A DNA stretch of 64,000 nt from Candidatus Nomurabacteria bacterium. GTDB lineage: Bacteria; Patescibacteriota; Minisyncoccia; Phycocordibacterales; UBA9973. The position numbers and the translations under genes were made by a program. The stretch spans positions 69,963 through 133,962 of the forward strand of contig CALQYS010000001.1 of assembly GCA_943348755.1 (NCBI GenBank). The letters are read 5' to 3'. Of this stretch, positions 1 through 64,000 are shown in pieces. The stretch's first letter is position 1, and each line of letters starts with the position of its first letter. The notes beneath the pieces were generated by a model that had not been told where the DNA came from, ran no database searches, and saw nothing but the letters and a program-made list of their open reading frames with translations.

Positions 1-225
1 GGGAGGGGTCTAGGGAAAAAGCTAATGGAGAAAGCTTTTGAATGGTTTGGTCCGAATCTAGAGGTCAGGCTCAAGGTGGTCAAATACAACTCCAGAGCTA
101 TCGCTTTCTATAAAAAATTTGGATTTAAGGAAACCACAACAAAAGTTCTTTACCAAGGTACAACTCTCCCGAGCGGAAAAGAAATTCCCCGAATTGAAAT
201 GGTTAAACAAGCTACTTTAGCTTAG
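1..225 (+). CDS. GNAT-family N-acetyltransferase, C-terminal fragment (gene continues upstream of window)
   Basis: Frame is open from nt 1 (GRGLGKKLMEKAFEW...). 'GRGLGKKLM' matches the acetyl-CoA-binding R/Q-x-x-G-x-G/A motif and 'AIAFYKKFGFKE' is the typical GNAT C-terminal motif. Confidence 0.5.
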   Translation, partial: GRGLGKKLMEKAFEWFGPNLEVRLKVVKYNSRAIAFYKKFGFKETTTKVLYQGTTLPSGKEIPRIEMVKQATLA

Positions 226-247
226 TAAAGTGGGTATTTCTTGTGAT

Positions 248-937
248 TTATATCAATCTAAGTAGTTGGTTTGCAAAACGAATTAAATCAGCAACTTCAT
301 TTGGGTCTGTGTAAGAGACTACTCGGTGGCTGGTGGGATTTTTCAAAAGGCCAATAGCTCCAGAAAAAAGGTTATGTTTCGCTAGTTGCTCTGGGACAGG
401 AGAAGTTTTATCAGTTAGTAATCCCGTATTTGCTTTAAATGCTTTGCTCATCAAATCAATGCCTATGTCAGTTTCAGCTAAGTTTGCCTTGCGTCTAACC
501 CTAACTTCTACTTCACGAAAAGCTTGAAATATGGCTGTCTCGTAGTCACCTCTAATAAAAGTAGGTTTTACTTTTTCTATTAAAACTGGATCAAGCCCAG
601 ACGAAGGTAGTAATGAACCTTTTTGATAAACACTAAAATCTTTTTCTTGCAAGATTTTCTTACCTTTCCGGGTAACAAAACTCCATCCATCAGTTGTTCC
701 TGGTTGGGGAGCTAGGAACCCCTCTACTTCTAGCCACATCCAAGCTTCCATTAAAACTCTATAAACATCACCCGATTTTCTTTGAGCATAACTTTCAATT
801 TCTGCATTTGGAAGGCTGAAGTTGTAACGATTTAAGTTGGGCTGAGTTTCTAGGTATCTCAATACAATAGGAGCAATTTCTTCTGGTTGCATTGAGAGTA
901 AGTCTTCTATTGGAGGCAATAATTCTAAGAGTCTCAT
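248..937 (-). CDS. Hypothetical protein with C-terminal TIGR02391-like domain
   Basis: 229 aa. C-terminal half (GDYETAIFQAFREVEVRVRRKA...DLMSKAFKANTGLLTD...LFSGAIGLLKNPTSHR) matches, from memory, the conserved TIGR02391 'hypothetical/Abi-associated' domain signature (DLM..AF...LTD...LF.GA....RNP.sH). The ATG overlaps the pepN stop (ATGA). Confidence 0.55.
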   Translation of the reverse strand: MRLLELLPPIEDLLSMQPEEIAPIVLRYLETQPNLNRYNFSLPNAEIESYAQRKSGDVYRVLMEAWMWLEVEGFLAPQPGTTDGWSFVTRKGKKILQEKDFSVYQKGSLLPSSGLDPVLIEKVKPTFIRGDYETAIFQAFREVEVRVRRKANLAETDIGIDLMSKAFKANTGLLTDKTSPVPEQLAKHNLFSGAIGLLKNPTSHRVVSYTDPNEVADLIRFANQLLRLI

Positions 938-3591
938 AATTTATATTTTCTCTCCAAAAACCTTTCTATTTTCCTTCCGTCTCTTTTGAGCCAAGCGACG
1001 TTGCCTTCGAGCCGCTCGAGGACTTGCTGGATAGAGCGCTTGGCTCCTGGGGCATCGTGGGTGGTAAAGAATTTTTTAAAAGATTTGAGGTGTTTCTCTT
1101 CCGCGCTACTTGAAATAGCCTTCACGAGTCGGGCGAGGGTGTGTCCACCGTCCCCATAGCGGGCGACAAGCTGTACCCACTTCTTTTGTACAAAGTCGAG
1201 CCAGATGTCTCGACCGAGAGGGTTGGCGCCAACAGAGGAGAGGATGCCGATAGTGTCTTGTTTGCGGACATGTTCAGAGAAGGAAAATTCACAAGTTAGT
1301 TTTAATAGTTTGTCATCACAGAAATCACCCAAGGCGCTTCCGATTCTGTTTTTCTCTTCGTGTAATGTCTCTGCTTTGTATTTTTTGATAAAAGTGTCGT
1401 ATTCTTTCTGTCCGCCATGCTTCGCAATAATAGAATAAATAGCTCCGCGGAGGTCAGGATTTACATGTCCACCTGTCTGAAGGCTGGTGAACTTCTTTTT
1501 GGCTTCATCTATTACTTTTTGATCACCCGAACGTCCAGCGCGAGAGATGGCAAGGGAGCGTAGCAAGGCGTCAGTGTGTGCTTCACCTTGCTTCTTTTCC
1601 CAGCCTAATTTACGAGCAAGAGGGGAGAAAAGGGAGAGAGCAAGCTCGTCGAGTTTATTTTTTACTTTATCCTCTTTCGCCAATAAGGCCTCCAGCCTAC
1701 CTATACCCATGGCTAATTCGAGCCAGACGGTGTAATTATCTTCGTTTTTATATGCAGATAGGAACTCGAGAGCATCAGTCGTTGGCACTGTGCCTGCTTC
1801 TGCTAGAGCAAAGAGGTCTCTGATGATGCCGAGTCTGTCTCGCGCAGACAGGAGTTTCTTTTCTACCGGCATTTTTAGCTTTTCTAAAAGTTCTGTGGAA
1901 TATGCTGTTCTGAAAAATCCTGCCTCGCCAAAATTAACCTTTATCCAAAAATCTTGTAAATCAAACTTTTTGCCCCTCGTTGCAGGCACACTTTTTAAAA
2001 AGCCTTGCGCAGGCGGGTAGCCGAGCAGTTCGCTCCCAAAGCTTTGGGAGATAGATTGCTTTATAAAAAGTTGTGCCAAGAAAGAGGGGCTATGACCAAA
2101 AGAGACAGAAACGGGTACTTGCCATAGAGTCTTATCTTTTGTCTTTGCTTTTGACGCTGGACTTGCAAAGAATCTTTCTTGGGAAAGTTTTAATTTGTCA
2201 TTTTTCATCTCTGCTTTTATTACCGGATATCCGGGTTTGCCAGTCCAGTTTTTCATCATCTTTGCCACTGGCTTCTTGGAAACTTTTTCAAACGCTTCCC
2301 ACAAGTGAAAGGTCTCAGTATTTTTATAGCTATGCTTTTTGAGATAATGTCGCAGTCCATCGCGGAAATCTTTTTCACCGAGATAGTCTGCAAGCATGCG
2401 GATGACGGAAGCGCCTTTAGAATAGGACACTTCATCAAATATCTCGCCTATTTCATCAGGGTGATGCACGTGGATCTCGATCGGATGCGTGTGGAGCAGG
2501 GCGTCGAGGCGGAGCGCAGTGCCGAGCTCGTTGGTGGAGAATTGGGTCCAGATGTCCCAATGAGGGAAAAGTTTATCGATCGCGAGGTATTCTATGTATG
2601 AAGCAAAGCCTTCATTTAGCCATAGGTGCGTCCACCATTCCATGGTTACCAAGTTGCCAAACCATTGATGCGCTATTTCATGAGCTATAACGAGAGCCAC
2701 CCATTGCTTGTTGCCGATAGAGGAATGGTTTTCATCTACCAAAAGGGCTGATTCACGATATGTGATGGCACCCCAGTTTTCCATGGCTCCGGAAGTAAAG
2801 TCGGGGATGGCAATCATGTCGAGGACTGGCAGGGGATATGCGATGTCAAAATATTCTTCGTAAAATTCAAGGGTCTTCACGGCGCAGTCGAGGGCGAACT
2901 TCGCTTGGTGTTTTTTCCCTGGGGTGGTAAATACTCGCACCTGTACGTTATTTTTTGTTTTGGATTCTATATATTCAAAGTCTCCAATGATAAACGCTAA
3001 AAGGTAGGTAGACATTTTTGGCGTCGGAGAAAATTTAATTATTTCGTAGCCGGCTTCGTGTTCGGAAACAGAAACTGGCAAAGTGTTTGATATAGCAGTT
3101 TTACCTTTTGGAATGATGAGCGAGACATGGAAAACTGCTTTCTGGGCTGGTTCGTCAAAGCAGGGGAAGGCTCGACGGGCATCTGTGGCTTCAAACTGCG
3201 TCGTAGCCATGTGATGTTCTTTATCACCAATAGTATACTTGCTTCGATAGAAGCCCCGCATCTTGTCATTGAGGATACCTTTAAATACGATAGTTAATTT
3301 TATTTTTCCTTTGTTCTCTTTAGGAATATTTTTAGGGAAAGTGAAAGTGGCTGTCTCAGACTTTTCATCATAAGAAATTTTCGCGAAATCATCTTTAATT
3401 CGGGCTGTCTCTATCTCTATCTCTTTGCAGTGTAGCGTGAGTGTCTTTGTCGGTTTCAAAATAGAGAGAGTAATAGTCTCAATTCCCTCAAAAGTAAAAT
3501 TGTTTAGATCAGGCCGTAATTGAATATCGTACTCTATCGGAACGACGTTTTTAGATAAGCGTACGCTCTTTGCAGTTTGCTTCTTTTGCAT
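934..3591 (-). CDS. pepN: Aminopeptidase N (M1 family zinc metallopeptidase)
   Basis: GAMEN exopeptidase motif, HEIAHQWFGNLVT (HExxH) and the downstream LWLNEGFASY glutamate. ERAP1-like C-terminal domain present. Start moved to the internal Met (MQKKQTAKSV...) because the first 23 codons of the listed ORF are Cys-rich junk. Confidence 0.9.
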   Translation of the reverse strand: MQKKQTAKSVRLSKNVVPIEYDIQLRPDLNNFTFEGIETITLSILKPTKTLTLHCKEIEIETARIKDDFAKISYDEKSETATFTFPKNIPKENKGKIKLTIVFKGILNDKMRGFYRSKYTIGDKEHHMATTQFEATDARRAFPCFDEPAQKAVFHVSLIIPKGKTAISNTLPVSVSEHEAGYEIIKFSPTPKMSTYLLAFIIGDFEYIESKTKNNVQVRVFTTPGKKHQAKFALDCAVKTLEFYEEYFDIAYPLPVLDMIAIPDFTSGAMENWGAITYRESALLVDENHSSIGNKQWVALVIAHEIAHQWFGNLVTMEWWTHLWLNEGFASYIEYLAIDKLFPHWDIWTQFSTNELGTALRLDALLHTHPIEIHVHHPDEIGEIFDEVSYSKGASVIRMLADYLGEKDFRDGLRHYLKKHSYKNTETFHLWEAFEKVSKKPVAKMMKNWTGKPGYPVIKAEMKNDKLKLSQERFFASPASKAKTKDKTLWQVPVSVSFGHSPSFLAQLFIKQSISQSFGSELLGYPPAQGFLKSVPATRGKKFDLQDFWIKVNFGEAGFFRTAYSTELLEKLKMPVEKKLLSARDRLGIIRDLFALAEAGTVPTTDALEFLSAYKNEDNYTVWLELAMGIGRLEALLAKEDKVKNKLDELALSLFSPLARKLGWEKKQGEAHTDALLRSLAISRAGRSGDQKVIDEAKKKFTSLQTGGHVNPDLRGAIYSIIAKHGGQKEYDTFIKKYKAETLHEEKNRIGSALGDFCDDKLLKLTCEFSFSEHVRKQDTIGILSSVGANPLGRDIWLDFVQKKWVQLVARYGDGGHTLARLVKAISSSAEEKHLKSFKKFFTTHDAPGAKRSIQQVLERLEGNVAWLKRDGRKIERFLERKYKL

Positions 3592-3621
3592 GATTTTCAG
3601 TATATCTTTTTTTACGAAAAA

Positions 3622-3630
3622 TGCTAATAT
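3622..3630 (+). promoter_or_regulatory. Extended -10 element (TGcTAATAT) 6 nt upstream of the scpA ATG, implying a leaderless mRNA
   Basis: tgcTAATATacaaggATG; no usable leader or SD. Confidence 0.3.
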
Positions 3631-3636
3631 ACAAGG

Positions 3637-4398
3637 ATGAATACAGGTATCCCGACACAAACATTTCAGATAAAAACGACTGGTTTTGAAGGTCCGTTTG
3701 GGTTGCTTTTGGAGCTAGTAGAAAAGCGGAAACTTCATATTAATGATGTATCTTTGGCATCGGTTACAGAAGACTATTTGAACTATATAAATAAAATGGG
3801 GAATCTACATCCAGCCGAAGTGGCGAGTTTTGTGTTGGTGGCTTCTACTCTCATTTTAATAAAATCAAAATCCCTTTTGCCGAACCTGAGTCTGACCGGT
3901 GAAGAAGAAGGGGATATAAAGAATCTAGAAGAAAGGCTGCGCTTGTTTGAAATTTTCACAAAACTGGGTGTAAATGTGAAAAATATGTTTGGAGAGAAAA
4001 TAATCTTTGCTCCGCTCGAAAGGAAAAACGATGTCTTAGTATTTTTGCCAGATGAGCAGATTACAAAAGAAAGCATGATGGGTTTTGCCAAGGGCGCTCT
4101 TGGAAGTATGCCCAAAAAGGTATCTATGCCAGAAGTGGAGGTGCGAAAAGTCATCAGCATCGAAGAAATGATCAACAATCTGACGGAAAGAATCCAGAAT
4201 TCGGTGAAGATGAGCTTCAAAGATTTTGCAGGTAAGGCTAAAACGAAAGAAGAAAAGGTGTTTGTAATTGTGGGGTTTTTGGCGATGCTGGAATTGGTCA
4301 GAAGTGGTATATTAAACGTTGTGCAAGAGAGCGGTTTCGCGGATATTATTATTGAGAAGCAAGAAGGTCCGATTCAGTTGATGCAAGAAAATTTATAG
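3637..4398 (+). CDS. scpA: Segregation and condensation protein A
   Basis: LLELVEKRKLHINDVSLASVTEDYLNYI is a typical ScpA N-terminus; 253 aa; followed by scpB. Confidence 0.85.
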   Translation: MNTGIPTQTFQIKTTGFEGPFGLLLELVEKRKLHINDVSLASVTEDYLNYINKMGNLHPAEVASFVLVASTLILIKSKSLLPNLSLTGEEEGDIKNLEERLRLFEIFTKLGVNVKNMFGEKIIFAPLERKNDVLVFLPDEQITKESMMGFAKGALGSMPKKVSMPEVEVRKVISIEEMINNLTERIQNSVKMSFKDFAGKAKTKEEKVFVIVGFLAMLELVRSGILNVVQESGFADIIIEKQEGPIQLMQENL

Positions 4399-4476
4399 AA
4401 ATAAACTTTGCCAGAGCCTTATCCTTATGGCCTAACGCAGGAAAGTTTGATTTTTATAAATTTTCTCAGAATTAAA

Positions 4477-5043
4477 ATGATGAATTTAGAATCAAAAATA
4501 GAAGCTATACTTTTCTGGAAAGGGGAACCAATGTCACGCAAAAAGCTGGCAGAAGTTTTGAAAGTTGGTGAGCTTGAAATAAACGAAGGGATAGAAAAAC
4601 TGAAAGAAAATTTAAAACAGAGGGGGATAGTATTAATAGAAAAGGAAAATGAAATCGCTCTCGGCACAGCGCCGGAACTTTCAGATTTGATTGAAAATTT
4701 ACAAAAAGAAGAATTAAATAAAGATCTTTCAAAAGCAAGCCTGGAAACCTTATCAATAGTTTTATATAAAAATGGCGTCAGTCGAGCGGAAATAGACTAT
4801 ATCAGAGGAGTAAACTCTGGTTTTACTTTGCGCGCTTTATCTATCCGCGGATTAGTAGAAAGAATTACCGATCCTAAAGACAACAGGCGTTTCATCTATA
4901 AGCCAAGTTTTGAACTCTTGTCCTACATGGGCGTACAATCAGTGACGGAACTTCCTGACTATGCGGAAGTCCTGGGTTCTATCGATATCGCCGCGAAAAG
5001 TTTAGAAGAGGAATCTAATAATGAAGAAACAGGTACAAACTAA
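4477..5043 (+). CDS. scpB: Segregation and condensation protein B
   Basis: MMNLESKIEAILFWKGEPMSRKKLAEVL... is a ScpB winged-helix N-terminus. Start placed at the internal Met pair rather than the upstream ORF start. Confidence 0.8.
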   Translation: MMNLESKIEAILFWKGEPMSRKKLAEVLKVGELEINEGIEKLKENLKQRGIVLIEKENEIALGTAPELSDLIENLQKEELNKDLSKASLETLSIVLYKNGVSRAEIDYIRGVNSGFTLRALSIRGLVERITDPKDNRRFIYKPSFELLSYMGVQSVTELPDYAEVLGSIDIAAKSLEEESNNEETGTN

Positions 5044-6754
5044 AAATTGTCAAAACTGTAAAAATGACTTCGTAATAGAGCCGGATGATTTTGGTTTTTA
5101 TGAAAAAATAAAAGTTCCACCACCGACATTTTGTCCAGAATGTCGAAATCAGCGACGGCACTCCTGGAGAAATGACACTTCTTTATATAGTAGAACGTGT
5201 GATTTATGTAAAAAATCTGTAGTGACAATTTATTCTAAAGAATCAAGTGTGACTGTCTACTGTAATAAATGTTGGTGGGGAGACGGATGGGATCCCCTAA
5301 AGTATGCTCAAGATTATGACTTTTCTCGACCTTTTTTTGAACAGTTCAAAGAGCTCTCGTTAAAGGTTCCACATCTAGCTTTAGTGAATGATGATGGCAT
5401 CGCGAGCATGAATTGTGAATATACACAAGATTTTTCGTTTGCAAAAAATTGTTACATGGTTTTTATTGGATGGAAAGTTGAAAATGTTATGTATAGCTAT
5501 TACACTTCTGCTGGTAAAGACATGGTGGACTGCTTAGATATAAAATCAAAAAATGATTTTTTATACGAATGCATGCGATGTGCTACTTCGTATAGATTAA
5601 AATACTCTCAACAGTCAAAAAATTGTATAGATTCTCAATTTCTTTTTAATTGTATGAATTGTACGGATTGTTTTATGTGTACAATGCTTGTTGGTAAGAA
5701 ATATTTTTTTAAAAACAAACAATATTCTAAAGAAGAATATGAAAAAATATTAGAGAGTTATAAACTAGATACATTTAGTGGGGTAAAAAGAGCTCAGAAG
5801 GAGTACGATGAGTTCATCTTAAAATATCCTAAACGATACGTTTATGTTTTTAACAGTAAGGGTTGTATAGGAGATGCCATCTCGTATTCGAAAAATTCAC
5901 AATTTTGTTTTAACGTTAAAAAATCAGAAAATTGTAAGTGGGTAGATAATTCTGATTCCCCAAAAGATTCATATGATATGTCGACTGGGGGTGAACTCAG
6001 CGAATGCTACGAAGATATAACCTGTGATCATTCAAGCCGTAATTTATTTGGAATTTTTTCCTGGAAAAGTCAGGACATGGAATATACTCAGCATTGCCAT
6101 TCTTCCAAATCACTTTTTGGCTGTGTAGGTTTAAGAAATAAAAAATATTGCATTTTTAATAAACAATATTCCAAAGAGCAGTATGAAATACTGGTAGAAA
6201 AAATTAGAAAACAAATGGCAGAATTGCCGTATAAAGATGCTAATGGAATTGTATATAAATATGGAGAATTTTATCCTGCAGAACTATCGTATTTTGGCTA
6301 TAACGAAACAATAGCAAGTGAACGTTTTCCTTTAAGGAAAAATGAAGCTATTTCCAGAAATTTAAACTGGCAAGATAAGGTCCAAAAAACCACTGGCAAG
6401 GAAACTCTTAGGCCAGAAAATATTCCCGATAGCATAAACGAGGTAGGAGAATCTATATTAGACGAGGTACTGGCATGTATTGATTGCACAAGAAATTATA
6501 AAATTGTACCGAACGAGTTTATTTTCTACAAAAAAATGAGTGTTCCGATACCCAGGAGGTGTTTTTATTGCCGGCACGACGCCAGACTCAAGCGTCGCAA
6601 TCCCTTTAAGCTTTGGCATCGAAAATGTATGTGCGACAAGAGGGGGCATGCTAATCATGAAGGAAAATGTGAAATAGAGTTTGAAACTACTTACGCTCCG
6701 GAGCGTCCAGAAATTGTTTATTGCGAAAAATGTTATCAAGCAGAAGTATACTAG
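5021..6754 (+). CDS. Cysteine-rich protein, paralog A (about 35 Cys; N- and C-terminal zinc-ribbon modules; family unknown)
   Basis: 577 aa. N-terminus CQNCKNDFVIEPDDFGFYEKIKVPPPTFCPECRNQRR plus three more CxxC pairs. Central periodic [DN]C..C repeats. C-terminal CIDC...RRCFYCRH...YCEKCYQAEVY. Paralogous to 35888-37555 and 37603-39264. Start overlaps the scpB 3' end by 23 nt. Confidence 0.75.
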   Translation: MKKQVQTKNCQNCKNDFVIEPDDFGFYEKIKVPPPTFCPECRNQRRHSWRNDTSLYSRTCDLCKKSVVTIYSKESSVTVYCNKCWWGDGWDPLKYAQDYDFSRPFFEQFKELSLKVPHLALVNDDGIASMNCEYTQDFSFAKNCYMVFIGWKVENVMYSYYTSAGKDMVDCLDIKSKNDFLYECMRCATSYRLKYSQQSKNCIDSQFLFNCMNCTDCFMCTMLVGKKYFFKNKQYSKEEYEKILESYKLDTFSGVKRAQKEYDEFILKYPKRYVYVFNSKGCIGDAISYSKNSQFCFNVKKSENCKWVDNSDSPKDSYDMSTGGELSECYEDITCDHSSRNLFGIFSWKSQDMEYTQHCHSSKSLFGCVGLRNKKYCIFNKQYSKEQYEILVEKIRKQMAELPYKDANGIVYKYGEFYPAELSYFGYNETIASERFPLRKNEAISRNLNWQDKVQKTTGKETLRPENIPDSINEVGESILDEVLACIDCTRNYKIVPNEFIFYKKMSVPIPRRCFYCRHDARLKRRNPFKLWHRKCMCDKRGHANHEGKCEIEFETTYAPERPEIVYCEKCYQAEVY

Positions 6755-7596
6755 AGACACTCCGGATTAATGCTAAGCACGTAATCATTTATCAAATCAA
6801 AAGAAGGCACATATTCATCTCCATCAAATCCATCGATGTCTTCGTTGGTTATTAGTCTTTTGTATTCTCGGGTAAAATCTCGAGAAAGTGGTAGGTATGA
6901 CCAATGCCACTTTTCTTCATTGTAACCAGTCAGTCTAAAATCATTTTTTTCATTATACGTCTCGCAAAAGCCAAAGAGGGGAGCGTTTTTGACTAGCCAT
7001 GTATATACCTTTTCGCCTTCTTCTGTTTCAAAGAATTTTGGGGTTACACTATTTATATCTATTTCTGTGCCCCAATGGTGTCTCGAAGTACCGGGCACAG
7101 CACTGTAGTTTAATATTTTTTCGAATCTTTCCTGACCATCTGGAATACTTTTGGATAGATCTTTTCCATCCACAAAAATAGTGCCTTTCCACTTGCCATT
7201 CCAAAGATCTTTTTGATAAGCAAAATTCCTAGTGGCCGAAGTTATATTTAATTCTATATCCTCCTTTTCAGCAGTCTCTGCCATCTTTTCAAAAGCATCT
7301 AAGGCTTCTTTTCTCAAGTACATATTGTATCCAGCGATGGCGTATTTCAAAGGTACAAGAGTGAAATCCTTCCTTTTTGATGGATCAAATTTGCCAGTCA
7401 AATAAATCTTTTTTTCGATATCCTCCTTTGCTTTTTTTATAGCTGCTTCTTCTCTTAGAATTTTCTGATAATTTTCTTCGTTTTCTTTTTCTTGTCTTAT
7501 GTCTAAAAAGTCGCTAGTGAAATAAGGTACAAGAACCAGAAGCACAAGAACCAGTAAAAAGAGAGATGAAGTGAGGTTTAGGATGTGTTTTTTCAC
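6751..7596 (-). CDS. D-alanyl-D-alanine carboxypeptidase-like peptidase (M15/VanY family), membrane anchored
   Basis: N-terminal TM helix; SRHHWGTEIDI matches the VanY SxHxxGxAxD motif; downstream EEKWH (ExxH). Convergent 4-nt CTAG stop overlap with paralog A. Confidence 0.7.
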   Translation of the reverse strand: MKKHILNLTSSLFLLVLVLLVLVPYFTSDFLDIRQEKENEENYQKILREEAAIKKAKEDIEKKIYLTGKFDPSKRKDFTLVPLKYAIAGYNMYLRKEALDAFEKMAETAEKEDIELNITSATRNFAYQKDLWNGKWKGTIFVDGKDLSKSIPDGQERFEKILNYSAVPGTSRHHWGTEIDINSVTPKFFETEEGEKVYTWLVKNAPLFGFCETYNEKNDFRLTGYNEEKWHWSYLPLSRDFTREYKRLITNEDIDGFDGDEYVPSFDLINDYVLSINPECL

Positions 7597-7652
7597 TTAG
7601 AGACAATAACATATTGGTGTACTTTAATCAAAAAAATGCTATATTTATTTAT

Positions 7653-8705
7653 ATGTATTTGAATTTAATCAAAATTTTCTTACCAACCTTGGTAGCTTTT
7701 TTCTTAGGACTTTTTTTTACGCCGATTGCCACTCACTTTTTTTATAAATACAAGATGTGGAAAAAATATGGTAGAAGCGTAACCACCACCTCAGACTTTT
7801 CGAAAATTCACAATGAAAAAGAGGAATTAAAGACCCCAAGAGTCGGTGGGATAATAATCTGGGTCTCTGTCCTCACGACTGTTCTAGTTTTTTATTTGTT
7901 TTCTGTTTTGTTTCCCTCAGAATATAGTTTCCAGATGAATTTTCTAAGTCGAAACCAAACTCTTATACCACTTTTCACACTTTTAGTTGGGTCACTGATT
8001 GGACTTTGGGATGATTTAATTCAAATATATGGAAATGGTGATTTCGCCCGTGATGATAAATCTTGGCGAAAATGGAAAGCCTCACTTATCGGAATTTTAT
8101 CTCTTTTAATTGGTATTTGGTTTTTTTATAAATTGGGGCTAACGTCTGTCCACATTCCCTTTAACGGAGAACTTCATTTGGGTATTCTTATCATCCCATT
8201 TTTTATAATTGTCGCTCTCGCCACTTTTTCTGGGGGAGTGATTGATGGAATAGATGGACTTTCCGGTGGAGTTCTGGCTTCTATTTTTGCTGCATACTCG
8301 GCAATAGCATATGCTCATAACCAAATGGACATTGCTGCTTTTTCGGGGGTTATTACTGGAGCTACATTGGCATTTCTTTGGTTTAACATTCCTCCTGCCA
8401 GGTTCTACATGGGGGAGACTGGTATTATGGGGCTTACCATCACCCTGGCGACGATCGCATTTTTAACCGATTCAGTCTTTATTCTTCCCGTTGTCGCATT
8501 ACCCCTTGTCATCACATCTCTTTCTGTTATTTTGCAAATGATTTCAAAAAGATTTCGGGGTGGAAAAAGATTATTCAAACTTGCTCCTATACATCATCAC
8601 TTTGAGGCAATTGGCTGGTCATCTTATAAAGTTACAATGCGTTTTTGGGTCATATCAGTTGTCTTTGCTGTCATCGGCGTAATTTTAGCAGTTATAAGTC
8701 GATAA
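7653..8705 (+). CDS. mraY: Phospho-N-acetylmuramoyl-pentapeptide transferase
   Basis: VIDGIDGLSGG and LAPIHHHFE signature motifs; about 10 TM helices. Start set at the ATG (MYLNLIK); the track ORF begins at an upstream TTG. Confidence 0.9.
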   Translation: MYLNLIKIFLPTLVAFFLGLFFTPIATHFFYKYKMWKKYGRSVTTTSDFSKIHNEKEELKTPRVGGIIIWVSVLTTVLVFYLFSVLFPSEYSFQMNFLSRNQTLIPLFTLLVGSLIGLWDDLIQIYGNGDFARDDKSWRKWKASLIGILSLLIGIWFFYKLGLTSVHIPFNGELHLGILIIPFFIIVALATFSGGVIDGIDGLSGGVLASIFAAYSAIAYAHNQMDIAAFSGVITGATLAFLWFNIPPARFYMGETGIMGLTITLATIAFLTDSVFILPVVALPLVITSLSVILQMISKRFRGGKRLFKLAPIHHHFEAIGWSSYKVTMRFWVISVVFAVIGVILAVISR

Positions 8706-8728
8706 AAAGTCATATTGATTTAATCAAA

Positions 8729-9838
8729 ATGAAAGAAAAAAGGGTAGACAGATTTTTCCTAACAATTCTCGGCCTTTTACTGACTGTTGGGCTTGCCATT
8801 TTTATTTCTGCATCTTTGGGAATTTGGGCTAAAAATTCGAAAACCTTTTTCTCAGTTCTGTTTAGTCAGTTGATCCTTGGTCTTGGCATGGGGCTGGTCG
8901 GTATGTATTTCTGTTACAAAATTAATTATAAATTTTGGAGAAAATATTCTTTTTTAATTTTTATTAGTTCGATATTGTTGACAGCGTGCGTGTTTGTCCC
9001 ACATTTTGGATGGAGTCATGGTGGAGCGCAACGCTGGATACAACTTGGGAGCTTTTCCTTCCAACCGGTCGAATTTCTGAAGTTTGGGTTTGTTATTTAT
9101 TTTGCGGCCTGGTTATCTTGGGCTAAAAACAAGGTACAAGATTTTAAGTTTGGAATTTTACCATTTTCTATAATGCTTACACTTATCGCTGTTATCCTAC
9201 TTAAACAACCCGATACCAAGAGTTTTATTTTGATTTCTATTACTGGGACAGGGATGCTCTTGATTTCTGGTGTTCCATTGAAATACATCTTAGGCATGGG
9301 TGTGGGCGGGGTACTTCTTTTAGGCACGCTTCTTTTCTTTAAACCATATCTTCAAGAACGAGTGAAAACTTTTATTGACCCAGCTTCTAATCCACAAGGA
9401 TCTTCTTATCAAATTCAACAATCCTTCATTGCTCTGGGTTCGGGTGGAATTTTCGGTAGAGGCTTTGGTCAAAGTATTCAAAAATTCAGTTATCTCCCAG
9501 AACCACAAGGGGATTCTATTTTTGCTGTTTTGGGAGAGGAGTTGGGTTTTGTCGGGGCACTATCAACAATATTACTTTATTTACTCTTTACCTTACGTGG
9601 ATTTCGTATTGCCAATAATTCGCCGGATCTCTTTGGTAGACTTTTAGTCTATGGAATTGTTATACTAATTACGGTGCAGTCATTTATGCACATTGCTTCT
9701 GTTACTGGAGTTTTTCCACTAACAGGGGTGCCGCTTCCTTTTATGAGTGGCGGAGGTACTTCGCTTATGGTGTATCTTTCGGCGATGGGCATCGTGCTTC
9801 AAATATCGAAGTTCTCTGGGAGGGGTAGATCAACATAA
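8729..9838 (+). CDS. ftsW: SEDS-family peptidoglycan glycosyltransferase FtsW/RodA
   Basis: Polytopic membrane protein; GDSIFAVLGEELGFVGA and PLPFMSGGGTSL motifs. Start at MKEKRVDRFF, 24 nt after the mraY stop. Confidence 0.85.
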   Translation: MKEKRVDRFFLTILGLLLTVGLAIFISASLGIWAKNSKTFFSVLFSQLILGLGMGLVGMYFCYKINYKFWRKYSFLIFISSILLTACVFVPHFGWSHGGAQRWIQLGSFSFQPVEFLKFGFVIYFAAWLSWAKNKVQDFKFGILPFSIMLTLIAVILLKQPDTKSFILISITGTGMLLISGVPLKYILGMGVGGVLLLGTLLFFKPYLQERVKTFIDPASNPQGSSYQIQQSFIALGSGGIFGRGFGQSIQKFSYLPEPQGDSIFAVLGEELGFVGALSTILLYLLFTLRGFRIANNSPDLFGRLLVYGIVILITVQSFMHIASVTGVFPLTGVPLPFMSGGGTSLMVYLSAMGIVLQISKFSGRGRST

Positions 9839-9869
9839 TACTGAAGAATAAGTAATAATATTAAATCAT

Positions 9870-11000
9870 ATGAAAATAGTTTTTACAGGTGGTGGAACGG
9901 GCGGACACTTTTATCCTATTATTGCCGTTGCGGAAAGACTCAATCAGATAATAGATCAAGAAAAAATACTAAAAGTTAAGCTCTTCTATATTTCTGATAA
10001 TCCCTACGACAAAGAGATGCTCTTTGAGAACAGTCTTTTGTATGAAGAAATAAGTACTGGCAAAATGCGTACTTATTTTTCCCTTAAAAATTTTTCTGAC
10101 ATCTTTAAAACTTTTTTTGGAGTTATAAATGGTATTTACAAACTATTTTCAATTTATCCCGATGTTGTTTTTGGTAAGGGGGGGTACGCTTCATTTCCGA
10201 CAGTTTTTGCTGCCAGAATTTTACATATCCCCGTGGTCATTCATGAGTCCGACTCTGCCCCTGGCCGAGTAAATAAATGGGCTGGGCACTTCGCTAAAAA
10301 AGTTGCTGTTTCTTTTTTAGAAGCAGGCTCTTATTTTCCTAAAAATAAAGTTGCTTGGACGGGCCATCCAGTAAGGACTGAAATAGAACATCCCGCGAGT
10401 CGCAAAGAAGCGCTTGAGTATTTTAAATTAGAATCTGATTTGCCAGTGATACTTGTTTTAGGTGGTTCCCAAGGTGCAGAACTTATAAATAATACTGTTC
10501 TCGATGCATTACCGCGACTCGTAAATAATTATCAAATTATCCATCAAACCGGGGTCAAAAATTTTAAAATGGTTAGTGATAGAGCTGATGTTGTACTTAC
10601 CGACAACAAATATAGATTGAGATATATTTCAATGCCTTTCTTAAACCCTCTAGCCCTTCGAATGGCAGGAGGAGCCGCGACTATTATTATTTCTAGAGCT
10701 GGTTCAATGTTGTTTGAGATAGCCGCCTGGGGTGTACCGTCTATCCTGATACCTATCACCAACACAAATATGGATCACCAGAGAAAGAATGCCTTTAACT
10801 ATGCGCGAGATGGGGCATGCAGCGTCGTCGAAGAGATGAACATGACTGCCAATATTTTAAGTTCTGAAATTGAAAGAATTATCGGAGACAAAGAAGTCTA
10901 TGATACCATGGCGCAAAGTGCTAAAGCTTTTAACAAGCCCGATGCGGCGATGAAAATCGCTCGCGCTCTCGTGGACATCGCTTTGAGTCATGAGAAATAA
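9870..11000 (+). CDS. murG: UDP-GlcNAc:MurNAc-pentapeptide-undecaprenol GlcNAc transferase
   Basis: MKIVFTGGGTGGHFYPIIAVAE N-terminus, GT28 fold; mraY-ftsW-murG order conserved. Confidence 0.9.
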   Translation: MKIVFTGGGTGGHFYPIIAVAERLNQIIDQEKILKVKLFYISDNPYDKEMLFENSLLYEEISTGKMRTYFSLKNFSDIFKTFFGVINGIYKLFSIYPDVVFGKGGYASFPTVFAARILHIPVVIHESDSAPGRVNKWAGHFAKKVAVSFLEAGSYFPKNKVAWTGHPVRTEIEHPASRKEALEYFKLESDLPVILVLGGSQGAELINNTVLDALPRLVNNYQIIHQTGVKNFKMVSDRADVVLTDNKYRLRYISMPFLNPLALRMAGGAATIIISRAGSMLFEIAAWGVPSILIPITNTNMDHQRKNAFNYARDGACSVVEEMNMTANILSSEIERIIGDKEVYDTMAQSAKAFNKPDAAMKIARALVDIALSHEK

Positions 11001-11052
11001 GATAATATAGGTTTATATTCTCTTATTTCCCCATAAATGCTAAAATGTCCCT

Positions 11053-12474
11053 ATGTACAATAAAGTTGTAACTAGATTTGCGCCGAGTCCGACTGGATTT
11101 ATGCATATAGGCGGCGTGCGCACCGCGCTTTTTGCTTGGCTCTGGGCGAGGAAAAATAATGGAGTTTTTATATTGCGAATTGAAGATACAGACAAGGAGA
11201 GGGAAGTGAAGGGTTCAATAGAACATATAATAAAATCTTTAAAATGGCTCGGGCTCAATTGGGATGAGGGTCCAGATGTTGGAGGACCGCACAAGCCTTA
11301 TTTACAATCAGAAAGATTAGATTCTTACAAAAAATACGCGCAAATTTTAATCGATAAAGGATTTGCATATCCTGACCCTTATACAAAAGAAGAACTTGAT
11401 GCATTTAGAAAGAAGGCGGATGAAGAAAGAAGGCCATTTTTATATAGAGATCATCGGCCCAAAGAATTTGGAGTTTGGGATGGCACCAAGGCATTACGTT
11501 TTAAAACTCCGGAAATAAAAATCTATCATTGGAATGATGCCGTGCGTGGAGCCCTATCAGCCGGCGTTGAGGCTCTGGATGACTTCATATTGATTAAAAG
11601 TGATGGATATCCTACATATAATTTTGCGCATATTGTCGATGACCAAGAAATGAAGGTCACCCATATTATCCGCGCTGATGAATTTATCTCTTCTACACCC
11701 AAATTCCTTTCTTTATATGAAGCGCTCGGCATCACTCCACCAGTATTCGTAACTTTGCCGCCGATATTGGCTGACGGTGGGAATAAAAAACTTTCCAAAC
11801 GTGATGGGGCAAAGGATATTTTAGAATATGGGGAAGAGGGGTATTTACCGGAAGCTGTAATGAATTTTCTGGCACTTTTGGGCTGGAATCCTGGTACCGA
11901 AAAAGAAATATTTACAGTTAAAGAATTACTAAAAGTTTTTGAAATAAATAGAATTCAGGTTTCGGGGGCTCAGGTCAATCTAGAGAAATTAGATTGGATG
12001 AATAAAGAACATATGAAGAAATTACCAGCCGAAGAGATGCAGAAAAATATCTTCTCCTATCTTCCCAAAGAATTTCAAAATGAAAAACTTGTGCCGATTA
12101 TCTTTGAAAGGATCTCAAAATGGAGCGATGTGAAAGTCATGTTAGAGGCAGGGGAGTTAGATTGCTTTTCTGTGGTCAAACAGCCTAAGTACGACAAAAT
12201 AAAACTAGTTTATAAAAATTCATCACCTGAAAGAATTACTAAAAATATAAAATTGGTGATCAAAGCCCTAGAGAAATTAAGCGAAAATGATTTTACTATG
12301 GAAAATGTAAAAAGTACCTTGATGCTAATTGCTGAAATGGAAGGCAATAGGGGAGAAGTATTGCACCCTGTGCGCTATGCTCTTTCAGGTCTTGATAAAT
12401 CTCCGGATCCATTTATTATAGCCTCAATTATAGGAAAAAATGAAACTTTATCTCGCTTACAAAAAGCTCTTTAG
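11053..12474 (+). CDS. gltX: Glutamyl-tRNA synthetase
   Basis: Class I HIGH-type motif (PSPTGFMHIGGVRTALF) and KLSKR (KMSKS) motif. Confidence 0.9.
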   Translation: MYNKVVTRFAPSPTGFMHIGGVRTALFAWLWARKNNGVFILRIEDTDKEREVKGSIEHIIKSLKWLGLNWDEGPDVGGPHKPYLQSERLDSYKKYAQILIDKGFAYPDPYTKEELDAFRKKADEERRPFLYRDHRPKEFGVWDGTKALRFKTPEIKIYHWNDAVRGALSAGVEALDDFILIKSDGYPTYNFAHIVDDQEMKVTHIIRADEFISSTPKFLSLYEALGITPPVFVTLPPILADGGNKKLSKRDGAKDILEYGEEGYLPEAVMNFLALLGWNPGTEKEIFTVKELLKVFEINRIQVSGAQVNLEKLDWMNKEHMKKLPAEEMQKNIFSYLPKEFQNEKLVPIIFERISKWSDVKVMLEAGELDCFSVVKQPKYDKIKLVYKNSSPERITKNIKLVIKALEKLSENDFTMENVKSTLMLIAEMEGNRGEVLHPVRYALSGLDKSPDPFIIASIIGKNETLSRLQKAL

Positions 12475-13762
12475 TATAATATTTTTTATTATACTAGTGG
12501 TGGTTCCGCTTACTTTTTCTCGGGCACAAACCGTGGCAGACCTTCAGAATCAAATAAACCAAAAAAACCTAGATATAACTAGCTTGGAGAAAGAGATAGA
12601 AGGTTATCAATCCCAGCTCGAGAGTTTGGGGAAAGAGAAAAATTCTTTAAATAAATCTTTACAAGAACTTGATTTAACTAGAAAGAAGTTGACCATTGAT
12701 ATTGCTGTAACTCAGAAAAAAATAGACAAAACCAATCTCATGATAGCGAGTCTAACTTCAGATATAAGCGACAAGCAAGATGCCATAACGACTGAAGTAG
12801 AGTCAGTTTCTTCGGGTATTAAAAATACAAATGAATTTGAGCAGGGCAACATCGTCGGTACACTTTTATCTGAAAATAATTTTACGGAAATGTGGAATGA
12901 CTTAGATAACATGGTTACAGTCCACGAGAGTCTCAGAAAAGACATAGTTAAATTAAAGCAATTAAAAGGCGGTCTAGAGAATACTAAAAAAATAACCGTT
13001 AATGCCAAGAATCAGCTTACCGCTTTAAAATCCAGGCTTGCCGACCAGCAAAAAATAGTTGTACAAAATACCAACGAGAAAAATAAGCTCTTAAAGCAAA
13101 CCAAAAATAACGAAGCCAACTACCAAAAGTTATTAAAAGAAAGAATCATACAACGTGATGCTTTTGAAAAAGAATTACGTGACTATGAAGCGCAGTTGCA
13201 ATTTATCCTCGATCCATCAAAGCTGCCTAGTGCCGGAGTTCTAAGCTGGCCGCTTGAAAGGGTGTTTGTGACCCAACTTTTTGGTAAAACTGTCGACTCT
13301 AAGCGTTTATATGCATCAGGAACCCACAACGGAGTAGACTTTCGAGCTTCCGTCGGTACTCCTTTGATGGCCATGGCAGATGGTACGGTTTTGGGAGTTG
13401 GTGATACTGATTTGACTTGCCAAGGAGCGTCCTTTGGAAAATTTGTTTTCATTCAATACAACAACGGACTTTCGAGTACTTTTGGGCATCTCTCACTTAT
13501 AAAAGCTTATGAAGGGGAACTCGTAAAAAGAGGTGAAGTAGTGGGCTATAGCGGTGCTACTGGCCATGTTACTGGACCCCACCTACACGTGTCTCTATAC
13601 GCATCACAGGCTGTTAAAATGGCTTCTAAGCCGTCTTCATCTTGTGGTGGGCGGACTTATAGGTTACCCGTGGCGCCAATAAATGCTTATTTGGATGCAC
13701 TTTATTATCTACCTTCTTATGTCATAAATACCTCTTTGTTAACAAATAGGGTGACCGAATAG
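12440..13762 (+). CDS. Secreted M23-family peptidase with N-terminal coiled-coil (EnvC/NlpD-like)
   Basis: Signal peptide, long Q/K/E-rich coiled coil, then GTHNGVDFRA...GHVTGPHLHVSLY M23/LytM zinc-site motifs. Confidence 0.8.
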   Translation: MKLYLAYKKLFSIIFFIILVVVPLTFSRAQTVADLQNQINQKNLDITSLEKEIEGYQSQLESLGKEKNSLNKSLQELDLTRKKLTIDIAVTQKKIDKTNLMIASLTSDISDKQDAITTEVESVSSGIKNTNEFEQGNIVGTLLSENNFTEMWNDLDNMVTVHESLRKDIVKLKQLKGGLENTKKITVNAKNQLTALKSRLADQQKIVVQNTNEKNKLLKQTKNNEANYQKLLKERIIQRDAFEKELRDYEAQLQFILDPSKLPSAGVLSWPLERVFVTQLFGKTVDSKRLYASGTHNGVDFRASVGTPLMAMADGTVLGVGDTDLTCQGASFGKFVFIQYNNGLSSTFGHLSLIKAYEGELVKRGEVVGYSGATGHVTGPHLHVSLYASQAVKMASKPSSSCGGRTYRLPVAPINAYLDALYYLPSYVINTSLLTNRVTE

Positions 13763-13785
13763 GGGATCTGGTTTGATTACTAGGT

Positions 13786-13989
13786 GTGTATTGTGGTAAA
13801 ATTAATATCATGATCAATAAAATGGAAAATAAAGAGGGTGGGTTTTTGAGATTAATCGTAGTAGTTGTTATCGCTCTTCTTGTTATGCGTTATTATCATC
13901 TAACGATATCCGGCATTCTAAATTATTTCCATCTTTCTTGGGATGGAATTCTGAATTGGTTTAAAGATTTGTTTAATAGCGTAAAGTAA
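13786..13989 (+). CDS. Hypothetical small membrane protein
   Basis: 67-aa ORF with one clear hydrophobic helix (LRLIVVVVIALLVM); no homology recognised. Confidence 0.3.
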   Translation: MYCGKINIMINKMENKEGGFLRLIVVVVIALLVMRYYHLTISGILNYFHLSWDGILNWFKDLFNSVK

Positions 13990-14103
13990 TATTACCCACC
14001 GCAATAAATTGTGCCAACATTTACATGTCGTACGATACGCGATGTTTCAGGTCATTTCATCACCCAACATATATTGTGCGACACGCATGTAAAATAAAGA
14101 GTT

Positions 14104-14496
14104 TTATCTACACGAGCTGGAAAGCTCATACCCTGCCCCTTCGGCTTCTTCTTTTGTCGTGAAGTAGACCCTGTTTTCTTGTTTAATAGTTCTACCGCCA
14201 GAACATCCTAAAGAATAATATTTTGTTCCCTTGCTTGAGGCGAAAAAATTTTTACCGATAGAATTTGTTGATGCAGAAACTTTTTTCACTGGAATCATGT
14301 TAGATAATGCATTTGCTTCTTGCATCAGGCTTTTGGCCGGATACTCTATTTTAATGCCCGAGGAGTCATTTTCTTTAGATAATCTACCCAGCTCAAATGA
14401 GCCCAAACCCACCAATATAACGACAATAACGATCAAAATGTTCTTTCCCTGCTCACTTTCAACCCAGTTGGTTATCTTTGACTTGATTTTTTCCAT
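14104..14496 (-). CDS. Hypothetical membrane-anchored protein with C-terminal Ada-like metal-binding-type domain
   Basis: Start set at MEKIKSK. TM anchor (ILIVIVVILVGL). C-terminus YYSLGCSGGRTIKQENRVYFTTKEEAEGAGYELSSSC resembles the Ada N-terminal fold signature (C....ENVxF....EAxxAGFRPC). Confidence 0.45.
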   Translation of the reverse strand: MEKIKSKITNWVESEQGKNILIVIVVILVGLGSFELGRLSKENDSSGIKIEYPAKSLMQEANALSNMIPVKKVSASTNSIGKNFFASSKGTKYYSLGCSGGRTIKQENRVYFTTKEEAEGAGYELSSSCR

Positions 14497-14543
14497 AGAA
14501 TTATATATACTTCTGTTGTTCTTAATTATATCATTAAACCCAT

Positions 14544-14816
14544 ATGGCACATAGAAAAGCCGGCGGTACCGCCAAAAATTTAAGAGATTCAAATCCACAA
14601 TATCTAGGTGTGAAGCTTTATGATGGTGAAAAGGCACAACGTGGCTCTATCATCATTCGTCAGCGTGGCACAGTCACTATGGCTGGCGCAAACGTTGGCA
14701 TGGGTAAGGATCATACCCTCTTCGCTCTAAAAGACGGCACAGTAAAGGTGGGCACTCGACGCAAGACTTCATTTGACGGAAAGAGTACAGTCAAGAAAGT
14801 AGTCAACGTCATATAA
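14544..14816 (+). CDS. rpmA: 50S ribosomal protein L27
   Basis: [24 protein letters not shown]... is a canonical L27. Confidence 0.95.
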
Positions 14817-14831
14817 ATAAACTTTAAACAT

Positions 14832-14860
14832 AAAAACCTCCACGATGGAGGTTTTTATGT
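14832..14860. terminator. Bidirectional intrinsic terminator between convergent rpmA and rplI
   Basis: aaaaaCCTCCAcgaTGGAGGttttt: perfect 6-bp GC-rich stem, 3-nt loop, A-run on one side and T-run on the other. Confidence 0.6.
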
Positions 14861-14863
14861 TTG

Positions 14864-15307
14864 TTATATTTTCTCCACAACAAGCTTAAATGAAGACTTT
14901 TTACCTTTGATGAAGATCGGGATCTCAAATTCCCCTACTTCTTTAATTGGTTTTTCGAGCACGATGAATTCTTCACCGACGTCTGCATGGTTTTGTGCTT
15001 TCATCGCCTCAATTATTTCTTTTTTGTGAACTTGAGCGAAGAGGTGCCCTTTTTCATCAGCTTTTGCTTTTAAGGTGACAGTTTTACCCTTTATCGCTTC
15101 TAAGTTCTTCAAAAGCAGGCTTTCTTGCACTTCCCTTTCGATCTCGATTTCTTTTTTACGGAGTTCCAGTTCAGCTACGGCTTTTGAGGTAGCGATTACG
15201 GCTAACTTTTTAGGTAGTAAGAAATTTGTAGCATACCCATCATTCACTTCTTTCACATCATGTTTTTTTCCTACTCTCGGGACATCGCTTAAGAATATTA
15301 CTTTCAT
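14864..15307 (-). CDS. rplI: 50S ribosomal protein L9
   Basis: [36 protein letters not shown] is a canonical L9 N-domain. Confidence 0.9.
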
Positions 15308-15316
15308 ATTATTTTG

Positions 15317-16528
15317 TTATTTTAATAATATTTCAACTGCTTTGTCTAACTGAGGATCCTTCTTATTATCTAGATCTTTTCGAGTAATCTCTACTGGGTA
15401 ATCTGGAGTTAATCCTTTTTCTGAAATCGAAGTCCCATTTGGCGTTAGCCATTTAGCTACTGTGATCTTCAAGAGAGTATCAGGAGTTATTTTTATTGCT
15501 TCTTGCACAGAACCCTTACCAAAGCTTTGGCTGCCCACTAGCTTTGCACGTCCATTGTCTTGCATGGCGCCAGCAACGATTTCGGAGGCAGAGGCAGACC
15601 CGCCGTTTATTAAAATGACGAATTTTAATTTATCATTGAATACATTATATCCCCTACTTCTGTATATTTCTGGAGCCTTGTCATTACCATAATCTTCGGT
15701 TACGATGACCTTCCCACTCCTCAAGAACCAGCTTGCTATATCAACAGCTGCATCTAGATATCCACCGGGATTCCCTCGTAAATCTAGCAACAATTTGTCA
15801 GCGCCTGATTCTGAAAATTTCTGAATTGCATTATGGAAAAGACTTGCTGAATTAGCCGAAAAGCTATAAAGCTTGATCACGAAAATTCCATCCGGGCGTA
15901 GCTCGGTATCGAGAGTCGGTATATTTATGACATCTCTTACTATTTTTACTTCAATCGGATCTTTGTTCTCTTCTCGGAAAATTGTGAGTGTCACTGTCGT
16001 TCCCTTTTCCCCTCTTATTAATTTAATTGCCTTTTCTATACTCAAACCAGAAGTGACGGTTTTATCAATCTTAAGGATTTTATCACCAGGCTTGATGTTT
16101 GCTCTATCAGCCGGAGTGTTTTTAAGCGGAGCGATAACTGTAAGCACTTTGTCTTTCATCCCCACCTCCATTCCGATTCCTGTAAAGTTTCCAGCTATTT
16201 CTTCTTCAAAAGATTTTGCTTCATCTGGACTGAAAAACACGCTATATGGATCATTCAATGAACCCATAAGGCCTGAAATAGCGCCATAAACCCTATCTTG
16301 GTCAGTTGTTTTACTAGCTGTGGGATATTTTTCATTAATTGTGTTCCATACTTTCCAGAAAGGAGAAAAGTCTGCCTTTGTCGTTACAGCTGTTTCTTTA
16401 CCAGAAACACCCATGACTTTATCTATCTCAGGACGATTATGATCACCGACATATACGCCCCAAGCAAAAGCTAAGGCCACAAGGAAAACGACAGTAATGA
16501 TGTGTCTTTTTTTAGAAAAGTTCTCCAT
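15317..16528 (-). CDS. ctpA: Carboxy-terminal processing protease (S41 family, PDZ-containing)
   Basis: N-terminal TM; PDZ segment; LLLDLRGNPGGYL S41 catalytic-region motif. Confidence 0.9.
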   Translation of the reverse strand: MENFSKKRHIITVVFLVALAFAWGVYVGDHNRPEIDKVMGVSGKETAVTTKADFSPFWKVWNTINEKYPTASKTTDQDRVYGAISGLMGSLNDPYSVFFSPDEAKSFEEEIAGNFTGIGMEVGMKDKVLTVIAPLKNTPADRANIKPGDKILKIDKTVTSGLSIEKAIKLIRGEKGTTVTLTIFREENKDPIEVKIVRDVINIPTLDTELRPDGIFVIKLYSFSANSASLFHNAIQKFSESGADKLLLDLRGNPGGYLDAAVDIASWFLRSGKVIVTEDYGNDKAPEIYRSRGYNVFNDKLKFVILINGGSASASEIVAGAMQDNGRAKLVGSQSFGKGSVQEAIKITPDTLLKITVAKWLTPNGTSISEKGLTPDYPVEITRKDLDNKKDPQLDKAVEILLK

Positions 16529-16534
16529 ATTTTT

Positions 16535-16759
16535 TTATAGTTCCCCTCCATTAAAAAACTTATTTTCTGAAAAATTATCAAAAGTTTTTTCTTCTTTTAC
16601 TTCTTTTATTTTGGATTCTTTATATAAAATGTAACTTATATAAATAAACCCAAATCCAGAAATAGTCTCCAAAGTGTCCTTCCAAGAATAAGGAAAGCCC
16701 AAATATGGCAATATCGCCACCCAAATACCCATCACTAAAATAATATAAGCTTTACGCAT
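16535..16759 (-). CDS. Hypothetical small membrane protein (2 TM)
   Basis: 74 aa, two hydrophobic helices; 6 nt downstream of ctpA in the same operon. Confidence 0.4.
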   Translation of the reverse strand: MRKAYIILVMGIWVAILPYLGFPYSWKDTLETISGFGFIYISYILYKESKIKEVKEEKTFDNFSENKFFNGGEL

Positions 16760-16815
16760 TAGTACATTCTATTTCATAAATACCTAAAATGCAAACGTAC
16801 ATTTAGTCTGTAAGC

Positions 16816-18543
16816 TTACTCAAAATACTCCGGAGTATTTGTAGACATCCAGTCGAGAAGTTCTCGCATTACAGTAGATGCGTTTGCACTATTGGTCGTG
16901 GGCCCCGCTTCCATCATTATCACAAAAGCATATTTTGGATTTTCAAATGGAAGAAAACCCATCACCCAAGAATTAACTTTATTTTTTACTCCGCCGAGCT
17001 GGGCTGTACCAGTTTTAACCGCAACGTGTACATATGGCACATTAAGCGTGGTTGCCGTACCACTTGTCACAGCTTGTCTCATTCCCCCTCGTACCACATC
17101 GAAATATTCTTTTGGTAAAGCTATGGTTTGGATCTGTTCTTCTTTTATTTTGTCGGACAATATAAAATGAGGGGTTAAAAGTTTTCCATCATTAGCAATA
17201 GCAGAAACAGCCCGTGTCATTTCCATCGGTGTAACTTGGAATCCGTATTGTCCAATGGCTGTGTGATAAGTATCTCCAATGCGCCATGGATCCCCCCTAA
17301 AGTTTTTAAGTTTCCATTCTGGACTTGGAATTATGCCTTCTGTTTCATCAGGAAGATCAACTCCCGTTTTATCTCCAAAACCGAAAAGTCTGGCGTATTT
17401 CTCGATGTTTGCTATGCCAAGTCCCTTTTGATCTTCAAAACCTCCGCCGATTTCATAAAAATAAACATCAGAAGAAACCGCCAGCGCCTCTCCCATATTT
17501 GTCCAACCATTTACTCTCCAGTCCTTAAAAACTGTTTTTTTATCTGGGAAATAAGGGTTTGGGATTGAGATGGAGCCAGTTGAGAGAATCTTTTTATATT
17601 GATCGATGACACCTTCTGCTAGAGCACCCAAAGCAAAGAATGGTTTTACAATTGAGCCAGGAGTATAAAGTCCAGAAACCGTCCTATCCAAAAAGGGTTT
17701 CTTTTTATCATTTAAATAAGTATCGATTTTTTTTGCGTCTTTTCCCAGAGACAAAATCTCCGAATCATATTCTGGAAAGCTTGTAGAAGTTATAATTTCT
17801 CCGCTTTGTGTATCCATAATTACGCCCGCGCCACCGAAGAAATTATTACTTTTAGAAAGGTTTTTAATTAGAGTAAATAATTCAGATTGAATCCTTGAGT
17901 CGATACTTGTTTTTAAGTCACTTCCTCTCTTTGGACTGTTTATAACATTTTCTGAATAAATGACACCTTTTGCATTTGTTTCTATTATTTTTGATCCGTT
18001 CTCTCCCTTTATCTGATTATTGTATTCTTTTTCTAATCCATCTTTGCCCACAAAGTCAGTTTGCCAGTAATTTCCCTTACTATCTTTTGTGGGGTAACTA
18101 ACATATCCCAGCACATGCGAGAATCCTGGCTTCATATAAGTACGAATATAGGATAGATCTTCCCCAGGAGATGAATTTACTACCAGGACCTCTGTGCCGC
18201 TATCTTCTTTTTTGTTCCAAGCAAGCTCCTTTCCATTCCTATCATAAATTATACCTCTTTCAGTAAAGATATTTATTTTTTCTAGAATGTTATTTTCACT
18301 TCTTTTTCGATATATTTCTCCATTTTTTATTTGCAAGTATGTCAATCGAACACCAAATACTAAAATCATCAAAATAAAAGCAATACCGATAAAGTTGATG
18401 GTTTTTTTGGGAATTGGTTTCTCTATTCGTCCTTCAAATTGCTGGCGATTAAAATTTTGTAAGTTTTTTGAATCCAGAAAAATCTCGTCCGGTTCGACAA
18501 AAGTATCCCTTACTTTTTTTCTTATAAATTTTCTAGAGACCAT
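16816..18543 (-). CDS. mrdA: Penicillin-binding protein 2 (class B transpeptidase)
   Basis: N-terminal TM. SIVKPF (SxxK), SSDVYF (SxN-like) and KTGTA (KTG) motifs in the transpeptidase domain. Confidence 0.85.
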   Translation of the reverse strand: MVSRKFIRKKVRDTFVEPDEIFLDSKNLQNFNRQQFEGRIEKPIPKKTINFIGIAFILMILVFGVRLTYLQIKNGEIYRKRSENNILEKINIFTERGIIYDRNGKELAWNKKEDSGTEVLVVNSSPGEDLSYIRTYMKPGFSHVLGYVSYPTKDSKGNYWQTDFVGKDGLEKEYNNQIKGENGSKIIETNAKGVIYSENVINSPKRGSDLKTSIDSRIQSELFTLIKNLSKSNNFFGGAGVIMDTQSGEIITSTSFPEYDSEILSLGKDAKKIDTYLNDKKKPFLDRTVSGLYTPGSIVKPFFALGALAEGVIDQYKKILSTGSISIPNPYFPDKKTVFKDWRVNGWTNMGEALAVSSDVYFYEIGGGFEDQKGLGIANIEKYARLFGFGDKTGVDLPDETEGIIPSPEWKLKNFRGDPWRIGDTYHTAIGQYGFQVTPMEMTRAVSAIANDGKLLTPHFILSDKIKEEQIQTIALPKEYFDVVRGGMRQAVTSGTATTLNVPYVHVAVKTGTAQLGGVKNKVNSWVMGFLPFENPKYAFVIMMEAGPTTNSANASTVMRELLDWMSTNTPEYFE

Positions 18544-18810
18544 TTATTTTGACCGAACCCTTAGTTGGTTTTTTAATATTTCTAAAATTATGAAAAATCC
18601 GATGCCTATTATAAAAGAAACTCCCAACAGATTAAAAAGTTTTGGTTCTTTAATCCCATAAAGTAAATCTGATAAAAATAATAACAAGACCGCTTCCCCA
18701 AAAAAGGAGAAATATGCCATTTCGGTCAATACCAATATGATAGTTACCCAAAATGGGGCAAAAAGGACCGATAGCAAAAGTAAAATAGAAGCCAAAATTC
18801 TTAAAACCAT
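18544..18810 (-). CDS. Small polytopic membrane protein, possibly a short MreD-like protein
   Basis: 88 aa, 3 predicted TM helices, directly upstream of and abutting mrdA (the position of mreD in many mre-mrd clusters). Assignment is positional only. Confidence 0.35.
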   Translation of the reverse strand: MVLRILASILLLLSVLFAPFWVTIILVLTEMAYFSFFGEAVLLLFLSDLLYGIKEPKLFNLLGVSFIIGIGFFIILEILKNQLRVRSK

Positions 18811-18819
18811 AACCCTATC

Positions 18820-20193
18820 TTACATCGAAGCGAGTTTAGACGCCAGACCTGTATAATTTTCTGGAGTTAATTTCAACAGCTCCTTTTTTATTTTCTCGGT
18901 TACTTCCAGTGTTTCGATAAATGCATGAATGTCAGAAAGTGTGATCTCTTTTCCCCGAGCTAATTCCTTTAATTTCTCATAAGGCATCTCTGCTCCTTCA
19001 CGGCGCAGGATGGTCTGGATGGCTTCAGTGATGACTTCCGGATGTACTACTAAATCTTCCTTAATTTTTTCTTCATTCACTTTTATTTTCCCCAAGCCCT
19101 TCATTAGCGACGTGTAAGCGAGGTATGAGTGCCCGAAAGCTGTGCCGAAGGCTCGCTCGACAGTAGAGTCTGACAAATCTCGCTGAAGGCGAGAAATTGG
19201 AAGCTTGCGAGCAAAGAATTCAAACAAAGCATTCGCCAGGCCCAGGTTCCCTTCACTATTTTCGAAATCAATCGGATTTATTTTGTGCGGCATAGTTGAT
19301 GAACCCGTCTCCCCCGCTTTCGGTATTTGCCCTACCCAACCATCAGAGATATATCTCCACATGTCTTGGTTTAAGTCTAGAAGGATGGTATTTATAGCCC
19401 TGATTATGTCGAAAATAGCCGCGTAGCTATCATGACATTCTATTTGAGTGGTGATTAAGTTAACTTCGAGTTTTTGCGAACGATCTTTATTAAAGCTTTC
19501 AATAAACTTTTCACTGAATTCTATCCAGTCAATACTTGGGTAAGCGGCTATATGGGCATTGTAGTTACCAGTAGCGCCATTTAATTTGGCTTGTATTTTT
19601 ATACTTTGTAATCCTGCGAGTCTTTTTTCGAGACGAGCCACAAATACCTTCATTTCCTTACCAAAAGTCGTCGGGCTGGCTGACTGACCATGTGTACGAG
19701 CGAGCATAGGTAGATCGGCATATTTTTTTGCGAGGTTATTTAATTCTTTGATTATTTTAGAAATTTCAGGGATTATTACTTTCTCCAAAGAATCAGAAAG
19801 TATAAGTGCATAAGAAATATTATTTGTGTCTTCAGAAGTAATAGCAAAATGCAACCATTCAGTGCAGTCTTTGAGGGATGTTTTGGCAAGTTTTTCCTTT
19901 AGAAAATATTCCACCGCTTTCATGTCATGGTTTGTGGTCTCCTCTAGTTTTTTTATTTCTTCGTAAGAAGCATCGTCAAACCTTTCGTAAAGTTCTCTGA
20001 CCATTTTTATCTCAGCTGCAGTGAATTTACGTAAAGCTGTCTTACCCGATGCAGACAGCGCAATCAAGTACTCCCCCTCCATCATCACTCGGTATTTCAT
20101 CAGTGCCTGCTCAGAGAAATACTCCGCAAGCGGGCGAGTTTTATTAAAATATCTTCCGTCCAAAGGACTTATGGGGTTGATTGAGTTTTTCAT
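18820..20193 (-). CDS. purB: Adenylosuccinate lyase
   Basis: SPLDGRY N-terminal motif; fumarase/lyase family signature region GSSTMPHKINP. Confidence 0.95.
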   Translation of the reverse strand: MKNSINPISPLDGRYFNKTRPLAEYFSEQALMKYRVMMEGEYLIALSASGKTALRKFTAAEIKMVRELYERFDDASYEEIKKLEETTNHDMKAVEYFLKEKLAKTSLKDCTEWLHFAITSEDTNNISYALILSDSLEKVIIPEISKIIKELNNLAKKYADLPMLARTHGQSASPTTFGKEMKVFVARLEKRLAGLQSIKIQAKLNGATGNYNAHIAAYPSIDWIEFSEKFIESFNKDRSQKLEVNLITTQIECHDSYAAIFDIIRAINTILLDLNQDMWRYISDGWVGQIPKAGETGSSTMPHKINPIDFENSEGNLGLANALFEFFARKLPISRLQRDLSDSTVERAFGTAFGHSYLAYTSLMKGLGKIKVNEEKIKEDLVVHPEVITEAIQTILRREGAEMPYEKLKELARGKEITLSDIHAFIETLEVTEKIKKELLKLTPENYTGLASKLASM

Positions 20194-21128
20194 TATATTT
20201 TATATTTCTTTAAATTATTCTCTATTCTTTTTAAAGTATCTTCTCCTTCGTTGATTTGGAACTTTTCTCCCGTTATCTGTTCATATATTTTAATGTATCG
20301 ACGAGAGAGCTCGATCACCATATCGGTTGGAGCTTTGGGTAGTTTCTCGTCTTTATATGGATCACAATTTTCTTTAAACCATAAACGCAAGAATTCTTTA
20401 TCGAAATTTTCCGGTTCTAGACCTTTCTCTATCCTTTCTTTGTATGTATTTGCCTGCCAGTAGCGGGAAGAGTCTGGAGTGTGGATCTCATCTATCAGCA
20501 TGACTTTACCATCAGGCGTGAGTCCGAATTCATATTTGGTGTCTACTAGTATTAGTCCCCTTGTTAAGGCAATTTCCTGTCCACGAGCGAAAAGTTTCAA
20601 AGATATATCGCAGACCTGTTTCCAAATTTCTGGTTTCATCATTTTTTCTTCTAAAATGATTTTACTTGTCAGCGGGCGGTCATGAGCTTCAAACTTGGTA
20701 GTTGGAGTGATAATTGGCACATCGAGCTTTTGATTTTTCTTTATGCCCTCTTTAAGGGTCATATCTCCAAAAACTCTTTCCCCCTTTTGATACAAGGTCC
20801 AGATAGATGTGCCCGTCACTCCGGTGATATATCCACGCACAACCATCTCGACTGGCAGCACGGTGCATTTCTTGCCGACGACGACGTTCGGATCAGGGAA
20901 ATCAATGGCGTGATTTTGCACTATGTCTTTGGTATTTTCGAACCAGAATTTACTGATCTGAGTCAATACTTGGCCTTTGTATGGCACTAGGGCTAAATTT
21001 CTATCAAAAGCAGAATACCTGTCAGTTGAAATCATAATAACCTTATCTTTTTGATTGTAGACGTCGCGTACTTTACCGACATATTTTTCCCCTAAGTTTT
21101 TAAAATCTGTTTTTTCTAGAATGTTCAT
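20193..21128 (-). CDS. purC: SAICAR synthetase (long form)
   Basis: YVGKVRDVY N-terminal motif; 311 aa. Confidence 0.9.
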   Translation of the reverse strand: MNILEKTDFKNLGEKYVGKVRDVYNQKDKVIMISTDRYSAFDRNLALVPYKGQVLTQISKFWFENTKDIVQNHAIDFPDPNVVVGKKCTVLPVEMVVRGYITGVTGTSIWTLYQKGERVFGDMTLKEGIKKNQKLDVPIITPTTKFEAHDRPLTSKIILEEKMMKPEIWKQVCDISLKLFARGQEIALTRGLILVDTKYEFGLTPDGKVMLIDEIHTPDSSRYWQANTYKERIEKGLEPENFDKEFLRLWFKENCDPYKDEKLPKAPTDMVIELSRRYIKIYEQITGEKFQINEGEDTLKRIENNLKKYKI

Positions 21129-21164
21129 AACGCAGAGTAATTTGATTTTTCTTTTATAATCATA

Positions 21165-22208
21165 TTAATTAAACCAATTTAATACTTCTTTTAAAATGAC
21201 CTGCTTATTCCCTTTCACTACTCTACCTATTTCGTAGCTCTCCACACCGCACTTTTTCAGGTGGCTCTGTATTGTATCTACAAAATCTTTCTTCACCACT
21301 GCCGTCATGCCTACTCCCATATTAAATGTCCTCATCATATCATTATCTTCCAGATCCCCAAATTTTTTCAATACCTTAAAAATGTTCAAAATTTTGATTT
21401 TACCGATATCAATCTCCGCATTTAAATTCTCAGGCAAGATTCTATTCAAATTTTCTTTTATTCCGCCTCCTGTGATGTGTGCGAGTCCTACCAATCCGTC
21501 GTTTCCAAACAAATCCTTCAAGCAGTTGTAGTAGCCAAAATGTGGAGTGAGGATACTTTCTATAAAATTCTTGCCATCAACTTTTTCTTTTAAAATTTCT
21601 GGACTCTTCTCCATTATTTTCTGCACAAGGGAGAAGCCATTTGTATGTATGCCTCTTGAAGCTAGACCCAAGACCACATCTCCTTCTTGTATTTTAGAGC
21701 CGTCGATTATTTTTTTCTTTTCTACCACGCCTACGATGCTAGCGGTCAAAATGTAAGTTCCTATGGCAAGTACACTCGGCTGTTCCGAGGTCTCGCCTCC
21801 AGTCAATACGCAGTCATTTTCTTTACATGCTTTAGAAAAAGCGGAAACCATTTTTAGGATTATTTCTTTGTCTATTTTCCCGCAGACGATGCAGTCTTGG
21901 ACAGATAGGGGTTTGGCTCCCATGACTATTGCATCATTAACTAGGTGATTTATTAAATCAAAACAAATGGTGTCTATACTTCTATGTTTTAAGGCCAACT
22001 TTTGCTTTGAGCCGGGCTCTTCTGTCTTAAACACTAGCACCGGTTCTTGATATTCAGGAAAAGATCCGTCGAACAAAGTAGCAAAAGCGCCTGCTTTGTT
22101 CAGCACGCGCGCATTTCCACTATTATTTAAACTTTTAGCCATTTCATTTTTCGTCGCATTGGCTTTGTCTATATCAACTCCTGAAGTTTTATACGACAAT
22201 TTCGGCAT
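21165..22208 (-). CDS. purM: AIR synthetase
   Basis: LSYKTSGVDIDKANAT N-terminus; start set at MPKLSYK, 1 nt after the purE stop. Confidence 0.9.
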   Translation of the reverse strand: MPKLSYKTSGVDIDKANATKNEMAKSLNNSGNARVLNKAGAFATLFDGSFPEYQEPVLVFKTEEPGSKQKLALKHRSIDTICFDLINHLVNDAIVMGAKPLSVQDCIVCGKIDKEIILKMVSAFSKACKENDCVLTGGETSEQPSVLAIGTYILTASIVGVVEKKKIIDGSKIQEGDVVLGLASRGIHTNGFSLVQKIMEKSPEILKEKVDGKNFIESILTPHFGYYNCLKDLFGNDGLVGLAHITGGGIKENLNRILPENLNAEIDIGKIKILNIFKVLKKFGDLEDNDMMRTFNMGVGMTAVVKKDFVDTIQSHLKKCGVESYEIGRVVKGNKQVILKEVLNWFN

Positions 22209-22209
22209 T

Positions 22210-22731
22210 TTATTTATTCTGAAGATATTGCTTGTATCCAACTTTTGAAAGCTTCTCCCCCTTCGTCTCTATCTCTTTGCTCATCTTTTCTTTGTAAGCG
22301 ATCAATTTTCTCTCTAAATCTTTATCAGACAAGGCGAGCATCTGTACAGCCAAAATACCAGCGTTTTTACCTCCATTTATCCCAACGGTGGCGACAGGCA
22401 CCCCGGGAGGCATCCCCACTGTAGAGAGGAGTGAATCAAGTCCGTCTAGACTTTTGGTTTTTATTGGAATTCCTATTACAGGTAGAGTAGTGAGTGAAGA
22501 TACTACACCAGCCAAATGAGCTGCTCCCCCTGCACCCGCAATAATTATTTTTAATCCACGATCTTTTACATTAGTTACATATTTATGCACGATCTCGGGA
22601 GAGCGATGCGCCGAAGCGACTGTGATCTCATAAGACACTCCGAACTCTTCCAGCACTTTCGCTGCCTCAGACATCACTTCTAGATCTGAATCCGAACCCA
22701 TGAGTATGGAAACCTTTGTGTCTTTTTTCAT
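22210..22731 (-). CDS. purE: PurE (N5-CAIR mutase / AIR carboxylase family)
   Basis: VSILMGSDSDLEVM...ASAHRSPE conserved PurE motifs; 173 aa. Confidence 0.9.
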   Translation of the reverse strand: MKKDTKVSILMGSDSDLEVMSEAAKVLEEFGVSYEITVASAHRSPEIVHKYVTNVKDRGLKIIIAGAGGAAHLAGVVSSLTTLPVIGIPIKTKSLDGLDSLLSTVGMPPGVPVATVGINGGKNAGILAVQMLALSDKDLERKLIAYKEKMSKEIETKGEKLSKVGYKQYLQNK

Positions 22732-22777
22732 TTGCTCTATCTTATCATTTTTTTAATTTAAAACAACCTAAAAACTA

Positions 22778-22826
22778 GCTTAAAACGAAAAGGACCCTGC
22801 ATCGCGCGATGCGCGCAATGCAGGGT
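22778..22826 (-). terminator. Intrinsic terminator (GC-rich hairpin plus U-tract) after the high-GC ORF
   Basis: Hairpin CCCTGCATCGCGCG-at-GCGCGCAATGCAGGG (14-bp stem, one mismatch) followed on the minus strand by UCCUUUUCGUUUUAAG. Confidence 0.5.
22781..22794. repeat. Direct repeat copy 1: TAAAACGAAAAGGA (identical 14-mer at 23765-23778)
   Basis: Exact 14/14 identity between the U-tract regions of the two terminators flanking the high-GC block. Confidence 0.7.
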
Positions 22827-22897
22827 ATCCTTGGTCGATCAGACGATTTCTCGTCCGGCCCAGAATCTACGTCTGAGCTCGGTGATGTGAGGCAGGC

Positions 22898-23566
22898 TTA
22901 CGCCGCCTGCAATGTGCCCTCACCACGGCTGGCCGGCTGGGGTTCGGTGGGCGCGTAGCCTTGTTCGGCGGTGCCGGGATCACCAGCAGGTCCAGCGGGC
23001 AGCTGATCGGCGTCACCAGGTTTGGCGGTCACAGTGGTGTTCTCAGCGCCGAGTTCTTCGCGGAGCTGCGGCGTAGCGGCCGGCTTCAAGAAATGCCTCG
23101 CCGCCAGTTCGTGGAACTTCGTCGCATCAATGAGCGGGTTGATGGCCGCCGCGTGAGTGATGCCGGTCAAGTTGAGGCTAAATTCTGCCTCGATGCCTGC
23201 GATCGTGGGGGCGTCGAATTCATAGCCTCCCGCGAATGCGTTCCATTTTCCGCGCTCAGTCACGTCGTCGAGTAAGTTGCCTTCTTGGCCCCGGATCCAC
23301 GCCAGGAACTCCGGAAACGACGGCAGGTGGTCGAGCGAGGTGATCCACTGGTTCAGGGCTTCACGCTTCACGTTCAAGCCCCGGGTCTTGTCCTGGTAGC
23401 CCTCGAGGATGAGCAGGTCGAACCCGTCACCGCGGCCCCATTCGTCAACCGTGGCCTTGATCATCTCGATCAGGATCTTCTGCCACAGGCGCAGGAGGTG
23501 GGCCCAACCAGTGAACACATCGGCAAAGCCAGACGGATGCAGCGGGAGTAGTTGTAGTGTTTTCAT
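22898..23566 (-). CDS. Hypothetical protein encoded in a high-GC (about 62%) block, with a Pro/Ala/Gly-rich C-terminal tail
   Basis: 222-aa ORF, the longest in an abrupt GC jump. It has its own promoter and terminator. No family recognised. Low-complexity tail (PGDADQLPAGPAGDPGTAEQGYAPTEPQPASRGEG) is typical of high-GC taxa. Confidence 0.5.
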   Translation of the reverse strand: MKTLQLLPLHPSGFADVFTGWAHLLRLWQKILIEMIKATVDEWGRGDGFDLLILEGYQDKTRGLNVKREALNQWITSLDHLPSFPEFLAWIRGQEGNLLDDVTERGKWNAFAGGYEFDAPTIAGIEAEFSLNLTGITHAAAINPLIDATKFHELAARHFLKPAATPQLREELGAENTTVTAKPGDADQLPAGPAGDPGTAEQGYAPTEPQPASRGEGTLQAA

Positions 23567-23723
23567 GCGTTTGTTTTTGTTGTATGTTTCTGATGACCAT
23601 CACGCGAACCTAAGTGGGTCCGTTTGTTGTGTGACAGTCAGCCAAATTACGATGTATTTACATGCATAATCTCGCCGACTGCCACAAATTTCACATCAAT
23701 TTTAAAGAACAAATAACTACGTT

Positions 23724-23751
23724 ATATTACATTTTTTTGCTATTTTGTCAA
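23724..23751 (-). promoter_or_regulatory. Sigma70-like promoter TTGACA-16-TAATAT oriented toward the high-GC ORF
   Basis: Minus strand reads TTGACAaaatagcaaaaaaatgTAATAT; ORF start about 150 nt downstream. Confidence 0.4.
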
Positions 23752-23764
23752 TATTGGATGGGTC

Positions 23765-23778
23765 TAAAACGAAAAGGA
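23765..23778. repeat. Direct repeat copy 2: TAAAACGAAAAGGA
   Basis: Identical to 22781-22794. Confidence 0.7.
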
Positions 23779-23807
23779 GCCGGCATACGATTAGAACGTA
23801 GTCCGGC
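23765..23807 (-). terminator. Intrinsic terminator after the small-peptide micro-operon
   Basis: Hairpin GCCGGcaTACG-attagaa-CGTAgtCCGGC followed on the minus strand by UCCUUUUCGUUUUAG. Confidence 0.45.
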
Positions 23808-23852
23808 TTCTCCTTGAGAGTTAATTAGTAACCCCCACAACTGTTTCTCGGT

Positions 23853-24026
23853 TCACGCCGAGTACATGTTCAGGAACAAGACGAGAATGCCCGTTCCTAG
23901 ATACACCAAACCTAAACCCATCCCAGTCACGAGGACTGGGAAGAGGATGGGGTGTTTCCTCCACCACAGGCGAAGCGCATACAAATGCAGCGTCTCGTCG
24001 ACCATCAACATTAGTTCTTCTTTCAT
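23853..24026 (-). CDS. Small hydrophobic peptide 3 (57 aa)
   Basis: Hand-translated: MKEELMLMVDETLHLYALRLWWRKHPILFPVLVTGMGLGLVYLGTGILVLFLNMYSA. One TM. Below the 60-aa ORF-track cutoff. Confidence 0.35.
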   Translation of the reverse strand: MKEELMLMVDETLHLYALRLWWRKHPILFPVLVTGMGLGLVYLGTGILVLFLNMYSA

Positions 24027-24038
24027 AGCTTTCGTGGG

Positions 24039-24143
24039 TTAATTTTTAATCACCTCCAACAATGCCAGGAATACGATTCCGGCAAATGCCAGCCCCAAGA
24101 GTAAGGGGCACCAAAACCCATATCGACGGATTATTTTTTCCAT
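24039..24143 (-). CDS. Small hydrophobic peptide 2 (34 aa)
   Basis: MEKIIRRYGFWCPLLLGLAFAGIVFLALLEVIKN; one TM; 12 nt upstream of peptide 3. Confidence 0.3.
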   Translation of the reverse strand: MEKIIRRYGFWCPLLLGLAFAGIVFLALLEVIKN

Positions 24144-24164
24144 ATTCTCCTTTTGGTTGTTGAG

Positions 24165-24263
24165 TTACCAGTGATTCTTAAGCCACACCGTTCCTGCTAT
24201 CAAGAGAACAAGCAGGACGAGACCAATTGTATGAGGAAGTGCAAACTCCTTGAATTGTTTCAT
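24165..24263 (-). CDS. Small hydrophobic peptide 1 (32 aa)
   Basis: MKQFKEFALPHTIGLVLLVLLIAGTVWLKNHW; one TM; first gene after the promoter at 24385-24413. Confidence 0.3.
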   Translation of the reverse strand: MKQFKEFALPHTIGLVLLVLLIAGTVWLKNHW

Positions 24264-24384
24264 TGTGAGTGCATTGTTTTGTTTTTTTAGTTTAGCTACG
24301 GAATACAAATTACAAAAAAATAAGCTGTATTCCACAGCCAAACACAACGTGAACCAAATTTTTAAAGAACCATCTTACCCTTGT

Positions 24385-24413
24385 ATTATATACTTTTTTA
24401 AGCCAAAAGTCAA
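24385..24413 (-). promoter_or_regulatory. Consensus-like sigma70 promoter TTGACT-17-TATAAT driving the small-peptide micro-operon
   Basis: Minus strand reads TTGACTtttggcttaaaaaagtaTATAAT, starting 15 nt downstream of the purH stop. The roughly 115-nt leader contains an 8-bp stem-loop (24300-24333). Confidence 0.45.
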
Positions 24414-24427
24414 TAGAACCTTAAATC

Positions 24428-25975
24428 TTAATGCTTAAAATGTCTAAATCCAGTAGCCACCATCGCCATATTGTAGGTATTCGCCATATCTATGGATGCT
24501 TGGTCGTTCTTTGAGCCTCCGGGCTGGATGACAGCCGTGACGCCCATCTTGCCTGCTAGCTCTACGCAGTCTGGAAATGGAAAGAACGCCTCAGAGGAAA
24601 GCACTGAGCCGTTGAGCGAGAACCCAAACTTCCCTGCTTTATCTATAGCTTGCTTGAGCGCATCAATTCGAGAAGTCTGTCCACAACCCATGGCAAGCAG
24701 TGTGCCGTCTTTGACGAGGGCGACAGAGTTCGACTTTAAATGTTTTGTAGCAATGGCTGCGATGAGTAAATCCTTTTTCTCGGACTCTGTCGGCGCGCGC
24801 TTGGTCGTTACTTTCAGGTCTCCTTCAGTCTCTACATGAGTGTCTCTATCTTGAATAAGTAATCCATTAAAACAAGTACGGACTTGTCTGTTCGGGAACA
24901 TAGGATTCTTCCCCGCCTGCACCAGCTGTGCTGAAGGCATTGCGGGCAGGCATTTTAGAATCCTGCAATCCTTTTTCTCCATTAATATATCGAGAGCACC
25001 TTTTTCAAAGTCTGGAGCAATGATGACTTCGATAAAAAGCTTTTGCTTTTTAATTAGTTTTGCTATATCTTCGGTTATTGTCCTGTTCCCTGCCAATATT
25101 CCACCGAAAGCCGACAATGGGTCTGCATTATAAGCTGCCTTGTATGCTTCAAAAAGTTTGCCTTCGGGTCGCACCGCCAGACCGCATGCATTCATGTGCT
25201 TGATAATGACGAAAGCTGGATCTGTAAAATCACTTACTGCAAGTATTGCTGCTTCTGTGTCTATTAAATTATTAAAAGAAAGTTCTTTGCCATGAAGCTG
25301 GGTGAAGCTCTCAGCGAGACTGCCGACGAATTCTGCTTTTTGGTGCGGGTTCTCTCCGTAGCGGAGCTCGGTGCCTTGGAAGTATCCGCGGATAGCGCTG
25401 TCGTAATGGCTTGTCACTTCAAATGCGTTACCAGCAAACTTCTTGCGCTCTTCTAGGGTTGTCTCATTTCCCTTTTTTAAAATGTCAGCTAGTTCTGCGT
25501 ATTGATTCTTGGAAGGTATAACCACTACGTCATTGAAATTCTTCGCGGCCGCACGAATTAGAGATATTCCGCCGATGTCTATCTTCTCTATTATCTCCTC
25601 TTCTGTTCCGCCCTGATTGTTTCTTTTGGCCAGAGTTTCTTCAAATGGATATAGGTCCACTATCACGAGGTCTATGTCTTCGATCTTGTGTTTAGCCTTT
25701 TCTTTTTGATCGTCTGTATTGTCTCGGCGATTTAAAATCCCACCAAAGATTTGTGGTTGAAGCGTCTTTACCCTTCCACCAAAAAGCGCTGGATAGTTAG
25801 TAATGGATTCGACTTCAGTGACAGACACACCTAATTTACGAATAAATTCTGCCGTCCCACCAGTCGAAATGATTTTGACGTCCTGTTTAGCGAGGAGCTT
25901 TACTATCTCGTCCAGCCCGTCTTTATTAAAAACCGAAATCAGCGCTGAGTTAATCTTCTTTTTCATTGAGGGCAT
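24428..25975 (-). CDS. purH: Bifunctional AICAR transformylase / IMP cyclohydrolase
   Basis: N-terminal MGS-like IMPCH domain (ALISVFNKDGL...ISTGGTA) and C-terminal AICARFT domain; 515 aa. Confidence 0.95.
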   Translation of the reverse strand: MPSMKKKINSALISVFNKDGLDEIVKLLAKQDVKIISTGGTAEFIRKLGVSVTEVESITNYPALFGGRVKTLQPQIFGGILNRRDNTDDQKEKAKHKIEDIDLVIVDLYPFEETLAKRNNQGGTEEEIIEKIDIGGISLIRAAAKNFNDVVVIPSKNQYAELADILKKGNETTLEERKKFAGNAFEVTSHYDSAIRGYFQGTELRYGENPHQKAEFVGSLAESFTQLHGKELSFNNLIDTEAAILAVSDFTDPAFVIIKHMNACGLAVRPEGKLFEAYKAAYNADPLSAFGGILAGNRTITEDIAKLIKKQKLFIEVIIAPDFEKGALDILMEKKDCRILKCLPAMPSAQLVQAGKNPMFPNRQVRTCFNGLLIQDRDTHVETEGDLKVTTKRAPTESEKKDLLIAAIATKHLKSNSVALVKDGTLLAMGCGQTSRIDALKQAIDKAGKFGFSLNGSVLSSEAFFPFPDCVELAGKMGVTAVIQPGGSKNDQASIDMANTYNMAMVATGFRHFKH

Positions 25976-25993
25976 TTTAGCACAATAGTATCA

Positions 25994-27535
25994 TTACTCA
26001 AATTCTGTCGTAGCGGGGGGTTTGGGGGTCATGTCGAAGAAGACGCGGACGATGTCTTTATGCTTGGTGAGAGCACTAGTGATCTCGTTTATAACGGCTT
26101 CTGGGAAGTAATAGCCTTTTGCAGTCATGAAGTCTACAGTCTGCACAGCGCGGACGGCTAGAGAGTGTCCATAGACGCGTTCATCCCCTTTTACTCCGAC
26201 GGAGTTTACACCTAGGAGGGCGACGATGAGCTGGGAGATTTCTTTATTCAAATTATGTTTCTTTAAAATATCGGCGACAGTCTCATCTGCTTCTCGTACA
26301 AGCTCGATGTTTTCTTTGGATACAGGTGTACCCACAACTCGCAGGAATAGTCCGGGGCCTGGAAAAGGATTCCTTTCATACACAGCTGGTGGGAGTTTCA
26401 ATACACGAGCGAGTTCGCGAACTTCGTATTTAAATAGATTTCTAAAAGGATGTAGGTCTTCCACTTCCCATGAAAGGCCGACGTTGTGGTGTGTCTTGAT
26501 CATGGCTGATTCTCCTGCTTTACCGCTCTCGATGATGTCTGTGGCGAGCGTTCCCTGTACGATGTAACCCGCTTGATGTTTCGCTATTTGTTCTTCAAAT
26601 TTTTGTTTGTATACTTCACGGAATTTTGCGCGTTTTTCTTCTCCATCTATCGTCGTGCCAATATTTTTTATAAATTCTTTCGCCGCGTCTATGATTACCA
26701 GATTTTTACTAGCGTTTTTACCTAAGGCACTCGTAGTGTTTGCCTTTAATTCTTCTACTTCGCCGGCTCGTAGCCCACCAGTGTCGATGGCGACGCATAT
26801 AAGTCTCTCATTTAAGACTGGCGCGAGCACTGCTGCGAGTGTCGTTGAGTCTACTCCGCCGGAAACGCCTAAGATTAAATTCTTTTTGTCTTTGCTCATG
26901 ATGTCCAAGACTTCTTTTTGTATTTCATGAATCAGATTTATCGGATCCCAGTCTTTTACACAACCAGAAAGGTCGAGGAAATTCTGGAGTATCTTTTTAC
27001 CTTCTTTGGTGTCTACCACTTCTGGGTGAAATTGTATGCCGAGCACTCGATTGTTTTTATCAGTCATGGCAGCCACTCCGCCGGATGTAGCGATAGAGGT
27101 AAAACTCTTTGGGAGTTTAGTAACTGTATCTCCATGACTTGCCCAGACTTCTGTCTTTTCTTTGATGCCTTTAAAAAGTGGATGCCCGGTGTCCGGAGTC
27201 ACTGTGGCTGGTCCGTATTCGCGGTGCGCGAGTGGACGCTCGACAGTGCCGCCGAGCTTGTGTGCGAGAAGCTGCATGCCATAGCACACGCCGAGGACAA
27301 AATATTTTTGGCCGGTAGTGTCGAGAGATTTTGGTAGTTCAGGTGTACCTTCACTATGCACGCTCCAGTGGCTGCCGGAGAGGATGACTGATTTTAGAGT
27401 ATTTTTCTTGAGCCAATCATCAGCCTTTATCGGAGGGAGTATGAGGCTGCGTACTCCGAGCTCGCGCAGAGTCCGCCCGATGACCAGCGTATATTGCGAG
27501 CCGTAATCCACGATCAGTATTTGTATACTATTCAT
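25994..27535 (-). CDS. guaA: GMP synthase (glutamine-hydrolysing)
   Basis: Class I GATase N-domain (GVCYGMQ), ATP-PPase SGGVDS motif, C-terminal dimerisation domain. Confidence 0.95.
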   Translation of the reverse strand: MNSIQILIVDYGSQYTLVIGRTLRELGVRSLILPPIKADDWLKKNTLKSVILSGSHWSVHSEGTPELPKSLDTTGQKYFVLGVCYGMQLLAHKLGGTVERPLAHREYGPATVTPDTGHPLFKGIKEKTEVWASHGDTVTKLPKSFTSIATSGGVAAMTDKNNRVLGIQFHPEVVDTKEGKKILQNFLDLSGCVKDWDPINLIHEIQKEVLDIMSKDKKNLILGVSGGVDSTTLAAVLAPVLNERLICVAIDTGGLRAGEVEELKANTTSALGKNASKNLVIIDAAKEFIKNIGTTIDGEEKRAKFREVYKQKFEEQIAKHQAGYIVQGTLATDIIESGKAGESAMIKTHHNVGLSWEVEDLHPFRNLFKYEVRELARVLKLPPAVYERNPFPGPGLFLRVVGTPVSKENIELVREADETVADILKKHNLNKEISQLIVALLGVNSVGVKGDERVYGHSLAVRAVQTVDFMTAKGYYFPEAVINEITSALTKHKDIVRVFFDMTPKPPATTEFE

Positions 27536-29059
<1,524 letters not shown>

Positions 29060-29060
<1 letters not shown>

Positions 29061-30397
29061 TGAAAGCTAAGAATAAAGTTAAATCAGGCTTCATCGACGT
29101 AGTGGTGGGTCTGCAGTGGGGCGATGAGGGTAAAGGTAAAAATATAGATGAGCTTCTCTCTCACGGAGCTTATACTGGAGTCGCACGTTTTCATGGCGGA
29201 GCAAATGCCGGTCATACTATTAAATTAGGAGATAAAACTTTTGTGGGGCACATCGTGCCTTCTGGTTGTTTTCATAAGAATATTGAATTGTATATCGGTA
29301 ATGGTGTTGTAGTCGATGCAGTTTCGTTAATCAAAGAGAAAAACGAAATTAAAAATTTAGGTTTTGATATCACAAAACGTCTTTATGTTTCGAATCGCGC
29401 AAAGTTAGTTTCGCACCTTCATCCTTTTTTAGACCAGGCTGATGAATATCGCCGAAATAAATTGGGGACAAAAGTAGGCACCACTTCGAGAGGCATTGGC
29501 CCAGCTTATAGTGATGTCCGAGCCAGGAGGGCTCTTCTCGTTGGAGATGTGTTATCACCGGATTTTGCCGAAAAAGAAGTTACCCTTTCTGAATTTCATA
29601 TGAATCTTTTGAATATGTATCAGGATAAATATGGTTTTGAAATTAATTTGGGAAAAATAAAAGAAGCGAAAGAAAAATGGGACGATGCCATAAAAGAACT
29701 CCGAAAGTTACAAATTTGTGACTTATCCTTACTTATACAAAGTAGACTTTCTAAAGGGAAAAATATCCTAGCTGAAGGCGCGCAAGCAATTATGCTCGAC
29801 ATAGACTTTGGTGATTATCCAAACGTCACCAGCAGCAATACCCTGCCAGCCAATGTTTGCCTCGGCCTCGGCGTACCCCATACGATGCTACGAGACGTCT
29901 ACGGCGTTATTAAGGCATATACAACAAAAGTAGGAGGTGGAAACTTTCCATCCAGAATGAAAGATCAAACTCTAGAAAAAGCCTTTCAGGACGCAGGGCA
30001 TGAATTTGGAGCTACCACCGGCCGGCCTCGGATGTGCGGCTGGCTTGACCTTTTCGCCCTTCGCCATGCCATCGTTCTCTCTGGCGCAAATAAAATTTTT
30101 ATCAATAAAGCGGATATTTGCTTGAGCGATAAAATAAAAGTGGTTACTGGATATAAAAGTAAGGGAAAAATTGTAAAAGAATTTCCACTTTATCTAAGCG
30201 ACGTCGCAGATGTCATAACCGAAGAAATGCCGGGTTGGGGTGATGCTAATTACGGGATCAATAAAAAACAAAAAACTTCTAAAGAACTTTCTTCATATTT
30301 AAAATACATAAAAGGTAAACTTTCCGATCTAAACGTCAAAATAATCTCCGTCGGCACCGGCCCAGACCGAGACCATTTCTTCAATTGGGAGAAGTAG
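29060..30397 (+). CDS. purA: Adenylosuccinate synthetase
   Basis: GLQWGDEGKGK P-loop-like N-terminus; GATTGRPRMCGWLD motif; 1-nt overlap with the guaB stop. Confidence 0.95.
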
Positions 30398-30490
30398 ATC
30401 TAACTTGTAATTTATCTATAATATTGCATAATATTCTCAAACGAGGTCTTATACCTCAAAACAAACCGCAGTTCAGTAACGAAAACCTCT

Positions 30491-30820
30491 ATGAAAACGT
30501 TCTTTGTAAACCTTAATGCGTCGATTGACGTAAAAGCCGACAACTTCGTGGCAGGCTACCACAACCGTCCGATCATCCTTTTAGCAATGCTGCTTGTTGG
30601 AATAATGACCTTCCTTGGGGCCATTATGAACACGCTGTGTTTCTTTGGGATTATTCCGCCATTGCGGAATGACGAGTGGGCTGTATGGCATTACAGCTTT
30701 ACCACTCTCTCATTCCTTTGTCTGCCTTTGGTCGCTATGTGGTGGGTTCACATTTGCAGGAATGCTTCTTGGCATCTCTACCATTGCATGGATAAAACAC
30801 TTGGAGACTTTGTGGACTGA
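30491..30820 (+). CDS. Hypothetical small membrane protein in an orphan GC-elevated region
   Basis: 109-aa ORF with 2-3 hydrophobic helices, preceded by TTGTAA-16-CATAAT. Region GC is about 45-50% versus about 38% for flanking genes. No homology recognised. Confidence 0.3.
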   Translation: MKTFFVNLNASIDVKADNFVAGYHNRPIILLAMLLVGIMTFLGAIMNTLCFFGIIPPLRNDEWAVWHYSFTTLSFLCLPLVAMWWVHICRNASWHLYHCMDKTLGDFVD

Positions 30821-30937
30821 GTCCCATGCTGAATCATTAATCGCCCAAACGATGAGGAATCGTCCGAGGGCGATTTTTCATTTCTGCTTAGCTTCCCTAG
30901 ATTATCATATATGATATGTTAAGGAATTATTAGTGCG

Positions 30938-32221
30938 TTAGTTCTTGCCTAACGCAGACTTGCCTATATCTTTTCTATACTGCATCCCTTCAAATGATAT
31001 TTTTTCGATAGCTTTGTAAGCTTTATCAAGTGCTTCCTTCATAGAGCTTCCAGTCGCTGAGACTCCAAGTACTCGTCCGCCGTTAGTTGTGAGGTCTTGC
31101 CTAACAATTTTAGTGCCCGCATGAAAGATAATGACGTCTGGCTGCATACCTGCTTCCATTATTCCAGAAATTACTTTGCCTTTTTCGTAACTCCCTGGAT
31201 ATCCACCTGAAGCAATAGCAATATTACATGCATATAGCTCTTTCCACTTTATTTTTAAGTCAGTAATTTTCCCATCGATACTGGCGTCGACGATATCGAG
31301 CAAGTCAGTATCAAGCAGTCGCATATATGTCTGAGTCTCAGGGTCGCCAAAACGCGCATTGAATTCAAAAACCTTTGGGCCTTCGGGGGTTAGCATTATT
31401 CCCGGATACAAAATGCCCACAAATGGTCTGCCCTCCCTTGCCATGCCTTCGATTGTTGGTTTGATGATTTCTTTCTCAATCCTTTTCATCATAGCGCTGT
31501 CTATGAATGGTAGTGGCGCGATGACTCCCATGCCACCAGTGTTCGGACCGACGTTGCCGTCAAAGATACGCTTGTGGTCTTGAGAACAAGGAAACATCTT
31601 AAAAGACTTTCCGTCAGAAATGGCGTGGGCTGAGATCTCTATTCCAGATAAGTATTCTTCGATAACTACTTCATTCCCCGCGTTACCGAAAACTTTTTTT
31701 ACGAGTACATCTTCGAGAGACCTCAAGGCTTCTTCCTTAGTTTGAGCCACAGTCACCCCTTTGCCGAGCGCGAGTCCGCTTGCTTTGATGACCACAGGTA
31801 CTGCCCCCTTTTCAACATACTTTTTTGCCTTCTCAAAATCATTAAATACTTCGTATTTTGCAGTGGGGACACCATGCCTCTTCATGAAGTCCTTCGCATA
31901 CGCTTTGGACCATTCGAGCTCGCTCGCAGCCTTTGTGGGGCCCCAGATGCGCAAACCTTCAGCCCTAAATGCATCGACTATACCTAGCGAGAGAGGATCA
32001 TCAGGCAAAGCCAGTGTTAGATCTATCTTTTCTCTCTTAGCGAATTCTACTAGTTTTGGGATATCTGTGGCAGAAATGGTAACGTTTGTCCCTAATTCAA
32101 GGGTGCCGGCATTACCTGGAGCAAAGTATAAACTTCCGGCTCGTTCAGACTGAGACACTTTCCACCCCACGGCATGTTCTCTACCTCCCCCGCCAATTAT
32201 TAAAATTTTCTGTTTTTGCAT
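30938..32221 (-). CDS. purD: Phosphoribosylamine-glycine ligase
   Basis: MQKQKILIIGGGGREHA N-terminus; ATP-grasp core; 427 aa. Confidence 0.95.
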   Translation of the reverse strand: MQKQKILIIGGGGREHAVGWKVSQSERAGSLYFAPGNAGTLELGTNVTISATDIPKLVEFAKREKIDLTLALPDDPLSLGIVDAFRAEGLRIWGPTKAASELEWSKAYAKDFMKRHGVPTAKYEVFNDFEKAKKYVEKGAVPVVIKASGLALGKGVTVAQTKEEALRSLEDVLVKKVFGNAGNEVVIEEYLSGIEISAHAISDGKSFKMFPCSQDHKRIFDGNVGPNTGGMGVIAPLPFIDSAMMKRIEKEIIKPTIEGMAREGRPFVGILYPGIMLTPEGPKVFEFNARFGDPETQTYMRLLDTDLLDIVDASIDGKITDLKIKWKELYACNIAIASGGYPGSYEKGKVISGIMEAGMQPDVIIFHAGTKIVRQDLTTNGGRVLGVSATGSSMKEALDKAYKAIEKISFEGMQYRKDIGKSALGKN

Positions 32222-32234
32222 CAGATTATATAAA

Positions 32235-32972
32235 TTAATATGCCAATGCTGTATCGTTATTTACACTTCTGACAGCTTGATTATAATAATATTTAACTCT
32301 ATCTAAAAAATGTGATAAAGAATTAGGATCCACATTTTCATAGCCAAATTCATATAGTGTATTATTTAATCTTTCCAAATTTCTAATTTCTACATGTTCT
32401 ATGGGTACTGCCTTGATTAAATTATCCATATCCCCGAAAACGAAATCTATCTCTGTTGGCTCATCTTTAGTTAAAATAAAGAAAGGTACATCATCTTTAT
32501 AAATTTCAATTCCCTCATGCGCTGCTTTTAAGCCTTCAGTAAAAAATTCTTCCAGAAATCTATCTAAATTAGAAAATTCTTTTATTTTTGGTCTACCAAA
32601 GCTTTCTACCGTGACCCTTCTGTGATTTTTGCTTCCAATACATATTTGATTATCTTTAAAACCCGTTGTCATCAATATACTCTCATTATCTTCACCTATT
32701 CTAAATGTTAGGAACACCCTTAAACCAGCCTTTTTTGCTCGAGAATAATTTTCAAATGCAAAGCTAGCCCTTTGAGTCGCACTACGCCACTCATTTGCTA
32801 AATATTTTTTTATTATAAATCTTTTTTTATGACCACCGATTTCAACCACTGCGTCAAAAATATTTCCGAAATTTCCTCCGTTAATTTTCTTTTCACTAAT
32901 TATTTCTACTTCAGTTTTCCCCCCAGTATCTTTTCTGAAAGAAAACCCAGTTGGTTCAAATTCGTTACTCAT
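32235..32972 (-). CDS. Hypothetical protein with protein-kinase-like motifs, embedded in the pur operon
   Basis: 245 aa. NGGNFGNIFDAVV resembles a GxGxFGxV glycine loop, followed by KRFIIKK (VAIK-like lysine) and a later IDFVFGD (DFG-like). This is reading of motifs only, not a confirmed fold. Confidence 0.55.
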   Translation of the reverse strand: MSNEFEPTGFSFRKDTGGKTEVEIISEKKINGGNFGNIFDAVVEIGGHKKRFIIKKYLANEWRSATQRASFAFENYSRAKKAGLRVFLTFRIGEDNESILMTTGFKDNQICIGSKNHRRVTVESFGRPKIKEFSNLDRFLEEFFTEGLKAAHEGIEIYKDDVPFFILTKDEPTEIDFVFGDMDNLIKAVPIEHVEIRNLERLNNTLYEFGYENVDPNSLSHFLDRVKYYYNQAVRSVNNDTALAY

Positions 32973-32984
32973 TTTTTTATTATC

Positions 32985-33596
32985 CTATAATTTTCCCAAA
33001 ACGTCCACATATAATTTATTTTCTTTTTTCTTAAGCCTTGAGTATAAAGATTCCACATTATCATTTTCTTCTACTTTTTCAAAAACTCTGCCTAAAACTG
33101 GCCCGAAATCAAAGTTTAAGGTCAAAAAGTGGATAGAGGAGCCGGCGAAGGTAGATTTTTGGTCTAAAAAGTTCTGGATAGCCTTAGTGGCGAGCATCCC
33201 TTTATTCCAAAGTGCCTTTGTGCCGTCTGGATTCTGTATTTCACCATTCGTAGTGTCTGGGATAAGCCCTGGGTGCAAATTCAAGATTTTATTTGGAAAA
33301 GCGGTGATGACTTCATTTAGAATTATTTTTTTCCAGCCAGCAAGGCACATGTAGTCGGGATTTATTTTTTGTAAAAGTGGAAGTAAAGTTTCCTTCTTCG
33401 AACATATTTCTATTTTCAGATTATGCTTTCTGGCTCGCTCCAACCCTGGAGTATTTTCCTTATCAGAGATCACAGCCGAGATTTCGGCATTAATTTTTCC
33501 AGATTCAACTCCGTCAATTATTGCTTGCAGGTTTGTGCCAGTGCCGGCATCAGAAATAAGAATGACAAGTTTCTTTTTAGTCTTTTGGGACATCAT
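32985..33596 (-). CDS. purN: GAR formyltransferase
   Basis: KLVILISDAGTGTNLQAIID N-terminus; formyltransferase fold; overlaps purF by 20 nt. Confidence 0.9.
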   Translation of the reverse strand: MMSQKTKKKLVILISDAGTGTNLQAIIDGVESGKINAEISAVISDKENTPGLERARKHNLKIEICSKKETLLPLLQKINPDYMCLAGWKKIILNEVITAFPNKILNLHPGLIPDTTNGEIQNPDGTKALWNKGMLATKAIQNFLDQKSTFAGSSIHFLTLNFDFGPVLGRVFEKVEENDNVESLYSRLKKKENKLYVDVLGKL

Positions 33597-35025
33597 AATT
33601 TATCTCTTTTTCTCTTTCGTGTATTGGTATCGGATAAACTCCATCAAAGGACGCAAGAGAAAATCTAGATTTTGGCAGTCCGGTAGCCGCTATCATGCCC
33701 TCGATAGAGAGATATGAGACGGATGTTGCCCCCAAGAAATCCTTTATTTCTTTCATTGTCTTGTGCGAGGCGATAAGCTCTGATTGATTTGGGGTGTCAA
33801 TCCCATAAAAGTCTGGGAATTTTATCGGGGCAGAGCTGACCAAGAAGTGCACTTCTTTAGCACCAGCATCGAAAAGCATTTTTACGATTTGTTTACTTGT
33901 GGTTCCACGAACTATAGAATCATCCATCACGGCGATTTTTTCCCCTTCAATCACTTTTCGAAGTGGGCTTAGCTTCATCCTCACTTTTTCTGCGCGTAAT
34001 TCTTGAGTGGGCTCGATGAAGGTGCGGTTGATGTAGCGGTTTTTAGAAATGGCCATTTCAAATGGGATGCCTGACTCTTCTGCATAGCCTATAGCAGCTG
34101 AAATAGCTGATTCCGGCACTGGGATGATCATATCAACCTCATTTATACCGTGTCTGTAGTGCTTTTTGGTCTCTCGGGCCAGCATGCGGCCGAGGTTTTT
34201 CCTTACTTCATATACTGGTCTGTCTAACATCACACTGTCGTAGCGGGCAAAATAAACAAACTCAAAAATATCAAATTTAGGCTTAGCCTTTGCCACTTTT
34301 TTGCTTTTGACCACGATTTTACCCTTGCTTCTTTGGACGATTACCATTTCTCCTGGTTCTATTTCTCTGACAAATTTTGCTCCAAGCGTGTCTAGCGCAC
34401 ATGTCTCAGAACAAATTATTATCTCTTCGCCCTTTTTACCTAGGACCAAGGGACGAATCCCGCAAGGATCACGGAATCCGACCAAGATGTCCAAACCAAG
34501 TGCTACACAAGAAAATGCCCCAGTGAAAAGCGGATACGTCCTTGCGATAGCATCCGGGAGAGATTGGCCCTTTTTCATATACACGGCGATGGCCTGCGTC
34601 ATGAGCTGGGAGTCAGACATGTCTTTCGTCAGTTCGTTGTTCTTTTTTAAGAATTTAACCAATTTTTCGATACTAGGCAGATTGCCATTGTGCCCCAAAG
34701 CGAAAAGATTATCAAAAAGAAAGGGCTGAGCATATTCGACGTGGTTGCCGTTTGAAGTGGAGTAGCGGTTGTGTCCGATCGCAGCAAAACCTGGGAGCTT
34801 TTTTAAAATTTCTTCGGTGTAAATTTGGCTCACTAATCCTTCATTTTTATGTAAGCGAAGCTTGTTGCCATCAGTTGTGGCAATGCCAGAGTGTTCTTGT
34901 CCACGATGTTGAAGAGAAAATAGTCCGAAGTAAGTCTCTCTAGTTATTCTATTTTCCTTTTCCAGCGCTGGAGAATCAATATTTCCAAAAATTCCAAAAA
35001 CCGCGCACTTTTCGTTAAGATCCAT
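33577..35025 (-). CDS. purF: Amidophosphoribosyltransferase
   Basis: CAVFGIFG Ntn-amidotransferase catalytic Cys after a short propeptide; PRTase domain with VMDDSIVRGTT. Confidence 0.95.
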   Translation of the reverse strand: MDLNEKCAVFGIFGNIDSPALEKENRITRETYFGLFSLQHRGQEHSGIATTDGNKLRLHKNEGLVSQIYTEEILKKLPGFAAIGHNRYSTSNGNHVEYAQPFLFDNLFALGHNGNLPSIEKLVKFLKKNNELTKDMSDSQLMTQAIAVYMKKGQSLPDAIARTYPLFTGAFSCVALGLDILVGFRDPCGIRPLVLGKKGEEIIICSETCALDTLGAKFVREIEPGEMVIVQRSKGKIVVKSKKVAKAKPKFDIFEFVYFARYDSVMLDRPVYEVRKNLGRMLARETKKHYRHGINEVDMIIPVPESAISAAIGYAEESGIPFEMAISKNRYINRTFIEPTQELRAEKVRMKLSPLRKVIEGEKIAVMDDSIVRGTTSKQIVKMLFDAGAKEVHFLVSSAPIKFPDFYGIDTPNQSELIASHKTMKEIKDFLGATSVSYLSIEGMIAATGLPKSRFSLASFDGVYPIPIHEREKEINYDVPKD

Positions 35026-35029
35026 TTTA

Positions 35030-35857
35030 TTATTTAAAATATTTAACTGCGTTTTTAAAAATCTGCAATCCTGCTCCTTCTTTTTTCACCCCGCCATGGA
35101 GGGGCAAGCCTTCCTTATTTATCTGCCACAGTGGACTTTGATGTGAAAACATTGCTCTCTCAGGATGTGGCATCATCCCTAAAACCCTCCCATTATATGC
35201 TAAAACTCCCGCAATGTCATGGTCCGAGCCGTTTGGGTTATGTTCTAGATTTTGAAACTTGGCTATCTCTCCTTTTGTATAAGTAAAGGCGATCTGCCCG
35301 CCTTTTTTCATCTTTCGGTATTCTTTTTCAGAAATGACGTAGCGACCCTCGCCGTGCGCTATCGGTAACGATATTTTCTTGATGCCTGCGAGCCATGGGC
35401 TACTCACCCCGCCATGGCGGGGTGAACCCGTAACTTTTAGATCTACCCAACGATCCATATAGCGTCCGTTTTTGTTGTAGGTTAGAGCCCCTGGTAATAT
35501 TCCCAAGTTGGTAATTATCTGAAAACCATTACAAATGCCGATGACGAGGGTGTCCCGAGATAGAAATTCCTCGAGTTCTTTTGATAAATGATTTTTAAAC
35601 TTATTCGCGAAAGCTTTTCCACTGCCTGTATCGTCCCCATAGGAAAATCCTCCAGGGAAAGCCAAAATTTGATACTGAGAAAGCATTTGGGGCTTGGCGA
35701 TTAAGTCGTTTATATGCACGATGTCCGCCAGCCCTCCCGCACTCTCAAAAGCGAACTTCGTTTCTTCTTCGCAATTGAGTCCATATCCGGATAAAATTAT
35801 AATTTTTGGTTTTTTCATGTGATTTAATTCCCTCACCCCTTGCTTTCCCCTCTCCAT
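35030..35857 (-). CDS. purQ: FGAM synthase glutaminase subunit
   Basis: KIIILSGYGLNCEEET...CNGFQ class I GATase signature; 275 aa. Confidence 0.9.
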   Translation of the reverse strand: MERGKQGVRELNHMKKPKIIILSGYGLNCEEETKFAFESAGGLADIVHINDLIAKPQMLSQYQILAFPGGFSYGDDTGSGKAFANKFKNHLSKELEEFLSRDTLVIGICNGFQIITNLGILPGALTYNKNGRYMDRWVDLKVTGSPRHGGVSSPWLAGIKKISLPIAHGEGRYVISEKEYRKMKKGGQIAFTYTKGEIAKFQNLEHNPNGSDHDIAGVLAYNGRVLGMMPHPERAMFSHQSPLWQINKEGLPLHGGVKKEGAGLQIFKNAVKYFK

Positions 35858-35887
35858 TTAAGTAAATGGAGAGGGGCTGGGGAGAGG

Positions 35888-37555
35888 TCAATACACCTCT
35901 TGCTGGTAACATTTCTCGCAGTAAATTTGGTATATTTTCTGATCCTCGGGTCTATAAGATGTTTGTATCAGATTACCACATTTAGCACAATTTCCACTCC
36001 ATAAGTCACGCGGGTTTCTTTTACTCATTCTGGCTTCATGTCGGCAGTTAAAGCACTTAGCTGGCAGGGCTAATCTATTCTTTTTATAAAAATTCACCTC
36101 TCTATTTATTAATCTGTAATTTTTCTCGCAATTTTTACAAGTTAGAATTTCATTAACTAATGCATCGCTGTATTCTTCAGGATTTTTAGGTAAATTTTCG
36201 TATTCTATTGTCCCCTGTCCAGTTGTGCTTGGTATATTATCTTTCCATTTAAAACCTTGCCTCGTAGCTTCCTCTTTTGTAATTGGCATGTACTCATTTA
36301 CTATCGCTTCATTATAAGCAAATGGGCTAATAAATGCTGGAAAGAATTTACCCCAGTCTCCACTTTCTTTCATCTGCGCGATTATTTTTTCTTTTAGCGT
36401 AAAGTATTCTTCCTTTGAATATTGTTTATTTAAAATACAGTAAGATTTCTTGCGTAGACCATAACATCCAAAAACTTCATTACAGTTGTGACAATTATTT
36501 GAGTAATAAATATTATGGCAATCTACTATCATCTCAGAGGCTATGGCTATGTTGCTGTTGCTTATAGTCATAGCCTGATAACATTCAGATAGATCGCTGG
36601 TGAAAGAAATATCATACGAATCTATGGCTTCTCTAACTGTAAAGCAATGCCTAGAGTTTTCACCGCTTTTTATATCAAAGGAATCATGTACATTGTGTGC
36701 ATTATATATATGGTTACCAGAAACATCATTATTGTGAGAGCCAAAGAAAGAGCGCTGAGGAGTTATTTTACGTAAACTCTCCATCTCTTTTAAAATATAT
36801 TCGATAGAAGACTTTTCATTTAGGGGGTGTTCTAATAAGAATTTTTTGTATTCTTCTTTTGTAACTTGTTTATTGAAAATATGATAGGACTTGTTTACTT
36901 GCCCCACGCATCCGATGCAATTCAAACAGTTTCGACAATCAAAAAGTCCAATGGAGTCTACACAAGCTTCACATTCTTGTGAATAGAAAAGTTTCGCTGA
37001 GCCTAGGCAATCAACACAGTCGTAACAAGATTCTGATTTAAATAAATATAAATTATCAATAGAATCTCGGCAATTCCAAACTATGTGTCCATAATCGCAG
37101 TCTTCGTTCTCAAGAGCACCAAAAAGTAAATAGCAATTTTTACAGTCAATTATTTGATTAGTGTAATCGCAATTAACACTTCTAACGGCATTACGAGCCG
37201 GATGTGGTACAGCGTTAAAAAGAAGAGCGAGTTGCTTAAAAAATGACTTACTTAGATCAACATCTACAGCATAATCCATGGGTTCCCAGCTATCCCCCCA
37301 CCAGATCTCATTATCATAAACTGGGAATTTTGTATCTTCGTTGTACATCGAGATGATCATTTTACCGGATTTACTGCAGGGTCTTTTGTATAAAGTCTTA
37401 AAATTCCTAAAGGATGCACGAAGTTGCTGACGACATTGTGGGCACTGTTCCGGGGCAGGTATTCCCATCTTTTCATAAAAGCCAAAATCATCCGGCTCGA
37501 TGACGAAATCTTCGTTGCACTTTTTACATATTCGATTTTCGCTCTTGTGTTCCAT
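35888..37555 (-). CDS. Cysteine-rich protein, paralog B
   Basis: 555 aa. N-terminus CKKCNEDFVIEPDDFGFYEKMGIPAPEQCPQCRQQLR; C-terminus ...CFNCRHEARMSKRNP...YCEKCYQQEVY. Same architecture as paralogs A and C; third N-terminal zinc ribbon is degenerate. Confidence 0.75.
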   Translation of the reverse strand: MEHKSENRICKKCNEDFVIEPDDFGFYEKMGIPAPEQCPQCRQQLRASFRNFKTLYKRPCSKSGKMIISMYNEDTKFPVYDNEIWWGDSWEPMDYAVDVDLSKSFFKQLALLFNAVPHPARNAVRSVNCDYTNQIIDCKNCYLLFGALENEDCDYGHIVWNCRDSIDNLYLFKSESCYDCVDCLGSAKLFYSQECEACVDSIGLFDCRNCLNCIGCVGQVNKSYHIFNKQVTKEEYKKFLLEHPLNEKSSIEYILKEMESLRKITPQRSFFGSHNNDVSGNHIYNAHNVHDSFDIKSGENSRHCFTVREAIDSYDISFTSDLSECYQAMTISNSNIAIASEMIVDCHNIYYSNNCHNCNEVFGCYGLRKKSYCILNKQYSKEEYFTLKEKIIAQMKESGDWGKFFPAFISPFAYNEAIVNEYMPITKEEATRQGFKWKDNIPSTTGQGTIEYENLPKNPEEYSDALVNEILTCKNCEKNYRLINREVNFYKKNRLALPAKCFNCRHEARMSKRNPRDLWSGNCAKCGNLIQTSYRPEDQKIYQIYCEKCYQQEVY

Positions 37556-37602
37556 TTCTATTTTACTTTATTTAAATAAATTACTTTACTAAACTAAAGT
37601 AG

Positions 37603-39264
37603 CTAGTATATCTCCTGTTGATAACATTTCTCACAGTATACTATTTCTGGACGATCTGGCGAATAGCTTGTTTCGAATTCATTCATACAGTCTTGATTCA
37701 TGCATTTTTGATGCCAAAGCTTTCTTTCACCAGCAAGTTTTATTCTCTTTTCATGTCTACAATTTGGACATTTTCGTGGTATAGGCAAGCCCATCTTTCG
37801 GTAAAGATTGAGCTCGTAAGGCACTATTTTGTAATTTTTTCCACATTCACAAACCAAAACCTCTTTCATTATTTCGTCTTTTACATCATCTATGTTGTCT
37901 GGCAAAAGATCCATATCTACGGTTTCCTGCTTGTATGTGTTTGTATTTTTTTCCCACCAAGGTAGAGAAAGTTTTTCACAATCCTCCTTTGTTAATGGAA
38001 AATATTCTTGAGCTACTGTCTCATTATATCCAAAATTACTTATACCGATCGGGAAAAATTCTCCCCATTCGCCAGTTTTTTTCATATGTTCTATTATTTT
38101 ATTTTTAAGGATGAGATATTCTTCTTTGGAATATTGTTTGTTTAAAATACAATATTTCTTTTTTGACATGCCTATACAACCGAATAAATCAGAAGAATTG
38201 TTGCATTTATCGCAATACCAAATGTCATTCGAGTAATGTGAGGCATTGCAGAAGCCGGAGCTGCCTAAATTCAAAGTGCTTATTAGTTCGATATTAAAAG
38301 ATGGTTTATATAAGGAAAAATCTAGGTCATAACATTCTTTCGCGTCCAATACATCGCATAGATATTTTCCATTTTCAGCATTACTGACATCGAAACTCTC
38401 TTTTACATTCTTACAATTAAAAAGATCATCTCCTGTGCAGTTCGTACTATTTATTAGATTAGCGAACTTCGTAATCGCTTTTTTGGAATACTTCCCGAAT
38501 TCTTTTTTCAGATTTTCTAAAGCAGAAAAAGATTTTTTATTAAAGCCCGAAACAATTTTATTGTATTCTTCCCTGCTGTATGGTTTATTAAAAATATGGT
38601 ATGACTTATTTCTCAAGTTCCAGCACCCAAAACAATCGGTACAACTCCTACAATCATACATAAAATGACAATTGCTGCAGTCCGTGCACTTATTTAGAAA
38701 AGATGAGCCGTAGATTTTATGGCAATTCACGCATTCGTAATTTAATTCAGAATTGTAAACAAAAGAGCAATCTATGCAGTCCTTGGAGTATTTAATAAAT
38801 TTACAAAAGTAGCAATATTCGTTTTTCTCTCCAGCTATATCAAAGTAACAATAATTATCATCTCCGCAATAGCTTACATAATCGCTATTTTTACAATTTA
38901 CGATGTCCAGTGAAAGTGTCGGGACTTTTTTATAAAGATCTTTAAATTGTTCAAAAAATGGCTTGGAAAAATTAAAATCTTTCCCATACGAAAGCGGGTT
39001 AGACTTATCGCTCCACCAGCAGGATGGACACCAGACGGCTTGCTCCTTATCTCCATGATAATATGAAATTATTTTTTGATTACATGAATTACAATTACGC
39101 CAGTAAAAAACCCTTTCGTTTCTGATGGCGAGTCTGCGCTGATGCCGGCATTCTGGGCAAAATGTCGGTGGTGGGACTTTTATTTTTTCATAAAATCCAA
39201 AATCATCCGGTTCGATCACGAATTCCTTTTTACAATTCTGGCAAATTTTATTTTCCGCTTTCAT
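37603..39264 (-). CDS. Cysteine-rich protein, paralog C
   Basis: 553 aa. N-terminus CQNCKKEFVIEPDDFGFYEKIKVPPPTFCPECRHQRR is near-identical to paralog A. Start codon overlaps the purL stop (TAATG). Confidence 0.75.
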   Translation of the reverse strand: MKAENKICQNCKKEFVIEPDDFGFYEKIKVPPPTFCPECRHQRRLAIRNERVFYWRNCNSCNQKIISYYHGDKEQAVWCPSCWWSDKSNPLSYGKDFNFSKPFFEQFKDLYKKVPTLSLDIVNCKNSDYVSYCGDDNYCYFDIAGEKNEYCYFCKFIKYSKDCIDCSFVYNSELNYECVNCHKIYGSSFLNKCTDCSNCHFMYDCRSCTDCFGCWNLRNKSYHIFNKPYSREEYNKIVSGFNKKSFSALENLKKEFGKYSKKAITKFANLINSTNCTGDDLFNCKNVKESFDVSNAENGKYLCDVLDAKECYDLDFSLYKPSFNIELISTLNLGSSGFCNASHYSNDIWYCDKCNNSSDLFGCIGMSKKKYCILNKQYSKEEYLILKNKIIEHMKKTGEWGEFFPIGISNFGYNETVAQEYFPLTKEDCEKLSLPWWEKNTNTYKQETVDMDLLPDNIDDVKDEIMKEVLVCECGKNYKIVPYELNLYRKMGLPIPRKCPNCRHEKRIKLAGERKLWHQKCMNQDCMNEFETSYSPDRPEIVYCEKCYQQEIY

Positions 39265-42188
39265 TATTGTGAATTAGAAAATTTATGATAAATGGTATTT
39301 AATTTTTTAACATTTGTTTCAACTATTTTGTTTTTGCCATTCACTATAGTTATTTTCCCACCCTTCTCTACTTTGCCGAGTTTTGTGTAGGAGATTCCTA
39401 CAAGCACTTTTTCAAATTCTTTTGTGTTTTTAGGAGAAACAGAAACAAGAATCCTTCCTTGGCTTTCAGAGAAAAGTTTAGCATCTATTGTTGATGCGCT
39501 TCCAGCCAGATCTTTGAGGTTCACCCCACACCCCACATTTCCTCCGACACAGGCTTTAGCGAGTGCTATGCCCAAGCCTCCAGATGTCACAGAAAGAGAA
39601 GAGGCCACTAATTCTTTTTCGATACATTTTTCTAAAGCAAGATAAACTTTTAGATTTTTCTCTAAATTAACTTTCGGAACATTATTCCCAACTCCACCCA
39701 ACATTTTAAAATATTCACCACCTCCAAGCTCGTCTTTCGTTTCTCCAAGTAGATAAATTACATCACCACCGTTTTTGAATTCAGGCGAAACGGTCTTGTA
39801 CAAGTCAGGCATCACGCTGATAGCCGAGATGAGTAGCGTCGGCGGTATAGATATAGCCACCGGATTACCTTTTTCATCATAACCTTTAAAGTCGTTGAAC
39901 ATGCTGTCCTTGCCGGAAATAAAGGGCGTGCCGTAGCCCACAGCATAGTCGTAGCAGGCTTTGACGGATTCTACGAGCTGGTAAAGCCTTTTTGGATCAT
40001 TTGATGAGCACCAGCAGAAGTTGTCGAGTATGGCTAGGTGCTTGAGTGCACCACCGGCTGCCACGATGTTTCTGACAGCAGTATCGAGCGCGCAGGCTGC
40101 CATGTGATAAGTGCTGATGTCTCCATATGAAGGATAGGTGCTGGATGAAAGGACGACTGCTTTATTTGAGCTCAAAACAGGGCGGAAAACTTGAGCATCA
40201 GTGTTGATGCGTCCAGCACCTGAAAGTGGTTTCAAGACGGATGATGCCTGCACTTCATGGTCGTATTGTTGTGAAATAAAAGAAAATCCACCAATGTTTT
40301 TTTCTCCAAGTAAATTTTCTAAAACTTTTGTTCGAGACATACCCTTTGGCATTTCTGGCTCAGGATTTTTTTGCTCTACTTTGGTCGTAGTCAGATGGTG
40401 TTTCGGCAGTCCATTGTGCAGAAATTCCATTTCCATGTCCATGATTTTTTTACCATGCCATTCAATTATTACTTTTCCAGAATCTGTAAATTCACCTATT
40501 ACTGTTGATTCTACTCCCCTACTTTCCATTAATTTTTGGAACGCAGGCCATTTGTCTTTTGGGACAGATAGAGTCATGCGTTCTTGTGATTCGGATATCC
40601 AAATCTCCCATGGTGTAAGTCCTGGGTATTTCAAAGGTACTTTTTCTAGGAAAACTTTTACTCCGCCACACTCCCTTGCCATCTCTGCCACCGAAGAGGA
40701 AAGTCCTCCTGCCCCATTATCTGTGATGCTATTATATAGACCCATATCACGAGCTTCCTTTACTATTGCATCGCTTAATTTTTTTTGAGTTATCGGGTCA
40801 CCGATTTGCACAGCAGTAGCTGGTGAAGTTGAATCTATTTTAACTGACGAAAAGGTGGCTCCATGAATACCATCTAGCCCCACTTTCCCACCAACCATTA
40901 CCACATAGTCACCATTTTTCGCGCCTTTTTCGTGTGAAAATTTATTTTGTACTTTTTTTGGAATCAAGCCCACAGTACCAGCAAAGACTAAGGGCTTACC
41001 TCTAAATCTGTCGTCGTATTTTATAAATCCAGATAAGGTTGGAATTCCAGAACAATTTCCTCCGACATTGATACCTTTTATTACGCCATCCATAATCCTC
41101 TTCCCGGATAGCATCGGCTGGGTAAGGTTTTTATCTCGGAAAAATTTTCTTTCGTCTTCTGGATATCCAAAACAAAATCCATATGTATTAACTACGGGTT
41201 TAGCGCCTAAGCCAAATCCTATAGCATCACGATTAACTCCTCCTATGCCAGTAACTGCTCCGCCAAATGGATCGAGCGCCGAAGGGCTGTTGTGTGTCTC
41301 CACCTTGTGCGTCACTAGATAATTTTCATCAAAAACTATGCCGCCAGCATTATCAGAAAATACAGAAACACAAAAATCATCTTTTCCTTTTTGTTTGCGT
41401 ATTAAATTTGTAGCACCCTTGATGTATGTTTTATATAGGCCATCTTTAACCTGTAGCCCTTCTGCATCTATCGAGTTAGCAAAAATAGTATGCTTGCAGT
41501 GTTCAGACCACGTCTGCGCCAGAGACTCTAGTTCTATATCTGTCGGGTCCCTTTTTAATGTTTCAAAATATGCTTTGATAGCTTTCATGGAAGCTAGATC
41601 AAGCGCGAGTGGGCCACGGCGTGTGCCTGATTCATCCATTATTCCTTCTCCACCTATTTTTATAAGCTCGTCGTCGGGTGCTGATAGAGGAACGGTAACC
41701 ACGGGGGTTCTTTTATTTAAAATTACCTCCGGAACTTTATTTAGAAAATTTATTTTCCTGTTTTTAACTTCTACGATCGTCGCTTTCTCTATCAGCGGAT
41801 TATACATAGCGTTCGCAATTTCTTTCACCTCTTCCGCTTTGCCAGAAACAAGGAAAATCTTTGAGGTATAAAAGTTAAGAGGTTTGTCTGCTTTTAGTTT
41901 AAATAAATCCGTCGCTATTTCTTTGACCGTATGAGCCACATTGTCAGTCACTCCAGGTAGCAAGCTTATTTCAATGGCAAAATTAAATTTCTCTATTTTC
42001 GGAGATTCATCTATAAAAGACTCCTCTAAAATAGGGTTCGTGAGTGCTCGAGCCAGTGTTTCAAGTTCTTTTTTTGAAAATTCAGAATCGATCAGATAGG
42101 AGTCAATCTGTTTTGCCCCGTTTTTTAGCCCGCCTGCAACGTTGTGCGTAGCACTTCGGGCAGGCATCACATATATGCGCGAAATCAT
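39264..42188 (-). CDS. purL: FGAM synthase II with N-terminal PurS-like domain(s) fused (PurS-PurL)
   Basis: 974 aa. Small-PurL core starts near LSAPDDELIKIGGEG...WSEHCKHTIF. The preceding roughly 165 aa contain a PurS-like unit (GKAEEVKEIANAMYNPLIEKATIVEV) and a second degenerate one. Confidence 0.9.
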   Translation of the reverse strand: MISRIYVMPARSATHNVAGGLKNGAKQIDSYLIDSEFSKKELETLARALTNPILEESFIDESPKIEKFNFAIEISLLPGVTDNVAHTVKEIATDLFKLKADKPLNFYTSKIFLVSGKAEEVKEIANAMYNPLIEKATIVEVKNRKINFLNKVPEVILNKRTPVVTVPLSAPDDELIKIGGEGIMDESGTRRGPLALDLASMKAIKAYFETLKRDPTDIELESLAQTWSEHCKHTIFANSIDAEGLQVKDGLYKTYIKGATNLIRKQKGKDDFCVSVFSDNAGGIVFDENYLVTHKVETHNSPSALDPFGGAVTGIGGVNRDAIGFGLGAKPVVNTYGFCFGYPEDERKFFRDKNLTQPMLSGKRIMDGVIKGINVGGNCSGIPTLSGFIKYDDRFRGKPLVFAGTVGLIPKKVQNKFSHEKGAKNGDYVVMVGGKVGLDGIHGATFSSVKIDSTSPATAVQIGDPITQKKLSDAIVKEARDMGLYNSITDNGAGGLSSSVAEMARECGGVKVFLEKVPLKYPGLTPWEIWISESQERMTLSVPKDKWPAFQKLMESRGVESTVIGEFTDSGKVIIEWHGKKIMDMEMEFLHNGLPKHHLTTTKVEQKNPEPEMPKGMSRTKVLENLLGEKNIGGFSFISQQYDHEVQASSVLKPLSGAGRINTDAQVFRPVLSSNKAVVLSSSTYPSYGDISTYHMAACALDTAVRNIVAAGGALKHLAILDNFCWCSSNDPKRLYQLVESVKACYDYAVGYGTPFISGKDSMFNDFKGYDEKGNPVAISIPPTLLISAISVMPDLYKTVSPEFKNGGDVIYLLGETKDELGGGEYFKMLGGVGNNVPKVNLEKNLKVYLALEKCIEKELVASSLSVTSGGLGIALAKACVGGNVGCGVNLKDLAGSASTIDAKLFSESQGRILVSVSPKNTKEFEKVLVGISYTKLGKVEKGGKITIVNGKNKIVETNVKKLNTIYHKFSNSQ

Positions 42189-42200
42189 GTTATAGCTATC

Positions 42201-43424
42201 TTATATGATTTTCATTTCTTTGCCAACTTCACCAAGTATTTTCAGGGCTTTATCAATATGTGTCTTAGTATGAGCGGCGGAAATTTGAAAACGCAGTCGG
42301 GCGGTATTTTCTGGCACAACTGGGAACCAAAGGCCTACCACATAGAGTCCCTTTTCTAGAAGTTTTTTACTCATTTCTTGAGTCTTGCCCGCTTCACCTA
42401 GCATCACTGGTACTATAGGATGCTCGCCTTCTAAAACATTGAAACCGAGTTTTTTCGCGCCATTCCTGAAATATTCGGAGTTTTCTCTTACTGTGGTGAG
42501 GAGCTCTGGATGTTCTTTAAGCAAATCAAGCGCTTTGATCGAAGCGATGACGACAGATGGAGGCACAGAGTTAGAGAAAAGATAGGTTCGAGATTTTTGT
42601 CGAAGAAGCTCGATGATTTGTTTTTTACCTGCGACGTATCCACCCACGGCTCCGCCGAGAGCTTTACCGAAAGTTCCAGAGAGGACGTCTATCTTTCCAT
42701 GCAGGCCGAAGTGTTCTGGCGTGCCCGCACCAGTCTTACCGAGGACACCTATCGAATGAGCGTCGTCCACAAAGAGTAATGCCTCGTATTTTTTTGCTAA
42801 TTTTAAAATTTTTGGCAGATCCGCCAGATATCCTTCCATCGAAAAGACCCCATCAGTCACGATCATTTTGAAACGATAACCCTTGTCCTTGTCTTCCTCA
42901 AGCATTTTTTCAAGCATTGCGAGGTCACCATGAGTATAGATTCTTTTCACTAAATTTTCTTTTTTACAGAGCTTGAAAGCGTCGATAATGCTCGCGTGGT
43001 TGAGCTCATCGCTATATATGGCGTCGATGTGTTCGGTGCTACCCAAGGCTTCATTCACAATGGTTGCGAAAAATCCTAGATTTGACATGAAGTTTGTAGA
43101 ATAAAGTATGCTATCTTCTACTCCCAAGAATTCGGCTAATTTTTTTTCTAGAATTTTATGTATTGTCTCTGTGCCAGAAATGAATCGAACAGAAGAAAGC
43201 CCAAAGCCGTATTCTTTTATTGCTTTTTCAGCTGATTTAGTAATTTCAGGATGATTTGCTAATCCCAGATAGTTATTTGAAGCAAACATCAGCACTTTTT
43301 TCCCAGCAATAGAAACTTCCGGTCCTTGCGCACCCATGAGTTCTCTTTCAACTTTAAATTTACCTGCTTGCTTCAAGTTCTCGAGTTCTTTTTCTACATC
43401 TTGTATGAGTTTTTGGGAATACAT
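42201..43424 (-). CDS. kbl: 2-amino-3-ketobutyrate CoA ligase (glycine C-acetyltransferase)
   Basis: Class II aminotransferase/AONS family (SNNYLGL, PLP-lysine region SGTFGKALGG); paired with tdh two genes upstream. Confidence 0.8.
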   Translation of the reverse strand: MYSQKLIQDVEKELENLKQAGKFKVERELMGAQGPEVSIAGKKVLMFASNNYLGLANHPEITKSAEKAIKEYGFGLSSVRFISGTETIHKILEKKLAEFLGVEDSILYSTNFMSNLGFFATIVNEALGSTEHIDAIYSDELNHASIIDAFKLCKKENLVKRIYTHGDLAMLEKMLEEDKDKGYRFKMIVTDGVFSMEGYLADLPKILKLAKKYEALLFVDDAHSIGVLGKTGAGTPEHFGLHGKIDVLSGTFGKALGGAVGGYVAGKKQIIELLRQKSRTYLFSNSVPPSVVIASIKALDLLKEHPELLTTVRENSEYFRNGAKKLGFNVLEGEHPIVPVMLGEAGKTQEMSKKLLEKGLYVVGLWFPVVPENTARLRFQISAAHTKTHIDKALKILGEVGKEMKII

Positions 43425-43426
43425 AT

Positions 43427-43765
43427 TTATTTATTGAAATCTATTCTAAATTCTTTGCCGTGATCTTTAAATCCAAGCTTTTCATACCACACATGAGCTT
43501 CAAAATTTTTATAACGACTAGTACAAATTAATTTGTAGCAATTTTTTTCTTTGGCCTCAGCTATCGCCGCTTCGACTAATTTTGTGCCTGTGCCCTTTCC
43601 ACGATTCCCTTCTTTTACAAAAACGTTCTCCAGAAAACCGAAAGGCTCTTCATGCAAGTCGTTATACATAATGTACAAATAAGCCGAACCTAGCATGGCG
43701 CCATTTTCTTCGGCTTTAATTTTTATAGCATAGCTTTTATTTTCCTTGCTTAATTTGATGTCCAT
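43427..43765 (-). CDS. GNAT-family N-acetyltransferase
   Basis: 112 aa; NRGKGTGTKLVEAAI acetyl-CoA-binding motif. Confidence 0.7.
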   Translation of the reverse strand: MDIKLSKENKSYAIKIKAEENGAMLGSAYLYIMYNDLHEEPFGFLENVFVKEGNRGKGTGTKLVEAAIAEAKEKNCYKLICTSRYKNFEAHVWYEKLGFKDHGKEFRIDFNK

Positions 43766-43766
43766 G

Positions 43767-44975
43767 TTATCCGTTGATCTTAAATATAATCTTTGGATTT
43801 TCGTTCATTGCTTTTTCGAAGCTCTCTGGTGTGAAATCTTTAAATTCCAATATCGTGCCCTTACCTTTTTTGAGAATGACATTCCAGATTGCGTCGGCTA
43901 TGCCGTTGGTTTTATCATTTAAGATACGTTGAGCTGTCTGCCATGTTTTAAATATCTCGCGTCCGATGATGTTGTGAATGGTGAGTCCACGAGTGACAAG
44001 GCGAGAGAATTTCGGAATAGTTAAATCTCCGTCTTTGATACCGAAGAAGATGACATGTCCGCCTCTTCTGGTACTATCTATCGAATTATTTACCGAAGAA
44101 AAGGCTCCAGCCATCTCCATAGATACGTCTACACCTTTGCCATAAGTGAGTTTCATGATTTGATCAACGACAGATTGATCTGCTTCCCAACCATGCTCTT
44201 TTTTGGTTTTCGGGATCAAAATAGTCTCGTGGGCTCCAAGCTCTTTTGCCATCTTTAGATTTTCTGGCAGGACGTCTACGGCGATTATTTTCGCCGCTCC
44301 GAAATTCCGCGCGAGCAAAATAGAGAAGAGTCCAATCGGTCCGCAGCCGAATATTGCCACTCGCTGTCCTCGGAAGTCAGTCACGGTGGTGGCATGGACG
44401 GCATTGCCAAAAGGATCATAGATAGCAGCCAGCTCTGGGCGCAGACGTGTCTCATCTACTGCCCACAGATTTTTAGCTGGGATCTTCACATATTCGGCGA
44501 AAATGCCATCAATTGAAATACCGAGGATAGATTCATTTAAGCACACATGTGCTTCACCCACTCTACATTGGTAGCACTTGCCGCACGTCACATGAGAGTC
44601 TCCGGAAACCAGACTGCCCACTTCTATCTTTGCTTTGTTGTTTGGGTCGGGGTCGTAATACAAACTTTTCACCATTGAGCCGGCTTCCACAATTTCACCG
44701 ACGAACTCATGTCCAGTGATGCGCATATCTTTCTTTTCTTTCGCAAGCGAACCATGCACAAGGTCTTTGAAAGCAGCTCTGTGCCAAAGTCCTCTGTCTG
44801 ATCCGCACACTCCCGCATAGCGTATTTTCAAAATTACTGAAGTTGCATCCGCAGGATTTTTCTTTTCATCCAAGACCGGCATCGGAACGTCCCGCATCAC
44901 AAAACCGCGAGTGCCCTCCCAGCCATCCCTTTTCAAATCTATTGTTAAAGCTTTTACAAGTTTTTTCGTAGCCAT
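43767..44975 (-). CDS. tdh: L-threonine 3-dehydrogenase-like zinc alcohol dehydrogenase
   Basis: GHEFVGEIVEAG and structural-zinc CGKCYQCRVGEAHVC motifs; Rossmann GCGPIGL. Confidence 0.8.
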   Translation of the reverse strand: MATKKLVKALTIDLKRDGWEGTRGFVMRDVPMPVLDEKKNPADATSVILKIRYAGVCGSDRGLWHRAAFKDLVHGSLAKEKKDMRITGHEFVGEIVEAGSMVKSLYYDPDPNNKAKIEVGSLVSGDSHVTCGKCYQCRVGEAHVCLNESILGISIDGIFAEYVKIPAKNLWAVDETRLRPELAAIYDPFGNAVHATTVTDFRGQRVAIFGCGPIGLFSILLARNFGAAKIIAVDVLPENLKMAKELGAHETILIPKTKKEHGWEADQSVVDQIMKLTYGKGVDVSMEMAGAFSSVNNSIDSTRRGGHVIFFGIKDGDLTIPKFSRLVTRGLTIHNIIGREIFKTWQTAQRILNDKTNGIADAIWNVILKKGKGTILEFKDFTPESFEKAMNENPKIIFKING

Positions 44976-44991
44976 ATCTTATTATTATATC

Positions 44992-46842
44992 TTACTCTAC
45001 TGTCACACTTTTTGCCAAATTTCTGGGTTTGTCTACGTCGTTGCCTCGCTCTACTGATATATAGTAGGCCAAAAGCTGCATCGGTATGAAAGCGAGGATT
45101 GGGGTAAGCATTTCTAAAGTTTTCGGGATATAAATCACATCATCAGCGATTTCTTTCATCTCAGGGTTACCGCTCGAGACTAGGGCGATGACTTTACCTC
45201 CGCGCGCCTTGATCTCCTCGATATGAGTTTTATTTTTTTCATACATGCTGTCCGCTGGAGCGATGACAAGCGTTGGGAAATTTTTATCAATTAGAGAAAT
45301 GGGACCATGTTTTAATTCGGCGGCGTTGCATCCTTCCGCATGGATATAAGAACACTCTTTCAGCTTGAGCGCGCCTTCCATGGCAGCGCCTGCGCAGTAC
45401 TTACGTCCGAGAAAAAAGAAATTAGGTGATTTTTTGTATTTTTCTGCGATTTTTTGTATAGATTTAGCGTTTTTAAGCACTTCTTCGACTAATTCCGGAA
45501 GTTTCTGGATCTCTTTTAGTATTTCTTCTCCACTTTTCTTGGAAAGTCCGCGCATCCTGCCTAGATAGACAGCAAGCATGACAAGCAGGACTGCTTGCGA
45601 AGTGGATGCTTTGGTCGAAGCCACGGCTGTTTCTGGACCAACGTGATTGTAAATCCCAGCATCGACGATTCGAGCGATGCTGGAACCGATGACATTCACG
45701 ATGCCCAAAGTTAGCATTTTATCTTGCTTTGCTTTTTTGATCGCGTTTAACGTGTCCGCCGTTTCTCCTGACTGGGAAATAGCAATCAGCCCAGTGTGCT
45801 GTGCGTCCGCGCTTTTTCTGTAAGTAAATTCTGAGCCATATTCGACTTTAGTTGGTATTCCAGATAATTCTTCAAAGGCGTATTCACCGATCAGTCCAGT
45901 AAAACGGGCCGTACCCATGCCTGTGATCACTAGATGTTTCAGATTTTGTAATTCCTTAGAAAATTTCTCCAGTCCGCCGAATTTTACATTACCTTTTTCT
46001 AAAATAATTCTGCCACGGATGGTGTTGCGTAAAGATTCTGGCTGCTCAAATATTTCTTTCAGCATAAAATGTGGAAAGCCACCTTTTTCTAGCTCCTCCA
46101 TCTTTGTTTTCAATGTCTGGATATAAGGGCTTTTGGTTTTCTTACTCAATATTGTTTTTATTTTTAAAGTAAGTTTGTCTTTTTTTGTTTCGATAGTAGC
46201 CATTTCGCCGTCTTCTAGATAAACCACTTTTTTGGTATGTTCTACGATCGGGGTAGCGTCAGAGGCGATAAAAAACTCATTTTTCCCCACCCCAATGACC
46301 GCAGGACTGCCCACCTTAGCCACTACCATCGTTCCAGGCTCGTCTTTTGATAACACCAAAATGGCATAAGCTCCTGTCACTTCTGCTAGCGCCAAACGCA
46401 CGGCTTCCTCCACAGAGACTTTCGTATTTTTCTTTATATCTTCGATTAAATTTGCCAAAACTTCTGTGTCAGTATCACTTTTAAATTTATATCCCTTGTT
46501 GATTAATATTTTTTTTATCGCTAGATAATTTTCGATGATGCCGTTGTGCACGATGACAATGTCTCCGCTGTTTGATACATGCGGATGCGCGTTTCTATCT
46601 GACGGGACGCCATGCGTCGCCCAGCGAGTATGAGCGATGCCCACCCCACCTGAGAGTTTATTATTTTTTACAAATTTTGAAAGCTCCGCGACTCTGCCCT
46701 TCTTTTTATAGACAGAAAAAGCTCCACTTTCCATAAGAGCAATACCCGCAGAGTCATAACCGCGATACTCTAGCCTTTCTAATCCTTTAATTAAAATTGG
46801 CCAAGCCTCTCTTTTTCCGATGTATCCGACGATGCCACACAT
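44992..46842 (-). CDS. glmS: Glutamine-fructose-6-phosphate aminotransferase
   Basis: MCGIVGYIG Ntn-Cys; two SIS domains; 616 aa. Confidence 0.95.
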   Translation of the reverse strand: MCGIVGYIGKREAWPILIKGLERLEYRGYDSAGIALMESGAFSVYKKKGRVAELSKFVKNNKLSGGVGIAHTRWATHGVPSDRNAHPHVSNSGDIVIVHNGIIENYLAIKKILINKGYKFKSDTDTEVLANLIEDIKKNTKVSVEEAVRLALAEVTGAYAILVLSKDEPGTMVVAKVGSPAVIGVGKNEFFIASDATPIVEHTKKVVYLEDGEMATIETKKDKLTLKIKTILSKKTKSPYIQTLKTKMEELEKGGFPHFMLKEIFEQPESLRNTIRGRIILEKGNVKFGGLEKFSKELQNLKHLVITGMGTARFTGLIGEYAFEELSGIPTKVEYGSEFTYRKSADAQHTGLIAISQSGETADTLNAIKKAKQDKMLTLGIVNVIGSSIARIVDAGIYNHVGPETAVASTKASTSQAVLLVMLAVYLGRMRGLSKKSGEEILKEIQKLPELVEEVLKNAKSIQKIAEKYKKSPNFFFLGRKYCAGAAMEGALKLKECSYIHAEGCNAAELKHGPISLIDKNFPTLVIAPADSMYEKNKTHIEEIKARGGKVIALVSSGNPEMKEIADDVIYIPKTLEMLTPILAFIPMQLLAYYISVERGNDVDKPRNLAKSVTVE

Positions 46843-46888
46843 GGAGAGAAATATAGCAAAATTTGGTAATTTAGGCTAATATTTACGG

Positions 46889-47878
46889 ATGCAAGACAAG
46901 GTCAAAAATATTGTTACCGTGGGGGGCGGGACAGGCAGTTATACTGTTTTATCTGGGTTGAAGAATCTTCCGGATGTTTCTCTGACTGCGCTTGTCACTA
47001 TGGCTGATGATGGCGGTTCGACTGGGGTACTACGCGATGAGCTCGGAGTCTTGCCAGCTGGCGATGTGAGACAATGCTTAGTCGCTCTTTCGGAGCACAG
47101 CGAAGTTGTCCGTGCGCTCATGAATTACAGGTTTGAAAATGGGGGTTTGGCGGGACACAACTTTGGAAATATTTTTTTAGCAGCACTCGAAAAAGTCACT
47201 GGCGACTTCTCTAAAGGTGTGGAGACAGCTTCAGAAATTTTGAAAGTAAAAGGTACAGTTGTTCCTGTCACAAAAAATAAAGCGCAACTATCTATCTCGC
47301 TTTCTAATGGCAAATTATTTGAGGGCGAAAACAACATTCAAAATGCAAACTTACAAGAAGACAGTATTAAGAATATTTCTTACAAAAATAAGGTTTTATT
47401 AAATGAACATGCTAAAAACGCCCTACTAAAAGCGGATTACATCGTTTTAGGTCCTGGCAATTATTATTGCTCCGTGGTTCCCAATCTTTTAGTGGATGGT
47501 TTTAAAGAAACTGTCGCAGAAAGTAAGGCTAAAATAATTTTTCCAGTCAATCTTACGAATAAGCAAGAGCATACGGGAAAATGGAAAGTAAGTGATTACG
47601 TTCAGGACATCGAAAAATACTTGGGTAAAAAAGTAGACTTTATTTTAGTAAACAATGAAGCTCCCTCGAAACAGCAAGTCGAGCGATATAAACTAGAAGA
47701 AGGAGCGGGTGTGCTCGTGGAAGATGATCTTCAAGACAAACGAGTCGTTCGGGCTTCCCTTCTTTCCCCTATCGTTTTTGATAAATCCAAAGAAGATGTC
47801 ATTCCAAGCACTAAAGGCTTCATCCGCCATGATTCGGAAAAATTAGCGGAGTGTATAGAAAAGATAATGAAGAAATAA
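46889..47878 (+). CDS. YvcK/CofD-like gluconeogenesis-factor family protein (UPF0052)
   Basis: IVTVGGGTGSYTVLSGLK...MADDGGSTG family motifs. Confidence 0.8.
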   Translation: MQDKVKNIVTVGGGTGSYTVLSGLKNLPDVSLTALVTMADDGGSTGVLRDELGVLPAGDVRQCLVALSEHSEVVRALMNYRFENGGLAGHNFGNIFLAALEKVTGDFSKGVETASEILKVKGTVVPVTKNKAQLSISLSNGKLFEGENNIQNANLQEDSIKNISYKNKVLLNEHAKNALLKADYIVLGPGNYYCSVVPNLLVDGFKETVAESKAKIIFPVNLTNKQEHTGKWKVSDYVQDIEKYLGKKVDFILVNNEAPSKQQVERYKLEEGAGVLVEDDLQDKRVVRASLLSPIVFDKSKEDVIPSTKGFIRHDSEKLAECIEKIMKK

Positions 47879-47882
47879 ATAT

Positions 47883-48449
47883 ATGAAATTTATTTTTGAT
47901 TTTGATGATGTGTTGTTTAATACAAAAAAGTTTAAAGAGAAAATATATTTGTCTGTAGAAAAAGTCGGTATTTCACGCGATGTTGAAGAAACATATTACA
48001 AAGAGTTCAGAAAATACGCCTTTTCTCTAAAAATTTTCCTGACAAATCTTTTTGCTAGAGAGAAGAAAAGGAGTGTGTCAGTGGATGCTATCTATGAAGA
48101 GATAATGTCTGATTGCGAAAGGCTTTTGAATAAAGACTTGCTTGAAATTGTGCAAAAGTTGAGTGCCAGTGACTGCTTTATTTTAACTAGCGGGGATGAA
48201 GAATTCCAAAAGGATAAAATTAGAAGGTCTGGCATCGAGAAACTTTTTTCTGAAATTACCGTCGTGCCGGACAGTAAAAGAGAAGCCATGAATAAAATAT
48301 GCGCTCAATATAAAGACGAAAAAGTAATCTTTATCGACGATAAACAAAAATTTTTGGATGATCTGGATTTAGCTAAATGTCCAAATCTAAAGACGATTCT
48401 TTGTGATGAACAGGGTTTAGAAAAATTGAAGGCAGAAATTATAAAATAG
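47883..48449 (+). CDS. HAD-superfamily hydrolase
   Basis: Motif I FDFDDVLFNT (DxDxV/T) at the N-terminus. Confidence 0.65.
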   Translation: MKFIFDFDDVLFNTKKFKEKIYLSVEKVGISRDVEETYYKEFRKYAFSLKIFLTNLFAREKKRSVSVDAIYEEIMSDCERLLNKDLLEIVQKLSASDCFILTSGDEEFQKDKIRRSGIEKLFSEITVVPDSKREAMNKICAQYKDEKVIFIDDKQKFLDDLDLAKCPNLKTILCDEQGLEKLKAEIIK

Positions 48450-48456
48450 GATATAT

Positions 48457-48900
48457 TTACTTCAACTTCACTGACTCTGATGTTAGTATGATTTTACCCT
48501 CAGGTGTTTTCCAGTCTGTAAATCTCCACCAGTTGGGAGTAAATTTAAAAAAGACGAATTTCGGGTCTATCGACTTTTCTTTTTTCTCCGGAAACTTCCC
48601 AAGGTACACCAAGTTAAAAATTTCTTTTTCCTCCGGCTTTATGAGCTCGACTACCCCGTCCATTTGTAGAGTTTTCATATTACTTTCATCGCAACCTATG
48701 ACAAAAGAAGCCCTAGAAACTTCCCTGCCATATAAAGCTTCGGCTTTTCGGTAATCTCTATATGTCTCAAAATAAAAAACTAAAGGACTCTCGGTATGAG
48801 CAAAATGTACCGTAGCGGCATGCGGAGAACCATCGAGCATCTCTACTGCTAGCACACCCACTCTTTGTTTTTTTATATATTCTAAAGTTTCCTGTTGCAT
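48457..48900 (-). CDS. Pyridoxamine 5'-phosphate oxidase-like FMN-binding protein
   Basis: LEYIKKQRVGVLAV...PHAATVHFA split-barrel PNPOx-like N-terminus. Confidence 0.65.
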   Translation of the reverse strand: MQQETLEYIKKQRVGVLAVEMLDGSPHAATVHFAHTESPLVFYFETYRDYRKAEALYGREVSRASFVIGCDESNMKTLQMDGVVELIKPEEKEIFNLVYLGKFPEKKEKSIDPKFVFFKFTPNWWRFTDWKTPEGKIILTSESVKLK

Positions 48901-48902
48901 AA

Positions 48903-49277
48903 TTAGATTTTTTTAAATTCTATAACAACTAAGCCAAGCTCGGTTGCATATTTTTTGTCAAATAGTCGTTGGCAATCCAGAACAGCTTGGTCTTTAGAAA
49001 TTCCGGGCGCTATTTTACTTAGATCTTCTTTTTCTAGCATGGATTCAAAGGTTTTATATTTTCTTGATCCAACCACTCTAGCCCTCAAACTTTTTTTATT
49101 AGCAGCTTTAAACTCTAAGATTTGGCCAGGTTTTATACGTAGAAAACTATCATATGCCAGTCTCAGCTCGCATGTTTTCTGTCCAGATTCTATTTGTGAA
49201 AAGATTTCATCTTTCACAAACATATTACGTGCTTTATTTTGTTCTGACAAGTTTGGTTTTATTCCTTCTGTTCGCAT
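48903..49277 (-). CDS. ASCH (PUA-like) domain protein
   Basis: ESGQKTCELRL...IKPGQILEF pattern typical of ASCH. Confidence 0.5.
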   Translation of the reverse strand: MRTEGIKPNLSEQNKARNMFVKDEIFSQIESGQKTCELRLAYDSFLRIKPGQILEFKAANKKSLRARVVGSRKYKTFESMLEKEDLSKIAPGISKDQAVLDCQRLFDKKYATELGLVVIEFKKI

Positions 49278-49279
49278 AA

Positions 49280-49576
49280 TTATTTATTAGAGAAGAAAAG
49301 TATAAGTACAAACGCTATTACAAAACAGGTAAAGAAACCCACTGTTTGAGTAAATAGTTTCAGGGCTTCTTTCTGGCGCTTCTCTATTAAGAGCTGTACA
49401 GGCTCATAGAAAAACAAGAAAGCCATCACGGCTACTGACAAGACTAAAAGACCTAACATTACTATCGGAATAATTATATGATTTTCAGGTAAAAATGAGC
49501 TAAAAGTATTTATAGATAAAACGATAAACACTATATATACGGCGGCGACTAATGCTAATAAAAATGGTTTTTTCAT
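49280..49576 (-). CDS. Hypothetical membrane protein (3 TM)
   Basis: 98 aa, three hydrophobic helices. Confidence 0.4.
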   Translation of the reverse strand: MKKPFLLALVAAVYIVFIVLSINTFSSFLPENHIIIPIVMLGLLVLSVAVMAFLFFYEPVQLLIEKRQKEALKLFTQTVGFFTCFVIAFVLILFFSNK

Positions 49577-49597
49577 GGTTTTATTATGGCAAATAAC

Positions 49598-49849
49598 TTA
49601 CCGATGAATACATCCCGCCCAGCAGCACGGTCGGCGCATGCCGCCTTTTAGCTTGGAGATCGCTTTCTCGATTCTAATACTTCTCGTCTCCGCTTTTTTA
49701 CCAGACGTAACCCAGCATATCCATTCATTCCGCGCGAGCGGAGTGACATGCTCCCATGTAGCTAGCGCTCCCGAATTTGAGGCGATAGCCTTTCGTAAAT
49801 CCGAGGGCATTTTGTGCATTGTACCAATAGCGATTTTTGTTTTAGTCAT
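49598..49849 (-). CDS. YdeI/OmpD-associated family protein
   Basis: MPSDLRKAIASNSGALATWEHVTPLARNEWICWVTSGKKAETRSIRIEKAISKL matches the YdeI-family pattern (PxDLxxAL...F..L.P..R.E...WI..AKK.ETR..RI). Confidence 0.55.
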   Translation of the reverse strand: MTKTKIAIGTMHKMPSDLRKAIASNSGALATWEHVTPLARNEWICWVTSGKKAETRSIRIEKAISKLKGGMRRPCCWAGCIHR

Positions 49850-49857
49850 TTAGAATA

Positions 49858-50160
49858 CTACTCTCTCGGATCTTTGTTGATAATTTGGCATTCAGGAAAC
49901 TTTTCTTTCAGGATTTGCCGGACTTCTTTAAAAGGAATTTCTCCATAGGCGGTACTTTTACCCCAAACATAGATTATACCCTGTTCCATTTTAAGTTTTC
50001 CTCCTCCCCTGACATTTAGTATGGAAATTCCAGAACCTCGCATCTTTTCTACTATGTCTTTATGATATTCCATATTAGGATCACCCCATACAAATATACC
50101 ATCTTCGCTTTCCACGACCACGAATTTCTGAATTTTATTTGGTTGGATTTGTATGTTCAT
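49858..50160 (-). CDS. Hypothetical protein
   Basis: 100-aa ORF, no homology recognised; coding-like composition. Confidence 0.4.
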   Translation of the reverse strand: MNIQIQPNKIQKFVVVESEDGIFVWGDPNMEYHKDIVEKMRGSGISILNVRGGGKLKMEQGIIYVWGKSTAYGEIPFKEVRQILKEKFPECQIINKDPRE

Positions 50161-50223
50161 AGCTTCTTGATTGTATCAAATTTATGGTTTTTTGCTTGAA
50201 TTTGTGTTATAAATTAAAGTGTT

Positions 50224-50294
50224 TTTTAAACATTGGGGTATCGTCTAATGGTAGGACAGAGGCCTTTGAAGCCTTTAATCGTGGTTCGAATCCA
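50224..50294 (+). tRNA. tRNA-Gln (anticodon UUG), CCA not encoded
   Basis: Acceptor stem TGGGGTA/TACCCCA (U1:A72, a hallmark of bacterial tRNA-Gln). Anticodon arm GAGGC-cuUUGaa-GCCTT. T-arm CGTGG-TTCGAAT-CCATG. Confidence 0.8.
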
Positions 50295-50313
50295 TGTACC
50301 CCAGCAAATAGAT

Positions 50314-51351
50314 TTATTCTCCCCCTAAAATCTTCACAAGTGCTAATTCGAGCGGAAGCTCGGCGATGAAGGCATTGTCTATGTTTTGATATGCCTCAAG
50401 CAATATAGCAAGAGCCGGAGAACGGAGCATGCCTTCTTTGTCTGCTTTTACTAGGCCTCCCAGGAATTCAATATCAGCTTCCGATAAATCCCCCACCATC
50501 TCATCTTTGAGTTTCGGCGCATAGCGCAAGATTATCGCTATGCGGAATTTGGTGACGATGAGTTTCAAGTACAATTTCATATCTAAATTCTCTTCTGCGG
50601 CAGTTTGTACAGCTTTGATGCCTTTTTCGATATTTTTTTCAGCGATAGCGGAAATAAAATCATTTACTAAAATTGTTTTCGGCGCACCAGTGATGGCTTC
50701 CACGTCTTCCCTTTTTACTTTCTTGCCCTTAGTAAAGTTTAGAATCTTTTGCAGTTCCCCTAGTCCATCACGGAATGATCCGTCAGCTAAAATTGCGAGA
50801 AGCTCCGCACTACCAGCATCGAGCTCGAAGCCCTCCTTTTTCGCTACATCTATCATCATTTTCCTGCATACTGCATCCGAAGCTTTTTTGAAAGTGAAAA
50901 CTTGGCAACGGGAAATAATCGTCTCTGGGACTTTATGCAATTCTGTCGTCGCTAAAATAAAAATGACATGCTTTGGAGGCTCTTCGAGGGTCTTGAGTAA
51001 TGCACCCCACGCATCCTTCGAGAGCATGTGCACTTCATCTATGATGTAAACTTTGTATTTAGAATCAAAAGGCAGCACTCGTACACCATCACGAAGTTCC
51101 TTTATGTCCTCGATGCCTCTGTTTGAAGCGGCATCTATCTCATACATATCATTTGCCGAGACTCCTATGCTAGTGGCAAATATTCGAGCGACGGAAGTCT
51201 TGCCAGTACCACGCGAACCGACAAAAAGGTACGCATGAGAAACTTTCTCAGTATCTACTGATTTCTTTAAAACATCTACAATATGATCCTGCCCGAGGAC
51301 TTCCTTGAAGCTTTTGGGTCTATATTTTCGATACAGTGCCGTGTGTTCCAT
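50314..51351 (-). CDS. dnaX: DNA polymerase III subunit gamma/tau (short form)
   Basis: YRKYRPKSFKEVLGQ..., Walker A GSRGTGKTS, SRC clamp-loader motif; 345 aa. Confidence 0.9.
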   Translation of the reverse strand: MEHTALYRKYRPKSFKEVLGQDHIVDVLKKSVDTEKVSHAYLFVGSRGTGKTSVARIFATSIGVSANDMYEIDAASNRGIEDIKELRDGVRVLPFDSKYKVYIIDEVHMLSKDAWGALLKTLEEPPKHVIFILATTELHKVPETIISRCQVFTFKKASDAVCRKMMIDVAKKEGFELDAGSAELLAILADGSFRDGLGELQKILNFTKGKKVKREDVEAITGAPKTILVNDFISAIAEKNIEKGIKAVQTAAEENLDMKLYLKLIVTKFRIAIILRYAPKLKDEMVGDLSEADIEFLGGLVKADKEGMLRSPALAILLEAYQNIDNAFIAELPLELALVKILGGE

Positions 51352-51368
51352 AAATTCAGGTTATTGTA

Positions 51369-52406
51369 TCAAATTTTACTCAAAAATTCATTAACCAATG
51401 TTTCCACTTGTGATGCATTTTCTGTTTCCATCAACTTCATGCGGAGTTCTTTGGTACCATCGAAGCCATTACAGTACGCCTTATAGTGCTTTTTCATGAT
51501 GGCGAAGTTTTTATGTTTACCGAGCTTTTCTTCAAAAAGTTTCGTGTGTTCTACCATCACTCGTAGTTTTTCTGAAATTGAGGGCACGAAGATACTTCCA
51601 ATTTTTCGGCCCTGCGCCCTTCCCCCGAGTACGGGGGTGGGACCCTCGGGCAGCTCAAAATTGGAAGTATCTTCTTTGCTGAATAGCCATGGATTCCCAA
51701 ATATCGCTCTTCCGAGCATCACACCGTCACAACCAGTCTCTTTTATTTTTTGCTTTGCATCTTCTAAATTCAAAGCATCACCATTTCCCAGTATCAAAGT
51801 ATCTTTTCTTAGTTCATCACGAATCTCTACTACCCTTTTCATCAAATCCCAATGCGCAGGCACGTCAGACATTTCTTTACGTGTACGTAGGTGTATTATA
51901 AGGGCAGCGATATTTTCTTTTAGAAGCTCCGGTATCCAAGTCTCAATTTCATTTTTATTGTAGCCAATACGAGTCTTCACAGAGACAGGTAGTCCGCCCC
52001 CACCTTCGATCGCAGCACGGATACATTCCCGAGCGAGCGCTGGATTTTTCATCATGGCGGCCCCGGAACATTGCTTTTCGATGGATTTATCCGGACAGCC
52101 CATATTTATGTCTATGCCGTCAAAGCCCAGCTCTTTGCAAAGCTCCGAAGCCTTTTTAATGTTTTCCGGCTTGGAGCCAAATATTTGTGCCACGATCGGA
52201 TGTTCGTTTTCTCCATAGATAAAATCAATCAAGAGTTTTTCTCTAGCAACGGGATGCGCAAGACCATCCGCAGAGACAAACTCGGTCCAAAAGACATCTG
52301 GCTTACCGTACTTAGCGATAATTTGCCTAAAAACACAGTCTGTGACATCTGCCATCGGCGCTAAGGCGAAAATAGGTTTCTTAAGTTTTGTCCAAAAATT
52401 CTGCAT
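51369..52406 (-). CDS. dus: tRNA-dihydrouridine synthase
   Basis: FALAPMADVTDCVFR and INMGCP motifs of the Dus TIM barrel. Confidence 0.9.
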   Translation of the reverse strand: MQNFWTKLKKPIFALAPMADVTDCVFRQIIAKYGKPDVFWTEFVSADGLAHPVAREKLLIDFIYGENEHPIVAQIFGSKPENIKKASELCKELGFDGIDINMGCPDKSIEKQCSGAAMMKNPALARECIRAAIEGGGGLPVSVKTRIGYNKNEIETWIPELLKENIAALIIHLRTRKEMSDVPAHWDLMKRVVEIRDELRKDTLILGNGDALNLEDAKQKIKETGCDGVMLGRAIFGNPWLFSKEDTSNFELPEGPTPVLGGRAQGRKIGSIFVPSISEKLRVMVEHTKLFEEKLGKHKNFAIMKKHYKAYCNGFDGTKELRMKLMETENASQVETLVNEFLSKI

Positions 52407-52483
52407 ATTTTAGTGACAGAAAGTATCTTTTATAAAGCAATCTATCTAGCAAAGCTTTGCTAGCGAACTTCTCGTCGCTCAAG

Positions 52484-52526
52484 AAAATAATAAATGGCAA
52501 AAGTCTACAATGCCATTTTTATTTTC
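52484..52526. terminator. Bidirectional intrinsic terminator (AATGGCA-loop-TGCCATT flanked by A/T runs)
   Basis: aaaataataAATGGCAaaagtctacaaTGCCATTtttattttc; terminates the serS-ftsQ unit ahead of dus. Confidence 0.45.
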
Positions 52527-52568
52527 TAAGCTCCTGCGAAAGGCTTTCTAAAAGAAACTTTCTGTCAC

Positions 52569-53441
52569 TTATCTGAACTTGTAATATACCTTATTACCAA
52601 AGCGCAAATCAATGTATTCCAAAGAAGAATATTTGTTTTTAAAGTTTGATAAAAGTGGCTCAGTGCTCAGAGCTGCTTGCAAGTTTTCTGCTACAGTCTC
52701 TAGGCTAGCATCCAATTTGAAAATTATCTCTGGACCTGTCGATGCCTTATTAGAAAGAATAATTCTTACATCTCCATCTTCTTCAATATATAAAGTTATT
52801 GATTTTAATCCCATGCTTTCTAGAATATTTTTAAAGGAAACCAATTTAGAAAAGTTTTGCGGAGCGAAATAAATCCCGAGTGGGGCTTTGTCGCCAGAAT
52901 TAATCGAGCCATAAAATTTGAAATAAACTTCTCCGGAAAAATAGGGAGCTTCATCGAAAAGATAGCCAGAATCATCTAAGAAATAGCATACCTCTTTTTC
53001 TTTGCTGTCTGGCTGGGGTGGAGTATTTCCGCACCATGTGTAGAGAGCAGTCCGCTCAGTAACAGAGACTTCTAGCTTATTATTCCCCTTGATAGCAAAA
53101 TTTATCTTATTAATTCTTTTAAATTGGTCACTTATCCCTTTCTCTATTTCCTTTTTAGGGTAAATTAGAATATTCGTTCTTGGGAAAAAAAATAAATAAT
53201 TTCCGGTGATTTTTTCTCCAATGATTGACTTGATGGTTTCAGTGCTGACTACTTTATTGCCAGTTACCTCCACCCCGCTGATATTTAATTCTTTTAAACC
53301 AGAAATATAAGCTGATAAAGCAAAAAGGGCCACGAGTACAAATATGCAAAACAGGATCTTTACTAAAAAGACATTACGTCTATGCTTTTTTAATTCCAAA
53401 AGTTTTGGCGAATTTAAGATATTTCGTTTTAACATCGTCAT
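52569..53441 (-). CDS. ftsQ: Cell-division protein FtsQ/DivIB-like (POTRA domain)
   Basis: N-terminal TM then ISGVEVTGNKVVSTETIKSIIGEK...LEVSVTERTALYTW POTRA-like pattern. Start overlaps the serS stop by 1 nt. Confidence 0.6.
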   Translation of the reverse strand: MTMLKRNILNSPKLLELKKHRRNVFLVKILFCIFVLVALFALSAYISGLKELNISGVEVTGNKVVSTETIKSIIGEKITGNYLFFFPRTNILIYPKKEIEKGISDQFKRINKINFAIKGNNKLEVSVTERTALYTWCGNTPPQPDSKEKEVCYFLDDSGYLFDEAPYFSGEVYFKFYGSINSGDKAPLGIYFAPQNFSKLVSFKNILESMGLKSITLYIEEDGDVRIILSNKASTGPEIIFKLDASLETVAENLQAALSTEPLLSNFKNKYSSLEYIDLRFGNKVYYKFR

Positions 53442-54706
53442 TATTTAATGGACTCCTTTCCTCCCATGTATTTTCGGAGAACTTCTGGGATTTTCACCGA
53501 GCCGTCGGCTTGCTGATAGTTTTCAATCAAGGAAACGAGAATTCTGGGTGTAGCAATCGCTGTCTGGTTTAAAGAATGAGCATAGTTCATCTTTCCAGAT
53601 TCATTTTTGTAACGAATGCCGAAGCGACGACATTGGAAATCGTGAAAATATGAAGCGGAGGCAATTTCTCGGTATTTATTTTCTTTCGGCACCCAAAGTT
53701 CGATGTCGTATTTCTTGACCTGTCCGAGGCCAAGATCGGCTCCACAGTTCACAACTCGATGGTAAGGAATACCTAAAGATTCTATAAAATCTTCCGTGTT
53801 TTTAGTTAGTTCCTCGTGAAATTGCACTGAAGTTTCGTGGTTAGCTTCACACAGAATCACTTGTTCTAGTTTATAAAACTCATGCACTCGAATGAGACCC
53901 TTCACATCTTTACCGTGACTTCCCGCCTCGCGCCGATAGCAAGGAGAAAATCCTAAGTATTTTATTGGAAATATCTTTTGATCTAAAACTTCATTGGCGT
54001 GCATACCCATGACTGGCACTTCGGCTGTGCCGGCCAAATAGTCTCCATCCTGTGTTTTATATAAATCCTCTTCACTTTGCGGTAAAAATCCAGTGCCGAT
54101 AAAATTTTCCTTACGGGCTAGTATTGGTGGAATAACTGGAATAAAGCCACGCGCGGAATAAAATTCTAAGGCATAGTTCCAAATCGCAAAAGATAATCGC
54201 ACGCCTTCATTTGTTAAAAAATATCCGCGGAAGCCGTGTACCTTTGTTCCCCTTTCAAAATCCACCATCTTTAGTTTGGTCATTATCTCGACATGATCTT
54301 TTGGTTCAAAATTGAAAGTGGGTTTATCACCCCAGACTTTTACTTCCTGATTTTCTGCGTCACTTGCACCATCTGGCACAGACATATCTGGCACGTTTGG
54401 CACTTGTAACATTATCAATTGCCATTCCTCCATTATTTTCTTCAACTTTTCTTCTTTTGATTTTATTTCTTCTTTGACTGAACGCATTTCTTCGATCAAC
54501 TGAATTTTGAGCGCAGAATCTTGATCGCGAGCTATGTCGTTAGAAACTCTGTTTACTTCCGCTCGCAAATCTTCTATAGCTTTTAGTTCTTTCAAGCGCT
54601 CATCGTCGAGATTTATAAGTTTTATGATATCAACATCAACTTGCTTTTTCTGCGCGGCTGACTGAACGATATCCCTGTTTTCACGAATAAATTTTATGTC
54701 CAACAT
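53441..54706 (-). CDS. serS: Seryl-tRNA synthetase
   Basis: N-terminal coiled-coil arm; class II motifs (FRREAGSHGKDVKGLIRVHEF, ...GLGQ...). Confidence 0.95.
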   Translation of the reverse strand: MLDIKFIRENRDIVQSAAQKKQVDVDIIKLINLDDERLKELKAIEDLRAEVNRVSNDIARDQDSALKIQLIEEMRSVKEEIKSKEEKLKKIMEEWQLIMLQVPNVPDMSVPDGASDAENQEVKVWGDKPTFNFEPKDHVEIMTKLKMVDFERGTKVHGFRGYFLTNEGVRLSFAIWNYALEFYSARGFIPVIPPILARKENFIGTGFLPQSEEDLYKTQDGDYLAGTAEVPVMGMHANEVLDQKIFPIKYLGFSPCYRREAGSHGKDVKGLIRVHEFYKLEQVILCEANHETSVQFHEELTKNTEDFIESLGIPYHRVVNCGADLGLGQVKKYDIELWVPKENKYREIASASYFHDFQCRRFGIRYKNESGKMNYAHSLNQTAIATPRILVSLIENYQQADGSVKIPEVLRKYMGGKESIK

Positions 54707-54730
54707 ATTTTATATTGTATACTATATTTC

Positions 54731-55591
54731 ATGGAAATCAAAAAACTTCCGAAAAATAAATTTCCCAAAGCGCTGCTCGAAATACCGCAACCGCCTGAGG
54801 ACCTTTGGATTATTGGTGAACTACCATCAGAAGATTTGATACACTTATGTGTAGTGGGATCGAGAAAATTCACTTCTTACGGGAAAGAAGTCTGTGAGAA
54901 GATAATTGCTGGGCTAAAAGGCTACCCAATAGTCATAGTTTCTGGATTCGCTATGGGTATAGACACCATTGCCCACAAAAAAGCGATGCAGGCGGGACTG
55001 AGAACAATAGTTTTCCCTGGTTCTGGACTATCTCTCGAAGCGATACATCCAAAAACAAACATAAAATTAATAAATGAAGTAGTCGAAAGTGGTGGATGCC
55101 TGATATCGGAATTCGAACCAGACTTTAAGGCGACGCAGTGGAGCTTCCCCATGCGCAATAGGCTGATGGCTGGGATTTCCAAAGCTGTCCTTATCATAGA
55201 AGCCGAAGAAAAGTCTGGTACCCTCATTACTGCCCGGCTTACGACAGAATACAATAGAGACTTGTTAGTAGTACCCGGGTCAGTCTTTTCTTCAAATTCA
55301 AAAGGCACAAATAGATTACTACACCAAGGTGCCACACCTGTCACTTGCTCCGAAGATGTCTTAGAAGCGCTTGGTTTTGAGGTAGCTAAATCAGAAGAAA
55401 AACAGAAAAAACTTTTTGCGGATTTATCGCCGGAAGAAAAAAGGGTCGTAGATTTATTGCGCGAGCCAATGTCCAAAGACGATGTAATTCGAGCGATGAA
55501 AATGTCAACACCAGTGGCTAATGCCCTACTTTCTATTATGGAAATAAAAGAATTGATAAAAGAAGAGTTGGGTGAAGTTCGATTGGCTTAA
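54731..55591 (+). CDS. dprA: DNA-processing protein DprA
   Basis: VVGSRKFTSYGKEV...IVSGFAMGIDTIAHKKA Rossmann-like DprA core. Confidence 0.85.
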   Translation: MEIKKLPKNKFPKALLEIPQPPEDLWIIGELPSEDLIHLCVVGSRKFTSYGKEVCEKIIAGLKGYPIVIVSGFAMGIDTIAHKKAMQAGLRTIVFPGSGLSLEAIHPKTNIKLINEVVESGGCLISEFEPDFKATQWSFPMRNRLMAGISKAVLIIEAEEKSGTLITARLTTEYNRDLLVVPGSVFSSNSKGTNRLLHQGATPVTCSEDVLEALGFEVAKSEEKQKKLFADLSPEEKRVVDLLREPMSKDDVIRAMKMSTPVANALLSIMEIKELIKEELGEVRLA

Positions 55592-55592
55592 T

Positions 55593-55620
55593 TTGCATTG
55601 AAAAATATCTTTGCTACAAT
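55593..55620 (+). promoter_or_regulatory. Sigma70-like promoter TTGCAT-16-TACAAT for glnA (about 2-nt leader)
   Basis: -10 ends 9 nt before the ATG at 55630. Confidence 0.4.
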
Positions 55621-55629
55621 TTGGGCATC

Positions 55630-56649
55630 ATGAAAAATATTAAATCAAAGTTAGAATATGTATGGTTAGATGGTAGTAAACCAACTCAGGGTCTACGTTC
55701 GAAAACTAAAATTGTCGAAAATTTCAACGGAACATTAAAAGGCTGTCCGGTTTGGTCTTTCGATGGCTCTTCCACAAGCCAAGCTCCCGGCGGTTCATCA
55801 GACAGGGTTTTAAAACCTGTCTTTATGTGTCCTGATCCTGCCCGCCAAAATGGTTTCCTGGTAATGTGTGAAGTTTTCACGGCTGATGGGAAACCGCACG
55901 AGAGCAATGGCCGAGCCACGATTGAAGATGACGACGATGATTTTTGGTTTGGTTTTGAGCAAGAATATTTTCTTTGGGATACGAAGATCAACAAACCTTT
56001 AGGCTTTCCAGCTCAGGGCTTTCCTGCTCCGCAAGGACAATATTATTGTTCAGTGGGAGCAAATAATGCCTTTGGTAGAAATATTATTGAAGAACACTTA
56101 GATGTTTGTTTAGATGCAGGATTAAATATTGAAGGCATAAATGCCGAAGTCGCGACAGGTCAGTGGGAATTTCAAGTTTTTGCCAAGGGTGCCAAAAATG
56201 CGGGTGATCAAACTTGGATGGCAAGGTATCTTTTAGAACGTGTGGGTGAAAAGTATGGTGTAGCTATAAATTGGCATTGTAAACCGCTTGGCAATACAGA
56301 CTGGAATGGTTCCGGCATGCATGCTAATTTTTCAAACGGATTGATGCGTAAAACAGGTAAGAAGGAAACATTCGATAAAATTTGCAAAGCCTTTGCTCCA
56401 GTCGTTAAAGAACATATCGCTGTCTATGGTGCTGATAATCATTTAAGACTGACAGGTAAACACGAAACACAATCCATCGATCAGTTCTCTTATGGAGTTT
56501 CAGATCGAGGCGCATCCATCCGAATCCCAATTTCGACAGTGGAAAATGGCTGGAAAGGAAGACTTGAAGATCGCCGACCAAACTCTGCTGCTGATCCATA
56601 TAAAGTAGCTGCTAGAATCATCAAAACTGTAAAAAAGATAAAGGCGTAA
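55630..56649 (+). CDS. glnA: Glutamine synthetase, type II (eukaryote-like GSII)
   Basis: LEYVWLDGSKPTQGLRSKTK...WSFDGSSTSQAPGGSSD...CEV matches the GSII N-terminus; about 340 aa. Start set at the ATG (MKNIKSK), not the upstream TTG. Confidence 0.8.
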   Translation: MKNIKSKLEYVWLDGSKPTQGLRSKTKIVENFNGTLKGCPVWSFDGSSTSQAPGGSSDRVLKPVFMCPDPARQNGFLVMCEVFTADGKPHESNGRATIEDDDDDFWFGFEQEYFLWDTKINKPLGFPAQGFPAPQGQYYCSVGANNAFGRNIIEEHLDVCLDAGLNIEGINAEVATGQWEFQVFAKGAKNAGDQTWMARYLLERVGEKYGVAINWHCKPLGNTDWNGSGMHANFSNGLMRKTGKKETFDKICKAFAPVVKEHIAVYGADNHLRLTGKHETQSIDQFSYGVSDRGASIRIPISTVENGWKGRLEDRRPNSAADPYKVAARIIKTVKKIKA

Positions 56650-56663
56650 AATTACCGCCAGAT

Positions 56664-56692
56664 TTGCTTTGAAATTAAACTTCGTGTAATAC
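56664..56692 (+). promoter_or_regulatory. Sigma70-like promoter TTGCTT-17-TAATAC for topA (leaderless)
   Basis: -10 ends 8 nt before the topA ATG. Confidence 0.35.
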
Positions 56693-56700
56693 TGTGTGGA

Positions 56701-58917
56701 ATGAAATTATTAATTGTTGAGTCGCCATCAAAAGCAAAAACCATTGAGAAGTATCTCGAAGGCGCTTTTACTGTACGTGCCTCAGTCGGTCATGTGCGTG
56801 ATTTACCGAAATCAAATAAAAAAGCAATAGACATCGAGGGCGGTTTTATTCCTCACTACGAAATCTCTAAAGGTAAAGAAAAAGTTGTTAGCGAACTTCA
56901 AAAATTAGCCGAAAAATCAAGCGAAATAATACTAGCGACTGATCCCGACCGCGAAGGAGAAGCGATCGCATGGCACATAGAGACTCTTTTAAAGGAAGAC
57001 AAGAAAGTAAAAGCCCCGATAGAAAGAGTGACTTTTAATGAGATAACGAAAAAAGCGGTAGAAGAAGCGCTACAGCATCCTCGCAACATAGATACACACC
57101 TAAGAGAAGCCCAAGAAGCACGCAGAGTTTTAGACCGTCTGGTCGGATACGACTTATCAGGGCTTATTTGGAAAAAAGTAAGATATGGCCTTTCAGCTGG
57201 TCGTGTTCAATCCCCCGCGCTTCGTATCATCATGGAACGAGAACGTGAAATTCGCGCTTTCATCCCAGAAAAGTTTTGGAAAATTTCTGGTCTCTTTGAA
57301 ACAGAAAAAAAAGAGAAGGTTATTCTAACTTGTTCAGAGGAACCAAGAGATGAAAAATTAGTTAAAGAAATAATGGCATCTGGTCAAAGTGGGACTTGGT
57401 TAGTCAATGAAGTAAAAGAATCCGAACAGAAACGTTCTCCTAGAGCGCCCTTTACCACTTCTACCTTACAGCAAACAGCAAGTTCGCGTTTAGGCTATTC
57501 CCCTTCACGTACAATGCAAATAGCGCAAAAACTATATGAAGCTGGACACATAACATATATGCGAACAGATAGTACGAATTTATCTGTCGATGCTCAAACA
57601 CAGATTGTTAAATTTATAAAAAATAAATATGGTGAAGAATATGCTGAATCCAGAATTTATAAAACCAAATCTAAAAATGCTCAAGAAGCTCATGAAGCAA
57701 TACGGCCCACTCATATAGAAAATATGATTGCTGGTAGTGATGACCAAGATAGACTCTATAGATTGATCTGGGAACGTGCCGTATCATCTCAGATGACTGA
57801 CGCGAAACTATTAAAGACGAAAATCTCCGCTGTCATCAAGGGACGAGAAGATCTACCCGACTTTGTCGCTAACGGTTCCCGTCTGCTTTTTCCTGGATGG
57901 CTAAAAGTAGACAGTGACGCACGTGGTGATGATGTCGAACTACCAAAAGCTAGTGCGGGAGAGAAACTAAATCTTTTAAACCTTGTTAATGAAGAAAAGT
58001 TTACCGAACCACCAGGTAGATATAGTGAAGCAGGCCTCGTCAAAGAACTTGAGAGCCGAGGCATCGGTCGTCCATCTACGTATGCTTCTATCATGAAAAC
58101 AATTGAAGAGCGTGGTTATGTGAATAAAGAAGGTAAAACACTTTTCCCTACTGACGTCGGAGAAGTTGTATCCGACTTTTTAGAAAAACATTTCGCTAGT
58201 TATATTTCTGATACTTTTACTGCTGAGATGGAAGATGAGTTAGATGAAATTTCTCGTGGTGAACGTCAATATGAAAAGACTTTAAGGGATTTCTACGGAC
58301 CATTTTTGAAGGATGTTAAATCAAAAGAAAAATTAGAGAAAGCTACAAACTTGGGTGAAGCGCCAGAAAATATGAAATGTCCAAAATGTGGCTCTTCCAT
58401 GATCGTTAAGCTTTCTCGCGCTGGTAAATTTTATTCTTGTTCAAAATATCCAGATTGCGACGGAGCTTTAATGCTCGACGGTACTGAATTAAAGGGTCCA
58501 GAAGAGACTGGAGAGATGTGTCCAGAATGTGGTGATAAAAAAGGAAAATCAGGCGGTGGGAAACTTGTCGTGAAGGAACGACGTGACGGCACCGGCAGTT
58601 TCATTTCTTGTTCTCGTTATCCAAAATGTAAATTTATTAAAAAGAACGAAGTAGAAGAAGCCAAGAAACGCACTGGAGTCATATGCCCTACTTGTAGAAA
58701 GGGAGACATGTCAGAGCGACGTGGCAGGTTCGGCATCTTTTATTCCTGTTCTAACTATCCTGATTGTAAGTTTGCTATCAAAGCGAAGCCTACTGGTAAA
58801 ATATGTGCGAAATGCGATAGCTTAATGATGGAGGGAACAAAAACTATTCCCGAACGTTGCTCTAACAAAGCTTGTGTTATGCACAATCCACACAAGATAC
58901 CAAAAATTGACGCCTAA
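56701..58917 (+). CDS. topA: DNA topoisomerase I with four C-terminal zinc ribbons
   Basis: TOPRIM (MKLLIVESPSKAKTIEKYL), catalytic Tyr region (ITYMRTDS), four CxxC...CxxC ribbons at the C-terminus. Confidence 0.95.
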   Translation: MKLLIVESPSKAKTIEKYLEGAFTVRASVGHVRDLPKSNKKAIDIEGGFIPHYEISKGKEKVVSELQKLAEKSSEIILATDPDREGEAIAWHIETLLKEDKKVKAPIERVTFNEITKKAVEEALQHPRNIDTHLREAQEARRVLDRLVGYDLSGLIWKKVRYGLSAGRVQSPALRIIMEREREIRAFIPEKFWKISGLFETEKKEKVILTCSEEPRDEKLVKEIMASGQSGTWLVNEVKESEQKRSPRAPFTTSTLQQTASSRLGYSPSRTMQIAQKLYEAGHITYMRTDSTNLSVDAQTQIVKFIKNKYGEEYAESRIYKTKSKNAQEAHEAIRPTHIENMIAGSDDQDRLYRLIWERAVSSQMTDAKLLKTKISAVIKGREDLPDFVANGSRLLFPGWLKVDSDARGDDVELPKASAGEKLNLLNLVNEEKFTEPPGRYSEAGLVKELESRGIGRPSTYASIMKTIEERGYVNKEGKTLFPTDVGEVVSDFLEKHFASYISDTFTAEMEDELDEISRGERQYEKTLRDFYGPFLKDVKSKEKLEKATNLGEAPENMKCPKCGSSMIVKLSRAGKFYSCSKYPDCDGALMLDGTELKGPEETGEMCPECGDKKGKSGGGKLVVKERRDGTGSFISCSRYPKCKFIKKNEVEEAKKRTGVICPTCRKGDMSERRGRFGIFYSCSNYPDCKFAIKAKPTGKICAKCDSLMMEGTKTIPERCSNKACVMHNPHKIPKIDA

Positions 58918-58934
58918 ACTATACGGAGTATACT
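58907..58934 (+). promoter_or_regulatory. Sigma70-like promoter TTGACG-16-TATACT for the RSH gene (about 7-nt leader)
   Basis: Lies in the last codons of topA; -10 ends 14 nt before the ATG. Confidence 0.4.
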
Positions 58935-58948
58935 GAAGGACAGCCACT

Positions 58949-60412
58949 ATGTCTATACCAAATGTCGATATTTTAACCCAGGGAGCTACCAGGAAAGACA
59001 AAGAGCTTATAGAAAAAGCTTATAATTTTGCTGAACGTGCGCATGAAGGGCAAAAAAGAGAGAGTGGTGATCCACATTTTTATCACGTTTTCGAAACAGC
59101 AAAGATACTAACTTCACTTAAAATGGATGCTAAGACTGTCGCTGGCGGTCTTCTACACGATGTTTTAGAGGATACTTCAATAACTGAAAAGGAGCTTGAA
59201 AAAGAATTTGGCCCCGAAGTGCTTTTCTTAGTAAACGGGGTGACTAATTTGGGAACTTTAAAATACATAGGACACCAGAGACATGTAGAGAGTTTAAGAA
59301 AATTCTTTGTCGCGATGTCTAATGACCTACGTGTGGTCATAATTAAATTTGCCGATCGATTACACAATCTGCAAACACTGCAGTTTTTACGAGAAGATAA
59401 AAGGAAAAGGATCGCGATAGAATCCATCGAGGTTTATGCACCGCTTGCCAACAGGCTTGGTATGTGGAAACTAAAAAGCGAGATAGAAGAGGCTGCCTTT
59501 CCTTTTGCTTTTCCAAAAGAGTGTGCACAAATGGAAGAGATAGTGAAAGAAAAAAAGGATTCATATGAGAAAAACCTCTCCAAAGTAAAAAGGGAACTTG
59601 AAAAAGAATTTGCAAAAAATAAGAATAAAGTAATAGAAATAAACTATCGAGTAAAAAATAATTACAGTTTATGGAGAAAACTCGTTAAACGTGAAATGGA
59701 TATTGAAAAAGTGTACGACGTGGTGGCGTTGCGTATTATTGTAGAAAATGTTGAGGAATGTTATAGAGTTCTGGGCCTTATTCATTCTCTATGGAAACCT
59801 TTGCCCGGTAGAATTAAAGATTATATTGCAATCCCGAAACCCAATGGATATCGTTCCATTCACACTACCATCTTTACTGGTGGCGGGGGAATTGCAGAAA
59901 TTCAAATAAAAACCAGGGAAATGCACGCAGAATCGCTAAATGGTATAGCGGCTCATTTTGCTTATAAAGAGCAAAGCGGTAAAAGGAATTACGATGAAAA
60001 ATTAAAATTCAAATGGCTAGAAGAGTTAAAAGGTTTGAATTATAGTTCTAATGAATCAAGAAAATTTTTAGAAAATCTAAAAATGGACTTTTTTAATGAT
60101 CGCATTTTTATTTTTACCCCAGAGGGAGATATCGTAGATTTACCAGAAGATTCGACTCCAATAGATTTTGCCTACGCTATTCACTCAGACGTTGGAGATC
60201 ACATATTTGGCGTAAAAATAAACGGTAAAATGTCTAAAATTTTCTCAAAACTGAAAAATAGAGACATTGTGGAAATAATAAAAAAGCCTGATGCCCACCC
60301 GTCTTCGAAGTGGTTAGACTATGCGAAAACGACCATTGCCAGAAAGAATATAAGGTCATATTTGGAACAAAATAGTCTATATGGAAAGCTGAGGTCTTTT
60401 GGTAAATCCTAA
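58949..60412 (+). CDS. RelA/SpoT-homolog (HD hydrolase + synthetase + TGS; C-terminal regulatory domains absent)
   Basis: HD motif (HDVLEDT), synthetase motif (RIKDYIAIPKPNGYRSIHTTI), TGS-like segment; 487 aa versus about 730 for long RSHs. Confidence 0.85.
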   Translation: MSIPNVDILTQGATRKDKELIEKAYNFAERAHEGQKRESGDPHFYHVFETAKILTSLKMDAKTVAGGLLHDVLEDTSITEKELEKEFGPEVLFLVNGVTNLGTLKYIGHQRHVESLRKFFVAMSNDLRVVIIKFADRLHNLQTLQFLREDKRKRIAIESIEVYAPLANRLGMWKLKSEIEEAAFPFAFPKECAQMEEIVKEKKDSYEKNLSKVKRELEKEFAKNKNKVIEINYRVKNNYSLWRKLVKREMDIEKVYDVVALRIIVENVEECYRVLGLIHSLWKPLPGRIKDYIAIPKPNGYRSIHTTIFTGGGGIAEIQIKTREMHAESLNGIAAHFAYKEQSGKRNYDEKLKFKWLEELKGLNYSSNESRKFLENLKMDFFNDRIFIFTPEGDIVDLPEDSTPIDFAYAIHSDVGDHIFGVKINGKMSKIFSKLKNRDIVEIIKKPDAHPSSKWLDYAKTTIARKNIRSYLEQNSLYGKLRSFGKS

Positions 60413-60418
60413 TAGGAT

Positions 60419-61420
60419 TTATACACTAAAATTAGAAATATTGTACAGATCGCTGTCGTCTTTTTGAATTTCGTCTTTAGTTCTGTCGTCTAGTGGAGTC
60501 ACCCCAGAAATATCCTCCGTTTGAACAGACATATTGGCAATATGGTTCTCTAGCATTTCTGCTTGCGCGGGTAAACCGTTTGATTTTTTATCCATGTCTG
60601 ATTTTTGTATAGAATTTAAAATAGTTCTTAAATCCTCTGTAGAGAAATAGTCTATTTTAATTTGTCCTCCTAATTCTTTCCTGTCTATGTGTACCCGGGT
60701 GCCAAGTTTCTCCTGGAATTCTTCTTCCAGTTCGGTTATTTCTGGATCTGGCATAAATTCTTTCTTGCGTACACGGTCATAAGCTATTTTTCTGGCAAGC
60801 CGTTCTGCCTCGCGTACCGTTATTTTTTTGTAAACTATTTCCTTAAATAACACTAATTGTTCTTCTGGATGATCAGCTAGCATTAATATGGGTCTTGTAT
60901 GTCCTTCTGTGATCTTGCCTTCAGATAGACCATTTAAGATTTCTTCTGGAAGAGTTAGAATACGCAAAGAATTAGAAACGTATTCCCTACTACGACCCAT
61001 TTTCTTAGCAATTTCACTATGAGTGAATTTAAATTCATTTGCCAACCGAAAAAAGGCTCGAGCGCGATCAACTGCATTTAAATCCTCTCGTTGTAAGTTT
61101 TCTATAATAGCTAACTCAAGCTTCATAATGGCGGTATCGCCGGTGCGAATAATTACGGGTACTTGCGAAACATGCGCCATGATGGCAGCACGCAACCTAC
61201 GTTCACCAGCGATAAGCTCATATTCGGTAACCAGTCCACCACCCTCTTTTTCTACTTCTAAACGAGAAACTGTTAATGGTTGAAGTACTCCGTATTGTTT
61301 TATCGAATCTGCGAGATCTTGAAGACGCGACATCTCAAAGTCCCTCCTCGGTTGATAAGGATTTGGTTTTATTTTATTTGTGTCAACCCAGAAAATTGAA
61401 TTTGAATATATATTAGACAT
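60419..61420 (-). CDS. parB: ParB/Spo0J-family partition protein
   Basis: IKPNPYQPRRDF, GVLQPLTV and LIAGERRLRAA ParB box motifs. Confidence 0.85.
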   Translation of the reverse strand: MSNIYSNSIFWVDTNKIKPNPYQPRRDFEMSRLQDLADSIKQYGVLQPLTVSRLEVEKEGGGLVTEYELIAGERRLRAAIMAHVSQVPVIIRTGDTAIMKLELAIIENLQREDLNAVDRARAFFRLANEFKFTHSEIAKKMGRSREYVSNSLRILTLPEEILNGLSEGKITEGHTRPILMLADHPEEQLVLFKEIVYKKITVREAERLARKIAYDRVRKKEFMPDPEITELEEEFQEKLGTRVHIDRKELGGQIKIDYFSTEDLRTILNSIQKSDMDKKSNGLPAQAEMLENHIANMSVQTEDISGVTPLDDRTKDEIQKDDSDLYNISNFSV

Positions 61421-61454
61421 GCTTTATTTTAGCATATTTTAATTTTTTAAAAAA

Positions 61455-61483
61455 TTGATTCCATAGACTTTTTAGTGTAAAAT
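61455..61483 (+). promoter_or_regulatory. Sigma70-like promoter TTGATT-17-TAAAAT for tRNA-Leu
   Basis: About 34-nt leader before the mature tRNA 5' end. Confidence 0.4.
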
Positions 61484-61523
61484 CTGTGGATTGCTGTTAA
61501 CGCAATGCAAAGCAGTTTGTTTT

Positions 61524-61610
61524 GCCCAGGTGGCGGAATTGGTAGACGCGATAGACTCAAAATCTATTGATGGCAACATCATGAGAGTTCGATTCTCTCC
61601 CTGGGCACCA
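61524..61610 (+). tRNA. tRNA-Leu (anticodon CAA), CCA encoded
   Basis: 87 nt; acceptor GCCCAGG/CCTGGGC; long variable arm; anticodon loop cuCAAaa; T-arm GGTTCGATTCTCTCC... then ACCA. Confidence 0.9.
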
Positions 61611-61641
61611 GGATCAGCAAGTTAAAAAGTAATTTATTCTT

Positions 61642-62904
61642 ATGAAAAAAAAGAAAATTATTACTCTATCGGATTATTTCCCACAAGGCACAGAATATTT
61701 CTATTCATATCCCGTAGGAGATAGCATCTATCATTTTTTCAAACCAGAGGATCCCGTTGCTGAAGAGATGATTTCAGCCAGACTTTTGACTTGTGCAGGA
61801 GAAGGTATGAAGGTCATAGTATATAAAAGTATATTAAGATATAAATCCTTAGAACTCTTACGGAAAAATTCCGATATCCCTTTTATACCAAAGAAACAGA
61901 TAATAGTTTTACCGCCGACTATCAATGAAAAAACCTTAGATTCTAAAAAGAATAAGCTTGTCACAGATGCTCTACTTAAACAAACTTCCCACCGTAACTT
62001 AGTTGTGGCTCAGCCCATAATGGACGAACGCCTTTTGGATGAATATCAGATTGACCCAAAATTGAGCATTTGGCTTAATGATAAGATATACCTTGATCAA
62101 TACGTTGACTCTGAATTTTTACCACAAAGATATGCCCAATTTAGGAACGGACAAGACTTTTTCCACTCAACTGAGAAAATACCTGTTCCTTGCGTGGTAA
62201 AGGTGTCTGCTTCCAGTTCTGGTCAGGGTACAAGAATATGCTTGAACTCAATTGACCTCAAGAAAGCGAAAAAAGATTTCAAAAAGAGAGTAGGAACTTT
62301 GTTTATCGAAGAATACATTTCTTATATTCATAATTTTGGTTTTCAGTTTGGCATACCTTTCGACAAGAAAAAAGCTCCTCATATTATTGGTTATAACCAC
62401 CAAGTCACTGCTGCAGATGGGGAATTCCTCGGTGGGTTTATTTTTAAGAAAGAAAAACACAAAGAAACAAAGACCATAAAAAAGTTTATCACCAAAGAAA
62501 TTTTACCAAAAATTCAGAAAATGGGTTGGCATGGGGTGGGTGGCTTTGATGTATTGCTCAAATCTAATGGAAAATTCTATATTATAGATAGCAACTTCCG
62601 TACTACTGGTATGACCGCATATATTTTTCTTTCCAGAAATAAACTAATTTCAAAATCACTTGTTAGTTTTACCGCGACATTTCGTGGCACTCGGGAAGAA
62701 TTTGTAGAGAAAGTGCTATCTCTGAATAAGGGCGAAGACAAGATACTTACCATAGTATCTCTGTCTAAAAAAGGAAATGAGTACCGTTTTAATGGCGCTC
62801 TTTTGTTTGATAAAAAGGAAGAAACACCTCAATTAGCCTCTATACTTATAGGAAGAGGTATCAAATCAGAAGTTTTACAAATGCTAAGATTCTGGGAGTG
62901 TTAG
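61642..62904 (+). CDS. ATP-grasp domain protein (orphan ligase)
   Basis: VVKVSASSSGQGTRIC and GVGGFDVLLKSNGKFYIIDSNFRTTGMT fit ATP-grasp B-loop and C-terminal (E/D-x-N) motifs. N-terminus is unlike PurK, Ddl or RimK. Confidence 0.6.
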   Translation: MKKKKIITLSDYFPQGTEYFYSYPVGDSIYHFFKPEDPVAEEMISARLLTCAGEGMKVIVYKSILRYKSLELLRKNSDIPFIPKKQIIVLPPTINEKTLDSKKNKLVTDALLKQTSHRNLVVAQPIMDERLLDEYQIDPKLSIWLNDKIYLDQYVDSEFLPQRYAQFRNGQDFFHSTEKIPVPCVVKVSASSSGQGTRICLNSIDLKKAKKDFKKRVGTLFIEEYISYIHNFGFQFGIPFDKKKAPHIIGYNHQVTAADGEFLGGFIFKKEKHKETKTIKKFITKEILPKIQKMGWHGVGGFDVLLKSNGKFYIIDSNFRTTGMTAYIFLSRNKLISKSLVSFTATFRGTREEFVEKVLSLNKGEDKILTIVSLSKKGNEYRFNGALLFDKKEETPQLASILIGRGIKSEVLQMLRFWEC

Positions 62905-62967
62905 ACTATTTTTTACCATAAGTTATCCACACTTGCAATATATCATATATGAGATATACTTGTCAGT

Positions 62968-64000
62968 ATGAAAGAATCAGATCAAAGTGAGCAGGGGAAA
63001 ATAGGATATTTTATCAAAGAACTTCGAGAGCATCGTGGCATGACCCAGGAAGAGTTCGCTCAGGCACTCAATACTTCTCAAAGTTCAATTCCCCGTATAG
63101 AAAAGGGCGAACAAAACTTAACCACAGAGCTCTTGTCTAAAATTGGTAAGGTTTTGAACCATAAAATAGTTTCTATAAATGATTCGATTGATTTTGAAGT
63201 AAATGGGGGTAAGAAATTAAGTGGAACCATCAAGACTAATTTCTCCAAAAATGGTTCAGTGGGTCTTCTTTGTGCTTCCCTCTTAAACAGCGGTACGACT
63301 ACTCTCCACGGCATAGCGCGGATCGAAGAAGTAAATAGAGTGATCGAAATCCTAGAAAGTATTGGTGTGACAGTCAAATGGATCGATCAAAATTCTGTTA
63401 AAATTACACCACCGAAAGAATTTGATTTAAGTAAGATAAATGTAGAATCAGCGATAAAAACCCGTTCAATCGTAATGCTCATCGGGCCCCTTATACATAA
63501 GTTGTCACATTTTTCTATTCCTCATGCATATGGATGCAATTTAGGCAAAAGGACTATTTCTGCTCATTTATATTCTCTCGAAGAACTTGGTATAAAGATA
63601 AAAACAACCAGCAGGAGTTATGATGTAAGCGCTAAGAAATTAAAGGGTGGGAAAGATATCATAATGTATGAAACTGGCGAAACAGCTTGTGAGAATATTC
63701 TATTTGCTGCAGCCCTAATCAAAGGACCCACTACCGTAAGTTTCATGAGTAATAACTACATGGTTCAAGAAATTTGTTTCTTTTTAGAAAAACTAGGGGT
63801 AAGGATTGACGGTATCGGAACTTCGACTCTTACTATTCATGGGGTGGATAAAATAAATACGAATATTGAATATTCAAATAGTGAAGATCCAATAGAATCA
63901 ATGATGTTCATATCTGCTGGAGTAGTTACTGACTCAAATATTACCATCACTCGCTCACCAATCGACTTTCTTTCTCTCGAGCTTGAAAAAATGAAAAGGA
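62968..64000 (+). CDS. murA: XRE-family HTH domain fused to UDP-GlcNAc 1-carboxyvinyltransferase (MurA), 3'-partial
   Basis: N-terminal about 60 aa IKELREHRGMTQEEFAQALNTSQSSIPRIEKGEQNLTTELLSKIG (HTH_3). Continues in frame with no stop or ATG into KLSGTIKTNFSKNGSVGLLCASLL... (MurA N-terminus). Open to the window end. Confidence 0.7.
   Translation, partial: MKESDQSEQGKIGYFIKELREHRGMTQEEFAQALNTSQSSIPRIEKGEQNLTTELLSKIGKVLNHKIVSINDSIDFEVNGGKKLSGTIKTNFSKNGSVGLLCASLLNSGTTTLHGIARIEEVNRVIEILESIGVTVKWIDQNSVKITPPKEFDLSKINVESAIKTRSIVMLIGPLIHKLSHFSIPHAYGCNLGKRTISAHLYSLEELGIKIKTTSRSYDVSAKKLKGGKDIIMYETGETACENILFAAALIKGPTTVSFMSNNYMVQEICFFLEKLGVRIDGIGTSTLTIHGVDKINTNIEYSNSEDPIESMMFISAGVVTDSNITITRSPIDFLSLELEKMKR

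What the first reader, a model, noticed from the sequence alone, without database searches (positions are those of the whole stretch)
62968..64000. MurA with an N-terminal XRE-type helix-turn-helix domain
A textbook HTH_3 segment (MTQEEFAQALNTSQSSIPRIEKGEQNLTTELLSKIGKVLN) runs in frame, without stop or internal ATG, into the MurA N-terminal beta-strand (KLSGTIKTNFSKNGSV...). A DNA-binding domain fused to the first committed enzyme of peptidoglycan synthesis is unusual. It may indicate autoregulation or moonlighting.
Basis: seen in the sequence. Interest (0 to 1): 0.55.

Follow-up and report, generated by a model that had tools for sequence, protein, structure and literature searches.

The report
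MurA enzyme fused to its own repressor
The first enzyme of bacterial cell-wall synthesis is here joined to a DNA-binding domain, and a matching 18-base palindrome lies inside the gene's own promoter, so the enzyme very probably switches off its own gene (not tested experimentally).

Summary
An ORF starting at ATG 62968 encodes an XRE-type HTH (aa 8-62), a roughly 10-residue linker and a MurA domain. It runs off the window; the full protein is 508 aa.

The fusion is not an artefact:
- It is identical in three independent assemblies.
- It is conserved at 74-90% identity in more than 120 Patescibacteria (Nomurabacteria/Paceibacteria) clusters.
- It recurs down to 31% identity, including cultured Nonomuraea.

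The new point is an 18-bp palindrome, consensus TATCTCATATATGAGATA (window copy 62939-62956, one mismatch):
- It fills the spacer between a -35 (TTGCAA) and a -10 (TATACT), 11 nt before the ATG.
- It is unique in the 64-kb window.
- It lies upstream of 63 of 64 HTH-carrying orthologues and of none of 15 orthologues that lack the HTH.
- It precedes the Nonomuraea gene in genomes of about 70% GC.
- It also sits in promoters of HigB-like toxin/XRE-antitoxin operons whose HTH is 42% identical to this one.
- In 23 genomes it also abuts a divergent murB.

Ten of eleven key MurA residues are kept. Best reading: a bifunctional "trigger enzyme", an active MurA that represses its own, probably leaderless, promoter. 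No paper describing it was found. The family is already in public databases, so this is a new variant of a known kind.

The parts
62933..62938 (+). -35-like hexamer TTGCAA, directly abutting the palindrome
   Evidence: Promoter scan: TTGCAA, 16-nt spacer, TATACT. TTGCA[AT] lies 0-1 nt upstream of the palindrome in about 58 of 65 orthologous loci.
62939..62956 (.). 18-bp palindromic operator TATATCATATATGAGATA (one mismatch from the perfect palindrome TATCTCATATATGAGATA)
   Evidence: It is the only match at 3 or fewer mismatches in the 64-kb window, against 0.06 expected, and the repeat finder reports it as a palindrome. It lies upstream of 63 of 64 HTH-carrying orthologues and 0 of 15 HTH-less ones. 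It is also upstream of Nonomuraea HTH-MurA.
62955..62960 (+). -10-like hexamer TATACT, overlapping the last two bases of the palindrome
   Evidence: The same position reads TATACT (23), TATAAT (17) or TAAAAT (13) across the orthologues.
62968..62970 (+). ATG start codon, 7 nt after the -10 and with no Shine-Dalgarno sequence, so the mRNA is probably leaderless
   Evidence: The distance from palindrome end to ATG is 10-13 nt in 47 of 65 loci, with a mode of 11.
62989..63153 (+). XRE/Cro-C1-type helix-turn-helix domain (aa 8-62, four helices; recognition helix TSQSSIPRIEKG)
   Evidence: Pfam HTH_3 E 1e-13. AlphaFold model helices at 8-22, 27-33, 40-45 and 53-62. Nearly invariant among orthologues.
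63154..63183 (+). Linker (aa 63-72, ...NHKIVSINDS), with low model confidence at aa 68-71
   Evidence: The NDSIDF junction is invariant in 24 orthologues.
63184..64000 (+). MurA (UDP-GlcNAc enolpyruvyl transferase) domain, aa 73-344 of 508, cut by the window end
   Evidence: The full length is read from L001. Key residues were mapped to E. coli numbering. The fold matches MurA structures with TM 0.77-0.88.
61524..61610 (+). tRNA-Leu(CAA), a conserved upstream landmark of the murA locus (context)
   Evidence: The same tRNA precedes both fused and HTH-less orthologues.
61642..62904 (+). ATP-grasp ligase gene (LdmS-like), lying between the tRNA and the operator in this genome (context)

Best explanation
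The gene encodes a bifunctional 'trigger enzyme'. It is a catalytically competent MurA whose N-terminal XRE-type HTH binds, presumably as a dimer, the 18-bp palindrome at 62939-62956.

That palindrome occupies the whole spacer of the gene's own sigma-70-type promoter and overlaps its -10. Binding should therefore exclude RNA polymerase, so the amount of MurA limits murA transcription (negative autoregulation). The transcript is probably leaderless and starts at or next to the ATG at 62968.

In a sister subclade the same palindrome also abuts a divergent murB. There, the regulator controls both committed steps that make UDP-MurNAc.

Shown by sequence and comparison:
- the fusion is real and under purifying selection;
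- the operator is conserved and co-occurs with the HTH;
- the promoter geometry is conserved;
- most catalytic residues are retained.

Inferred:
- actual DNA binding;
- repression rather than activation;
- enzyme activity;
- modulation of DNA binding by ligands of the MurA domain (UDP-GlcNAc, PEP or UDP-MurNAc).
For: **1. The fusion is real and old.**
- It is identical in three assemblies.
- More than 120 clusters at 74-88% identity are all about 505 aa and all carry HTH_3 plus EPSP_synthase.
- 126 species-level genomes encode a relative.
- Further fused clusters exist at 31-50% identity, including Nonomuraea.

**2. The HTH is under purifying selection.** It is as conserved as the enzyme.

**3. 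The palindrome tracks the HTH.**
- It is unique in the window, with 0.06 expected.
- It occurs once per roughly 9.5-kb locus upstream of 63 of 64 HTH-carrying orthologues.
- It is absent from all 15 HTH-less orthologues, which occupy the same locus between tRNA-Leu and tRNA-Trp.

**4. It survives deep divergence.**
- It sits upstream of HTH-MurA homologues only 37-62% identical to this one.
- It sits 12-13 nt upstream of the Nonomuraea genes in DNA of 69-73% GC.

**5. The recognition helix and the half-site co-vary.** SQSS[IV]PR goes with GAGATA (48 against 5). SQSAVAR goes with GATATA (10 against 2). Fisher p = 9e-7, not corrected for phylogeny.

**6. The same palindrome serves related HTH genes elsewhere.**
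- It lies between a -35 and a -10 upstream of 12 Gp49/HigB-like toxin + XRE antitoxin operons.
- It lies 11 nt upstream of a stand-alone 85-aa HTH gene in a 68% GC contig. That HTH carries the same TSQSAVAR helix.
- One such antitoxin is 42% identical to the window HTH.

**7. The promoter geometry is conserved**.

**8. murB shares the site.** It is divergent, with its ATG 10-15 nt from the palindrome, in 21 of the 23 fused GTDB loci that carry it (70 and 108 nt in the other two) and 1-32 nt away in 6 metagenome loci.

**9. The active site is largely intact.** K22, N23, R91, C115, R120, D305, R331, L370, R371 and R397 equivalents are all present. The fold is that of MurA. NCBIfam NF006873 scores 309, above its cutoff of 297.
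Against: - No experiment supports DNA binding or enzyme activity. All the evidence is comparative.
- The covariation test ignores shared ancestry.
- The palindrome is AT-only and contains promoter-like words. About 70 of the 125 exact metagenomic copies lie next to unrelated genes. Most of these are probably chance matches in a very large database.
- The protein falls below the murA equivalog cutoff: TIGR01072 scores 302 against a cutoff of 393.
- It carries Ala in place of Asp369.
- I could not show that this is the genome's only murA.
- MurA enzymes are generally described as monomers (my own knowledge). It is therefore unexplained how the HTH pairs up on a palindrome.
- Only one operator copy exists in the 64 kb available, so no regulon beyond the gene itself is shown for this organism.
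Confidence: 0.62

Rival explanations
1. The protein is only a transcription factor. On this view the MurA-like domain has become a ligand sensor with no catalysis (a pseudoenzyme, as in BzdR), and the real MurA is encoded elsewhere in the genome.
For: Deep fused relatives have lost the C115, R91 and R120 equivalents, and often K22, while keeping the HTH (P0128, P0129, P0139, P0140, P0143, P0189, P0232). The window protein is below the TIGR01072 cutoff and has D369 replaced by Ala. BzdR shows this evolutionary route for an XRE HTH fused to shikimate kinase (PMC3602430).
Against: Ten of eleven key residues are intact in the window protein. HTH-less orthologues about 80% identical occupy the same tRNA-flanked locus and carry the same Ala369, so Ala369 is a trait of the clade and not of the fusion. 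E. coli D369N variants are reported from viable clinical isolates (PMC4790336). No second MurA lies in the 64-kb window.
Confidence: 0.13
2. The HTH does not bind this palindrome. It would be a protein-interaction or vestigial module, and the palindrome would be either a conserved promoter element or the site of a different regulator.
For: There is no direct binding data. The palindrome overlaps the -10 and could be conserved partly as promoter sequence. Many exact copies elsewhere sit beside unrelated genes.
Against: Presence and absence match strictly: 63 of 64 against 0 of 15. The recognition helix co-varies with the half-site. The motif is retained next to HTH-MurA in Nonomuraea DNA of about 70% GC, where an AT-only 16-18-mer is very unlikely by chance. 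The same motif occurs in promoters of operons encoding related XRE HTHs. The recognition helix is nearly invariant.
Confidence: 0.1
3. The site works as an activator site or a bidirectional switch. HTH-MurA would recruit RNA polymerase, or choose between the murA and murB promoters, instead of simply repressing.
For: In 23 genomes the site lies between divergent murB and murA starts only about 40-60 nt apart. Some XRE-type controller proteins both activate and repress from adjacent sites (my own knowledge of R-M C proteins; these appear as PDB sequence hits to the HTH).
Against: A site that fills the -35/-10 spacer and overlaps the -10 is the classic repressor position. The related toxin-antitoxin operons use the same layout, and antitoxins there are known autorepressors (general knowledge).
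Confidence: 0.1
4. The fusion is an artefact, or the HTH is not translated. It would be an assembly or frameshift error joining two genes, or translation would start at an internal TTG so that a plain MurA is made.
For: HTH-less orthologues exist, so a plain MurA is viable. TTG codons occur at L56 and L63 in the window.
Against: The ORF is identical in three independent assemblies and is conserved in hundreds of genomes. The HTH shows purifying selection. TTG at L56 and L63 is present in only 13 and 12 of 64 orthologues. The conserved 7-nt gap between the -10 and the ATG fits a leaderless start at 62968.
Confidence: 0.02

Closest known systems
Trigger enzymes / bifunctional enzyme-regulators (BirA, PutA, NadR; archaeal RbkR, PMC5397151)
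   Same: A DNA-binding domain is fused to an enzyme of the pathway it regulates. The predicted operator sits at the gene's own promoter and at a pathway neighbour (murB). As reported for RbkR, some lineages have secondarily lost the DNA-binding domain and keep a monofunctional enzyme.
   Different: The enzyme is MurA, the first committed step of peptidoglycan synthesis. I found no report of a trigger enzyme for this step. The DNA-binding module is an XRE/Cro-type HTH instead of a winged HTH or ribbon-helix-helix. The effector is unknown.
BzdR subfamily (XRE-type HTH + shikimate-kinase-like sensor; PMC3602430)
   Same: The order of parts is the same: N-terminal XRE HTH, linker, enzyme-derived domain. 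NCBIfam PRK08154 (the XRE HTH + shikimate kinase family) matches the HTH. Deep HTH-MurA relatives with degenerate active sites look like the BzdR end state.
   Different: BzdR's kinase domain is catalytically dead and senses benzoyl-CoA. The window protein keeps the MurA active site. The enzyme fold is also different (EPSP-synthase fold).
XRE-family antitoxins of HigB/Gp49-type toxin-antitoxin operons (and C proteins of restriction-modification systems)
   Same: The HTH is homologous: 42% identity to one such antitoxin, with a top NCBIfam HTH hit to an antitoxin family. The same 18-bp palindrome is placed between the -35 and the -10. Autorepression through a promoter-embedded palindrome is the established mode for these proteins (general knowledge).
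   Different: No toxin gene is adjacent here: upstream is an ATP-grasp ligase and downstream is miaA. The C-terminal partner is a housekeeping enzyme fused in cis.
Canonical MurA (E. coli / E. cloacae MurA; MurAA/MurAB of Firmicutes)
   Same: The fold is the same (TM 0.77-0.88). K22, N23, R91, C115, R120, D305, R331, L370, R371 and R397 are kept. Cys115 is retained, so the enzyme is predicted to be fosfomycin-sensitive (PMC4790336).
   Different: Identity is only about 25-28% in the structure-based alignments to PDB MurA chains. The protein is below the TIGR01072 equivalog cutoff. Asp369 is Ala. There is a roughly 15-residue insertion around aa 355-385 with low model confidence. It has an N-terminal HTH. 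Known control of MurA in Firmicutes works through ClpCP proteolysis (my own knowledge), not through a fused DNA-binding domain.

Membership tests
MurA (UDP-N-acetylglucosamine 1-carboxyvinyltransferase) | EPSP-synthase/MurA two-domain fold | tested here: met
   Pfam PF00275 E 4e-25. The AlphaFold model matches about 45 MurA structures, TMt 0.77-0.88, E down to 1e-38.
MurA (UDP-N-acetylglucosamine 1-carboxyvinyltransferase) | Score above the curated family cutoffs | tested here: inconclusive
   Full-length P0001 scores 309 on subfamily NF006873 (cutoff 297), which passes. It scores 302 on equivalog TIGR01072 (cutoff 392.7), which fails.
MurA (UDP-N-acetylglucosamine 1-carboxyvinyltransferase) | Catalytic and substrate-binding residues K22, N23, R91, C115, R120, D305, R331, D369, L370, R371, R397 (E. 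coli numbering) | tested here: met
   Ten of eleven are present: K94, N95, R166, C190, R195, D392, R418, L459, R460, R486. D369 is Ala458. The reference sequence was verified as identical to PDB 1uae.
MurA (UDP-N-acetylglucosamine 1-carboxyvinyltransferase) | Enolpyruvyl transfer activity; sole or essential murA of the genome | not testable with these tools
   No whole genome was accessible. There is no second MurA in the 64-kb window. HTH-less orthologues occupy the same locus.
XRE/Cro-C1 helix-turn-helix DNA-binding domain (PF01381) | Profile match above the gathering score, and a helical bundle carrying the HTH | tested here: met
   HTH_3 scores 51.4 bits against a cutoff of 23. The model has four helices at aa 8-62.
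XRE/Cro-C1 helix-turn-helix DNA-binding domain (PF01381) | Sequence-specific binding to a palindromic operator | tested here: inconclusive
   The support is comparative only: co-occurrence in 63 of 64 against 0 of 15 loci, helix/half-site covariation, and cross-phylum conservation.
Trigger enzymes (bifunctional enzyme + transcription regulator) | A DNA-binding domain and an apparently active enzyme domain in one polypeptide | tested here: met
Trigger enzymes (bifunctional enzyme + transcription regulator) | Regulatory targets belong to the enzyme's own pathway | tested here: met
   The predicted operator lies in the gene's own promoter in every lineage. It is shared with divergent murB in 23 GTDB loci and 6 metagenome loci. 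These sites are predicted, not demonstrated.
Trigger enzymes (bifunctional enzyme + transcription regulator) | DNA binding modulated by substrate or product of the enzyme domain | not testable with these tools
   This is inference only. Canonical MurA is known to bind UDP-MurNAc (PDB entries listed).
BzdR-type regulators (XRE HTH + inactivated enzyme domain) | The enzyme domain has lost its catalytic residues and serves only as a sensor | tested here: not met
   The window protein retains the catalytic residues. Distant fused relatives do meet this criterion.
Type II toxin-antitoxin antitoxin (HigA/XRE type) | An adjacent cognate toxin gene in the same operon | tested here: not met
   The neighbours are an ATP-grasp ligase and miaA. 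Only the HTH and the operator resemble those of the antitoxin.

The most novel reading that the evidence does not exclude
HTH-MurA is a metabolite-sensing feedback device for cell-wall precursor supply. On this reading, ligand-driven opening and closing of the MurA domain changes how the tethered HTH pairs on the palindrome. The ligand could be UDP-GlcNAc/PEP or the downstream product UDP-MurNAc, which canonical MurA is known to trap.

Transcription of murA, and of murB where it is divergent, would then follow the UDP-MurNAc pool directly. The module would have been captured from a toxin-antitoxin-type autorepressor cassette. In deeper branches it would have evolved into pure pseudoenzyme regulators. 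Together these would form a natural series from enzyme to transcription factor.
Probability: 0.35. Interest if true: 0.8.

Novelty: new variant of a known kind. Interest (0 to 1): 0.66.

Why it matters
Transcriptional control of the first committed step of peptidoglycan synthesis is poorly understood. For Patescibacteria (CPR), which have very few regulators and are mostly uncultured, almost nothing is known. A MurA that carries its own repressor domain and a recognisable 18-bp operator gives three things:

- **A testable regulatory circuit for cell-wall precursor synthesis in CPR.** All that is needed is a recombinant protein and a 40-bp DNA fragment.
- **A natural series of stages**, parallel to the engineered BzdR story. 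It runs from active enzyme with an HTH, through HTH loss, to catalytically dead sensor-regulators.
- **A culturable handle.** Nonomuraea species carry a 50%-identical paralogue with the same operator.

It also matters for annotation. Pipelines variously call these proteins 'MurA' or 'helix-turn-helix domain-containing protein', and each name hides half of the function.

Tried and rejected
- **Frameshift or assembly artefact: rejected.** The ORF is identical in three assemblies.
- **Internal TTG start: rejected as a conserved feature**.
- **Separate HTH gene in the HTH-less relatives: none found** within 4 kb on either side.
- **Regulon in this organism: not shown.** There is no second palindrome, no murB and no other HTH or MurA homologue in the 64-kb window.
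- **Literature: nothing on an HTH-MurA fusion.** Five queries combined MurA with HTH, XRE, CPR, Patescibacteria, Parcubacteria or Nonomuraea. Most 'mura' hits were author names. PMC8871954 discusses murA gene order only.
- **Exact-pattern metagenome scan: partly uninformative.** It returned many copies of the low-complexity variant TATATCATATATGATATA beside unrelated genes. I treat these as chance or unresolved, not as regulon members.
- **NJ tree of the MurA domain: a weak indication only.** It was built to ask whether the HTH was gained or lost. It places the HTH-less sequences scattered inside the fused clade. It has no support values and very short internal branches. The in-frame deletion footprint in L074 (MKKTNTQKIG|SIDF) is better evidence for loss.
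- **Sole murA: not tested.** Whole genomes cannot be fetched with these tools.
- **Dimer structure: not predicted.**
Full report
**1. The observation**

The + strand ORF starts at ATG 62968. It is preceded by an in-frame stop 15 nt upstream, and it stays open to the window end for 344 codons.

Pfam finds HTH_3 at aa 16-64 (E 1e-13) and EPSP_synthase at aa 78-335 (E 4e-25). NCBIfam murA models align aa 76-343 to profile positions 4-268.

The full-length product, P0001, is 508 aa and is 100% identical over the window part. The same ORF is encoded on three contigs from three samples. This rules out a sequencing frameshift or a chimeric assembly. In that contig miaA follows 2 nt downstream. An ATP-grasp ligase gene and tRNA-Leu(CAA) lie upstream.

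**2. How widespread the fusion is**

- **Close relatives.** The 120 best cluster representatives are 74-88% identical and almost all 502-521 aa (three are shorter, at least two of them named partial). All carry both domains. Where named, they come from Candidatus Nomurabacteria, Paceibacterota or Patescibacteria. Their annotations read either 'UDP-N-acetylglucosamine 1-carboxyvinyltransferase' or 'helix-turn-helix domain-containing protein'.
- **Species count.** A scan of one genome per GTDB species found 126 species with a relative. I examined the best 80 loci.
- **Distant relatives.** An exhaustive profile-free search of 1.8 billion representatives found further fused clusters at 31-50% identity.
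- **Cultured organisms.** One of those clusters, with 246 members, is from cultured Nonomuraea species (Actinobacteria, for example WP_214634277.1).

The architecture is therefore old and already sits in public databases. Five literature queries found no paper that describes it.

**3. The HTH is translated and selected**

In an alignment of 24 orthologues the HTH is as conserved as the enzyme. The recognition helix TSQSS[IV]PR[IM]EKGEQN and the junction NDSIDF are essentially invariant.

Among 64 orthologues, 42% of HTH codon pairs differ synonymously and 19% non-synonymously. For the MurA N-terminus the figures are 50% and 12%.

They are not a conserved feature.

The AlphaFold model has mean pLDDT 82. 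It shows a four-helix bundle at aa 8-62, a low-confidence tether around aa 68-71, and a MurA body. That body superposes on solved MurA structures with TM 0.77-0.88.

**4. The key new finding: an operator in the gene's own promoter**

I lined up the DNA upstream of the orthologues. This exposed a conserved 18-bp palindrome with consensus TATCTCATATATGAGATA. It is flanked on the left by TTGCA[AT] and runs on the right into TATACT, TATAAT or TAAAAT.

In the window the layout is:

| Element | Sequence | Coordinates |
|---|---|---|
| -35 | TTGCAA | 62933-62938 |
| Palindrome | TATATCATATATGAGATA | 62939-62956 |
| -10 | TATACT | 62955-62960 |
| Gap | TGTCAGT (7 nt) | 62961-62967 |
| Start codon | ATG | 62968-62970 |

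The palindrome is the only match at 3 or fewer mismatches in the 64 kb, where 0.06 are expected.

Across the GTDB loci it occurs once per roughly 9.5-kb locus. It lies upstream of 63 of 64 HTH-carrying genes. The one exception has only 27 nt of upstream sequence.

The -10-like hexamer always starts at palindrome position 17. The ATG follows the palindrome by 10-13 nt in 47 of 65 loci, which is 6-9 nt after the -10, and no Shine-Dalgarno sequence is present. This spacing points to a leaderless mRNA that begins at or beside the ATG. That in turn supports translation of the HTH.

**5. Control: orthologues without the HTH**

Fifteen of the 80 loci encode a MurA about 80% identical to this one that starts directly at ...SIDFxVNGGKKL, with no HTH. 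No separate HTH gene lies within 4 kb.

These genes sit in the same locus, with tRNA-Leu(CAA) upstream and tRNA-Trp downstream. None has the palindrome anywhere in about 9 kb, even allowing 4 mismatches. Presence of the operator therefore tracks presence of the HTH exactly.

One of them, L074, begins MKKTNTQKIG|SIDF. That is the N-terminus of the fused protein joined in frame to the MurA domain, which is the footprint of a deletion. A rough neighbour-joining tree also scatters the HTH-less genes inside the fused clade. That tree carries low weight because it has no support values. Loss of the HTH in some lineages shows that it is not needed for catalysis, which fits a regulatory role.

**6. 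Independent links between this HTH type and this palindrome**

- **(a) Covariation.** Proteins with the helix SQSS[IV]PR mostly have the half-site GAGATA (48 against 5). Those with SQSAVAR mostly have GATATA (10 against 2). Fisher p = 9e-7, not corrected for phylogeny.
- **(b) Metagenome scan.** An exact-pattern scan, truncated at 120 contigs, returned 125 sites.
  - Thirty sites lie directly upstream of HTH-MurA homologues, some only 37-62% identical to P0001.
  - Twelve lie between a TTGACA -35 and a TATAAT -10 upstream of Gp49/HigB-like toxin + XRE antitoxin operons. The antitoxin there has the helix [TK]QSN[IV]ARIEAGxQNF, and one antitoxin is 42% identical to the window HTH.
  - One perfect copy lies 11 nt upstream of a stand-alone 85-aa HTH gene (TSQSAVARFEAG) in a 68% GC contig.
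- **(c) Nonomuraea.** In three Nonomuraea genomes (69-73% GC) the only near-match is [CA]ATCTCATATGTGAGATA, 12-13 nt upstream of the HTH-MurA start. An AT-only palindrome kept at the same position across phyla and in high-GC DNA is very hard to explain except as a binding site.

About 70 of the 125 metagenomic copies sit beside unrelated genes. Most are the low-complexity variant TATATCATATATGATATA. I regard them as chance matches in a very large database, or as unresolved.

**7. A link to murB**

Six metagenome loci and 23 of the 64 fused GTDB loci have murB transcribed divergently from HTH-murA. In the GTDB loci the murB ATG is 10-15 nt from the palindrome in 21 of 23 (70 and 108 nt in the other two); in the metagenome loci it is 1-32 nt away. 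The murB identity rests on Pfam FAD_binding_4 + MurB_C.

Where the palindrome lies further from the HTH-murA start (73-171 nt), it usually stays next to murB. In those lineages one site serves the promoters of both enzymes that convert UDP-GlcNAc to UDP-MurNAc.

The window organism has no murB within the 64 kb and no second palindrome. Only autoregulation can be claimed for it.

**8. Is the enzyme domain active?**

I mapped residues to E. coli numbering. The reference sequence is identical to PDB 1uae.

- P0001 keeps K22, N23, R91, C115, R120, D305, R331, L370, R371 and R397. Asp369 is Ala.
- The Nonomuraea protein and the HTH-less relatives P0122-P0124 show the same pattern, including Ala369. 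Ala369 is therefore a trait of the clade.
- K22, R120 and R397 bind the phosphonate or PEP. C115 is the catalytic and fosfomycin-target residue. D369N occurs in viable clinical E. coli (PMC4790336).
- The full protein passes the NCBIfam MurA subfamily cutoff (309 against 297) but not the equivalog cutoff (302 against 393).

I conclude that it is probably an active but divergent MurA.

By contrast, the deep fused clusters have lost most of these residues while keeping the HTH (P0128, P0129, P0139, P0140, P0143, P0189, P0232). They look like pure regulators built on a MurA-fold sensor.

**9. Mechanism proposed**

Supported by sequence and comparison:
- The protein has an XRE HTH on a flexible tether.
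- Its gene has a sigma-70-type promoter whose whole spacer, and part of its -10, is a palindrome that tracks and co-varies with that HTH.

Inferred:
- Two HTHs bind the two half-sites and block RNA polymerase, so murA expression is self-limiting.
- The ligand state of the MurA domain tunes the binding. Canonical MurA opens and closes on UDP-GlcNAc. It also traps UDP-MurNAc, as seen in several PDB entries listed.

The origin is most simply the capture of an autoregulated XRE cassette of the toxin-antitoxin kind, promoter and operator included, in front of murA.

Open problems:
- how the protein dimerises;
- whether the effect is repression or a bidirectional switch where murB is divergent;
- whether this is the only murA of the genome.

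**10. Comparison with known systems**

Functionally this is a trigger enzyme in the sense of BirA, PutA, NadR and RbkR (PMC5397151). The parallel with RbkR includes secondary loss of the DNA-binding domain in some lineages.

Architecturally it parallels BzdR, which is an XRE HTH joined to a shikimate-kinase-like domain (PMC3602430). The difference is that the enzyme here appears to be intact.

Its HTH and operator are closest to those of XRE antitoxins, but no toxin gene is adjacent. It meets the fold and residue criteria for MurA and fails one curated cutoff.

I rate it a new variant of a known kind. The proteins are already deposited and auto-annotated. The operator, the link to murB, the leaderless promoter design, the relationship to toxin-antitoxin cassettes and the pseudoenzyme derivatives appear to be undescribed.

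**11. Verdict**

- Confidence in the bifunctional autorepressor model is about 0.6.
- Interest is 0.66.

Noticed in passing
window 61642-62904 (+): A 420-aa ATP-grasp ligase sits directly upstream of HTH-murA. The contig record lists no Pfam hit for it. Its best NCBIfam match is a partial one to L-aspartate--L-methionine ligase LdmS (E 2e-28, far below cutoff), with weak D-Ala-D-Ala ligase similarity. It may be a cell-wall peptide ligase. It lies between tRNA-Leu and the operator only in this lineage and its close relatives (L004, L008, L027).
   Followed up: partly
L001 12448-13527 (about 5-6 kb downstream of murA, beyond the window end): An Asp/Glu racemase gene lies next to a 798-aa protein with two complete D-Ala-D-Ala ligase N+C domain sets, a tandem Ddl-Ddl fusion. 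Both are on the opposite strand.
   Followed up: no
proteins P0128, P0129, P0139, P0140, P0143, P0189, P0232 (31-43% identical to P0001): These distant HTH-MurA-like proteins keep the conserved HTH (TSQSA[VI]xRIExGxQNL) but have lost the C115, R91 and R120 equivalents, and often K22. They are probably pseudoenzyme transcription factors.
   Followed up: partly
L084 7971-9530; L205 2972-4530; L206 2938-4497 (Nonomuraea spp.): Cultured actinomycetes carry a 50%-identical HTH-MurA. It lies downstream of a 567-aa Formyl_trans + enoyl-CoA hydratase fusion gene: 15-16 nt after it in L084 and L205, and about 20 nt after it in L206 if the GTG start is used. A phage-type integrase follows. The palindrome ATCTCATATGTGAGAT is conserved 12-13 nt before the start. 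It is probably an extra paralogue, perhaps on an integrated element.
   Followed up: partly
L101, L113, L114, L119, L143, L145, L156, L158, L177, L178, L196, L201: Gp49/HigB-like toxin + XRE antitoxin operons have exactly TATATCATATATGATATA between a TTGACA -35 and a TATAAT -10. The contigs range from 26 to 49% GC. This is the same operator as HTH-MurA.
   Followed up: partly
L090 3973, L169 3620, L193 4055: The perfect palindrome TATCTCATATATGAGATA lies 10-17 nt upstream of a 440-485-aa family-4 glycosyltransferase in three related contigs of about 41% GC. No HTH-MurA is nearby. This may be another target or a coincidence.
   Followed up: partly
L028 3393-3981; L065 681-1288: In two genomes a 192-aa gene sits between the operator-promoter and HTH-murA, giving a two-gene operon. 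In L028 it is histidine-phosphatase-like and in L065 it is P-loop-kinase-like. These family assignments come from reading the sequences, not from a profile search.
   Followed up: partly
L074 about 3965-4030: An HTH-less MurA begins MKKTNTQKIG|SIDFQV. The first residues of the fused protein are joined in frame to the MurA domain, which is an apparent clean deletion of the HTH.
   Followed up: partly
window 44992-46842 (-) and 46889-47878 (+): GlmS (glutamine amidotransferase + SIS), which supplies the UDP-GlcNAc pathway, lies 16 kb from murA and next to a CofD-family gene. No palindrome is associated with either.
   Followed up: no
L164 263-861: A perfect palindrome lies 12 nt upstream of a 190-aa XRE HTH protein with a different recognition helix (VSRATLSRLENAE), in a 49% GC contig.
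   Followed up: no
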